A stretch of 64,000 bases of DNA from Chiloscyllium plagiosum (Eukaryota). This document shows positions 1 through 64,000 of this stretch, one piece after another. Below the pieces are notes generated by a model. The model was not told the origin of the DNA, did no database searches, and saw only the letters and a list, made by a program, of their open reading frames with translations. Made by a program: the position numbers and the translations under genes. The stretch covers positions 33,399,703-33,463,702 of the forward strand of contig NC_057740.1 in assembly GCF_004010195.1 (NCBI RefSeq). Reading direction: 5' to 3'. Position 1 is the first letter of the stretch. Each line of letters starts with the position of its first letter.

Positions 1-210
1 GGGGAGATGTCAGGGGTGGGTTCTTTACCCAGAGAGTGGTGGGGGCATGGAATGCGCTGCCTGTGGGAGTGGTAGAGTCAGAATCTTTGGTGACCTTTAA
101 GCGGCAATTGGATAGGTACATGGATGGGTGCTTAAGCTAGGACAAATGTTCGGCACAACATCGTGGGCCGAAGGGCCTGTTCTGTGCTGTATTGTTCTAT
201 GTTCTATGTT
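1..210 (+). mobile_element. CR1/HER1-like LINE 3' end
   Basis: Encodes the CR1 ORF2 C-terminal pattern (FFTQRVVGAWNALP) and ends in a short tandem tail (ctatgtt-like repeats). Confidence 0.8.
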
Positions 211-474
211 AACATTTAACTGCAGCTACGACACATGGGGCTGTGGCAGATCAGAAGATTCCACACACACCCCCCACCACTTTTACCACCTGCATTAAGT
301 ATATTGGAAGGATTTGCAGGCTGATAATCAACTTGATTGAACAATCTGCAAGTGCACCTTCCACAGCCTACAAGTCCCAAGTGCAAGACTCAAAACCACA
401 GCTTCTGGCTCAGAGGTAGGAACAGTACCCACTGTGCCACAACACTAACTGGATAGTTTTCAATTGGAACAGAT

Positions 475-855
475 ATAGAGTCATGGAGTTGTTACAGCAT
501 GGAATCATACCCTTCGGTCCAACTCGCCCATGCCGACAAGATATCCTAAATAAATCTAGTCCCACATGCCAACATTTGGCTCATATCCCTCTAAACCCTT
601 CCTATTCATCTACGGATCCATGTGGTAATTGTACCAGCCTCCACCACTTTCTCTGTCAGCTCATTCCATACACACACCACCCTTTGCGTGAAAAGGTTGC
701 TCATTATGTCCCTTTTAAATCTGTGCCCTCCCACCTTAAACCTACGCCCTCTAGTTCTGGACTCCCACACCCCAGGGAAAAGGCCTTGTCTATTTACCCT
801 ATCCATATCCCTCTTGATTTTATAAACCTCTACAAAATCACCCCTCAGCCTCCGC
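475..855 (-). mobile_element. CR1/HER1-like LINE 3' fragment
   Basis: ORF 606..806 reads MDRVNRQGLFP...TRG...FTQRVVCVWNEL, the typical CR1 ORF2 C-terminus. Confidence 0.85.
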
Positions 856-1469
856 CGGTCGAGGGAAATGATGGGCAGAATGTTCTCTTTCTGTACTATA
901 TCACTCTATGATAAGGAGAAAAAAACATTAATTTCAATGGAAGCTTGCACTCGCTAATGTACTGCTAGAAGTGAGACCTGCTGACCAGCAAAACAATAAT
1001 CGCGGCATGATCTTTTGCAGGAAGATTTAATAGCCTCATTAGTCGTTTGTTACTTTGATATTAGTGGGCAGGGGCTTCTATCAGATATCAGTTTCATGCT
1101 CCACAACAGAATTAAGAGTTCGACCTAATGGATGCTCTTACAGCTATATCCACTGCCAGGAGCAAGGGTCATTAATTTTAAGTGTAGAATCTCTGGCCTG
1201 TAATGCCACGAGCCATTAGCAGCTGTTAGTATTGCTGATTAAGGAAAGATTGATAGTGTAAGACTGACTCAGGTATTTTGTTAAAATTAACCTTTTCTCT
1301 TCATAAATTTGTACAGTTGAAATCATTGTTGGTGAGGACTGAACAGATAATGTGCTCCTCTGGCATTCTTCAGTTTAACAACTTGTGTTAGAATCCACAA
1401 TTGGCAAATTATCCACACAAAAGCAAGCCATAACAACATGAGATGGAACACACTACCATGAGTAAAATG

Positions 1470-1985
1470 AAAGGATTGCTTTTATACCATCTTTCGCAAA
1501 TGTAGGATATCTCAAATCTAAAAGAAGTACTTTTGACGTGAAGTAGGAAATATACAATAGTCATTTTTTACACAGCATGTTCCCAGAAATGACCACATGA
1601 TAATAACCAGATAGTTTGTTTTAGAGATATTGATTTAGGGATAAGTACTGATGGATAAAAGGGCATTTTTTTACACAGACGGTAGTGCATGTATGGAATG
1701 AGCTGCCAGACAAGTCGTACCAAAGGGTCTGTTTCTGTGCTTTACAACTCTATGACTTTAAAGCAGGGGTAATAGAATTCTCCTATTTTTCTTCAAAAAA
1801 ACAGTGATTTGGGATCTTTTACTTTTACTTTGGAGGATAGGTGGGGCCTGTATTTAAGATCTCATTGAAAAGACAACACTTCAGGTCATGCAGTACTCCC
1901 TTGCTACTGCACTAAAGCACCCAAGTAGTGTGCTCAGATCCCTGGAGTGAATTTAAATTCACTCAGAGGTAAAATTGCTGCCCTC
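1470..1985 (-). mobile_element. Old degenerate SINE (Deu-domain/SacSINE1-like) interrupted by a CR1 3' fragment at about 1660-1760
   Basis: Similar to other degenerate copies in the window (23090-23230, 37230-37460); family name assigned from memory. Confidence 0.45.
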
Positions 1986-3489
1986 TGAATCATGGGTTAT
2001 TACATGAAACAGTCCCAGCAACTGACACTATGGAAAATTGTGTCCTGGAATTTCTTGACAAGGGAGTCAATATTGAATGGCCAGTTTCACTGATGCAATT
2101 GATTTTTTTAATGACTGACTGAGGACCCTGCCCTTCTCAAATGTATTGCTTCACATGCTGGCCCAGCATCATGAGGTCATGCAGCCATTGACTCCAAACG
2201 GGCATTCAAATGGCACCATTAGTGATCCTGGTACATGTCCTAATTATGGTAATGCCACTCAGCAGGGAAACTGGCATACAGATAACCCCTGAAACACTGT
2301 TTAGGGTTACTAATTACATCTGAAAATATTTTCAGAGGTTGCATCACATCACCTCCTGCTTCCAACTGTCCTGCCCTGGGTAAAATATCATTTACCTCAA
2401 TCTCCAATATCTATCATTATGACCCCAGATGAGATGGGGTAACTTTGCTGCCCTTTTTTTAAGTCAGTCGCAACAATAATTTTTTTTTTAAAAACACAGC
2501 TAACACACTTCACTTAAAGATGCACTAACTAAATCAAAATTAAGGAGCCAAGTGAAAGAAAGAGAAATCTTTTTACTTACTAACCTCAAGAAAAAAAAAT
2601 TAGAACATAATATTAGACACACGCAAAAACACAGCTGATATGTTTAAAAGGGGGAGCATGTATAGCGCTGACAGGAATAAGGCAGTTTAAAAGTCCTTAT
2701 CAGTTCAATTTTTAACCTGTGAGCACAGTTTTTGTTTGATGACTTGTATCCTCAGCAGGAGAGGTCTATAGATATCTTTGAGTTTTCAGTGAATAGTTGC
2801 TTCCCTATTTCCTGATGAGAACAGGAAATTTCCAGCTCTTTTTACTATAAGTTCATTTTTCTTTGCAGCTGCTCAATCATAGCTACAGAAATATGGTTTG
2901 TTTGCATATTCCCTAGTCTGGCTCCATTGTGTTTCCAGGATTGCTAACTTGCAGGTGAGCCTTTCGTTTCTTGTTTAAATTATTATTGAAGTGTAAATTA
3001 ATACAGGCCATGCAAATTTCTTGACACTAACTCTGGTTTCTCCAGCATTCTCTATATTTGTTTCAGGTTCCCAGCATTTACAATATTTTGCTTTTATAAC
3101 AGTGCATGGTTATTGGTCACATGAGGGAAAGAGGAGATATTGGAAGAATGATTTAAAAGGAAAAGGAAGAATAGCAAATCGCGTTTAGTGCTATGTTCAG
3201 AATTTTAAAAGGAACAATTTGAGGCCTGCAACAATTTCCTAGGCTCACTACATCCGGATTAGTTCAGTAGAATGCTAATTTGTTAATAAATTTAATACCA
3301 GTGAAACATTAGCAAACAGAAAAAAATGTAGTGAGGATTCAGAAAATGCATTAAACATTCTCTGCTCTGATTAAACACAAATGAATAAATTTTGATTTTG
3401 TGTACAATTGTAAAATAGTTGATACTTCAGTCAGCATTATTAATTGGTTAGTCCTGTTTGTGGGATCTTCCTGTGTGTTTCTTTTTGGA

Positions 3490-3822
3490 ATTAGAATCCC
3501 TACAGTGTGAAAACAGGCCCTTCAACCCAACAAGTCTACACCGACCCTCCAAAAAGTCACCCACCCAGATCCATTCCCCTATTACTCTGAATTCCCCCCT
3601 GAATAATGTACCTAACCTACACGTCCCTGAACACTATTAGCATTGCCAATTCACCTAACCTGCACATCTTTGGAATGTGAGAAGAAACCAGAGCACCTGG
3701 AAGAAAGCCGCACAGACACAGGGAGAACATGCAAACTTCACACAGTTGCCCGAGGCTAGAATCGAACCCAGGTCCCTGGCACTGTGAGGCAGCAGTGCTA
3801 ACCACTGAGGCACCGTGCTGCC
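3490..3822 (-). mobile_element. HE1-like tRNA-derived SINE
   Basis: Minus strand shows A box (CTCAGTGGTTAGCAC), B box (GGTTCGATTC) and a CR1-like 3' tail; homologous to the copy at 32786. Confidence 0.85.
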
Positions 3823-4529
3823 AGCTATATGGGAAATTTGTTTCCTACATTGCTTTTGAAATGTAGTCATTGCTGTAATGTCCTTTCTAGTTTATCTTCT
3901 GGATGCACAGGCCTCTGAGGTCTGTGCATAGCAGTGACTTCTGGAACTGGAAGTCAATCCCACGATTGGTGCGCTGAAGCCAATAACCATGCATGGTACA
4001 TTAGAACAGCTGCAGTTACATGCTGCCTCACAGCTTTGAGGGAACATTCAAAAGTATTTCATAGCTCGTAAAATGCTTTGGGGCATTCTGGTATTGTAAA
4101 TCCAGGTCAATTTCCCTTTTGTAAATTTATGTCTAGTAACAACAATGTTATCTATGACATGCAGACTCCGGAAGGACTTCTGTCAATAGCAAAATACCAA
4201 AGGCAAATACCATGACACAAATCTATCGGCCATTATGCATAATTATACCCATGTTGAAACATTATTCAGCGTGACAAATCAATGCATATTGCTGACCAGT
4301 TCAAGCCAATAAACAAAAACAGGAATTCTGGAGAAATTCAGTAGGTCTGGCAGCATCTATGGAAAGAAAGCAGCATTAATGTTTCGAATCCAGTGACCCC
4401 CCTTCAGTCTGGCTCAATCCAATGTCACTCACTGGTCATTATGCCATGCCCTCTCCGTGCAAGTAGGAATTGAATAATAACAGCTTTAGCCTCAGCTATA
4501 ATTCCTTAAGATTGAGTAAGCCATCTGGC

Positions 4530-5395
4530 TAAGGTAGAGACTACAGCAGAATATAGGTAGATTGGAGAGATGGGCAAAGAAATGGAAGATGGAGTTCAAT
4601 CCAGGCAAATGCGAGGTGATGCATTTTGGAAGATCCGATTCAAGAGCGAACTATACAGTCAATGGAAAAGTCCTGGGAAAAATTGACATACAGAAAGATC
4701 TGGGTGTTCAGGTCCATTGTACCCTGAAGGTGGCAAAGCAGGTCAGTAAAGTGGTCAAGAAGGCATATGGCATGCTTTCCTTCATCAGACAGGGTATTGA
4801 GTACAAGAGTTGGCAGATCATGTTACAGTTGTACAGGACTTTGGTTCGGTCACATTTGGAATACTGCGTATAGTTCTGGTTGCCACATTATCACAAGGAT
4901 GTCGATGCTTTGGAGAAGGTGCAGAGGAGGTTCACCAGGATGTTGCCTAGTATGGAGGGTGCTAGCTTTGAAAAGAGGTTGAGTAGATTAGGATTATTTT
5001 CATTAGAAAGACAGTGGTTGGGGGGTTACCTTATTGAGGTCTACAAAATCATGAGAGGTATACACAGGGTGGATAGCAAGAAGATTTTTCTCAGAGTACG
5101 GAACTCAATTACTAGGGGTCACAAATTTAAAGTCAGAGGGGAAGGGTTTAGAGGAGATATGCCCTGGAAAGTTCTTTACGCAGAGGGTGTTGGAGGCCTG
5201 GAACACGTTGCCAGCGGAGGTGGTAGAGGTTGTCATGATAGCATCATTTAGTCATGATACATGATTGGGCATGGAGCAAAGGGATACAGATCCTTAGAAA
5301 ATAGGTGGCAGGTTATGATAGAGGGTCTGGATCAGTGCAGGCTTGGAGGGCCGAAGGGCGTGTTCCTGTGCTGTAATGTTCTTTGTTCTTTGTAG
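4530..5395 (+). mobile_element. CR1-like LINE 3' portion (disrupted ORF2)
   Basis: ORFs 4562..4873 (WKMEFNPGKCEVMHFG...DLGVQVH...LYRTLVRSHLEYCV) and 4880..5251 (LEKVQRRFTRMLP), with an internal stop and frameshifts. Confidence 0.9.
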
Positions 5396-5747
5396 ATCTG
5401 GAGACTGGTCAGCGTCAAATGGAATCATGTTCCTGTGAGAAGCAGTGGCTGGGAATTTACCCAGGGACTTATGACCTGAGTGAGTAAAATTTCACCTTAT
5501 TTTTGGTGATTCCTTATCTTCAAATAGTGACCCTAATTCTACATTCTACATTGAGGGGGCAACCATTCTACATCCATCCTGCCAAGGCCCTTCTGGATCT
5601 TATATGTTTCAATCAAGTTACCTCTTACACTTCTAAACCCTAACAGATACAAACCCAGCTTTCATCATAAGACAACCCATCATTCCAGGGATTAATCTCA
5701 TAAACCTTCTCTGAACTGCTTCTGACACATTGACATGTTTCCTTTAA

Positions 5748-5953
5748 AAAGGTAGTTCTTCTATAACACGATGTTTGCATTCTTGTGCAACCCCGCACGA
5801 TAGAAAAATCGCACTTTCGGAACAGCACTTAAAGCCTTGGCGATGTAATCGCGTTATAGCCAACACACATTTTAAAAGTTTACGCTTTAGAAACAGGCGT
5901 CAAATCGTCAATCGCATTACGGCAAAATGCGCTTTATAGCAGAATGATCCATA
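5748..5953. mobile_element. Tc1/mariner-type MITE inserted in an old LINE fragment
   Basis: Imperfect terminal inverted repeats (GGTAGTTCTTCTATAA ... TTATAGCAGAATGATC); same family as 48281-48451. Confidence 0.6.
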
Positions 5954-6359
5954 CTAGTCCAGATACAGTCTTACCAATGCCCTACGCAGCTGAACTGCTC
6001 CTGACTCATTTATAGTTACTTTTAGGGAATGTTTTGGACATGTTATGGCACAACCCTGGGATAGGTTAGACTTGAACCTAGGCCACCTGGCTCAAAGATA
6101 AGAGCACTACAATTGTGCAACAAAAGCGCTTCCAATTCATTTATATCTTTCCTAATATAACTAAAGTGTCTCTCTGCCTTACTTTATCAATGGTCACGTT
6201 ACAAGTAGAAAGTAGTCAGTGGTGTAGTTGTAATCCAGAACCTAAAGCTAATCACCTGGGGGCATGGGTTTACATATACCAGGCCACATGGTGAAATCTG
6301 AATTCAATTTTTAAAAAAACCTAGAATTAAATCTGCTAGTTTGAAATGAACAATTGTGA

Positions 6360-6499
6360 GTCAAAAAGTGTGATGCTGGAAAAGCACAGCCAGTCAGGCA
6401 GCATCTGAGTAGCAGGAGATGCTGCCTGACCGGCTGTGTTTTTCCAGCACTACACTTTTTCACTTTGATCTCCAGCATCTGCAGCCCTCACTTTCTCCT
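6360..6499. mobile_element. Fold-back PLE pLTR-derived mini-element
   Basis: Internal inverted repeat; flanked by an imperfect 15-bp TSD (6345-6359 and 6500-6514). Confidence 0.75.
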
Positions 6500-6564
6500 A
6501 ATTAACAACTGTGATACAGCCTACTAAAACCCAGGCTCAGTAATGTCCTTCCTTTCAGGAACGA

Positions 6565-6738
6565 AAAAGGTGTTACTGGAAAAGCGCAGCAGGTCAGGCA
6601 GCATCCAAGGAGCAGGAGAATCGACATTTCGGGCATAAGCCCTTCTTCAGGAATCCTTGGATGCTGCCTGACCTGCTGCGCTTTTCCAGCAACACATTTT
6701 CAGCTCTGATCTCCAGCATCTGCAGTCCTCACGTTCTC
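6565..6738. mobile_element. Fold-back PLE mini-element with hammerhead-like core on the minus strand
   Basis: Inverted arms around a minus-strand CTGAAGA-AGGGCTTATGCCC-GAAATGTC. Confidence 0.75.
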
Positions 6739-7909
6739 ATTCCTTTCCTTACTTAGTCTGGTCTACCTGGCCTCCAGAACCACAGCCATGTGCCTGACTC
6801 AGTACTGCCCTCTGGGCTATTAGGGGGTGGGCAATGAATGCCCAGTGATGCCCACATCACATTAACTATTTAAAAAAAACACAACAGTTGAGCAAGCACC
6901 AAAAACAGAGAGCCACAGCATGCATCTTCAGGAGAGGAAATCATAAAGAAAAAAGGATTTGAAGAAAAGAATGTTTAAAATGCCTAGGTGCCTGTATGCG
7001 AAAAGGTCTTCCCTTATAAAGGATGATTCGTGACTCTCTGGGAAGGACAAGCTGTGTAATTCTGACTGTCTATCTATCACTTCAGATGCAAGAACAGACA
7101 TTTTGATTGAAGCTTGCTTCAGAAACTTCTATCTTGTGACACTAATATGGCATGTTTTATTTTTCCCTTTCACATAATGGAATCATTTCAACAGCAGTTA
7201 AAATGGAGAGCCTGCCCTCCCCCATATCACATCACTTCTGCCTGCAGGCTGATGAAGATCACGAGCCGAGCTCATTGAGCAAACATCAGCCAATTTCTGA
7301 TGTGAAGAGTCATTCTTTTGGTTAAGATTCAATGATTAGCTTTTCCTCCGTTTTTGAACCAATTTTAATCAATCCCTGATTAAGACCCCAGGATCTCTTT
7401 GGGCTGCTTCAGATGCATATGGAACTGAGTGGCTTTTAATGATCTTGTTCCACGCACTCAACAGACAGCTTTTCAACCTTCAGCAAATGTCAATTATTCT
7501 GTCAGAGAGAATTACAGCCAAGGGTTCCACAAACTTCAGTCACTGCCATGGGATTTCATAACCATGGCAACGAGTGACATGTTTAGTCCCAGCAGGTCTC
7601 TATAGCATCTACACTCCTTTGCTCACATAAATCAAACAGTTTACAGTCACAATTACATTGCAGTGCTATTAAATATTAATGATCACTTAGTTTATGGCGT
7701 AAATATTTTGAAAGTTCCATCCTTTGGTTTTAAGTGTGCTGAATCGATAACCTCCATTGTGTAAAAAAAGGCAGACATTAAGCTTTGTACATTTTATGAT
7801 TACAACATGAACAATACTGAGTTACAGCCTTTGAGGCTGGTATAGGTTTAGATCTATAACGTTGCACATGGCAGAATTGAGCAAGCAAAGACAAAGTGGA
7901 TTGTTTTAA

Positions 7910-7988
7910 TTAAAAATCACACAACACCAGGTTATAGTCCAACAGGTTTAATTGGAAGCACACTAGCTTTCGGAGCGACGCTCCTTCA
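7910..7988 (-). mobile_element. Truncated PLE pLTR fragment
   Basis: Perfect 13-bp TSD TGGATTGTTTTAA (7897-7909 and 7989-8001); partial hammerhead (GGAGCGTCGCTCC-GAAAGCTA). Confidence 0.75.
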
Positions 7989-9127
7989 TGGATTGTTTTA
8001 AGAAGACAAGAGGTGATCTTGTTCCCACCAACTGTAACTTACCCCACAATGAAGAAAGATGAGCCTGGAATGAGGACAGTTAGCAGGGTGTCAGGGAGAA
8101 GTGCTATTTTATTGCAGTACAAACACTATCCCGAGGTTCCTACAAGGTGCTGGGATAAAGTACCTGATTGTGCATGGGCCATATCAACATGTTCTTCCAC
8201 TCAAGGTTTTGATCACATGATGAAATCCCCTCAGTAAACCTCACTGCCTGTCTTTCTACTTTAATGAGACCTGCTCCACACGGCTGCTGGGCAACAATCT
8301 CCACTCACGGTCTAAGTAAATTTTAACAGCATGGGGTTCATTGCTTACAGCTGCTGCCTGACAGAAAGTTCTTGGCATAATTGCCAGAGGCACGGTGAGG
8401 TTTTTGAGGCATCTGACAGTCAACTGTCCCCAAAGTCCAAAGTCAGTTTACCTCATTCTACTTGCATTGATGTGAACAAATGCAAGCTTTGACCAGCCAT
8501 TTCCAGTGAATGGTTATGTTTGTGACTGCAATAGTGATTGTGAGCTCAACACACTTTTCAACATAAAAACAAAAGAAAAGTGTATCCGAGACAAGACTTA
8601 AAGACCAGCAGAGATTTTGACCAGATTTCATGTATGGTGTGACTTCCTGAGGGAAACCAGCATTATCAGTATGACACAGCCTGAATCCTTCCTGATATAT
8701 TGGCCCATGTAATACATACCAAAACAACTGGGCTTTTGTTGAGACAATTGTCCTGAAGGTTATTAACAACTTTAACTATGCATATTGATACAATATTGCA
8801 AACTTGCACATAGTTTATGCTCTATGCTTACTTATGTTACTGACACATTGCATTGCTCAACTGACACTGAGAATAAGATTGGGACATTTATATTACAGCA
8901 TCACATGACATAATGCTAACTACATATCTTAAAGTTATAATGACTTTCTAAGATCTGTGAAATAATACAATTAAGTATACCTCATTCTCCAATGATTTGC
9001 ATGTCCCAAATAGTTCTGACAATTTATTTTTGACCATTAATAAACTGCACAGCACAATCATTTCAGTGAATTGTCATAGCTTAAAGGCCTTATCAAAGTT
9101 GTTCCCCCCACTTTGACTTTTTTTGAT

Positions 9128-9339
9128 GATTTGGTGATGCCGGTGTTGGACTGGGGTGTACAAAGTTAAAAATCACACAACATTAGGTTATAGTCCAACA
9201 GGTTTATTTGGAAGCACTAGCTTTCTGAGTGCTGCTCCTTCATCAGATTATTGTCAGCTGATGAAGGAGCAGGGCTCCGAAAGCTAGTGCTTCCGAATAA
9301 ACCTGTTGGACTATTATCTGGTGTTGTCTGATTTTTAAC
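9128..9339. mobile_element. Fold-back PLE mini-element with two opposed hammerhead cores
   Basis: Inverted arms 9165-9339, with a CTGATGA...GAAAGCTA core on each strand. Confidence 0.75.
9258..9289 (+). ncRNA. Putative minimal hammerhead ribozyme core
   Basis: CTGATGA-A-GGAGC(AGG)GCTCC-GAAA-GCTA, with a palindromic AGCT stem III. Confidence 0.6.
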
Positions 9340-9354
9340 GTTACTTTTTAAAAT

Positions 9355-10515
9355 TAATTTGTGGGATGTAGCTGTCACTGGATGGCCAGCATTTATTGCC
9401 TGTCCCTAGTTGCCCTTGAGAAGGTGGTGGTAAGTCACCTTCATAAACCACTGCAGTCCACATGCTGTGGGTTGACCCACAATGCCATTAGAGAGGGAAT
9501 TCCAGGATTCTGACGCTGTGACAGTGAAGGAACAATGATACATTTCCAAGCCAGGATGGTGAGTAGCTTGGAGGGGAACTTGGTATATGGTGGTGTTACC
9601 ATGTATCTGCTGCCTTTCTCCTTCTAGAGATACCTGGTCATGGGTTTAGAAGGTGCTGTCTGAGGCTCTTGGGTGAATTTCTGCAGTGTATCTTGTAGAC
9701 AGTATAGACTGCTGCTGCTGAGTGTTGATGGTGGAGGGAGTGGATGCTTGTGGATGTGGAGTCAATCAAGCAGGCTGCTTTGTTCTGGATGGTATCAAAC
9801 TTCTTGAGTGTTGTTGAAACTGCACCCATCCAGGCAAGTGAGGAGTATTCCATCACACTCCCGATTTGTGCCTAGTAGATAACACACAGGTTTTGGGGAG
9901 TTAGGAGGTGAGTTACTCGCCATAGTATTCCTAGCCTCTGACCTGCTCTTGTACCCACTGTGTTTATGTGATGAATACAGTTGAGTTACTGCTCAATGGC
10001 AATCCCCAAGGTGTTAATAGTGGGGATTTAGTGATTATAACACCATTGAATGTTGAAGGCAGTGGTCAGATTGTCTCTTACTGGTGATGGTCATAGTCTA
10101 GCATTTTTGTAGCACAAATGTTATGTGCCACTTGTCAGCTCAAGCCTGGATATTGTCCAGATCTTGTTGCATTTGAACAAGGACTGCTTCAATATTGGAG
10201 GAGTCACAAATGGTGCTGAACATTGTGCAATCATCAGTGAACATCCCCACTTCCGACCTTATGATGAAGGGAAGGTCATTGAAGCAGCTGAAGATGGTTT
10301 GGCCGAGGGCACTACCCTGAAGACCTCCAGCGGAGATGTCCTGGGGCTGAGATGACTGACCTCCAACAACCATGACCATCTTCCTATATGCCAGATATGA
10401 CTCCAGCCAGCAGACAGATTGTCCCACACACTCATTAATTCCAGTTTTTCTAGGGCTTCTTGATGCCATACTCAGTTGAATGTAGCCTTGACTGTCAAGG
10501 GCTGTCACTCTCACC
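9355..10515 (-). mobile_element. L2/CR1-group LINE 3' fragment (degenerate RT)
   Basis: ORF 10140..10514 has WLESYL..RKMVMVVGG..QGSALG..GMFTDD (RT motifs); ORF 9638..9856 has MEYSSLAW..DTIQNKAA. Confidence 0.85.
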
Positions 10516-11014
10516 TTACCTTATTATGATATGACACTTCGGCAGATCTAAATATCTCTTAAATATCATGTTTCTTCTAGAAACGCCCAATGATATTCCT
10601 ACACCATTAGCCTGACCTTGGTTTGTTCTTTCATTCTTGCTTGGCCTAGCAGTATTGGGGCAAACATTAATGTTTCACCAGTTGAGATCAGACTGAATCA
10701 TGACTTGAACACAAAATACATACTTGTAAAAAGAAATAAAAAAGAAACACTTGCATTTCCAAAGCACCTTTCACAGTCTCAAGACTAGTCTCCACTCATT
10801 GTAGCTTGAGAATTAACTGATTTTAGCCTGGAGTCTCTAGAATAGGTTTTGTCATCAATTTTGCTTGCTGTAGTTCGCAGAGATTGTGATTACTAGCTAA
10901 ATAGATTCTTGAGAGTATAATGCAGAAAATCACTGTTTAATTAGATTCTTTGTCTAAATTAACTATGTTGTTGTTCTAAGCCCCAGCCCACCTCCAACTC
11001 GTTGGTTTTGTTTT

Positions 11015-11685
11015 TAATTCATCCATGGGATATGGGTGTTGTTGGCTAGGCCAACACTTATTGCCTGTCCCTAATTGTACAGAGGACAGGCGAAAGTCAT
11101 ATTGCTGTGATTCAAACCAGGTATGGCTGGCAGATATCCGGTTGCTAAAAGGGAAGTGAATGAGTAGGGTTATTACAACAACGTACAGTGGTTACATGGT
11201 CACCATTAGACTAGGTTTTTACTGAATTCAAATTTCATCAAAACATCACCATGGTGAGATTTTCTTTTGATTCATTCAAGGGATGAGAGTGTCACTGGCT
11301 AGACCAGTACTCATTGCCCATCCCTAATTGCCCAGAGGGCAGTTAAGACTCAACCCCATTGCTGTGAGTCTGGTGTCACATGTAGGCCAGACCAGGTAAG
11401 GATGGCAAGTTTCTTTCCCTAAAGGACGTTAGTGAACCAGATGGGTTTTTCCCAAATATTAACAATGGATTCATGGTCATCATTAGACTCTGAATTCCAG
11501 ATGTTTATTGAATTCAAATTCCACCATCTGGCATGGCAGGATTCAAACCGCAGTCCCCAGAACATCGCTTGGGTTTCTGGATTAACAGTTCAATTCAATT
11601 AACAATTCAAATTCATGTCCCCAGAACATGAGCCTGTGTTTCTGGTTTATTAGCCCAGCGACCTTATCACTACACCATCATCAGC
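11015..11685 (-). mobile_element. Two nested tRNA-derived SINEs of one family sharing the 3' tail of the 9355 LINE
   Basis: The copy at about 11270-11590 interrupts the copy at 11015-11260 plus 11610-11685; the tail GGGATG..GCTGG..TTGCC is shared with the LINE end at 9360-9420. Confidence 0.65.
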
Positions 11686-12009
11686 TCCTGAATGATGAAA
11701 TTGTTTAGATTTTCCTCCAGGGCTGGAAGAGAGGTTAGGACAGTTTCTGGGTACCTAACATGCCCCCAAGAGTGGGCAAAGGATGGTCCAGATATGGTCA
11801 CTCATTGGAATTTTCAAGGTGGCACCCACTGAACTGGGAGACATATTCTCCATCCAATAAAAGACGATGGGTAGGCTCTCGAATCTTGAAAGCCATTTAT
11901 TTTGAGAGGAGAAGCAGGCTGCAATATGTAAGGAATGGTTGTACCTCTCTTCAAATATTCACAATATTAAAATCAGTTTAGATTCCAGTTGGTCATTTAT
12001 CTCAATAAA

Positions 12010-12136
12010 AACCTAAAGAACTGTGGATGATGTCAATCAGAAACAAAAACAGAAGTTGCTGGAAAAGCTCAGCAGGTCTGGCAGCATCTGTGGACAGAAA
12101 TCAGAGATAACGTTTCAGGTCCGGTAACCCTTCCTC
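12010..12136 (-). mobile_element. PLE pLTR fragment
   Basis: Same family as 25545-25640; truncated hammerhead core (GAGGAAGGGTTACCGGACCT-GAAACGTT). Confidence 0.65.
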
Positions 12137-12139
12137 TTT

Positions 12140-12396
12140 GCCCATTCTCCGTGTTTGTGTGGGTTTCCTCTGGGTGTTCCGGTTTCCTCCCACAAAGACG
12201 TGCAGATTAGCTGGATTGCCATGGTAGAAAATTGTCTCATAGTATTCAATGATGTGCAGACTAGGTGGGTTTGTCATTCAGAATGCAGGGTTACAGGGAT
12301 AGTGGGGTGGGCCATGAGTGGGATGCTCTTTAGACTGTTGGTATGGACTCGATGGGTCAAATGGCCATCTTCCACACTGTAGGGATTCTATGATTC
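12140..12396 (+). mobile_element. 5'-truncated HE1-like SINE
   Basis: Matches the body and tail of the copy at 32786-33096. Confidence 0.75.
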
Positions 12397-13480
12397 TCTC
12401 AGATGACACTAAGACAGGTAGAAAAGCATATTGTGAAAAAGACATAAAGACGGAGAAAGACAGGTTGAATGAATGGGCAAAAACCTGGCAGAAGTATCAT
12501 GTGGCAAAATGTGAAGTTGGTTCACTTTGGCAGAATGAATGAAGCAGCAGCGTGAAACAGAGAACAACTGTGGAATTCCGAACTGCTGAGGGATTTAGGT
12601 GTTCTGGTGCATGAGTCACAAGAAGTTAGGATATAGGTACAGCATGTAAACAGGAAGGCTGAAGGGACGTTATGTTTATTACGAGAGGAATTGAACATAA
12701 AATTGAGTAAATTATGCTTCAGTTATACAAGGCACTGATGAATACTGTGTTTTCATCTTCTTATTTAAGAAAGGACGTTAAATGCATTGGAGGCAGTTCA
12801 AACGACATGTACTAAATTGATGCCTAGAATGAGTAGGTTATCTTATGAAGATAGACTGGACAGGCTGAGCTTGTTTTCACTACAGGAGTGACTGATTGAA
12901 GTGTGCAAATCCTGAACGGTCTGGACATGGTGGACATGAAAAGGATGTTAGAAACATAAACAGAAATTGCTGGAAAAGCTCAGCCAGTTCTCTCTCTGTG
13001 GAGAGAAATCATGGTTAATGTTTCTGAGGAAGGGTCTGAGGAAGGGTCACTGGACGCAAAACATTAACTCTGATTTCTCTCCATAGACGCTGCCAGACCT
13101 GATGAGTTTTTCCAGCAATTGTTTCTGATTTCCAGCATCCACAGTTTTTTCGGTTTTTATGAAAACGGTGTTTATTCAGTGTGTCAATTCAGAACTAAGA
13201 GGGTGCTGTTTTAAAACTAGGGGGTCATCCTTTCAGGAAAGAGGTGGAAAGATATTTTTTCTTTCAGATGGTTGTGCAACTTTATCTGCCTCAGAAAATG
13301 GTGGAAGCGAGTCATTACATTTTTTAAGACAGCAGTGGATAGATTGCATTAGGCTGGTGAATCAAGGGTTATCAGGACTGAATGTGAATATGGAATTTGG
13401 GCCACAAACAAATCAGCCATGATTTTACTGAATGGGGGAGCAGGCTTGAGGGACTGAATGGCCTACTTCTCCATGTTCTT
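12397..13480 (+). mobile_element. Old CR1-like LINE 3' fragment with a nested fold-back PLE element (about 12950-13160)
   Basis: DDTK..RLNEWAKTWQ..KCEV remnants; the nested element has inverted arms. Confidence 0.75.
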
Positions 13481-13644
13481 ACTACAGCATTCCCACTCTT
13501 AATATACGATGACTTCATTCCAGGGCCAAGATTACTCAAAAAGAAATGTTTGGCTCCGTACATTCAAATCCTCTTTATTAACTCTTTATCCTGTGGAATG
13601 AATAGCTGATCACATAATCAGCAATATATGAACCAACTGAATAT

Positions 13645-13833
13645 ACACTTTTTCACACATGGGATGGTGCATATGTGGAAAGAGCTGCCGGAAGAAGTGG
13701 TGGAGGCTGGTACAATTAGAACGTTTAAAAGACATCTGGATGGGTATATGAACAGGAAGGGTTCAAAGGGATACGTGCCAAACGCTGGCAAATGAGACTA
13801 GAATTATTTAGGATACCTGGTCAGCATGGACAG
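13645..13833 (+). mobile_element. CR1/HER1-like LINE 3' fragment
   Basis: GAGCTGCCGGAAGAAGTGGTGGAGGCTGG tail region shared with the other CR1 copies. Confidence 0.75.
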
Positions 13834-14335
13834 GTATTTGTTCAGTGCATTTGTTCATATGCAAGTGTGACCAATTCAGACAAGGTCAGCAGTTTCTATG
13901 CTCAGCTCCCCTGAGGAGGTAGTGGACCTTCTCCTATGTAATATATTGTACATGCATTTGAACAAGGCAATGCAGATTCCAGTTTCAAATAATTAGACAT
14001 TTTTTTTGCACCTTATATGTTTTTAAAGCTATTCTGAAACCTGTTCCAACCGAAGTCTTGAGTAACTTAAAATCCACATGTGCATCATCCCAATATAAGA
14101 AAGCAAACATTGAATGTTTTAAAAAATCTATAAATATTCAGAACCTCCTTATCAGGGGATCTGTAACATTTTAAGAAGGGAAAAAAGGAAGGGAGCATTT
14201 CCTATGGAAATGTCTTGTTATTAATTTAGCATATTCGTACTAAGTCTGTCTCTTTCCTACAGAACAGGTTCAAAGTCATCCTTTGTCAGTGTAATCCACA
14301 TTCCCAGTGACTAAACTGTGGGAACACAGGTCAAA

Positions 14336-14359
14336 GAGGGAGAGAGAGAGAGAGAGAGA
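14336..14359. repeat. (GA)n microsatellite
   Basis: Directly visible. Confidence 0.9.
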
Positions 14360-14479
14360 ATCTGATCTGATTTTTCAACCTATATATTCTTTGAGTACAG
14401 CATCATATAGGTACAATAGAGATGGAGTTATTACTCCTTTCTACATTACCCTGGAGTCTGCAGGATTTATTTCCTTTTT

Positions 14480-14790
14480 AATTCTTTCATGGGATGTTGG
14501 CATCACTGATAAGACCAGCGTTTGTTGGTCTAATTGATCTTGAACTAAGTGGTTTGCCAGGCCATTAGAGTCGACCACACAGCTGTAGGTTGGGAGTTTT
14601 GTGTAGGCCAGATTTCCTTCCCCAAAGGATATTATTTTTATGACAATCAGTAGATGACATGGTCACCATCACTAACATATATAATTCCATGTGTATTTAC
14701 TGACTTCAAATTCACAAATGCCATTTGATCCCATGACACCTCTGCCTGGATTACTAGTCCAGGTACATTATCATTACCCAACTGTCTTCC
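14480..14790 (-). mobile_element. Degenerate tRNA-derived SINE (11015 family)
   Basis: Similarity to the copy at 11270-11590. Confidence 0.6.
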
Positions 14791-15306
14791 CCAAGTAAAC
14801 ATTACCAGGACATTAATGTGACCAAATCTACTAAGAAAAAAAAAATGGCTCTGAAAGAAATTATGTGTTTTTATTTTGTGTTATAAAAAACTTTGGGACG
14901 TTTAATTAGTGACTTGGTTGAAGGTTAGATGCCCTGAATGGACTGACAGTAAAGTAGATCGCTTTGCAACCATAATTCACTCCATGTAGCCTTAAACAGG
15001 GAGAACTGGACTTCTACTTCTCAGTGGGGAGGAAGCCCTGCCATTATATAGTTTGGCCTGCAGCTCCAGCAGTCTAAACAGCACCAGAGTTCAGAAACGG
15101 GCATCTCTGGTGCTGCAAGGAGGTCCACAAAGAACACCCATCGTCTCCCAACCCTGGTATGTCTCAGGCTTCTTCAGTGACAAGGAACCAGGGACCTGCA
15201 GAAGGGGTGATAAGGAGGTAAGAGATTGGGTTTTGGTGGCTGGGTTGAAAGTAATGGAGGGGGGAAGGGGAAACATCTTATGCATGCAGGACAGATATTC
15301 AAAGTG

Positions 15307-15698
15307 GCTGAAAATGTGTTGCTGGAAAAGTGCAGCAGGTCAGGCAGCATCCAAGGAACAGGAGAATCGACGTTTCGGGCATAAGCCCTTTTCCAGCAAC
15401 ACATTTTCAGCCACTTTGAATATCTGTCCTGCATGCATAAGATGTTTCCCCTTCCCCCCTCCATTACTTTCAACCCAGCCACCAAAACCCAATCTCTTAT
15501 CTCCTTATCACCCCTTCTGCAGGTCCCTGGTTCCTGCAGATGCTGGAGATCAGAGCTGAAAATGTGTTGCTGGAAAAGTGCAGCAGGTCAGGCAGCATCC
15601 AAGGAACAGGAGAATCGACGTTTCGGACATAAGCCCTTTTCCAGCAACACATTTTCAACTCTGATCTCCAGCATCTGGAGTCCTCTCTTTCTCCTCGA
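15307..15698. mobile_element. Composite PLE mini-element insertion containing an inverted copy of the host flank
   Basis: Perfect 14-bp TSD AGATATTCAAAGTG (15293-15306 and 15699-15712); two element copies separated by the reverse complement of 15183-15307. Confidence 0.85.
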
Positions 15699-16239
15699 AG
15701 ATATTCAAAGTGCATGAACAAGTCCCCTTCCAGCCCACCTTTGAAAGAATTGGATTAAAACAAGCAACCATCCAACTCCCATTTACGAAGAGCATTATGA
15801 GGAGGGGACCATAATCCAGAGCAATAATGTGGAGCGTAATATTTGTGTCAATTGTCTGTTGATTATATTTTTAATAATGGCACATGGATTACCAATTTCA
15901 ACACGCAGCCACCTGCCATAATCCGGGCACTCTGTAAAGGATGAGCAGCAAGGCCATGGCAAGAAACCAAACATAATTTATGTGCCCCCTAGCCCCATTG
16001 AAAATATGCCTAATAGGGGCCAGAAAATCCAACCCTTTGAGATGCGTTGAGAAATACTAAAACAAAGTCAGTATTTGTCATTATCCTTTATTTTGTTATT
16101 TAACCACCACATTTTCCTATCTCCAGCTATTTTGAATTGAATGATTTATTGTCCCTGGTATTTAACAAATAAATACAGTGAAAAGTGTAAATTGTCGCCA
16201 CGCACTGGCACCTTTTGGAGCTTCAGAAGATATTAAGAT

Positions 16240-16705
16240 GCCAAGTTTGGGGGGGTTTGAGCTAAGGGAGAGGCTGAATAGACTGGGGCTGTTTTCCCCT
16301 GGAATTTCGGAGGCTGAGAGGTGACATTATAGGTTTATAAAATCATGAGGGGCATGGATAGGATAAATAGACAATTAATGGAATAAATCACACTGGGTGG
16401 GGGAGTCCAGAACTAGAGGGCATAGGTTTAGGGTGACAGGGGAAAGACATTAAAGAGACCTAAGAGGCAGCTTTTTCAGGCAGAAGGTGGTACGTGTATG
16501 GAATGAGCTGCCAGAGGAAGTGGTGGAGGCTGATACAATAACAGCATTTAAAAAGCAGTTTGATGGGTATATGAATAGAAAGGGTTTAGAGGGATAAAGG
16601 CCAAGTGTTGGTAAATGGGACTAGATTAGGTTGGGATATCTGGTTGGCATGGACGGGTTGGACCGAAGGGTCTGTTTCCATGCTGTACATCTCTATGACT
16701 CTGTA
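16240..16705 (+). mobile_element. CR1/HER1-like LINE 3' end
   Basis: ERLNRLGLF..KIMRGMDR..TRGH pattern and CTCTATGACTCT tail. Confidence 0.85.
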
Positions 16706-17270
16706 TAATTAGAAACAGGGTTCTTCCTCCTTTCTTGTGCTCCACACAACACCAGGGTGTGTGGGTTCTCCACAATGGGCTTGAAATTGAACTGTCAGAT
16801 TTGCTGTCCTCGTTTGATGTTTCCTAGGTCTAGGGTCCAGGAGATTTAGAGGCATACATCATGAAAAAGGCCCTTTGGCCCAACTCATCCATGCTGACCA
16901 GGTTTCCTGCACTGAACCAATCCTGTTTTCCTAAATCGTTTCATTTCTGCAAATCTGACTGGCTTATACATAGACTTTATTTATCTTTTCTCCAGGCATG
17001 AGATGTGGAAATTACGAGCAAGGCCATCATTTGTTGACTATCACCAGCTGTCCTTGTACTAAGTGGCTCATTAGGCCATTTCCAAGTCAACCCCATTATT
17101 CTGTGTCTGGAATGGGCCAGAGTGGGTAAGAATGACAGATATCCTTCCTTAAAGAAAAGTTTTCTTTCTAAACATCAAGTGATGGTAATTTCATGATCAC
17201 CATTACCGGGATCAGATTTCAATTCTGGGTTCATTCATTTAAATTATGTTGTATCAGCAGCCAAGGTAAG

Positions 17271-17500
17271 TGAAGTAACTCTAAGAAGGCCAGTATCCTG
17301 TCACCAAGTCCCTCTTTATTTACATGTGTACAGCACTTGATACTGTCCCAGCTTCCTCAGAGCCTGCTCTCAGAGTGAACACAACACTTGACACTCCTGT
17401 TTATATGTCAGCCAGGGCTCCCTGATTGGATCAGGTTAACAGCCCGAATCAGGGAACTCATATTCTGAGGTCCACCCAGCTAACATTGTTACAATCACTA
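17271..17500 (-). mobile_element. Short solo-LTR-like repeat (copy 1), inside a SINE
   Basis: About 230 bp, homologous to 31468-31703; minus strand has TATAAA and AATAAA. Confidence 0.6.
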
Positions 17501-18789
17501 GAGTGGAATCTGAACCTGTGTCCCCAGAGCATTAACCTTCACTGCTTGGTTTATGAATCCAGTGATATTATCATTCTATCACTTTAGATGCAGTAAAGAC
17601 CAGTTGGACGGAGAATGTTAGACAGACAGCAGACTCAGTAATGCCTCATCGTGCAGCAGAAGAAATCGAACAGGCATCTGGAGCCTAGTGGAGATAGAGG
17701 AGGAGTTTTCCTGGGATTCCATGAGAATATTGCTCACCTCTGGATTGCACACTTCTCTTCTAATCCTGAGATCACTTACTAATCCAAATCAGCGTACATG
17801 CTGCCCAATATCACACAAACTCCACCTAGCCTTGGAGATAGGCCAAGCCTCCTGCCTGAGGGATCAGGTGCTGCTGTTCAGTCCACAGTTAAAATCCATC
17901 TACCTATCTCACTACTTCTAAGCAGATTAGGAAGGCCCCCTGTTCAACATGCTTTCACAACTAACACCACCAAAAGAACAAAGAAAATAATCTTTCATCT
18001 CGTGGGATCTTGCTGTGTTTAGGATAGCGGTCATTTTCTTTGAGCTGTAAAGTCTTTGTGAAGCTTGCTGAGGTGTCTCTGATATCCATATTAAGATGCC
18101 TTACATCAATGTATATTTTTCTCTCTGTTAATGATATTAATGGAATAAATCACACTGTAACTGATACATTAGGAATTCCCTATTGTCAGCTGGTCTCAGC
18201 AGGTAATGGGTAATAAGCTATGAGAAACCATGGCGACAGAAACCATGTGATTTATGGTATGTAGTGTTTAATCAACAAAGCAGTGGGGGGAATCTTTTAT
18301 TCAGGAATCTATGACTTAATCACAAACTGAAATTATGCTCAAAGGCATAAAATCTTGTCCTCATGTTATTAATATTTTTTGTGTTGCAATTAAGTCTTCA
18401 AAATATGCTCGTGTGTTGCCTTCCCTGAACCAATTAAATATTCCAGCAGAAGGAGGAGAAGTGACTGGGACTTACAAATCACACACAAAAGATTCAGAGA
18501 TTGGGCTTTGTACAGCCATATTGTGCCCAACAACAGCTTTTCCTGCTGCAGCTTAGTCTCCCCTTCCTCACAGCAGCACCCCCTCACTCTCTCCACAATG
18601 CCTGATCTTCCCACACTGTCCCAGGGAACAACCATGACAGCTGAGCGATGGAGTTTCTGTTTATGCATCATGCTCTTGTTCCCAGTGTTCCTCCCCTTCA
18701 CATGTGAAAGGGTCAGGCTTGGATGCTGTCAATAACAACAATTTGAATTTATATAGTGCCCATAATGTAATCATACCATACCAAAGTAC

Positions 18790-19135
18790 TTAGGAACAGG
18801 AATAGGCCATTCGACCCCTTGAGCCTGTTCTGCTATTCAATGAGATCATAACTGATCTATGGCCTAACTGCACAGACCTGCATTTGGTCCCTCTCCCTTC
18901 ATACTTCTGCTAAACAAAATATCTCAGATTTAAAATTAACAACTGATCCAGCATCCACTCCCATTCTTGGAAAGAGAGTTCCAAACCTCTCCCACCCTTT
19001 ATGTGCAGAAATGCTTCCTAATATTGCTCCAGAACTTTCTGGCCTTAAGTTTTAGACAATGCCACCTAGTTCTAGAATTCCCAACCAGTGGAAATAGTTT
19101 ATCTGCCCTGTCTTTTCCTGTTAATATCTTGAAGA
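18790..19135 (-). mobile_element. CR1-like LINE 3' end
   Basis: ORF 18999..19193 reads EVFKIL.G.DR..KLFPLVG.SRTR.H.LK. Confidence 0.8.
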
Positions 19136-19139
19136 CTTC

Positions 19140-19420
19140 CAGGGAGTGTTTAGTTTGAATCCTGCCATGGCAGATGGTGGAATTTGAATTCAATAAAAAT
19201 CTGAAATTAAGACTCTATTGATGACCATGAATCCATTGTTGATTGCTTCACTAATGTCCTTCAGGAAAAGAAACTGCCATCGTTACCTGCTCTGGCCTAC
19301 ATGTGACTCCAGACCCACAGCAATGTATGTTGGCTCTTAACTGTCCTCTGGGTAACTAGGGATGGGCAATAATTGCTGGCCTAGCCAACAACACCTTCAC
19401 ACTGTGAATAAACGGAAAAC
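19140..19420 (+). mobile_element. tRNA-derived SINE (11015 family)
   Basis: Reverse-complement similarity to 11270-11590. Confidence 0.65.
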
Positions 19421-21450
19421 AAACAAGCACTATCATTACACCACATAAACACACTGTCCAGTCTGCCTGGGTGTTAAATAGAGCAGAGTTTGAACCTGTG
19501 GACCTTCCTGGTTTAAAATCTCTGGTCAACGTGGAAGCTCTTGATATTAATCTCAGAGTTATTATGTTAAAACATCCAACCTTTAAATTTGCCCTTGTTC
19601 TGCAAAGCTATTTCTGTCTCTGATTCAATGGGCCCTTCCACTCCAACGTTATTATCAGAATCAGCTCTTGACTCAATCTGTGTAAACAGAATCTGTTCTA
19701 GTGGTACTGGGAGCTGAATGGAAGGCGCAAGACATCAAAATTACTCTGACAGCAATGGAAAGGACTGCAGATTAAAGATGTCTTTCAAAAATCAAGGCTG
19801 AAAGGTTATCAGCTAAACTAAATTTTCCTTCACACTAACATAAAATCAAAAGTAATGCATCAAAACTTTTCTGTCACAAACAACCACATCAGTAATGCAT
19901 TTAAAAAATAATATTCTCCCTCCCACAACATTGCACATGAGAGTCAAAATCCAGTGTAGTGTTCCGGTTAAAGTGTTAGATAACCAGAACATAATTTAGT
20001 CAGGATACACAAATCGGACCCATTTTAAAATCATGCACTGTTTCTTTATTTAAATATGTCTATGTCAGTTCCTAGCGTCACAGTTATAATGGAAACGGTC
20101 TACGTAAACATGCAACAATTACAAATTTTTTCCAGTGCATACAATGAAGCATTTCTACTAGGAGGAGATTCCAATTGAAGGGTAGAAATTGCTACACATT
20201 GCCCCCACTATTCAGGCATAAAATCACTGCAAAACACACCAATTTATCGATGTGATGGACTGTGACCATTCTATATAGAGATTGATCTCAATGCCTGTAT
20301 TGTTCAGTTGAAAGTATTTAACAGATTCGTTAAGGTCTGATCAAAATGATTACAAAAAGATATGCACTTTAATATGAAGCAAATTTATTAGCTTGTTTTA
20401 CCTTATACATATTAGAGACATATGAAAACTAATGAGTAAATCTAAGTCAGATTCCATGGCACTGGTCTCATGAACCCCAGCCAATGGTGAAATATCCAAT
20501 GAGTGGGACAAAGTCCCCGATACTAATACCGTTCGGAATCTAAGGTTACGTGCTGAATCCCCATTTTGTAATAACTTCAATATGTTTCCAGCCCTCAAAA
20601 ACAGTTGGAAAACAAATCCAGGTGGTCCACTGCACAAGTGGACAGTTCCCACTGCCCTCCAAGGTCAAGCAGTCTGTTCCCAATCAAAACAGGCTGCTTT
20701 TGCATTAAGCCTATTTTTCATGTGCTTTTCCACTTCAATTGCCACACTGTTCTGTCCAATTAACCTTTAAAGATTGAGCCTTAAAGGTCTGTTTCGAAGA
20801 AATAATTTTTAAGCCCAAAATTACATTACCAAATTTGTTGGGGCAATTATGCAAGTACTGGAAAACCTCAGCAGGTCTGGCAGCATCTGCACAGGAGCTC
20901 TGAGGAAGGTCACTCGACCTGAATAGTTAACTGTGATTTCACTCTACAGATGCTACCAGACCTACTGAGCTTTTCCAGCAATTCCTGTTTCATTTTCAGT
21001 TGTATATTTTGACGACTTTTCTAACTTGTCTAGAAACATTAAGTGGATTTCTGAGCTTAGAATCCTAAACTTCTTCATTCTTCCTCAGTTCCCAGCTTCT
21101 CACCATTTGGAGATAACTTTGATTAAAAGCAGGAGGTATAACCCCTAGCCTTTGCCTCCTTTAAACTTCAGAGTATTTTACTACTCTGCACAATTTTAAA
21201 ACTATCCTCATCCTCTAAGCATGGAGAAGGCTCTTTCTTGGGGAAGACATGATAAATTATATGACAATGATATAATAACAATGTAAATCAAATCGCTATA
21301 AACTCTAAGGGCCCAAGTAATTTCCTCGCCATCTAGACATAGAGCAAGGCTTGGCTCAGTGATGGCTCCCTTGTGCTTACTCAGAAATTCTTTGGCTCAA
21401 GCTCCACTTGAGCACATAATTTAGTCTGTCCTAATCCAGGAGTGCTACAC

Positions 21451-21848
21451 TATATAGGACAAACAGGAAGACAGCTAACAATCCGCATACATGAACATCA
21501 ACTAGCCACGAAACGACACGACCAGCTATCCTTAGTAGCCACGCACGCAGACAACAAGCAACATGAATTCGACTGGGACAACACTACTATCATAGGGCAA
21601 GCCAGACAGAGAACAGCCAGGGAATTCCTACAGGCATGGCATTCATCCACAAACTCCATCAACAAACACATCGACCTCGACCCAATATACCAACCACTAC
21701 AGCGGACAACCGGAAGCGGCAGGGACAGACCACTATAAAACATCAAAGAAGCGCTTCACAGGAGGCTCCCAAGCACTGATGATGTCGCCTAGCCAGGGGA
21801 CGAAACGTTTGCAACAAAAACTTCCAGCTCGGCGAACAGAACCACAAC
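21451..21848 (+). mobile_element. Penelope-like element 3' end (GIY-YIG C-terminal part plus pLTR), Poseidon-like
   Basis: ORF 21442..21738 reads YIGQTGRQLTIRIHEH..H..H.FDWDN..REFL.AWH; 10-bp TSD AGTGCTACAC (21441-21450 and 21849-21858). Confidence 0.9.
21773..21812 (+). ncRNA. Putative minimal type I hammerhead ribozyme in PLE pLTR
   Basis: GCA-CTGATGA-T-GTCGCCT(AGCC)AGGGGAC-GAAA-C-GTT-TGC: stem I GCA/TGC, stem II, and ACGT palindromic stem III. Confidence 0.7.
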
Positions 21849-21904
21849 AGTGCTACACCGTTAAAGCTGTTTACCTTCAGCTGAGGCATTATCTTGTACT
21901 GCCA

Positions 21905-22410
21905 ACAATAGCAGACTATGTGATAACAAGGTCTGGTGTGTGGGGTTGGGAATAAGGACATGACCCAGCTCAAGATCTAAAATCATTGAAGTCGATATTG
22001 AGTCCAAAAAGCTGTTGAGTTCTCAAGGCGAAAATGAGATGCTGTTCTTCCAGCTTGAGCTGAGCTTCGCTGGAGCACTATAGCAACCTGAGACAGAGAT
22101 GTTGGTCAGAGAACAGGATGGTGCGTTGAAGTGGCAGGCAACTAGAAGGTGAGGGTCTTTTTTGTGGACAGAATGTAGGTGAGTTCATTGGCTCTTTCTC
22201 CATGTATTTTTTACTCCTTACCCCCTCCCCCCACTATCTTCCACATAAAACCAACATTTCCCTAGCTACCATCAATTCTGAAGAAGGGTCACTGGGAGAA
22301 GTTAGCTCTGATTTCTCTTCACAGATGCCACCAGACCTGCTAAGCTTTCCCAGCAATTTCTGGTTTTGTTTCTGATTTCCAGAATCCGCAGTTCTTTCAG
22401 TTTTTATTTG
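21905..22410. mobile_element. Degenerate PLE (Neptune-like) 3' fragment plus inverted pLTR
   Basis: 21905-22180 is homologous to 25850-26210; 22210-22410 is the reverse complement of 25545-25700. Confidence 0.7.
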
Positions 22411-22453
22411 GCACTGTGAATCATTGGAAGAAGGGCAGCAAGACTTCCAGGTT

Positions 22454-23084
22454 TGATAATATGGGCCTTCAAGAAGGATTTGTTCAATGCTGGCTCTCGT
22501 GGAGAGAGGTGCTGTAAACCTGTTGAAAAGGTATCTACTTCATGGAAAGCAGAGTAAATAGTTTTGATTTTTTAAAATTAGACAAAAGAAGCATGGGTGA
22601 AGTCAGGCTCACACAGACAGAGGATTTAAGTTTTTGCTTTCAGTTGTTGAAATTGGCACTGGCTGCTGAAACTGCTAGATACATCTCTCTCTCCACTGAA
22701 GCTAAAAACTTGAGTTCTTTCTATGCTGCTAGATTCATTCCGTGGGTGTCCCTTCTCCTGGACTGGAAGAGATAGCAAGTGAGGGAAATCTGTTTTGCTG
22801 TATTTGCCTTTGCCAAGGGTGTATTTATTGCTTTATTGGAACAGTTGATGAGTAGCAGTTAAATAACATATTATTTTGTTAAGTATTTGAATAGAGTTAA
22901 AGTTATGTCAATTCTTCTTTTTTGTATTTTGTATTTCAACTGTAGCGCAAGAATAAAATGTGTTTTGCTGAAAGCCTAGTAGTTTGACCAATCAAATCAC
23001 ATCAAGAATGCATAGCCTTTAAATAAGATAAGAGTTAGGACTGTTTGATATATTTTGTGGATTTTTGGGCTGCTCCATATTACA
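22454..23084 (+). mobile_element. Solo-LTR-like repeat
   Basis: TG...CA ends, AATAAA near 22953, and reverse-complement similarity to 30000-30230. Confidence 0.55.
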
Positions 23085-23509
23085 GGCCAATATTTATCAA
23101 TTAACCAACATCATTAAAATGAATTATTTACATTTCTGATTATGAGGCTATGTGCAAATTAGCTGTTTATACAGCTTTTTCCAGCAATGTAATAACGACT
23201 ACATTTCATATAGTAATCCAGCAGGACTCTATACAGATGTGCATTCTTACAATCTATTTTGGTTTGATGTGATTGTTGAAACAACTGAGGTGAATTTTAT
23301 AAGCTACTTCCACAATAGCTATTTTTACATCAATTGTTACTGATATAAATCTGAGTACAGCAGTGTTAGATATCCCTCAGATAACCATTGATACTACATC
23401 AGGAATAATTTCAGTCAAGAGTCAAATGGCCATCAAGGTTGATAAGACATCTTAAACCTCAGCAGAACCTTATCAGAAATTAAAAGGTCTCTCAAAAATA
23501 AATTCTGGT

Positions 23510-23753
23510 CATAGAATCCCTACAGTGTGGCAGCAGGTCATTAGGCCATTCAAGTCCACATCGACCCTCCAAAGACCATCCCACCTAGACCCACCCCCTT
23601 ACCCTACTCCTGTAACCCTTCATTTCCCTTGGCTAATTCACCAAGCCTGCAGACACGGGGAGAGTGTGCAAACTCCACACAGACAGTTGCCCGAGGGTGG
23701 AATCGAACCTGGTGCTGTGACACAGCAGTGCTAACCACTGAGCCACTAATGGC
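23510..23753 (-). mobile_element. HE1-like SINE (internally deleted)
   Basis: A and B boxes on the minus strand, plus HE1 tail. Confidence 0.8.
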
Positions 23754-23924
23754 TGCCGATGCATGAAACAGAGCTGTCCATGTGGGTACATGCAGGTGGT
23801 CTAAAGCTTTCTGCTGGTGGGTAGACTGCTTTTTACAGCCAATAATTAGCTGTATTATGCGGCGTTTTAGCAAAATTCACTGCACATAAACCAATTCCAT
23901 ACTGATTGTGAAATACATTGGAAC

Positions 23925-24425
23925 ACAGCAGTGTAGGAACAGGTACAGGCCATTCAGCCCTACAGGCCTACAACAGCTTTTTAGATCATAACTGATCATC
24001 TGCCTCAATTCCCACATGAGCGACAGTTCCCTGATGTCATTAATAACAAGGAATCTATCAGTCCCTGTCTCAAACTTATTCAATGACTGAGCTTCCATTG
24101 TTCTCTGAGAAAGATAATTCCGAAGATTCATTCCCTTCCAAATGTAAAGAAGTTCCTTCTCGTCTCAGTCCTAAATGGCTTGTCTTTTTTCTCAGATTTA
24201 AGGGAAACACTTTATTCTGCATCTTTCTCTGTCAGAATATTTGAAATTTCCATGAAAACTCCTCTCATTCTTCTAAACTCCAATGAATTCAGGCCCAGTC
24301 TTCTGAACCACTCTTCATTGGTGTATCTCACCATCCCAGGACTCAGTCTAGTGAACCTTCATTGCACTCACTGTTATCGCAAATATATCCTTCTTTAAGT
24401 AAGAGGGCTAAAGATGGACACAATA
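23925..24425 (-). mobile_element. Old CR1-like LINE 3' fragment
   Basis: ORF 23877..24131 contains the remnant SQRTMEAQSLNKF. Confidence 0.65.
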
Positions 24426-24448
24426 TAATGACAAACCAAAAATCAAGA

Positions 24449-24597
24449 CAAAGTAACAAATCATACAACACCAAGTTATAGTCCAACAGGTTTAATTGGA
24501 AGCACTAGCTTTTGGAGCGCCACTCTGTTGGACTATAACCTGGTGTTGTGTGATTTGTCACTTTGTACACCCCAGTCCAACACTGGCATCTCCAAAT
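24449..24597. mobile_element. Fold-back PLE mini-element (9128 family)
   Basis: 12-bp TSD CAAAAATCAAGA (24437-24448 and 24598-24609); inverted arms. Confidence 0.75.
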
Positions 24598-25544
24598 CAA
24601 AAATCAAGAAACTTTATAACTTCTAACTTTATTTTTCGTCTCCTTAAATTGCCCTTCTTTATCTGTACAGTTGAGGAGGCCATTCAGTTAGGTCTGTGTT
24701 TTCTCCTACAACTGCATCTCCTTCAGATCTTTACCTAATTCCCTTTAGAAAGTTACAATGCAGCCAGAACAATGTGTTTTCACGTATCGAGCCGTGGCAA
24801 TGAATACATGGTAAATTATTGTCAAACAAGGAATTGATACAGAACAGCACAGCTCCTTTAATTATCGATAAAGCAAATGACTCGATTACCATTAGCAGCT
24901 GCAGTTTGACATTAATCACTGCAGCGAGGAATTTGATTGCAGTTCCAAGGCAGGAGAAAACGTATTAGATCGGAATACTTGAGGAAGGATTAAAGTGTCT
25001 GTGCTACACATTCTAACCCACTGTTCGTACTCCAACTTGGGGAGTGGGGGGGAGGGGGGGGCACGGGGGAGAGGTGTCAGACAGAAATTAGGCTAAGACA
25101 AGGACATCAATATATATCATTTAAAGTCATGGATGCTATGGAAATGTTTGAGGCTGCAACATGGTCTCAGAGCTCCTGCTCTTGAATAAATCATCAGAAC
25201 TCCATAACAGCCTTGAACTCCATTCAGCAACCACAGGCTCATCCTTCACACTGCAAGATCACAAGAGGAACTCCTCTTTTCATCTCACCCTTGCAGAATA
25301 AAAACACAAACAAAATCCCAACGGACCTCTGGCCATTTTAAAATTCAGAAGCGCTTTAAAGATGACTATGTGTTCTGAGGAGGGTATGATATTTGCCTGA
25401 AATGACCTTTTGGGGCACAGTGGCTTTGCATCCATAATTTTCCTTTCTTCAGAATCTAAACAGATGGTGCACACCCACACTCTCTCGATACAGGCTCCCC
25501 ACTGGATTTACTACATCATGGCATCACCAATATTATCATATTGG

Positions 25545-27390
25545 CACAAAAACAGAAGTTGCTGGAAAAGCTCAGCAGGTCTCAGCAGCATTTGTGGAGA
25601 GAAATCAGTTAACATTCAGATCCGGTGACTTTCCTCAGATCTAATGATAGCTAGAAAAATGTTGGTTCATATGCAGAAGATAGGATGGGGGGGGGGGTTA
25701 AGGAGTAAATGATAGGTGGGGATAGAGCACAAAGAGACAGAAGAACAGTTGGACAGACAAAGGACAAAGGAGTCAATAACTATATGGCTGGGAGGGTGAA
25801 TAGCTGTTAATGGAGACTGTTAGTGACTAACACTAGGTAGTATGCAATGGCAGACTATGTGATAACAAGGCCTGGTGTCTGGGTTTGGGGGCTAGGACAT
25901 GAGAGAGTTCAGGCCCTAAAATTATCGAACGCGACATTGAGTCCAGAGGGGTGCAAGGTCCCCAGGTGGAAAATTTGATGTTGTCCTTCCAGCTTGCACT
26001 GAGCTTCGCTGGAACATTATAGCAAGCCTGAGGCAGCGATGTTGGCCAGATGTTGGTGAGTTAAAGTCAAAAAGGGTGACGCTGGAAAAGAACAGCAGGT
26101 GAGGCAGCATCCAGGGAGCAGGAGAGTTGACGTTTTGGGCATGAGCCCTTCATCAGAAATGCGTTAGAGTGCTTTTTGCAGGCAGAACGTAGATGTTCTA
26201 TGAAGTGGTCACCCAGTCTACATTCCGTTTCCCCAACGTACAGGAGACCACATTGTGAGCTGTGAATGCAATGGACAAGATTGAGTGAAGTGCAGGTAAA
26301 GTGCTGCTTCATCTGGAAGGTGTGTTTGGGCCCTTGGATACTGAGGAGGGAGGGGGTAAATGGGTAGATGTTACACCTATGGCAGTTGCAGGGGAAGATG
26401 CTATAGGAGTGTGTGTGTGTGTGTGTTTGTGTTTGTGTTTGTGTTTGTGTTTGTGTGTTGGGGGTGGGGGGGGGAGGATGGTGTTAGAAGAGTGGCCCAG
26501 GGTGTCCCAGATCTGCAGAAGGCTGACAAGGGAGGGGAGGGGAATATGTGTCCGGTGGTGACATCTTACTGGAAATGGCAGTTGGTGATCTTCTGGATGT
26601 GGATGCTGGTGGGATGATAAGTAAGGACAAGGGGAACCCAATCGCTGGTACAGGAGGGAAGAGAGGAGGTAAGGGCCAAAGTGTGGAAGATGGGTTGGAC
26701 CCTCAATTGAGGGCCCTGTCAACAATGGTGCTGTGGAATCCTCGGTTGTGGTAGCAGGTGGACATTTTAAAGACACCCTTGTTGAAGTAGGCATTATCGG
26801 AACATATGCGTTGGAGTTGGAGGAACTGGGAGAATAGAATGGAGTCTTTACAGGAAGCAGGGTGTGAGGATGTATGGTCCAGGTAACTGTGGGAGTCGGT
26901 GGGATTGTAGCGGATATTAGTGGCCAGTCTATCCCCAGAATGGAAACAGAGATGTCAAGGAAGGGAAGGGAGGAATTAGAGATAGACCAGGTGAAAGTGA
27001 GGGAAAGATGGAAATTGGAAACAAAATTGATTAACTTTTCCAATTCAGAATGAGAGAGTGAAGCAGCACCAATGATACCATTGATTACTTGGAGAAAGAG
27101 TTGTGAGTAGGAGTCAGAAAAGGAATGGAATAAGGAGTGTTCCACATACTCCAAAAAGCGACAGGCATAACCAGGGCCCCTGTGGGTACCAATGGCCACG
27201 CCTCTGAACTGAAGCAAATGAGAAGAATTTTTTAAAAAGTTGTTGAGGGTGAGGACAAGTTCAGCCAAACAGAGGAGGCTGGGGTGGGTGGGAATGGTTC
27301 AGGCCTTTGCTCCAGGAAGGTGAGGAGAGCCCTGAGACCATCCTGCTGGGGGATGGACATGTAAAGGGATTGCATATCTACGGTGAAGAG
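25545..27390 (-). mobile_element. Degenerate Penelope-like retroelement (RT plus GIY-YIG plus pLTR), Neptune-like
   Basis: RT motifs D.QSLY.SIP and ELVLTLNNF..Q..GVA.GT..GP.YAC, LPFLDI; Cys-rich linker FPCNC.RCN; GIY-YIG NLVHCIH.SQCGLLYVGET; frameshifted; nested mini-element at about 26065-26160. Confidence 0.9.
26409..26458. repeat. (GT)n/(GTTTGT)n compound microsatellite
   Basis: Directly visible. Confidence 0.9.
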
Positions 27391-27571
27391 GAGGCTGCTG
27401 GACCCCATAAACTGGAAATATTTTTGTTTCTGATTTACAGGACCTGCAGTTATTTTGATTTTTATCATACAGGCAAATTGAAGCTAAGCTTCATAGGGGC
27501 TGCATTTTGTTTTAAAATGTTTCAGAGAAACAAAACGTATCAGATAAACCTTTCTTTCTTTAGGCACAGTT

Positions 27572-27695
27572 TGGAGGGTTTGGAGGAATATGGGCCGGGT
27601 GCTGGCAGGTGGGACTAGATTGGGTTGGGATATCTGGTCGGCGTGGACAGGTTAGACCGAAGGGTCTGTTTCCATGCTGTACGTCTCTATGACAC
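27572..27695 (+). mobile_element. CR1/HER1-like LINE 3' tail
   Basis: Matches 16585-16700. Confidence 0.75.
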
Positions 27696-27786
27696 AGAGG
27701 ATCTGTTATTGTTATCTGATAGAACGTTGTGCTTTTTTAAAGAAATATAAAGAAATGGTTGACGAGCATTATTGGTTTGTGTTCTT

Positions 27787-27985
27787 ATTTTTAATAAAAT
27801 GTGGCGCTGGGAAACGTACAGCAGGCCAGACAGCATCCGAGAAGCAGGAGAGTCAATGTTTCAGAACTGATGAAAGGTCCTGCCCGATTCTCCTGCTCCT
27901 CGGACGCTGCCTGACCTGCTGTGCATTTTACAGCACCACTCTTTATCGACTCTGACTCCCCAGCATCTGCCGTCCTAGCTATCCC
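27787..27985. mobile_element. Fold-back PLE mini-element
   Basis: Inverted arms; 11-bp TSD TTTGTGTTCTT (27776-27786 and 27986-27996). Confidence 0.7.
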
Positions 27986-28094
27986 TTTGTGTTCTTCCTT
28001 TGTCAGCTTCCAGCTTCTGCGCAAGCAGCAACCAGAAGAAGCTGCAGAACTTAAACAAAAACCATACATTTCACAACCTCAGGACATCCCCAGG

Positions 28095-29183
28095 TGGCGA
28101 GAGGAACACTAGCTGGCTAGAAATGTAAAAGTGAATGGGAAGAGTTTCCACAGTTATTTCAAAAGGAAAAGCGTAAGGAAAGTGACTGTTGGTTCCTCTA
28201 GAGAGGGAGAATAGGGAGTTAATAGGAGATAATAAGGAAATACTGGCAGAATTATAGAGTTGTTTCAGTGCAGAAGAAGATCATTTGGCCCATCATGTCT
28301 GCACTGGGTGAGTATTTTGACAGTGCCATGCTCCTTCCTTCTCCCTGTAACCCTTCACGTTGTTTCTGTGTAACTAATGCTGTCTTGAATACATACCTGG
28401 TGTTTCACAGCCACTAGTTTTGAATTACAAAATTCTTGAATAGAGAAACCTAAAACTAATTTACCTGAGGGTGGTGCCATCTCCTGTGGGAGGTGTGTAG
28501 AATCCCCTTAGGAGGTGGCACACTGTTCCTGCATAACATACATACCCACCTTCACATTAAGTCTGCAATATGAAATGAATTCCAAATGCTTTCATTCCAC
28601 CTGCCAAACACCAGGTCCTTGCTCGCTTCCTGCTGCTATTTTTTTCTACAGTTTCTCATCAGTGGTGGTTTACCATTGTCCTTCTGTCTCAGGGATGGAG
28701 CAAGAAAGATCAAATTCACACTGCTGCCATCAATTCTGAAACATGCAATAGCAGCCTAGTCAATGTGCTAACTGGTCACCTTCAGTCTACAATAGGACAG
28801 AAAATATTTCCATTCTTTCATAAATGTGCTGATTTTCTCATATTTAACTGATCCAGGCACAGCCTGGAAGAGGTGGAGACAGGTATGTATTCAAGACAGC
28901 ATTAGTTACACAGAAACAACGTGAAGGGTTACAGGGAGAAGGAAGGAGCATGGCACTGTCAAAATACTCACCCAGTGCAGACATGATGGGCCAAATGATC
29001 TTCTTCTGCACTGAAACAACTCTATAATTCTGCCAGTATTTCCTTATTATCTCCTATTAACTCCCTATTCTCCCTCTCTAGAGGAACCAACAGTCACTTT
29101 CCTTACGCTTTTCTTTTGAAATAACTGTGGAAACTCTTCCCATTCACTTTTACATTTCTAGCCAGCTAGTGTTCCTCTCGCCA
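28095..29183. repeat. About 305-bp near-perfect inverted duplication (28095-28399 vs 28880-29183), 480-bp spacer
   Basis: The arms are reverse complements; I saw only one 1-bp indel. Confidence 0.95.
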
Positions 29184-29961
29184 TCTGAGTTCTTTCTCCT
29201 GATCAAATGTTTAGTCATTCTTTATTTTCTGTCCAATAGGCAGACCTGCTGCTCACCTTTGTGCAATGATGTGCTTTTTCCTAAACATGGTTGCTTTTTA
29301 AAAATGTATTTAGTTAACCATCTATACTAAGTCCTCCTTGTAGAATCCTCCTCTTAGAAAGTTTGAATATACTTATTCTGAAATATAACCTTAAATGTTG
29401 CCGCTGCTTCTCAAATGATTTATCTCCTAGCCTAGTGTCCCAGTTCATTTCAAATGGCTCAGCTATCATGTCCACAAAGTTGTCCTCATTTGGGATTAAA
29501 ATGTTAGTCTTGGATCCATTCTTCCCACTTTCACACTGAATGTAAAATTCAATCATGTTAGTGATTGTTGCTACCCAGGGGTGCCTTTACTCTGAGGTCA
29601 TTCATTAATCTTGTTACATTACACAGTACAGGTCAAATATAACCTGCTTTCTGGTTGATTCTAGAATATGCTGCTCTTCGAAACTATCTTGAGAAGATTC
29701 TATGAACCCCTCTTCTAGGCTTTTAATGCCAGTTTGACTTTTCCAGTTTGTAAGTAAAATCACCCATAATTATTGCTGCTCCTTTGTTCATGTGCCTACA
29801 GACTTCTTTGTTCTACTATTCCTTATCTCCACCCAAACTTATTTACATTCTGATCTCCTCAATCAAAGTCATTTCTAACTAAATGCCATTCTTGATTAAC
29901 TCTGGTACCCCTCTACCTAAGCTTCTTGAATGTCATGTCCCCCTCAATATTTAGGACCAGA

Positions 29962-31088
29962 TGTTACAGACCAAACCCCTTCAAGATATATTAAGAAGAT
30001 TGCTTATACTTTAACTTTTTCTTATTTTAAAGGTAAGTATAAGGCTTTGCATTCCAGATGCAATTCAGTTGGTTAAACTACTCAACTTTAAGCAAAACAC
30101 ATTATTTTTATACTACAATTAAAATACAGACAAAATAAATATAAAAGAAAATAATTGGTTTAGCTGTAACTCTATCAAAATGCTTAACAAAGTAATATAT
30201 ATTAACTGCTCCAATATAGTAATATTCCCTAAACACACCCTTGACAAAAGGTAAATTCAGTAAAACATATTGTCTCACATGCAATTCTAGCAGCAGGAAG
30301 CGAACCCCTGCTTTTAGCTGGATCAGTGAAAGGAATAAGAGCTATTTGTCGAGGTTCGCCCCGAGCAGCACCGTGAAGCGGGACTCCGTGCTCTATGGTC
30401 TGTTCCCTGGGACGCACACCGAGACGAACATCAACTGTGCCTGGAGGATCATCAACTCGGTGAAGGATGCTCTCTGGGTGGTCCGAAACCTGTTGATCTT
30501 CCAGCTGAAGGAGTTGACCCCGACTGAGTGTTGCAGACTGGCACATTCCAAGGTCCAGGACTATGTGTTGAGGGACGCGCTGAAGCTTGGGGCAGCTGCT
30601 GCCAAGGCGCAGTGGGGAAAGATCACCATGTAACATCTGCCTGCCTAAGAAGAACAGGGGGCCCACGCAGTCTTTTGGACTCTGCTGATGCCTCAGCTAA
30701 ATATATGGACATATGATTGATAAATGTACAGACCTGTATATACAAATGATAAATTCTGATCTCTGTATGCAAATGTTTACGTATGTATGGCATGACTAAC
30801 TGTACAGACCATCAAATTATTTTATGAATAAAGAATATTTTTGAAATAAAAAAAAGCTTCCACATCCAGCAACTTCAGAAAGCTAAAACTAAAAATTCTG
30901 GTTCTGTCGGAGCTTCACCCCACCCATTCAGTCTGCTTCTATTGTTCCAACTTTTTTAAAAATCCAAAGCCTTACAAACTGTTTACTTTAGTGGCTTTGA
31001 GCAGACCACTCATACCTCTATCTCAACTTTTCTTCACAAGAAAAACCAGGACAAAATACATCTCTTAAAGTCATAGTATAGTCGCACA
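29962..31088 (-). mobile_element. Solo-LTR-like element interrupted by a Tx1/L1 insertion, itself within an old LINE
   Basis: TG...CA ends; homology to 22454-23084; the host LINE resumes after 31088. Confidence 0.55.
30343..30855 (+). mobile_element. Tx1/L1-clade LINE 3' end (ORF2 C-terminus, 3'UTR, polyA)
   Basis: YLSRF..VLYGLFPGTH..AWRIINSVKDALW..RN..W C-terminus ending at 30633; AATAAA at about 30827 followed by an A tail; GC/CpG-rich, so relatively young. Confidence 0.75.
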
Positions 31089-31467
31089 GTCCTTGTCATC
31101 ATGCAGCCTTGTTTCCTTAACAGCTATGAGATCATACTTATTTGTTTAATTGTGCACTGTCAATTTGTTTATTTTGTCATGAATGCAATGTGCATTCAGA
31201 TACAGAGCTTTTGGTTTTGGTTTTTTGTCACCTATATAACACCTAGTCTTGACTGTTGGCCTACTATTAGTTTTTTTTTGTCAGTTCCTTCCTGCCATTG
31301 TCTAACATTCATTCCCCAAATTACTGAAGTGCTTCCCTGTTTCAACTCTATCCCCTAATTTGTTACATCTACCTAAGCTTGATCTCTCACCTTCAATGTG
31401 AAGTTGAATGTCCTCTCTATTTCCCTTTTTATATAGTTTGCTACAACACTAGTCCCAGGATTGTTTA

Positions 31468-31703
31468 TGAAATAACTCCACAGAAGCAAGTATCCTGTCA
31501 TTAAGTCTTCCTTTATTTACTCATGGAGAGTCCTTGACACTGGTCTGGCTCCCTCAGAGCCAGCTCTCAGAGTGAACAAAACCTTTGACACTCCTGTTTA
31601 CATCTGTCAGCTAGGGCTCCCTGATTGGGCCATATTAACAGTCCCAGTCAGGGAACTCACATTCTATAAGATTCACTTGGCTGACCTCGTTATAATCACT
31701 ACT
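31468..31703 (-). mobile_element. Short solo-LTR-like repeat (copy 2)
   Basis: Homologous to 17271-17500. Confidence 0.6.
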
Positions 31704-31964
31704 GTCCAAGTGTAGACCATCCCAAAAGTACAATTCCCACATTCTCTGTTACTGATGCCAGTGCCCACAAACTAGAAATCACCTCTTCCACATGTGTCTT
31801 TGAGACATGCATCCACTCTCCAATCTAATGTGCCCTGTGTCAATTGTCACATAGTTCAAATACGAGATTATTAAACTTGAGTTTCTGTGCTTCAATTTGG
31901 TGCTCAAGTGCACTACATAAGCAGAACCTCTTTCCTAGTGTTACCTGAGGGTTCCTGTTGTCAT

Positions 31965-32278
31965 GATTAGCTTCCCTGCAGTGTGGAAACAGGTACTTCA
32001 GCCCAACAAGTCCACACCGACCTTCCAAAGAGTAACTCACCCAGACCCATTTCCCTCTGACTACTGCACCTAACACTATGGGCAATTTAGCATGGCCAAT
32101 TCACCTGACCTTCACATCGTTGGACTGTGGGAGGAAACTGGAACACCCGGATGAAACCCAGACAGACACAGGGAGAAAATGCAAGCTCCACACAGACAAT
32201 GACCCAAGGCTGGAATCGAACCTGGGACCCTCACGCTGTGAGGCAGCAGTGCTAACTACTGAGCCACCATGCCACCCC
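31965..32278 (-). mobile_element. HE1-like SINE
   Basis: Minus-strand A box TGGCTCAGTAG and B box GGTTCGATTCC, plus HE1 tail. Confidence 0.85.
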
Positions 32279-32785
32279 AAGTGCAGTATCAATGTTCATA
32301 TCTGTAAATTAGGAGAGCTGGGTTTATGTCCCACCTGCTCTGGAGATAGATAATAATAATTAACCTATGATAGGTTAATTAGAATTATCTCCTATTCCTA
32401 CCTGTGCCCTACACTAGCCACAACTACTGGATCCACCATTCCAAGGGTTTAAGAGTGACACTCCAATTTCACACATGTACATGCAATACCCCATCTGCTG
32501 GTGACAATGGTCATAAACAAATTGTAAACATCCGTTAAATAATTTTACATTTTAAACCCTGCACCCATTTTCAGTTGGATATTCCATAGCCATTTATATC
32601 ATTTCTGAACCCATCTTTTGTTTCCATACTTGCCCTGTTATCATTCCTGGCACTATCATCACTTCTTTTCATGTAATTATTCCATCACCACACTCATAAG
32701 AACATAAGAGTAGAAATGGGCCATTCGGCCCATCGAGTCTGTTCTGCCATTCAATGAGATTATGGGTAATCTGTTAATTCACTCC

Positions 32786-33096
32786 GGCACGGTGGCACAG
32801 TGGTTAGCACTGCTGCCTCACAGCACCAGAGACCTGGGTTCAAATCCCGCCTCAGGCAACTAACTGTGTGGAGTTTGCACATTCTCCCCGTGTCTGTGTG
32901 GGTTTCCTCCAGGGGCTCCGGTTTCCTCCCACAGTCCAAAGATGGGCAGGTCAGGTGAATTGGCCATGCTAAATTGCCCGGTAGTGGTAGGTGAAAGGGC
33001 AAGTGTAGGGGTATGGGTGGGTTGCGCTTCGGCAGGTTGGTGTGGACGTTGGGCCGAAGGGCCTGTTTCCACACTGTAGGTAATCTAATCTAATCT
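32786..33096 (+). mobile_element. HE1-like SINE, full length
   Basis: A box TGGCACAGTGG, B box GGTTCAAATCC, CR1-like tail ending in (TAATC)3. Confidence 0.9.
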
Positions 33097-33160
33097 TTCC
33101 TGAATTTTCCACATTTCCCTCAATTCCCTTATTAATTAAATATCTGTCTCTCTCAGCTTT

Positions 33161-33308
33161 GAGTCGAGAGGATGGTGCTGGAGTAGGAGAATCAACGTTT
33201 CGGGCAGAAGCCCTTCATCAGGAATGTGATACCCGAAATGTCGACTCTCCTGCTCCTCGGATGCTGCCTGACCTGCTATGCTTTTCCAACGCCATACTTT
33301 TTGACTCT
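33161..33308. mobile_element. Fold-back PLE mini-element with intact hammerhead core on the minus strand (33194-33221)
   Basis: Minus strand reads CTGATGA-AGGGCTTCTGCCC-GAAA-CGTT. Confidence 0.75.
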
Positions 33309-34784
33309 TATTACTCAAATAGAGTCACTAAAAAGCAGATTGTTTGGCTGTTCCTCATACATTCAATTAAAGTGAATCCCAGCTTACTCGCTCCCCGTCT
33401 GATCAATAGAACTTTACTTTAGACAGAAACCTGGGAATAAAGAAACAGGCAAGTGGAACTTTCATAGGAATTCATTCAAATACATTAGACCATTTATTAT
33501 TTATATGATGCAGCATGATTGCAGTCCATTAGAAGTTTCATGTTTTATGCAGGCAATATTCTGGTATTGCATTAGAGCAAAGCACTTTGTGCAATGCTGC
33601 GCTGTTATTTCCAGGGACCAAAGTAAGTTCTGTGCCAAGCCAGACAAAGAACCATCTGGGATTCCACCCCCATTGGGGTGTGGGCATAAAGGATGGTGAG
33701 TGATGCAAGCTGTAGTCGAATAGTTTGGACTGAGAAATAGAGGCAGCTGTGAAATATTTAGTCCAGAAGGAGCTGGGGTAGAGACAAGAAAGCCAAGGGG
33801 TGGTGGTGATGGTGGTGGTGTGCATGTGGGGGAGGGGGGTCAAATGGAAGCCTGCAGTTCCTCTCTTTTCCACCGATTGTTTTTGGTTCACTTCCCCACA
33901 TGTAAATAAAGTCATACAGCATAGAAACAGGCCCTTCAGCCCATCATGTCTATAGTAACCATTAAAACACCAAACTACACGAATCCCATTTACCTGCACT
34001 CGGTAAATAGCCTGCTATGCTCTGGCATTTCACATTGCCTTTCTCCATCCTAAACATCCAATACTGAGCACCAGGTACCCTGCAAATAACCGAGGGAATA
34101 GCTGGCCTGGTTCCCAATTTTCATAACACTATATTAATGCAAAAACAGCCCTTAAACAAGAACAAAATAAAATCTGGCCATACAAAACAGTTGCTTCAGC
34201 CTTTCAAAAACTGAAGGAAGATAAGCTGCTAACCTTCCAAATAGAGTGAATGTCACCTACTTAACCGTCATTATTTTTCCCCCCAAGACTTGGCTGCGCG
34301 TTTGCAGAATTTTCCGTTCTTATCCCATATTTCTGATTTTTTTTTAAAAAAAACTGTTCCAACGCCCAGCCGAAGGGGACAGATTTCGACTCAGGAATAG
34401 ATGTTAGTTTTGAGGAAAGAATGGAGAAGCGTTAAGGAGATAAACATGATTCCACGCGTGGATGTGTCGGTGCAGATGCATCATTGCATCTGGTCGACAG
34501 AGGCTACACAGATCTGTCAAGAGCTGTCGCTAAATGTGCCCAAATTTGCAACCCACAAAAAAACAAAAACACACACAGATTGGTCAGCACAAGGGGGATG
34601 CAGAGAATCACAAAGGGGAACTACCCCTTCACCCTCTCTCCTTGGGTGCCTGGTTCTTGAGCAATAACCTGGCAGACAGTTATTTGCCCTTGCTGTTTAA
34701 CTGTATACACACAAAACAACAAACCACAGATACAGTGAAAGGCACACCCACTTCAGCGCTGTAGATATTCACCAACTGTCTTAC

Positions 34785-35160
34785 CTCATTCCCAAAGAGA
34801 GAAGAATGAAGGAAAGAAAGAAGCCAAAGCAACCCCATAAAAGATTGTGTCTGGCCACGGGCTGCCTTTCAGCAGCTGGGAGACTCACTCTACTGTTGAG
34901 GGCTTGGTTTCTGTGTGTCACTGTTCCCAGCTGGAGCCTGACTGTGCTTCCCACCCCACTAGATGGCAGAATTTGTGCTACATCCGACACTGCCCGTGCA
35001 CAATATATAAAAACAACACAAAATCCATTCACCATCAAAATTAGTCAGCGACCAAATGAACAGAGAAATCCATAGCCTGAGCAATGTATTCATGTAGGTC
35101 AGACAAACAGAATGATGTAGTAATGCGGTGACAAAACATTCGCCTGCATAGCAATGCAGC
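34785..35160 (-). other. Candidate non-coding first exon/promoter of a minus-strand gene (possibly APC2)
   Basis: Strong donor GAG|GTAAGA at 34785/34784, repeat-free, retained CpGs at 34290-34540; human gene order is RPS15 then APC2 on the same strand; the upper boundary is a guess. Confidence 0.35.
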
Positions 35161-35489
35161 ATTGCGAGGTCAGAATTCAGGAAGTTAACTGTTTCAGTGG
35201 AGGATTTACAAAATAATTAATTGGTCTCTTGAGTTAATTCTGATCTGGGAATTGAATGGAAAGTGAACATTGGCACCATCCAGTGGTCACAGCAAGTATT
35301 GACACTTCTCATTCACTTGTTCTCATTGACCTCTATAATTCATTCTCAACCGCAACATTTCTAAAATCTAGACATAATATCCACTTTACAAGAAAAAATT
35401 GCCTTCTTTTAATCTTCTGCATGAAACCTTTCAGACATAGCAAAATAGTACATTAATTTCGATACTTTCATTTCCAATTCTGAACATGT

Positions 35490-35830
35490 CGGACATTGGT
35501 TAGGCCACTGTTGGAATATTGCATGCAATTCTGGTCTCCTTCCTATCGGAAAGATGTTGCGAAACTTGAAAGGGTTCAGAAAGGATTTACAAGGATGTTG
35601 CCAGGGTTGGAGGATGTGAGCTACAGCGAGAGGCTGAACAGGCTGGGGCTGTTTTCCCTGGAGTGTCGGAGGCTGAGGGGTGACCTTTACAAAATTATGA
35701 GGGGCATAGATAGGGTAAATAGGCAAAGTCTTTTCCCTGGGGTCGGGGAGACAAGAACTAGAGTGGTCGACATGGACAGGTTGGACCAAAGGGTCTGTTT
35801 CCATGCTGTACATCTCTATGACTCTATGTC
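35490..35830 (+). mobile_element. CR1/HER1-like LINE 3' fragment (internally deleted)
   Basis: ORF 35496..35882 reads VRPLLEYCMQFWSPSYRKDVAKLERVQKGFTRMLPGL. Confidence 0.9.
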
Positions 35831-36334
35831 ATATGTGTTTCTAAACATTAAGTCTGTTTCTCTCTGTTGCCAGACCTGCTGAATTTTTTCAGCAGTCCCT
35901 ATATTTGTTTTAGATTTCCAGCATCCACAGTATTTGCTTTCATTTGATGTTTTATCCTTGTTCTGTAATCACTCCATGCTATCTCTGCAATCTTGTCCAG
36001 CTTTCCGATTCTGTGAGATCTGAATGCTCTTCCATTTCTGGCTGTCAAAATCTTCCTTACTGTGCAGACAGCATGTGTGTCTTAAACAACAATGACTTGC
36101 ATTTATATTGCACATTTAACATAGCCAACCTTCCCAAGCCACGTAAACAAGAAACACTATCAGTAATGTAAACATTTCAGATGCCAAACCACGGAATAAG
36201 GTATCAGAACCAAAAGCTTTGTCAAAAATGTATGCTTCAATAAGTATCTTAATGTAGAGTAAGGCAGAGACAGAGATTTAGGGAGGCAATTCTGGAGCCA
36301 AAGATTCAGGCATGTGGAAGCAATGCACCCACAA

Positions 36335-37020
36335 ACATACTTTCCCTGGCAGTTCGTTCCACACAAAAGTTACTCTCTGTGTAAAACAAAGTTGCCCCTC
36401 ATGTCATTTTTAAACCTTTCTCCAGTCACCTTAAAAATATGCCCCTTGTTTTCATCTCACCCACCCTAGAGAAAAGATTCTTGCTGTTCACCTTGTCTAT
36501 GCCCTTCATGATTTTATAAATCTCTATAAGGTCACCCCTCAACCTTCACCACTCTAATGAAAAATGTCCCAGCCTATCAAGCCTATTTTCAAATCTCAAA
36601 ACCTCCATTCCTGGTGACATCGTGATAAATCTTTTCTGAACCCTCTGTAGTCTAATATCTTTCCTACAGCAGGACAACCAGAACTGCACACAGTACACCA
36701 GGGGAGGCCTCACCAAAGTCCTGTGCAACCTCAACATGATGTCCCAACTCCTATACTCAAAGATCTGAGCAATGAAGGCAAGCATGCTAAACATCTTCCT
36801 CACAATCTCACCTGTGGTGCAAATTTCAAAGAATTATGTACCTAAACACATAGGTCTCTCTGTTCTACAACATTACCGAGGGCCCTGCAATTAATCGTAT
36901 AAGTCCTACCCCTATTTGTTTTAGCAAAATGCAAAATCTTCCAATTACCAAAATTAAACTTCATCTGCCACACCTGAGCCCATTAACATGATTGATCAAG
37001 ATCTCTTTGTAATCTTAGCT
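36335..37020 (-). mobile_element. CR1-like LINE fragment
   Basis: ORF 36546..36803 reads LHRTLVRP.L.YCVQFW..RKDI.LQRVQKRF. Confidence 0.85.
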
Positions 37021-38014
37021 AACCATCTCAGCTGGATCTAAAAGGTGTAATAGGGTTCTTCAGTCCAGAGTGGTGTAAGTTAGTTGGATTAGACATGGGA
37101 AATGCAAGGTTACAGGGATAGGGTAGGGTGCGTGGGTCTGGGAGGGACTTTCTTCAGAGGGTCAGTGTGAACTCAACAGGTCGAATGGCTGCTTCTACAC
37201 TGTGAGGATCCTACAATTCTATGATTCTTTTGAAGCAGAGCAGGGAACTTTACCCTGGTGTCTTGGTCCATGTTAAACAAATATTAATAATTATTACCAG
37301 AAACAGATATTTGGGCACAAATGCATTGCTGTTTATGTGAGCTTACTGATGCAAAATACTTGCCGTCTTTCCTACATTACAACAGTAACTACACTTCAAA
37401 AAATACTTCATCAAGCACTTTGAGCAATCCAGTGGCAATTAGAAGCATTATATAAATTACTTTTTTTTTCAGAGATCGGTGGCTTATTTGTGATTGAGAT
37501 CTTCCCAAAATTTGAAAAAGAAATACTGCATTTTGAATTCATGAACATGTGAATTTTCTAGATGGCATTTTATTTACTGCACCCAAGTTGCAGTTCTTAC
37601 TGCCCTCTACCTGAAAAGTATGACCCTTTGTGGTTGACACTGCAACTAAGAGGAGCAGCTGCTTTCCATCCATTCTGTCCATGCTCCTTATTATCATATA
37701 CACCTCAAACACGACCCCTCAGCCTTATCTGCTCTAAAGATCACTGCTAGCAGCATTGGTGCAGAAATCCTTTACAAGGTACAAGGTTTTGGCTGCAATG
37801 CCCAGGCAGGAATGGAGGGCCTGTGGGTCTGCTTGGAAACTGATCTCCCCACCAGTCACTTAGTGTCACCATCTTTCCAGGTAGTCCTTCTCCCATAGTG
37901 CGCTTGATAGGAAATTGGAGTCCAATTGGAAAATCCCAGACCATTCATTAACTTAACTTGACAAGGTACTTAACAAAACCCATTGGCTTCCCACTTCCTG
38001 GGTCTGACAAGTGC

Positions 38015-38187
38015 TAGTGAGTTTTGCGGAGATTTGTAGCTCAGGTTGAGGTTCTGGATGTAGGTATAAATAGAAAACAGGAACTGTCAGCAGTGCTTCA
38101 TCTCAGGCCCACTGAAGATGTTACCTAATAGGGTGACGAAACATCTGGAAATGAACCTTCCAGCTCAGCGAGCAAATCTACATCCAT
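38015..38187 (+). mobile_element. PLE pLTR mini-element (Poseidon-like family) with hammerhead core at about 38110-38147
   Basis: CTGAAGA-T-GTTACCT..GGTGAC-GAAA-CATC; 12-bp TSD with one mismatch (38003-38014 and 38188-38199). Confidence 0.7.
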
Positions 38188-38295
38188 TCTGACAAATGCA
38201 TTGGCCCCAAACCATCTTGTCCAACATGGACGGTGCTGGGAACAAGCTTAGGAAATGTGGGGCTTGAAAACTCTGTTAATAATTTTACAGCAATG

Positions 38296-38409
38296 CCCAA
38301 AATGTCAATTCTCCTTCTCCTCAGATGCTGCCTGACCTGCAGTGCTTTTCCAGCGCCACATTTTTCAACTCTGATCTCCAGCATCTGCAGTCCTCACTTT
38401 CTCCCCGTC
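38296..38409 (+). mobile_element. Truncated PLE pLTR fragment
   Basis: Same tail as 60086-60284; TSD TTACAGCAATG / TTACGGCAATG. Confidence 0.65.
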
Positions 38410-39017
38410 TTACGGCAATGTTGACCTGATACAGTATTACAGTTTAATGAAGCAATGAGATCTGCACTACATGGACTGGAATGTACTGAAACCAAATGAT
38501 GTGATATCCAGCTGGTATTCCTTTCACGTTATGTTTGGCGTTTGACACCAGGCAGTATAACTCCAGTCTGGCATGGAGCTGGATTTCAAATGTTAGACCT
38601 CTTGACTACATCATACCTCTGTCAGATTCTTTGTTTAAAATGTTGGGGATGCAAACATTTTTTTAAAATTGGCTGAATTGAAAATACCCATACAGTACAC
38701 TTATACTTATATATACACTGAGTTCTTTTGAATGGACAGCATGGGATTCACAATCCATGGTAGTATTGGCTGATCTTTTACACTGTATATCCACAAGGTT
38801 TTATATTTGTGTATTGGCACTGCTTCCAGTCAGATTGAGGTACAGTGTGACAGATGCCCCATTTTCCTATGTGTTTATAAATTACTCTTGATGATCCTGT
38901 CCAGATTATGTTATGATATGAAGATGTGACATGAACTTGGACCTTCAGGCCCGGAGGTAGTGATGTTACTACTGTATCACATGACCACCCCTCTGTAATA
39001 TCATTAGAATCAGAATG

Positions 39018-39122
39018 TCTTTGTGTCCTTGATATGCTACTTTACAGAATTGAACCACATTTGTGACTATGTATACATAAAAACTTTTTTATGAATAAGT
39101 ATATTTTTGAAAGTTAAAAAAA
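39018..39122 (+). mobile_element. Short Tx1/L1-type 3' end with A tail
   Basis: 18-bp TSD with one mismatch (39000-39017 and 39123-39140); the tail TTATGAATAA..ATATTTTTGAAA..An resembles 30820-30855. Confidence 0.7.
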
Positions 39123-40104
39123 ATCATTAGAACCAGAATGCTTGTTTGCCCAGGCTGGCCTAGTAGATTCCCAAAACATTACCATGAAGGTAATAGGTGT
39201 GGACTTTTCCATCTGATGGGCTGGTTACACAAGTTAAACAATCGCCAAATTAAATAGGAATCAAATTATCCTGATAACCCCAAGCACTTTCAGAAACAAC
39301 ACTATGGCCATCCAACTGGAGATGTTAGTGAACCTCCCACTGATGATTCAGATTTTGTGATGCAAGTGAAGATTATAATGTACTGAAAAGTGACACACCT
39401 CAATACTCCTGGCATTGGAAAGAATGACTTTCATTTTCATAGCACCTTTCATAACCTCAACTTACCCAAATAAAAATAAAACATTATAGCTCAGAAAATA
39501 GATTTGAAATCAATGTAGTCACTTATTTTAAAGTAAGAACCCAGCATAGTCACCTTCGCTAATATCACCTGATGTAGCCTTGTATCAAATGTTGTCTCAA
39601 AGCACTTTTGGATTGGTTTTCTTCTACATTAAATGGGAGGGTCATATCAGTGAAAGTTGAAGTTGCAGTTCTAAGGTTTGCAGAGGTGCAACACCGTTTA
39701 CTTTAACACATCATTCTCGGCACTGAGCAGTAATCACTAACTTAAGAGAACTGGAAACGTGTTTTCATTCATGGGATGGAGGCATCACTGGATGGGGCAG
39801 CATTTATTGCCCATCTGTGATTGCCCTGCAGAAGGTGCTTATGATCTGCTTTCTTGAACCACCACAGTTCTTGAGGGGATGGGATGCAGAGGGGGGTACA
39901 CCCATAAAGGAGGAGTTCCAGGTTTTGGCAACAGTGAAGGAGTAGTGATATAGTTTCAAGTCAGGAAGTGGGTTGGAGGCGGTCTTGCAAGTATAATTGT
40001 TTCCATGCATCCTTGTCCTTCAAGTTGGTAGAGGCCTTCGATTTGGAACATGAATGGCTTGGTTAAAAAAAAGCAATTCATTGCTTCCATGCATCTTGTA
40101 ATAC

Positions 40105-40731
40105 TGTTGTGGACTAGGTCAGACCACTCAAAACATTCTTAACCAGGCAGCCCAGACTGTAACTTTGTTACTTGTTTTGCTAAGTGTACAGTGAAAATTA
40201 TCCAGAGTAAGTTAGCAAGGTTGACTACCAGGTTTTAAAACAGACAAAAAATTATTCACAAAATTATGGAATGAGACACAAAGAACAGAATATAGAATGC
40301 CCACAGAACTCAGTCAATCCAAACTATACTTAATAATGCTGTTCCAAAATATGCAGCAGTCCCAATAAACAAACCCCTTAAACACAGTAAAAATCAAATA
40401 AGGTCAAAGTTAGAAGGACAGAAGGAGAGAGAGTCTAGCAGCTTGTTCCCACACAGCCCCCTGCTGAACTGACTCAAACAAGACTTTAGCTTCCAGGACT
40501 GACCACTCCCTTTTCATTATACAGGTTACTTCTAAGACATGAAAGCAGTGGCCTAAAGTCTCATCTGTTTATGTATAAACAAAAAGGCGTCTTGGTAAAC
40601 CCTTTCATCTCTGTATCAAACCAGTCGATTCAGAGCCCAGACCTTTTTACAACCCATCTGAAAAAAAAGTCAAGGTCACAGTATCCTTGAGAAAAGGAAC
40701 AGTTTTTAAGAAAAGGACCAGCTTTGTGACA
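40105..40731. mobile_element. Solo LTR inserted in an L2-group LINE fragment
   Basis: TGTTGT...GTGACA ends; 4-bp flanks ATAC/ACAC; the host LINE continues on both sides. Confidence 0.6.
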
Positions 40732-40844
40732 ACACGTTGTTGCTGTGCATTAGTGGTGAGGGGATTGAATGAAGAGGGTGGCGGACGGAGTGACAATCAG
40801 GTGAGCTGCTTTGACCTGATGGTATCAAACTTCAGTTGTAGCAA

Positions 40845-41310
40845 CACTCATTCACTATCAACATCCTGGGTGTTATCATTGACCAGAAACTGAACTGGAC
40901 TAGACATTATAAAATCTGGCTGCATTTAAACACTAAATCAGGTCAGAAGCTACGTATTCCGCAGCAAGTAACTCACCTCTTTATTCCCCAAAGCCTATCC
41001 ACCATCTACAGAACACAAGCAAGTCAAGAGTATGTTGAAACATTACCGACTTGCCTGGGATGAGTGCAGTTCCAACAATACTCAAGAAGCTTGACACCAT
41101 CTAGGCAAAGCAGTTCGCTTGATTAGAGTCATATCCTTAAACATTCAAGATGCACTACAGAAATTCACCATAGACAGCATCTCCCGAACCCACCACCAAT
41201 TAACCGACAAAAGGTCACAGATACGGGAATACCACCACTTGAAAGTTCCTCTCCAATCCACTCAACTTCCTGACTTGGAAAGACATTGCCAGCATTCCTT
41301 CAAAGTGGAG
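40845..41310 (+). mobile_element. L2/CR1-group LINE fragment (9355 family)
   Basis: Reverse-complement similarity to 9560-10050. Confidence 0.7.
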
Positions 41311-43184
41311 GGTTGTTCATAGATATATCTGGTCTACTCAACCTTTGTTCAATATGCAATGAGTTTCATTTGACAGGAATATCAGGGAGATTATTGGAAA
41401 TACTGGTGATACTGGACAGTACATAAGATGTGCACAGCCTAAACAAACATGAGGTGTGATAAAAAAATTTGGTACTTTGAACATCAAAAGTAAAAACGAA
41501 ACTCTGCAATTTATTGTAATGGTAAGCACAGTGCTTTACAGGAAACAGAATGCTGTACTTCAGCAAATACAGGTGCAGCTTTTCCATTTCCAGTTATCTA
41601 AAGTGTTACTTATTTAATTGAAAACCTTCTTCCATTTTATCACCTCATATAGAGATATATTTGAGACTCAAACAAGCAATTGCATTTGCTTTTAATTTCA
41701 GTTTATAGAAGGAGTTGGTGATTTCCGAGCAGTAATTTAGTTCCAGCCCATTCCAGGAATTTTCAATCTCAATACTCCTCCTCTGCTTACTCTTAAATTT
41801 TTATCATCTGTGGTTTTAAAGGTCATTTTAACATTTAACAGATAAATGTACTTACTGCCTCGACTTTGTTTAACTTTAACAAAGCGTACCACTGGAGAAA
41901 GAAACAGATATGCAGGATCCAAGTTATGAGAGGAGCAAGGATATTTTAATTCGGAAGCACTTCAAACAGTATTGAAAGGGCTTTTGGAAACGTTTTGGTG
42001 TGTCATTATAAAAAAAAATGTATTCTCAGTGCTGAACACTGCAACAAACTGCTGCAATTCCAGGTAACTGACAAAATTGAGTGAAAAATATTTCAGGATC
42101 CATTTTCTTCCTTGAAGATGTCCAGCTCTCAATGAAAAATCATGGAACTGGCAGGTACTTCTATCGTTTTTCTTTTCCATAGAGCTGGCATGCTGAATGT
42201 GTTTATTTTAGATGCTATATAACTAGGATATTTTGTGTTTTGCTTTCATTTATGGTTTAGTATTTCATTTTCTGAAGGTCATTAACTGCTGCATTATTCC
42301 AGTATTTTATGTTTTCATTGACTTCCTACTTTCAACTCCAAACCCCACATAATTCAGAAAGGCTTTTCTACCCATTCCCACACTCTTGCTTCCAGTCTCC
42401 CCAGCTTATATCCTTGCCAACCATCCACTTTTTCCACAGTTGCCTGTTCGTCCAAGCAACATCTTCCAAGGAATGTCAGGTTCCACAAGCTCATCCAGCT
42501 CTACCTCAAGTCCATCTTTCTTAATCCTCCATTTCACACAATCTGCTTTTCTGACATCCAGTTTGTGGGGAGCAGAAATTTCCTTGAAATCTTTTCATCA
42601 AGATGAGAGCTGCTGTGTTCTATGTCTGTTAAAATACAAGCCCATTCCCTGGCACTTATTCCATTATTCCTCTCCCTTGCCACTCTCTGAAAGTGAACCT
42701 AGCCATTCATAACCTCTGCATGTTGTATCACCTTGAGCAGATTGAAATTTATATGAACTGTACCCAAACTTTTACCAAGCTCAGATCCCCATCATCGAAC
42801 TGCTCCCTAATCTAACAATACCTTAACTTTAAGATTCTCAATCTTGTAATAATACCCTCAATACCTTACCCTCTTTCGGCTCATTACCCCAAAAGGTCAA
42901 CATCACTCCACTCTCCTCAGATGTTGCTTGACCTGCTGAGCATTTCCAACATTTCTCTTTATACAGGAAGTACAGCAAAGACTCAGCACGTCTGGGAGAA
43001 TTTTATTCTGGCTTTGCAGCACCTTAAGTATTTTGGATCAATTGAGGACAGCTGATAATTCCCTCGGCAAAACAAATAGGATGAACAGACTTGACCTTAA
43101 ATTATGTAAAACATTGAATTGAAAGGCCTCAGTGTCTGTAAAAACTAACAGAGGAGAATGCTTGAGGGACAAATTCTAATCCAC

Positions 43185-43217
43185 CTGTTCTTTTTTTAAA
43201 TTGCTTTCTCCAAATAG
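43185..43217 (+). other. Splice acceptor 8 nt upstream of the connexin ATG
   Basis: Polypyrimidine tract ...TTGCTTTCTCCAAATAG; typical connexin layout of a 5'UTR intron followed by one coding exon. Confidence 0.65.
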
Positions 43218-43225
43218 AACTACAA

Positions 43226-43819
43226 ATGGATTCAGTCACGCAGATGACCTTGACTCTCCTGAGTGGCACAGGAGCCTATGCCTCACCTCGTGTCAAAAAC
43301 AGTTTGGCTCTAATCTTCGGCATTCGTTTCCTTGTGGTTATCATCAACACATTCACCATTTGGAAGGATGACCTGCTCGATCTGCAGTGTAATTCCACCC
43401 GGGTGGGCTGTCGCCACCAGTGTTATACCGAGTTTTCACCTCTGTCACCATTTACCTTATTCACACTGCAACTCGTGTTCATTTTCACCCTCTCGATGGC
43501 AAACTATTTATACAACAGTCTGTATGCATCAGAAGGCAGAGAATGGAAGACAGGCTTTATCAACATGCTTGCCAAAATACTAATTGAAGGATTCTTCCTC
43601 TTTTTGCATCATATGCTCTACCCAAATATACTGAGGCCACACATGTTTGAATGTCACATAACTCCCTGTGAGAAGACTGTGGTTTGTGTAATGTTGAAAA
43701 GCCAACAGAAAGATGTCTTTGTGATGTTTATGTACACATGTTCATTTGCTTCTCTCTTGCTTGGGGTAAGAGAGATATACTCTTCAGTAGCAAAACATAC
43801 TTTTAAAACCTACATATAA
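43226..43819 (+). CDS. Divergent short connexin (gap-junction family) protein, 197 aa
   Basis: Four hydrophobic segments; EL1 C-X6-C-X3-C (C55, C62, C66) and EL2 C-X4-C-X5-C (C143, C148, C154); R34, WKDD, LQL, K..IE, K.VF..FM and E183 match connexin consensus; intact ORF in repeat-free DNA. Confidence 0.88.
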   Translation: MDSVTQMTLTLLSGTGAYASPRVKNSLALIFGIRFLVVIINTFTIWKDDLLDLQCNSTRVGCRHQCYTEFSPLSPFTLFTLQLVFIFTLSMANYLYNSLYASEGREWKTGFINMLAKILIEGFFLFLHHMLYPNILRPHMFECHITPCEKTVVCVMLKSQQKDVFVMFMYTCSFASLLLGVREIYSSVAKHTFKTYI

Positions 43820-43940
43820 TATACAGCCTGGATATTACTTTTTTTTAACATATACAATGTACTTACAGATTATATTCATATTGCAAGCAACCTTGTCATC
43901 TCCACATTAATTAGTCTGATTGCAAATTAACTTTCTGGTC

Positions 43941-43946
43941 AATAAA
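43941..43946 (+). terminator. Candidate polyA signal of the connexin gene
   Basis: AATAAA 122 nt after the stop, followed by a GT-rich tract. Confidence 0.6.
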
Positions 43947-46900
43947 TCAGGGGTTTGATGTTTGGTTGGCGGTTAATGAGAAGTGGGCTTATGCTCAAGC
44001 ATATCACATGAAGGTTAATTACGCATGAAGAATAGAGATTGGGTAGTCAGGATTTGTGTAATGTTACACATGGAAAGAATAATCTCATCCAGTTGCAATA
44101 ATTAGTGTTGAAGAAAGAAAGATTGTTGGGTTAGGTACTAAAGCAACAATAAAAGCGAAGGAAAGGGCACAGAAATAGAATGGGTTTTCTCTTCATAGAA
44201 ATGATCGATGATTGCCCAACCTTTACACCAAATTTCATATTGCTCCTTAAAAATTTTTGTCCAACCTCCTTTAAAATGTGCCCTTCTATTCAAGAAACAT
44301 TACTTAAAAACTTGGTCAGAGGTAGGTTTCAGGAATCCTCATGAAGCAGAGGGAGGAAAAAAAAAGTTAGTGTGTGCGTGGGCAGGGAGGGACACAACTG
44401 ATAGTTTTTAGGCCGTTGCAGTCAAAGGTAGTCACTAATAGGTAAACAAGTAAAATCAAGGTTATGAAGCTCAGATATCTGATTGTAGGGGAGGACATGG
44501 TGAGAGCTCTGAGGAAGAGTAAAACAAGAATAAAATTTGATAACGATGTATATTATAATATCATGGTATTCCTTCACTGGGAGCTAGTGTAGGTCAACAA
44601 GAGCCGCAGCATAAAGAAAAATCATCTTAATTTTTGCAACAATGCCTCCCTTTGCCTTCTTACAATAATAAATATTTTGGAACTGGTTAGAACCCCCTCA
44701 TTACCTATTCCCATGAGCTTCAGTACTTTGTGAATTTTCATTGTTTAACAGGTTTGCACAATATTGGAATTGGAATCTTCCTTTTTTTCCTATGAATGTA
44801 ATCCTTTGCTTGCTTGCTTGCTGCATTAAATGTGTCAACATGTAAAACCCAGAATCTTCCACCTTTAAGGACCTACACACTACAGATTACAAGGCAACAC
44901 ACAGCAGAGGGACCAATTGATGAAAACTTCCTACTTGTTTAGTATTTTCTTTCCTTCAGAATAAAAAACACATCTACTTCAGTTGCAATTTGTTTTGCAA
45001 ATTATTATGGCTTACAGATTCAAATTGGGGTATTCAAAAAGGAACAAGGCAGTTATTTGAAAAGGAACAATGTGCAAGACTATGGAGAGAAGACAAAAAG
45101 AATGGCCTTGAGCAAGATGCTCATTTGGAGAGCACTGGTATAGGTCTGATGGGCTGAATGGCCTCCTTCCACACTGTAACAATTTTGTGGATGGGGAATT
45201 TAAATTTTAGAGGTTGAGGTTGACCTACCATTCAGGTCCATCCTCAGCTTACTGCTGCACATTTTGAAATATAAAACTAGCAGCTGGAGTAAACTATTCA
45301 ACCTCTGACTCTGTACCATCATTCAGCATGAGTATGCTAATCCTCTACCTTAAAGCTTCATTTTGAAACACTCTCTCTCCATACCTTTTTCACAGTTTTA
45401 CTACCGAGTGAAGAAATGTTTTCTTATCTCAGCCATTAGAATTTTGCACATTTTGATCAGATCCCCTCTCAACCTTCTAAACTCTGATGAATATAGCCCA
45501 GTCAAACCAATCTCTCCTCATTAGGACAGTCCTGCCAACCTTGATATCAGCCAAGTGAACTGCACTTCCTCTATGAAAAGTGTATCCTCCCTCAGAGTAT
45601 CACGTGCAATTCTGGTCTTCCTTCCTAAGCTGAGGTCTCACCAATACCTTGGGTGTCTGGATAAGATGCTCTTCGGAGGTTCAGTACAAACTGAATGAAC
45701 TGAACAGCCTCTATCGGCAATGTAGACATTTATGATTCTACATTTATGAAAATAAATTCCAGATTTGTTAAAGTATGATTTGCCTTTCACAAACACATGC
45801 TGGCTTTGTGTAATCCCAATGTTTTCCAAATATTCTGTTATCACAATTTTTATAATACTACTGTGTGGGTTCAATTCACACACCAGTTGACATTACAATG
45901 AAGGATTCTACTTCTCAAATTCTACCCTCGCCTGAGGTCTGGCGATCATCAAGTTAAACTGCTACCAGGTGTCTCTCTCACAAGAGACTAGCCTATGGTC
46001 CAGGAAGACATTAGCAACTTTACCTGTGTATTCCATATATCTCATTTCTTATTTATTGCCTTCCTTAACATCTCTACGACTACATGAGGGCCTATTTTGC
46101 CGCTTGATGTTTCTGATTTCCACCTATATATTTCCACATGATTTTCCAAGCCAATATTCTGTCTCTCTAACTCTCACTGCATTGAAATACTTTTATCAAT
46201 AATACTAACCCACCTCCTTTCCTTTTTTTGTCTGTCCTTCCTAAATAATGAATACCCCTGGATATTCAGTTCGCATCCTTGGTAATCCTTCAGCAATACC
46301 TCTGTAAACTGCAACTATTTATAGACATTTGCAGCGAATTCATCTACTTTATTGAAAATGCTTCACACGTAATGGCACAAATCCTTTAGACCTGTCTTTT
46401 TAACCTTGTTAGTCATCTTAGCTTTATTTTGCAGCATGGCCCCATTTATTTTCCAGACTTATTTTCTCATCTTTCCACATTTGCTTCTTATGTTTGTCTT
46501 TAGTTTCTATCCTCTCCCTGCTGAAGTTAGCAACCCCCTGCCATTCTCATTTAAACCATTCTCTACAGCACCAACAATTTCTTCTCCCTCACAACATATC
46601 TTCTGTAGCTGCAGAAACATGTCTGTTCCCTTTACTACCTAATCTTCTATCACTCTAGTCCTGTCATTCAACCTCTTTCTCTCATTCTCAACACAGCTAC
46701 CCATAATCCTATGAGCTTGGCTTCCACTGCTATCCCAAGAAGTCATCTGACACAATAAGCATTGAAAAACACGTATCTTACAGAGCATGCTATCCACAAC
46801 AACCTCAGTATCACTCCAGAGTCCAACTGCTGCTCTAGCTCCTGACTGCAATGAGATCAGCATTAAACCTTCCTCTGTGTCAATCTCTACTGTGCAAGGT

Positions 46901-47417
46901 TTCTTTACAATTGTTCTCAAATGTCTCCACTTGAGACAGATTTCAGGCATTCTTATTTCTTCAAAGATTTCACCCAGCGCAGACCTCCCCATGGGAGGAC
47001 AGAACATAAGGAATTCTGATGCCAATTATCAGACATCTCCACAATTTCACTGAGTTATCAAATCTAGCCCCTATTGTTCTGATCCATAAAGCTGGATGAA
47101 ATTCCAGCTCAAATTCCCGATCTATCTGCTGTGAAAGAGAGGGCTCATTCCCCGCTTACACAATAAGTCCTCAAAAATGTTGCAGAACAACTTAGATATC
47201 AGAGTTTTGCTTGAATTCTCATAAAAAGACCTAAAAGGATCAAAGCAAAAATGTATTTAAACTTATTGCAAAAAGACCCAAGCAAAAGACAAACAGAATG
47301 CCTGATAAATGCATGCAGAGGAAATATTTATGTTCCAACCTAGAGTGCAAGAAGTAAGAAAGCTGTTAAACTGCTCATCCAAAGAATAATGACAAAGTTA
47401 AGTTCAGTGAAATAAGT

Positions 47418-47423
47418 TTTATT
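47418..47423 (-). terminator. RPS15: RPS15 polyA signal
   Basis: AATAAA on the minus strand 24 nt after the stop. Confidence 0.85.
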
Positions 47424-47446
47424 TACACATTTCCATTGCAAACTGT

Positions 47447-47635
<189 letters not shown>

Positions 47636-48280
47636 TCAAGACACAGCTGGATTGGACTCGATTGTTAAAGTACGAAATACAGTTGTGATCTGTATATTCT
47701 CCTTCACCTTGTAAGTGTCAAATGAAACAAAGTTAAATTATTGCTTATGATGGCTTCCATGCTTGCGAGAAAAACTTATACCTTTCGATCTTTAAAAGAA
47801 GTATAATGACATTGACTTTATAAAATGATGGCACCATGAGCTGGATACAAAGAAAAATGGAGACAGGAGTGTAAAAGCCAGTAATTAGGTTAGTGCAACA
47901 TGAGGCTACACATCTAGTCCATACACACGATCAGTGCATCAACACTGATCCCATCACTGACTTCTGGTTTCAGAAGGCATACCATCAAAGCAGAAGAAAA
48001 ATAATAAAGAGGATGCACAGCCTTTACGACACATAAAAATCCCACAAATTTGGTAAAGATTGTAGTCATAATTAAGCAAATGATTAGCTAACTGTTTCTT
48101 GACTGAATGAAATAAGTTTGCCTGGACTTACTAAAGGTCAGATGTACCTTACTATCCACCTGCACTGATGACATTTTAGCTTTTGAAATTTTCATTGCAA
48201 TGTAGGACCAGGAGTAGGCCAATCAGTCCATCGAACCTGCTCTGTCATGCAATTTGTTCATAGTTAACCTCAATGCAATA

Positions 48281-48451
48281 CACGTTGTTCTGGTATAAAC
48301 GTGTTTCATCAATGCAAATTGGCTGTAAGGTGATTGACGATTTGTGACTGCTGTTTGGATAACCTAAATGGGTATAGCAATTTTATACAGCAGTTTCCAT
48401 AGCACAAGGTTGCAGAGGAACACAACTGAAGCATTATAGCAGAACAACCTG
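48281..48451. mobile_element. Tc1/mariner-type MITE in RPS15 intron 3
   Basis: TA-CACGTTGTTCTGGTATAA ... TTATAGCAGAACAACCTG-TA (TIRs and TA TSD). Confidence 0.75.
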
Positions 48452-49454
48452 TATTCCTGAAATGTATCTATTTCATCTGCTGTCAGTCTCCAGAGATCTA
48501 TCAATTTCTGTCATGAATATGCATAAAGGCCGAGGTTCCGTAGCCCTATTTCAAACAGTAGGATGGAAAGGTCAGCCACTTCTTTACCCCCACCAATAAA
48601 TGTAACATGGCTTCACTCCTCCTCCACCCTTTTCATAAGCCTACAGCACAACTACGTTTTGCATGGAGAATTATGCTATGATAATAAAGTTGACTTGCTT
48701 TCAGATACTTTTCCTCAAATTGTGAAATATACATACTGCCTTTCCAGAAGCATTAACTAATCCATATGCCAGTAGCCCTTTCTGCCATCTAAATCAGTCA
48801 TGAGAAAAAAATGGCTTTAAACTGTAACACACTTCTCTGGTGTTAAAAGCCATTCTGTCAACACTACAATAACTAAAACCACCAAAGGAGAGATCCAATT
48901 CCATTTCTCTGAAGACAAGGTACAACTCCAACACATTGCACCACACAGTGGCAGATTGGCAAGTTACGCCAAACAGTTCCATGCCATAGTAAAATAGACC
49001 TTCTGGTTGCAGTTACAGTGTAAGTAGTTTCATCAATGCAGCTCTTCCCCATCGCATCAACAAAATTCTACAGCACAAAATAGGTCAGCCATCACCATTA
49101 AACCGGCACCTATGATTTTTTCCTGTAAACCACTGAGACCTTATTATTGCATTTTGTATTATTTTATAACAAAGATCAAATTTCAGTCTCCTATTAAATT
49201 TCTAAATTAGTACATAATTTCTGGTGTGTACAAATGTTTTACTGCAATGATCTACAGCTTTCCTTTGCACAAGTGCATTGGCAGAGCTTTGTAGATATCT
49301 TCCCAGGCAGCCATTAATGGGCCTTAATCATTACAATGATCCTCCCATGGATTTGTTTTTAAATGGTACAGATTGACAAATGCCTTGGGCAGACTGGAAT
49401 ATGAACATAATTAGGTTAAGCAAACAGCAGGCACTGGGAAAAGAGATGAATTAT

Positions 49455-52040
49455 TCGGCACTGATTTCCCTTCTACTGACCTGCTTTTGTATCCACAGTA
49501 TATATACAGCTGGTCTAGTTCAGATTCTGGTCAATGGTTACCTGTGGATATTAACAGTAGGGGATTCAGCTCTGACAATGTCACTGAATAGTTCAATGGG
49601 GTGATGGTTCTATGCTCCTTATTGGAGATGTTCATTGTCTGACACTTAGATGACAAGTGACCTTTATGTCACACCTCAGCCCAAGCCTGAATATTGTCCA
49701 CATCTTGCTGGATTTGGAAACAGACTGCTTCAAAACGAGTTGTCGCTAGTAGTGCGAAACATTGTTTGCTAATGATTCCACATCACTGTCTCAGACCTCA
49801 TGATGACAGGAAGGTAACTGATGAAGCAGGTAAGGCTCTACACCATAAGTTACTACCTTGGAGGAATTCCTACAGAAACATCCTGCTGAGATGATTGACC
49901 TTTAAAACCACAACCATTTTTCCTTGGTGATAAGTATGACTCTAACCAATGGAGAGCTTACCCAAATTTCCAACAACTCCAGTTTTGCTAGGATTCCTTA
50001 CTGCCATTTGTCGGCAAATATAGGCTTGTGTCAAGGTCAGTCGCTGTCACTACCCCTCTGCAGGTCAACTCTTTTGTCTACACTTGGATGAAAGCTGCAA
50101 TGAGGTCAGAAGCTGAATGGCCTAGCAAAACCCAAATTGAGTGTCAGCAAACAGGGTATGATGGAGTAAAGCCACTTGACACCTTCCGTTACATTACTGA
50201 TGAGGATGACTGATATATTAGTATACCTGAGCAACTTCCCACACTACCAGGCAGATACCACTATTGTAATCATCCTGGAACAACTTCACACAAGTCGCAG
50301 CTCGGCCTGAAACACAAATCTTCAAAACTAGTTCTGGATTGCTGTCAAAGCCCATAGCCTTTGCAGTAACTAGTGCCTTCAGCCATTTGAAATATCATGT
50401 GGAGTGAATCAATTTGGCTGAAGACTGACATCTGTGGTGCTGAGGACCTCAGGAGGAAACAAAGATGGGTCACTCACTGAGCATCTCTGCTTGAAGACAG
50501 ATCTGGAAACAGACTTGTCTTTTACAATAAGGGGTGCTGGACTTCCCTAATATGGAGTATGGGCTTACTTGTGGAGGATTCTCTTCCAGAGAGTTATGAA
50601 TGGTGTTAGCCTATAAAATAACTCACAATGTGTAGCAGGACTGCAGAGTTTAGATCTGATCCGTGGTTGCTGGATCACTTAACTTTGTCTTACATTAAGC
50701 TGCTTCCATTGTCTGAAGTGTTAGTCTTGTACTATAGCTTCACTAAACTGACACTGGCTCCTGGTATGCCCTCCTGCACTCTTCAGTAAACCAGGGTCGA
50801 TTGCTTCACTTGGCCAAGTAATAGAGTAGCAGCTATACCAAACCACGAGATTACAGAATGTTGTTGAATACAATGCTAACTACGACCCACAAAACACCAT
50901 TGTCAATTAACTTTTATTTCAAACAGGGATAGCAAGTCAAAGTCATTCAGCATAGTAGTAATGCCACACAAAACTATGACGGCCACCTTCAATGTGGAGA
51001 TATACCAAGATCATCATGGACAGACATCTGTCATAGGTAGATGGGTGAGGACAAGGGAAAAATACACTTTCCCTTAACTGGTTACCTCACCACCTAATGC
51101 AAACCCAGTCTAGCACCTATGGCATGCATCCTAGGAGACCTAGACAGACAGCGGGTGCACTGGGCAGTAAGAGTCCAAGAATTCTTAAGATTCTGGAAAT
51201 GTCTGATAATGGGCATTAAACTAACTGGGCTATAGGTACTAGTTTACTGTCACCTTCCCTTTTCAAATAAATATTTTACATTGACATAAGGGATTTGAAT
51301 CCTCATGCATGAATCTTGAAACGCTGGCATTGAAGTTTAGCAGATTAAACAGGGAAAACAAATGGAATGCTGGTGTAAAATCCAAAGAAAATGGAGTATA
51401 AAAATAGGGAAATGAGAATTTTCCAGCAATTTTGTGGAATTCTTTACTGCAGAGGGCTGTAGAGGCTGGGCCATTAAGTACCTTCAAGGCTGAGATAAAC
51501 ATAAGGAACCAAGGGCAGTGGAGAAAAGATGAGGATCATCAGATTAGTTATAATCTCATTGATTAGTGGAGTACACTTGAAGGGCAAAATGGCCTGCTTC
51601 TGCTTCTAGATCTTTCTTGTGCCCTTTAAGACTATCCCAGTTTAGTCAGCTGTGGTCCTACTGAGTCACTCTTGGTAATGGACATCTCGCTGCCCTGAGT
51701 GCATTCTTCAAGGGTTGTTCAAAATGTAGGTGTGCTCATTGATCTACAGAGGGAGCAGTAGATTTCCTTGCCCAGATCTAACTTGATACCATGAGACTTG
51801 ATGAGGTCTACAGTAATGTTGAGGACTTCAAAAGCAATTCCCTCGCAGACTGTATACCATAGTGCCACCACCTCTGGTGGGTATGACCTGTCAGGGATGG
51901 CAATGGCAGCGTCTTGGACACTAAGGTTCAAGCCCCTGTGAATGACATTTTCAGGCACAAGCCCTGACACATCAGTGATTTGTTTGCAGGATTGGCAGGT
52001 CTTTGTATTGCTGTCATTTCCAGTGACTTGCGTCAATGTT
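49455..52040 (-). mobile_element. Long, heavily degenerate L2/CR1-group LINE (9355 family) with nested inserts, in RPS15 intron 3
   Basis: 49470-50060 is homologous to 9920-10510; a CR1 3' fragment is nested at about 51400-51610. Confidence 0.65.
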
Positions 52041-53556
52041 GGATGGTCCATCCAATTTCAATCCTCTAAAACACTGGTTCTTAAGAGGAACAACACATTA
52101 TTGTAGGCATGAGTCACAGATGAGACCAAGTGTGGATGGCAGATTTCCTCCCGTTTAAAAGAATATCAGTGTATCAAACAGGGTTTTCAATAACTGCTTC
52201 ATAATCATCATTAGACTAGTTTTCATTCTAGTTTTATTACTCAAATTCAAATACTACCATCTGCAATGGTGGGAATTCAGCAAATGGCCTCATAGCACTA
52301 GCCTCTAAACTACTGGTCCAGCATCAATAACACTCACTATCGCCTCCCTCCTAATCTGAAACCTGATTGGCTTCAATATATGCAGGCAGAATTTCAGGGG
52401 GTCAAGGTTACTGTTAACCGATCATTTTGCAACATTGAATGAAGTGCATATAGTGCTCAGACTTAGCATTTGAATGAATTGAAATTATTTTCAGGAGGTC
52501 TGGGATCCCACTTGTACTGATAGCCATCACAGATACACAATATCTGAGCCAACTGAGGACAACAACCTCAGTGGCAGAAGTCATTAGGGCTGTTAGAGAC
52601 AAAGATTTTCAGAGTTCAATGCAACAGAAAATGGTAACATCCATCCAGGAATTTTAGCACAGGATTTATTGTTTTCTTTTTCAAAAAGTACTGGGTGGGT
52701 AAATTTCAGCTTCCAGTGTCAGGAAATGGGAACGTGGGAATAGTAATGTTGGGCTTCTGTCGATGACCTATTGTCAACATCAACAAAACAGAATATTTAC
52801 ATTGGTCACCTCAAGTAATCACTGTAAGGGTCAGTACATCAACGTTACATCGTGTATATAGCAATACAATACAGGAACACTGCATCTTTTCCGAATTACC
52901 CAGGATCTTAGGAAGGCAATAGTTCCCAGTTGCTTTCACAATAGCAACACTGCAACCAATTAGCACCCTTTACTCATGTACTTTAACCTGTTGTGATTGT
53001 TTGGAATTTGGCATTCACGCGTTTGTCTTGGTTAGTGTGAGATGAAAAGCTTTGGCAACAAGTCTCTCAGCTCAACAATACTAAAAAACATTGTTCTCTT
53101 TTTCATCCAGGCTGCTGACCCTGCTTTTCCTAGTAGAATGAAGCATCACAGCAGACTTCACCATTATAAGAAATACTCAAATGTTTGACAAAATGGAAAA
53201 AGGGGCATGAGATTATTTAGAAAGCTTCCCTAAAGAGCCAGCAAAGGCAAAAAGAAAATGGACCAAATGTCCAACTTTTTTGCTGTAAAATTCTATTGTT
53301 CGATTACAGCACTGTCCCCAATGGCATTGCCCAAGATTACCTATCTGCACATCACCTATTAGCAGCAACAGAAAATGAAATATACCCGCAGATGAAACAA
53401 AAATCATGGTCATCTATCTGGACTCAAAATTGAAGCAGCTAATGCTTAACAATGCAGCACATGATTCTGTGATTAGTTTTCAATATTGCATTCCGCCTTC
53501 GTCAAAATATGTATTAAAAAACTTGCCAATGAAACCACAATTCAGGAGCAAATTCA

Positions 53557-53817
<261 letters not shown>

Positions 53818-53984
53818 TCAGCGCAAATTCTCAACAATAGGCTCATTAATTTATGTTTAATGTAGTTTGCAATAGCATTGGGCATTTCCAAAAGCCTAAC
53901 CATTTTAAAACTAGACCATATTACATCTTTTGTTCAATACATGCTGCTTCTAAGTGAGTTCCAGGATCAGATGGCAGCAATTAC

Positions 53985-54270
53985 GAGGGTTCATGAGTTC
54001 AAGTGAGGGGAAAAGTTTAAGGGAGATATGCATGGAAAGTTCTTTATGCAGAGGGTGGTGGGTGCCTGGAATGCGTTGCCAGCAGAAGTGATAGAGGCGG
54101 GCACAATTACATCATTTAAGATGTATCTAGGCAGATACATGAATGGGCAGGGAGCAGAGGAATACAGATCCTTAGAAAATAGGGGACAGGTTTAGATAGA
54201 GGATCTGGATCTACGCAGGCTTGGAGGGCGGAAGGACCTGTTCCTGTGCTGTAATTTTCTTTGTTCTTTA
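53985..54270 (+). mobile_element. CR1-like LINE 3' end (same subfamily as 5110-5395)
   Basis: High similarity to 5110-5395. Confidence 0.85.
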
Positions 54271-54485
54271 TTCAATGGAGATAAAAATTTGTTGGTTGCA
54301 GTCCCAGTTTGAAATTCAGAGTATGTGATCTAATTGCTTTGATGTAAGTTAATGTGTGAAAATTACTGCACTTCAATCAAACTCTTTCGATCATTCCTGC
54401 AGTCAATGAGAGGAACAAAGACAGCAGACTATGCTCTCAAGTCAGAAAAAAAGGGTGCAATCTCACACACTATCCAAGATTTGCG

Positions 54486-55400
54486 ATTTTTGAGAAGATT
54501 TGTAGTTCAGGTTTAGGTTCAGATTGTAGGTTTGCTCGCTGAGCTGGAAGGTTTGATTTCAGATGTTTCGTCATTATACCAGGTATTATCATTAGTGAGC
54601 CGCCGGTGTTCTGTCCCACTTTCTATTTGCGTGTCTTGATCTGTTAAGGTGGGTGATACCATTTCCGCTTCCAGAGGTTGGTAAAATGGGTCCAAACCAA
54701 TGCGTTTATTGATGGGAGTTCCAGTTTGAATACCAGGCCTCTAGGAATTCCCATGTGTGTTGCTGTTTAGCCTGTCCTAGGGTGGATGTGTTGTCCCAGT
54801 CGAATTGGTGTCCTTCTTTGTCTGTATGTAAGGATACTAGTGATAATGGGTCATGTCTTTTAATGGATAATTGGTGTTTGTGTATCCTGATGGATACTTT
54901 TCTGCCTGTCTGTCCAATGTTGTGTTTGCTACAGTCCTTGCAGGATATTTCGTAAATGACATTAGTTTTGCAGGTTGTTGGTACAAGGTCCTTTAGGTTC
55001 ATCAGTAGCTGTTTCAGTGTGTTGGTAGGTTTGTGGGATACCATGATGCCAAGTCTGGTATTCATCTCCGAAATGTGTTTGATGTATGTTAGTGTGGCTC
55101 AGATTTCTGGGCGTGTTGTGTCTACTTGCTTGGGATCATTGTTTAAGAATCAGCAGACTGTATTTATAGTATACCCATTGTTCTTGACTACGCTGTATTT
55201 TTCTTCTGCCGCTCATAGTTCCTGGGTGCTGCAGTGTGTTGTGGTACCAGAAAGATATCACCCACCTTAACAAACCAAAACACAAATAGAAAGCGGGCCA
55301 GATCTCCATTGCTTCACCGGAGGATCACTGATTATGTTACCTAGCATGGTGACGAAACGTCTGAAAACAAACCTTCCAGCTCAGCGAGAAAACTTACAAC
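54486..55400 (-). mobile_element. Penelope-like element 3' part with inverted pLTRs (Poseidon-like), in RPS15 intron 2
   Basis: ORF 54706..55065 reads NVIYEISCKDCSKHNIGQTGR..HQFDWDN; pLTRs at about 54520-54660 (-) and 55255-55400 (+), each with a decayed hammerhead core. Confidence 0.88.
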
Positions 55401-55571
55401 CACGGTTTGCAAAATGTCAACAGATACTGTGACACTCCATGTCCCCTCCAAATAAAAAGTTAAAACCTTTGTGTCAAGCCAAAAAAGTTGAAATAAATCA
55501 ACTAATCAAACTGTATTCTTAACACCAAAAACATAGCCACAGATCATTCTTCTCTACTGTATAAATCCGGG

Positions 55572-56940
55572 TCAAAACGTGTGGCACTGGAAAAACACAG
55601 CAGGTCAGGCAACATCCAAGGAGCAGGAGAATTGACATTTCAGGCATGATTCCTTAATCAGGAATGTGGTTCGGTGGGGGCTGAGAGATAAATAGAAGAG
55701 GGTGGGAGGAAGGTAGCGGCAAAGATAATAGGTAGATCCAGGTGGGGTTTGATGGTGACAGGTTGGAGCAGAGGATGGAGCAAATAGGTAGGAAGGTAGA
55801 TGGACAGGTGGGACAGTCCAAGAGGGTGGTGCCAAGTTGGAGGGTTGGATCTCGGATTGGGGGGGGGGNNNNNNNNNNNNNNNNNNNNNNNNNNNAAACT
55901 AGTGAAATCAACATTTATATTGTGTGGTTGGTGGATCCCAAGATGGAAAATGAGGTGTTTTTCCTCCAGGCATCAGGTGGCTAGGATTTGGCAGTGGCGG
56001 AGGCCCAGGACTGGCATGTCCTTGGTAGAATAGGAGGGGGAGTTGAAGTGGTTGGCCACAGGGCAGTGGGCTTGTTTGGTGTGTATATCTCAGATTTTCC
56101 CTGAAATATTCTGAGAGTTGGTGTTGTCTCTCCAATGTAGAGGGCAGTGGATGAGGTGTTCAGATGTGCAGGAAAATCTTTGCTGGATGTGGAAGGATTT
56201 TGGAGGCATTAAGTGGAGGTGAGGGCACGGGGGAGGGGGGAGTTTAGAAGAAGGTATAGTCCAGGTAGCTGTGGGAGTCAGTGGGTTTGAAGTAGATGCC
56301 TGTGTTGAGTTGTTCACTAGAAAAGGATCCTTCCACAGCCAGCAAAGACTTTTCAGCACATCCAAACACCTCACCTATTGTGTCCGTTACTCTCGATGTG
56401 GTCTCCTCTATATTGGGGAGACAGGACGCCAACTCATGAAGTATTTCAGAGAACATCTCTGGGACACATGCACCAACAAACAACCTCTCCGCCCTGTGGC
56501 CGACAACTTCAACTCCCCCTACAACTCCACCAAGGACATGCAAGTCCTGGGCTACCTCCACCGCCAAATCCGAGCCACTCAATGCCTGGAGGAAGAACGC
56601 CTCATCTTCTGCCATGGGACCCTTCAACCACAAGGCATCCGTGTCAATTTCACCATCTCCCATCTCATCCCAGGTCCAAGTCTCCAACTTGGCAACCCCT
56701 CTTGAACTATCCCATATGTCCATCTTCCTTCCCACTTATCCACTCTGACCTGCAACCATCACCTGCATCTACCTATCTCCTTCCCAGCTACCACCCTCCC
56801 AGCCCCACTTACCCCCTCCTATTTATTTCTCAGATGAAGGGCTTATGTTCAAAACATCAATTCTCCTGCTTGACCTATGTTTTCCGAGCACCACATTTTT
56901 CGACTCGTGAGTCCAGTATCTGCAGTCCTCACTTACTCCT
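55572..56940. mobile_element. Neptune-like PLE fragments in inverted arrangement, in RPS15 intron 2
   Basis: Plus-strand GIY-YIG ORF 56271..56705 (YCVRYSRCGLLYIGETGR..EH) and a minus-strand counterpart at 55900-56320; pLTR at each end. Confidence 0.85.
55869..55895. other. Assembly gap (27 N) after a poly-G run
   Basis: Directly visible. Confidence 0.99.
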
Positions 56941-56993
56941 AGTCTATATAAATCTTGTACAACAGAAGTTATTATTTAACACATTGCAACTTA

Positions 56994-57083
<90 letters not shown>

Positions 57084-57806
57084 CTATGTTAAAAGAAACC
57101 ATAAAGATAAGCAAAATAAACATTGCTACAAATACATGAGCTTAAGATACATTACTGTCAGAAAAGTTGTTCGGACACAGGGACAATCCACATTTTTAAA
57201 ATGAATGTAAATTATGTGTTGTAAAATACATCTAGTTAAAACCCATCAGCTGTTACATTTTTCTTTTGTTTCAAAAATGTTTGATGCTTCCAAACAGATT
57301 GTATGAGGTCGAGCAACCAATTTTTATTCCCTTTAGCAGTTTGCTGATGTTGACAATACACAAGATATCCACAGGATCGGGTAAACAGTGCAATCTATTC
57401 GATTCTGCCTTTAGGAAATCTCATGCCTTGGAGCCTGAACTCCATAAACTTAAATTCCACTACCAGATGGTTCTCACATTAAACTCACATTGGCACCAAG
57501 TCTTAAAGCACCCACCCCATCCCGCACCATTACCAAATTTAAAAGGGCACCAAGTTTAAAATAAGCCTATTCCAGGGTTAAGGAGTAAGCGCACTTTCAA
57601 CATTATTAAGCAGCCCTAGGCCCACAAGAGACCCGTACTGACTCGATTGATATAAATTGGTTTTGCAAAAGATAATCAGCCCACATTATAGTCCTGACTC
57701 CGTTCTATGATATTATCGCCGATACGGAGGTTCCGCTATTAATAAGAGCATGGATGGACAACGATTGCATTGGATTATCTCAGCTCTATCACACACAGAC
57801 ACCCAC

Positions 57807-57809
57807 CAT
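57807..57809 (-). CDS. RPS15: RPS15 exon 1 coding part (ATG only)
   Basis: AAAATG|GTGGGT donor, as in the known RPS15 structure; gives a total CDS of 441 nt, 146 aa. Confidence 0.85.
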
Positions 57810-57920
57810 TTTCACCCGCTCTCTCTGGAAAGGACAAATCTCGTTTCCGCTGCAGCAAATATCGCGGGATTTGGGCCCTAAACCATTGCGCGTGCGCACA
57901 CCGGCCAATGTCCGCGATGT
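57810..57920 (-). promoter_or_regulatory. RPS15: RPS15 5'UTR and promoter
   Basis: TOP/TCT-like TCCTTTCC at about 57834-57827; exact NRF1 consensus TGCGCACGCGCA at 57887-57898; CCAAT at 57905-57909; local CpG cluster. Confidence 0.75.
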
Positions 57921-58029
57921 TTATTCTCTTTGTTAAAAATCACACACTAGGTTATAGTCCAACGGGTTTATTTACAGTTTATTGTCTTTTATTGAAGAAT
58001 CCTTTTCATATCTATCTTTTCTAATGAAC

Positions 58030-58730
58030 CAGTTCAGAGATGGTATTACCAGGGTTGGAGGATTTGAGCTATAGGGAGAGATTGAATAGGTTAGGGCTGT
58101 TTTCCCTGGAGTGTTGGAGGCTGAGGAGTGACCTTGTAGAGGTTTATAAAATCATGAGGGGCATGGATAGGATAAATAGACAAAGTCTTCCTTGCTGAAA
58201 AGTGTGGTGCTGGAGAAGCACGGCAGGTCAGGTAGCATCAGAGGAGCAGGAGAGTCAACGTTTCGGGCATAAGCCCTTCATCAGGAATGTGATGAAGGGC
58301 TTATGCCTGAAATGGTGACTCTGCACCTCCTCGGATGATGCCTGACCTGCTGTGGTTTTCCAGCACCACGCCTTTCGACTCTGATCTCCAGTTCTCACTT
58401 TCTCCAAGGTCTTTTCACTGGGATGGGGGAGTGTAAAACTAGAGGGCATAGTTTAGGGTGAGGGGAAAGATTTAAAAGGGACGTGAAGTGAAACCTTTTC
58501 ATGCAGAGGGTGATGAGTGTATGGAATCAGCTGCCAGAGGAAGTGGTGGAGGCTAGTACAATTACAATATTTAAAAGATATTTGCATGGGTATATAAATA
58601 GGAAGGGTCCTGAGGTATATGGGCCAAGTACTGGCAAATGGGACTAGAGTAATTTAGGATATCTAGTTAGCATAGATGGGTTGGACTGAAGTGTCTGTTT
58701 CTGTGCTGCTGTACATCTCTACGACTGTGA
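58030..58730 (+). mobile_element. CR1/HER1-like LINE 3' end with nested fold-back PLE mini-element (about 58190-58404)
   Basis: CR1 tail; the nested element has an intact minus-strand hammerhead core at 58257-58284 (CTGATGA-AGGGCTTATGCCC-GAAA-CGTT). Confidence 0.85.
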
Positions 58731-58936
58731 CCTCTGGTGCAAGTGGGGATTTGAACCACTGCCTCCAGTCTAGGGATAGAGACATCACCATTGCACTATA
58801 AAGACAAGAATCCTTTTTAATAAATGAATTAGTAAACCTGGTCTTTTAGTTACCCACACCCCACCAAAAATATACTACATAGTACTCATAACACCTGGGT
58901 GAACATACTTGAGTACTACAAATACTGGTATATAGA

Positions 58937-59148
58937 CAAAAACAAAAACAGAAAGTGCTGGGAAAGCTCAGCGGGTCTGAGAGTCATTCGTCCTAAACCT
59001 TAATGCTGACTTCTCGTCGCAAATGCTTTTCTAGCAAATTAGCGTTAACGTTTCAGGACGAATGGCCCCTTCCTCAGACCTGCTGAGCTTTTTCAGCAAT
59101 TTCTGTTTTGATTCAGATTTACAGCATGCACAGTTCTTTCAGTTATTT
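58937..59148. mobile_element. Rearranged fold-back PLE pLTR element
   Basis: Same family as 12950-13160. Confidence 0.65.
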
Positions 59149-59246
59149 TGTGTAGGTAGACCTGGCTTTATTTAGTGGTCTCAAAAATCTCATATATATA
59201 CCCTGTATATAAAAGGTCTTTTTGAGTTCTTGTGGTGCAATGATAA

Positions 59247-59380
59247 CATCAGGAATGATGAAGAGCTTATGTCCAAATATCATTTCTCCTGCTCCTTGGA
59301 TGCTGACTGACCTGCTGTGCTTTTTGAGCATCACACCTTCGACTCTGATCTCCAGCATCTGCGGTCCTCACTTTCTCTTT
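59247..59380 (+). mobile_element. PLE pLTR mini-element
   Basis: 12-bp TSD GTGCAATGATAA (59235-59246 and 59381-59392). Confidence 0.75.
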
Positions 59381-59599
59381 GTGCAATGATAATGTCCCAA
59401 CCTGTGGGCCAGGAGGCTCAGGTGCAGGTGCCACCTATACCTGACATTTTTCTGAATAGGTTGATTTTAAAAATCTAGTGAACACAAAAACAGGGCTCTA
59501 AGGGTTCATTTAGAAGAGTGGTAGTGCCCCTACATCTGTGCCAGGAGGCCCACTTTCAAATTCTACCTGCTCCAGAGGAGTGCAATAACAATTCTCAAT

Positions 59600-60052
59600 A
59601 TCAATGCTCATGTGAATCAGAACGCAAACTGGAGGTACAATATCTCATCTTCAGACTAGGCACTTTACATCCTTCTGGACTTAATATTGAGTTTAACACC
59701 TTCAAATTGTAAACCAACTCCCATTCTTCCCTTTCTTTTAGCTTTACTTGTTACATCCTCTGTCACCAGGTTCTCTCTCTCCCCTCCCCTACCCCAGTGG
59801 GACTGTCTTTTAAGACACACCATTGTTCTGCCATTCTCACATTCCGATCACTTAATCTGAACATTTTATCTCCCTCATCCACACATCCCAACTATAGCAT
59901 AAATGCTGCCTGTTCCCTCTACACTGCATTTCAGCTCTGATGAAGAGTCACCTAGACTCAAAACATTAGCTTGCTCTCTCTCCATGGATGCTGCCTGATC
60001 TGCATTGGTTACTTCCAGCACCAATTCTAGTATCTGCACTAATTTGCTCCTT
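59600..60052 (+). mobile_element. PLE 3' end with decayed hammerhead at 59933-59971
   Basis: RKLEVQYLIFRLGTLHPSGLNIEF C-terminus; AGCT-CTGATGA-AGAGTC(ACCTA)GACTC-AAAA-CATT-AGCT. Confidence 0.75.
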
Positions 60053-60085
60053 CAATTCTCAATAGATTGATTAGAAAATATTCAT

Positions 60086-60284
60086 AGCTGGAAATGTGTT
60101 GCTGGAAAAGCGCAGCAGGTCAGGCAGCATCCAGGGAACAGGAGAATCGACGTTTCAGGCATAAGCCCTTATGTCCGAAACGTCGATTCTCCTGTTCCCT
60201 GGATGCTGCCTGACCTGCTGCGCTTTTCCAGCAACACATTTCCAGCTCTGATCTCCAGCATCTGCAGACCTCACTTTCTCCTCC
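60086..60284. mobile_element. Young fold-back PLE mini-element
   Basis: Near-perfect 162-bp palindrome 60086-60247; perfect 14-bp TSD TAGAAAATATTCAT (60072-60085 and 60285-60298). Confidence 0.85.
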
Positions 60285-61074
60285 TAGAAAATATTCATGA
60301 CAGCTCATGTGTCATAGTGGTAGTGTCTGCCTCTGAGGTAGAAGGCTTAGATTCACTTTGTACCTGTTCCAAACTGTTTCACCACGTCTGAACCAGTTAC
60401 TTAAAATTATCGAGCCTGGGTATTTACATTAATTCTATCATGCTCAACATGCTATACTCATTAATCAGAATCAATTTTTCCTCCTGTAAACACCTTTGAC
60501 ATACCTTACAGTGGGGCGCGTGGTCAAGCAGGCACTATAAGCTATGCTGCCAAAATACACAGGAGTTAAGGCATGCCCAATTCTAGCATTGGATGCTGTT
60601 GACATTTCAAAATGGTGAGCAATACCTTATTTCAGCACATATATCAACCCATCTTGGAGGAATTTTTCAGGTCAACTTACATGCCAACATCTAAAACAAA
60701 ACTGAAATAATAGCTAAATTTATTTAAATGTTTAATAAAATTCTTTCTGACCAAGGGCGAACTCGCCTGGAGCACACTGCTCAACAACTGAGTTTACCTG
60801 CTACTTTGTGCTCCTCCATTGCATGCGCTTGTTCCAAGGTGAGATATCCAACCGACCGTGAGATGCATTTATGGAAGTCACATTCTACTTCGCCTCTTGT
60901 ATCACATCAAACCGCCTCAGTTTATTTTTTTTACTCACTACATGTCTACTCTGCAGACCCATTTGAGAAAAAAAACTGGAATACAGGTAGAGACCTTCCA
61001 GAAAGCTCTCTGCCTTTAAGACACTTAAAACATTGACACAAGTTTTTGGTCACCTGTCCTAATGTTGCCTAATA

Positions 61075-61245
61075 AGAACAGAAAATGCTGGCAAAACTCA
61101 GCAAGTCTGGCAGTATCTTCACTAGAACCGCAGAAGAGTCACTGGACTAGAGATGCTTTCTTCCCACTGATGCTGCCAGACCTGCTGAGTTTCACCAGCA
61201 ATTTTTTTTTTGTTTCAGATTTCCAGCACCTACAATTCTTTATTT
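61075..61245. mobile_element. Degenerate fold-back PLE pLTR element
   Basis: Inverted arms of the 12950 family. Confidence 0.6.
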
Positions 61246-62069
61246 CATTGCTTAATAAGGCTCAGAATCAGATTTTGCTTTGTAATACTGCTCTGAAGCA
61301 GTTGCTTTATTACATCAAAAGCACTACACAAATGCAATTAAAGCAATGAATAAAATATTGAAAAAAAATGGAAATGGAAAAAAAGTTTAAAGGTATTTCA
61401 GTTTTGAGAAATAATAGCATAAGTAGGTTCAGCAAAGGAGCAGGCAAGTTGAATAGGACTTATACTTGAGAGTGGCTAATTATAAGGAGATAAAATGTGA
61501 CCTTGCCCAGATTAAATGGAAAAAAATATGACCAGAACTATAAGAGAGCCATGGGAACTATGTAAACAGGATTTTAAAAAGTTACAAATTATCAGTGAGG
61601 AAGTGAAGTATACATAAGGGTGGTGTTGTGTGTTTGTATGAATAAACAAATCTGATGAAATTTGAAACTTAAAAATTAAATGCTTGTGCACTGAAGAACA
61701 GATGCAAAGAAAATAAGAACTACAGCTAACATAAAAAATTAGAAATTGTCCCAAAATAGGAAATTAGAAATGTAAAGTGGTAATTTCAGAAGTTTTAAAA
61801 AAAAACTTTTATTTAATAAGGGAGATCTGTTCATTTGGACAGCCCCTCACAATTGACTTGTTTCAAATCGAGTTTAATGGGATTGGAAATGGCTGATCTG
61901 GCCAATGTGCAACTGACCAACCTTGCCACATGCAGGCCATGTGTCACTTGGAAGTGTCAGGTCGATAAGTTACCTCCATTTTGGTTGGTCACAAGTTAGA
62001 ACATAACAGTACAGCACAAGTTCTTTGGCCCATCATGTCTGCATTGACCGTGATGCCATTCTAAATGAA

Positions 62070-62425
62070 TGGCAGGATCCTTAGGTGCATTCATATACTG
62101 AGCAATCTTGAGATGGAAGTCAATAGCTCCCTGAAACTGGCAATGCATGTGGATAAATTGGTAAAGATGCTGTACAGCATGCTTGCCTTCAACAGTCAGG
62201 ACATCGAATACAGAAGTTGCTAAGTCAAGTTGAGGCTTTAAGATTTTGGTTGGATCATATTTGGAGTCGTCTGTATAGTTAAGGCCACCACATAATATGA
62301 AGGATATGGAGGCTTTGAAGAGGGTGCAAGAGGCTTACCAGGATATTGCCAACACATTACATACCAGGCAACAAGAGGAGGCTGGACAAACTTGGATTGT
62401 TCCCAGTAGAGTTTAACAGGCTGAG
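62070..62425 (+). mobile_element. Old CR1-like LINE fragment
   Basis: Degenerate match to 4670-5010. Confidence 0.65.
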
Positions 62426-62499
62426 AATAGGAATGTTTTGACTTTGAGTGATGCCTTCAAGACATCCTCAAAAACATTTCTGTCATCATCCTGGGAATG

Positions 62500-63450
62500 T
62501 TATAGTTACACAGCATGGAAACCGCTCCTTCGATCCAACTTGTCCATACCAAAATTCTCAAATGAAACTAATCCCTCTTGCCCTGCATTTTGCCCATATC
62601 CTTCCAAACTTTTCCAATTCGTCCAAAGTTTTTTTGCAATTGAACCTGACAACCCATCACTTCCTATGACAGTTCATTCCACATGCAAACCACCGTGTGC
62701 AAAAGGTGCATCTCAAGACCCTTTTAAATCTTTCACCTCTCACTTTAAAAATATGCCCCCCAAATAGAGAAAAGACCTTTGCAGTTCACCTTACCTATAC
62801 CCTTTATGATTTTAAAAATCTCCAAGGTCATCCTTTAACCTATGCTCCAGTGGAAAAAAGACCCAGTTTATCTTTATAACTCAAGCCCTCCAGTCCAGCA
62901 ACATCCTGGTAAACTTTTCTGAACACTCTCCAAAGTAATAATTTTCTTCCTATAGCTGGGTGACAAGAACTGCACAGAACTCCAAAAGTGGCCTCACCAA
63001 CATCTTGCACAACCTTAACATGATATTCCAATTCCTATGCTCAAATAGTCTGAACAATGAAGATGTGTGCTAAACGCCTGCTTAACAACCCTACTCATGG
63101 ATGTAGGTTTGCTCACTGGGCTGAAAGGTTTTCAGATGTTTTGTCACCATACCATGTAACATCTTCAGATGAGCCTCCAGATGAAGCACTGCTGATGTCT
63201 CCTACATTCTATTTGTATGTTTGCGTTTCTTTGGGTTGGTGATGTCATTTCCTATTCTTTTTCTCAGGGGTGGGTAAATGGGGTCCAAGTCAATGCACTT
63301 GTTGATAGAGTTCAGTTGGAATGCCATGTTTCAAATCTATACTTGTGATGCAACTTTCAAAGAATTATATACCGGAATCCCTCAGCCTCTCTGTTCAACA
63401 CTACCCAGGGCCGTACCATTAACTTTTTAGGTCCTGCCCTCTTTCGTTTT
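62500..63450 (-). mobile_element. CR1-like LINE 3' fragment with nested PLE pLTR (about 63098-63330)
   Basis: Homologous to 36335-36930; the nested part is homologous to 54520-54735. Confidence 0.75.
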
Positions 63451-63581
63451 ACAAATGGCAATACACCTATCGCTCACTTCAACAGTTGCTTTGAAAGTCA
63501 AGTATCAGGCATATTATTAACTCTTAGGTTCTGCTTGCCAGAGCCGGTTTTGAGCAAGCAGGACCTTATTTTGGGCATGTT

Positions 63582-64000
63582 GGAGTCATACAGGAATGGA
63601 AACAGACCCTTTAGTCCAATTCATCCACAGGGAACAGACATCCTAAAATGATCTGATCCCATTTGCCAGCATTTGGCCCATTTCCTTCTAAATCCTCCCT
63701 ATTCGTCTACCTATCCAGATGTCTTTTAAAAGTTGTAATTGTACCAGCTTCCATTACTTCCTCATTCCATACACACACCACCCTCAGTATGATAAAGGTG
63801 CCCCTTGGGTGCCTTTTATATGCTTCCCCTCGCATCTTGAATCTATGTCCTCTAGTTTTGGACTCTCCTAGCTGGAGAAAAGACCTTCACAACTTGCCTT
63901 ATCTATGCCCCTCATGATTTTATAAACATCTATAAGATCACGCCTCAGCCTCCAATGCTTCTAGGAAAATAGCCTCCACCTTTAGCTCAACCATCCAACC
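63582..64000 (-). mobile_element. CR1/HER1-like LINE 3' fragment running off the window edge
   Basis: Homologous to 475-855. Confidence 0.8.

Follow-up and report, generated by a model that had tools for sequence, protein, structure and literature searches.

A conserved N-glycosylation sequon on the docking asparagine of an orphan vertebrate connexin clade suggests a connexin built to stay unpaired

Connexins are stated in several published accounts to be unglycosylated (PMC5983588, PMC2173298, PMC5412853), and the argument of one evolutionary account rests on glycosylated innexin homologues versus unglycosylated connexins (PMC8769644). The window analysed here, a stretch of 64,000 nucleotides of the Chiloscyllium plagiosum genome, encodes a connexin with a glycosylation sequon in its first extracellular loop (EL1), and raises the question of whether such a protein is glycosylated, whether it can dock and whether it conducts. 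The gene is laid out as follows.

42142..42154, plus strand: upstream coding mini-exon of 13 bases, encoding Met-Glu-Leu-Ala plus one base, then a GT donor
42155..43217, plus strand: GT...AG intron, GT-AG splicing to 43218, with a pyrimidine tract ahead of the AG
43218..43819, plus strand: main coding exon, a four-helix connexin with short cytoplasmic loop and tail
43941..43946, plus strand: candidate polyadenylation signal, the first AATAAA past the stop codon (motif only)

The open reading frame at 43226-43819 (plus strand) translates to 197 aa and is part of an intact two-exon connexin gene. Residues are numbered from the second ATG, at 43226, and N56 is thus N63 of the spliced 204-aa form. 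The mini-exon sequence has one match only, against 0 expected by chance; the frame obtained by splicing it to the main exon reproduces the database protein P0002 exactly, and the N-terminus that it encodes recurs in the C. punctatum isoform P0014. Over its full length the protein is identical to the 204-aa C. plagiosum record termed "gap junction beta-5 protein-like" ('gjb5-like').

Elsewhere in the window, the exons of the intron-containing gene RPS15 (uS19; Pfam PF00203) lie at 53557-53817 and at about 57030, both on the minus strand, tail to tail with the connexin gene. RPS15 was the only other Pfam match when 150 of the window's 160 frames of at least 72 aa were scanned, and it is a usable marker for gene-order comparison. 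Frames resembling decayed retrotransposons were recognized by eye at 26312-27298 (minus), 30223-30696, 35484-35879 (plus), 54709-55098 (minus) and 56223-56735, with no Pfam match.

The sole Pfam match of the protein is PF00029 (Connexin), with an E-value of 1.6e-30 and 107 bits against a cut-off of 31.3. Its AlphaFold2 model (pLDDT 82) has four helices, and the top Foldseek match of this model is Cx32 (TM 0.86, rmsd 1.9). All six cysteines of the extracellular loops are present with canonical spacings, C-x6-C-x3-C in EL1 and C-x4-C-x5-C in EL2. A search of the ESM Atlas returned generic connexin clusters only, and a four-copy complex prediction run without an alignment scored 0.00, which counts neither for nor against assembly. 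Membership of the pannexins or innexins is ruled out by the single Pfam match and by the three cysteines per loop, against two in those families. The initial annotation had called the protein pannexin-like, which stands as a functional analogy only; by sequence and fold it is a six-cysteine connexin.

The following elements of EL1 are of direct relevance to docking.

43388..43423, plus strand: EL1 cysteine motif C55-x6-C62-x3-C66 with canonical spacing, translating to CNSTRVGCRHQC
43391..43399, plus strand: sequon N56-S57-T58 (codons AAT-TCC-ACC), the Asn being the Cx26 docking residue N54
43400..43408, plus strand: R59-V60-G61, replacing the Cx26 docking apex Q57-P58-G59 in the alignment to Cx26

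The translation confirms the sequon that had been claimed for these nine bases, and N56-S57-T58 is the only N-x-S/T within the 197-aa frame. In the alignment of EL1 to Cx26, N56 falls on N54, T58 on L56, R59 on Q57 and V60 on P58. The docking interface of Cx26 is given as N54, L56, Q57, K168, N176, T177 and D179 in an account citing the crystal structure, in which N54 bonds to L56 of the opposite protomer (PMC6584803). The sequon therefore sits on a docking contact and not merely in the loop, since N56 corresponds to N54 and N54 belongs to that interface. In the model, N56 lies 11 residues past the end of helix 1 and adjoins a cysteine, with the next helix starting at residue 62. Closeness to a membrane helix and a neighbouring cysteine can each lower glycan occupancy.

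Ordinary connexins were represented by 146 other connexin domains, 144 of them with a readable EL1 core. The contrast drawn by the initial annotation holds in this set, as the sequon at the N54 position occurs in 0/144 loops in spite of the same Asn being present in 129/144. Among the Asn-bearing loops S/T at +2 was found in 0/129, and among Asp-bearing loops Thr was found in 1/13. In canonical connexins this +2 position (L56 of Cx26) is highly variable, and selection against the creation of a sequon there is possible. In 9/144 other rows a stray N-x-S/T is present at some other place in the loop windows (two from misaligned stretches), and because of these a loop sequon by itself proves little.

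A single-sequence search gave 12 matches, all from cartilaginous fishes and including a ray and a chimaera. At least nine of the best 150 of 646 matches of a profile search fall within this group, with axolotl, caecilian, lungfish, sturgeon, frog and two lizards among their sources, and two further profile searches, in which 8000 candidates were scored, added turtles, lizards, snakes and paddlefish. The resulting 45 tree rows comprise 13 chondrichthyan, 3 sturgeon, 1 lungfish, 3 amphibian, 7 turtle and 18 squamate sequences, three of the squamate rows being assigned by tree placement. Monophyly of the clade was recovered with SH-aLRT 100 and UFBoot 100 on a stem of 0.87 (18 chosen outgroups), and with 1.0 in FastTree among 141 other connexins (two partial rows dropped). 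Nesting within a named beta orthogroup (GJB1-7, gjb11) is ruled out by this separate placement at 100/100. The sister group is unstable, being P0052 at 0.21 in FastTree and the hagfish protein P0106 at 76/62. The branching roughly follows vertebrate phylogeny, from which we infer one orthogroup dating to the jawed-vertebrate ancestor. The names gjb1/2/3/4/5/6/7-like carried by its members in the databases are inconsistent labels for one orthogroup. This is an old, barely described branch of the connexin family, and the sequon is a feature of the whole orphan orthogroup.

No teleost, bird, crocodile or mammal member was recovered among the 8000 candidates scored or the best 150 of 646 matches, which does not establish absence; the subfamily may have been overlooked on account of its apparent absence from standard model animals. 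The teleost records P0022, P0023, P0033 and P0035 were rejected as orthologues despite high profile scores, as they fall in another clade, have no sequon and in most cases retain P58-G59 and R75. Each of these chains holds two divergent connexin domains in tandem, either through genuine fusion or because adjacent genes were merged in the record, and they are candidates for the gjz1 type. Among sea turtles, P0200, P0201 and P0211-P0213 have the stretch before EL1 out of frame relative to other turtles, with N-A-S still present, which may reflect a frameshift common to the marine turtles or loss of the gene in them.

Lack of conservation of the sequon among orthologues had been named by the initial annotation as an outcome that would refute its reading, and this outcome did not materialize. 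The sequon is kept in 39/45 tree rows, and in 43/50 once five later rows are added. It is present in 13/13 chondrichthyan rows (the query and its 12 matches), all as N-S-S/T, in all nine further turtle records, and in all seven isoforms or near-duplicates omitted from the trees. The clade rows are related and the counts overstate the events, so the independent support amounts to a few lineages and not 50 trials. The 43 sequons are written with six tripeptides (NST 22, NAS 8, NSS 5, NTS 5, NAT 2, NGT 1), the middle residue varying between S, A, T and G. The third residue is S or T in 44/44 rows with Asn as against 2/6 rows without it (Fisher p 6.5e-5, rows not independent). Parsimony counts 10 changes at the third position over the 45-row tree, of which just two go to a residue other than S/T; these are in agamids and lacertids, where the Asn is lost as well. 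The position of Q57 changes 25 times and that of P58 14 times, among many residues. Entropy at +2 is 1.4 bits in the clade against 3.1 in other connexins, whereas at Q57 it is 3.1 against 0.7 and at P58 2.6 against 0.4. The constraint is inverted relative to other connexins, and the coupling of S/T to Asn is what selection acting on the whole N-x-S/T triplet would be expected to produce.

The same triplet could have been kept for structure, as a turn or helix cap in a remodelled EL1 carrying no sugar, with docking lost via residue changes only. Such an account draws on the commonness of Asn in ordinary connexins too, on the small residue at +1, on the modelled helix that begins at residue 62, and on a site near the membrane and a cysteine. 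Against it, S/T goes together with Asn in the clade; a cap would usually accept Asp, yet S/T is kept in only 2/4 of the clade rows with Asp in place of Asn, and a single clade row with Asn has Pro at +1. We regard it as rather improbable.

Nor does the sequon look like a by-product of relaxed selection in a decaying gene, a disfavoured reading to which we attach hardly any credence. The long branches, the out-of-frame N-termini of the sea-turtle records, and the lack of bird, crocodile, mammal or teleost members among the matches scored or listed would fit decay. Against it, the frame is full-length in sharks, chimaera, sturgeons, lungfish, amphibians, other turtles and squamates, the core has invariant residues, and conservation is higher at the sequon than at the adjoining positions.

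The sequon is lost in 7/50 rows, from agamids, lacertids, Elgaria, Heteronotia and Pelodiscus. None of the six sequon-less rows checked has regained the docking residues, from which it follows that non-docking does not depend on the glycan; its selected role may be folding or trafficking more than blocking. A second sequon occurs late in EL2 of axolotl, lungfish and Sceloporus (P0018, P0020, P0185).

Beyond EL1, two further stretches depart from Cx26.

43454..43492, plus strand: start of TM2, with T77, F79 and L89 for Cx26 R75, W77 and P87
43652..43699, plus strand: EL2, C143-x4-C148-x5-C154 kept; K150, V153 and K158 for Cx26 N176, D179 and R184

The alignment of EL2 pairs E142 with K168, E149 with P175, K150 with N176, T151 with T177 and V153 with D179, of which T177 alone is kept. 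The altered EL2 proposed by the initial annotation is accordingly real for the docking residues, the cysteine spacing being canonical. Of the docking set N54, Q57, P58, N176 (or H) and D179, only the Asn is kept in the window protein, and it lies within the sequon. Across the clade, Q57 is found in 11/45 rows versus 131/146 others, P58 in 2/45 versus 139/146, N or H at 176 in 1/45 versus 103/146, and D or E at 179 in 0/45 versus 117/146. Four further residues of Cx26 are absent throughout the clade: R75 (0/45 versus 132/146), W77 (0/45 versus 134/146), P87 (0/45 versus 142/146) and R184 (0/45 versus 124/146). W77 is replaced by F in 40/45 rows, and E47 is kept as E or D in 43/45.

The remainder of the protein is maintained. 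Equivalents of R32, Q80, E147, K188 and F191 in the helix core are kept across the clade, the N-terminal helix has a near-invariant L-S-G, the three EL1 cysteines are invariant (45/45 rows), and five of the six extracellular cysteines are invariant clade-wide. The EL2 spacing of 4/5 is found in 26/45 rows, the loop spacings drifting in squamates. In snakes (P0186, P0188, P0192, P0193, P0194 and P0196) the first EL2 cysteine is replaced by Phe in 6/6 rows, leaving five loop cysteines. The docking surface is released from constraint, with the scaffold of fold and cysteines kept.

Gap junctions could still be formed via a new, self-specific docking code, with the sequon unoccupied or tolerated. 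The six cysteines with canonical spacings in the window protein and the good conservation of both extracellular loops within chondrichthyans would suit such a code, and seven innexins with predicted sequons are reported to form junctions nonetheless (PMC8769644). The positions concerned settle on no fixed residues, as the changes counted above at Q57 and P58 attest, and the drift of loop spacings in squamates is likewise contrary to a code; we judge this very unlikely.

The residues lost at TM2 and in EL2 bear on conduction also. In the table of a review, Cx26 R75Q/W is without junction and hemichannel function, and W77R and R184P/Q are without junction function (PMC4896260). The window protein may thus not conduct, because R75 is lost in the clade and R75Q/W abolishes hemichannel function in Cx26. 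The absence of R75, W77, P87 and R184 clade-wide makes a non-conducting or partner-inhibiting role the main rival, in which the protein is glycosylated and non-docking but no channel by itself, being either a non-conducting membrane protein or a junction inhibitor. The inhibitor version supposes co-assembly with ordinary connexins, the glycan blocking their docking and turning the partners into hemichannels. The loss of the first EL2 cysteine in snakes adds to the case, and E47 persists as E/D as counted above. The four-helix core and the N-terminal helix with its L-S-G are nevertheless kept, and some of the substitutions are conservative or have become fixed (W77 to F), which a re-built interface fits equally. 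This rival is unlikely on balance, albeit a serious competitor.

Overall, the best explanation is a glycosylated, non-docking connexin acting as an unpaired single-membrane channel, which we hold at about even confidence. Its parts differ in strength. The EL1 site is quite probably glycosylated, the formation of gap junctions by the window protein is improbable, and both together are likely, the addition of conduction as a channel bringing the whole to slightly under an even prospect. The hemichannel-only, pannexin-like connexin of the initial annotation thus survives as a non-docking, glycan-capped protein, supported comparatively by the conserved sequon and the lost docking residues, and becomes doubtful as a hemichannel with R75, W77, P87 and R184 gone. 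The comparisons suggest a connexin built to stay unpaired, and the best reading is that an orthogroup as old as the jawed vertebrates would have given up end-to-end docking.

Mechanistically, the docking Asn would be N-glycosylated in the endoplasmic reticulum, and if an oligomer forms, a ring of glycans would crown its extracellular mouth and block pairing, whether with the same protein or with an ordinary connexin on the cell opposite. Folding control or delivery to the surface, as in Panx1, may be further functions of the glycan, and the unpaired oligomer would be a single-membrane channel with gating unlike that of ordinary hemichannels. Sites introduced into each of the two extracellular loops of Cx32 are reported to be glycosylated in HEK293T cells (PMC6368539), and connexin extracellular loops can therefore reach the transferase. 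Those Cx32 sites carried flexible linkers, unlike the N56 site. Sites engineered into Cx32 and Cx43 loops by Dahl (1994) and by Falk and Gilula (1998) were reportedly glycosylated and blocked junctions, which is not counted as evidence here.

If true, selection for a sequon on a docking residue throughout an orthogroup would be a natural exception to the rule that connexins are unglycosylated; no description of a natively glycosylated connexin was found in the literature searched, mostly outside subscription journals. It would also make testable an old question, the role of a connexin never able to form a junction, free of the overlapping hemichannel and junction roles that complicate the study of Cx26 or Cx43. 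An unnamed subfamily would be added to the vertebrate connexin phylogeny, with workable members in axolotl and frogs.

Among known systems, Cx26 (GJB2) and Cx32 (GJB1) are the best sequence and fold matches, sharing the four helices, the six extracellular cysteines and the short loop and tail. The window protein differs from them in its identity of about 25%, the sequon on N54 and its separate long-stemmed clade, and from Cx26 in the replacement of Q57, P58, N176, D179, R75, W77, P87 and R184. The Callorhinchus 'gjb5like' gene XM_007898730 of Mikalsen et al. (2021) belongs to the same orthogroup, its printed DNA start reading as P0013 including the EL1 motif (PMC7914757). Their supplement describes XM_007898730 as highly divergent, with no other chondrichthyan match, and omits it (PMC7914757); unlike in that account, it here has orthologues from sharks to squamates. 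Identity with gjb11 was rejected, since gjb11 has an ordinary N-T-Q-Q-P-G loop (PMC7914757). The same paper mentions unanalysed connexin-like genes as a possible further subfamily, citing a zebrafish gene later named gjz1 (PMC7914757). Zebrafish gjz1/Cx26.3, compared by description only, is likewise divergent, outside the standard subfamilies and said to have lobe-finned relatives (PMC9073686). It differs in being described as conserved in mammals, no teleost or mammal row of the present clade being among the matches scored or listed, and the main text of that paper makes no mention of glycosylation (PMC9073686).

Loss of junction formation has precedents of another kind, which are tied to the spacing or number of cysteines; the window protein has six canonical cysteines and a glycan site on the docking Asn. 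Cx23 (GJE1), in which two of the cysteines are missing, forms junctions poorly if at all. Cx31.3 (GJC3) resembles the window protein in its altered loops, and is reported to form hemichannels and no junctions (PMC11117596).

The pannexins Panx1-3 are alike in having a conserved extracellular N-glycosylation site, described as hindering docking and affecting surface delivery (PMC8769644, PMC9323506). They are an unrelated family of innexin homologues with two cysteines per loop, and the resemblance is convergence only. It is somewhat favoured, by a narrow preponderance of belief, that an ancestral jawed-vertebrate connexin subfamily turned its docking Asn into a glycosylation site, and so became a channel specialized for the unpaired state, or else a subunit whose glycan turns other connexins from junctions to hemichannels; connexins would then have arrived independently at the pannexin solution, with the subfamily surviving in sharks, sturgeons, lungfish, amphibians and reptiles.
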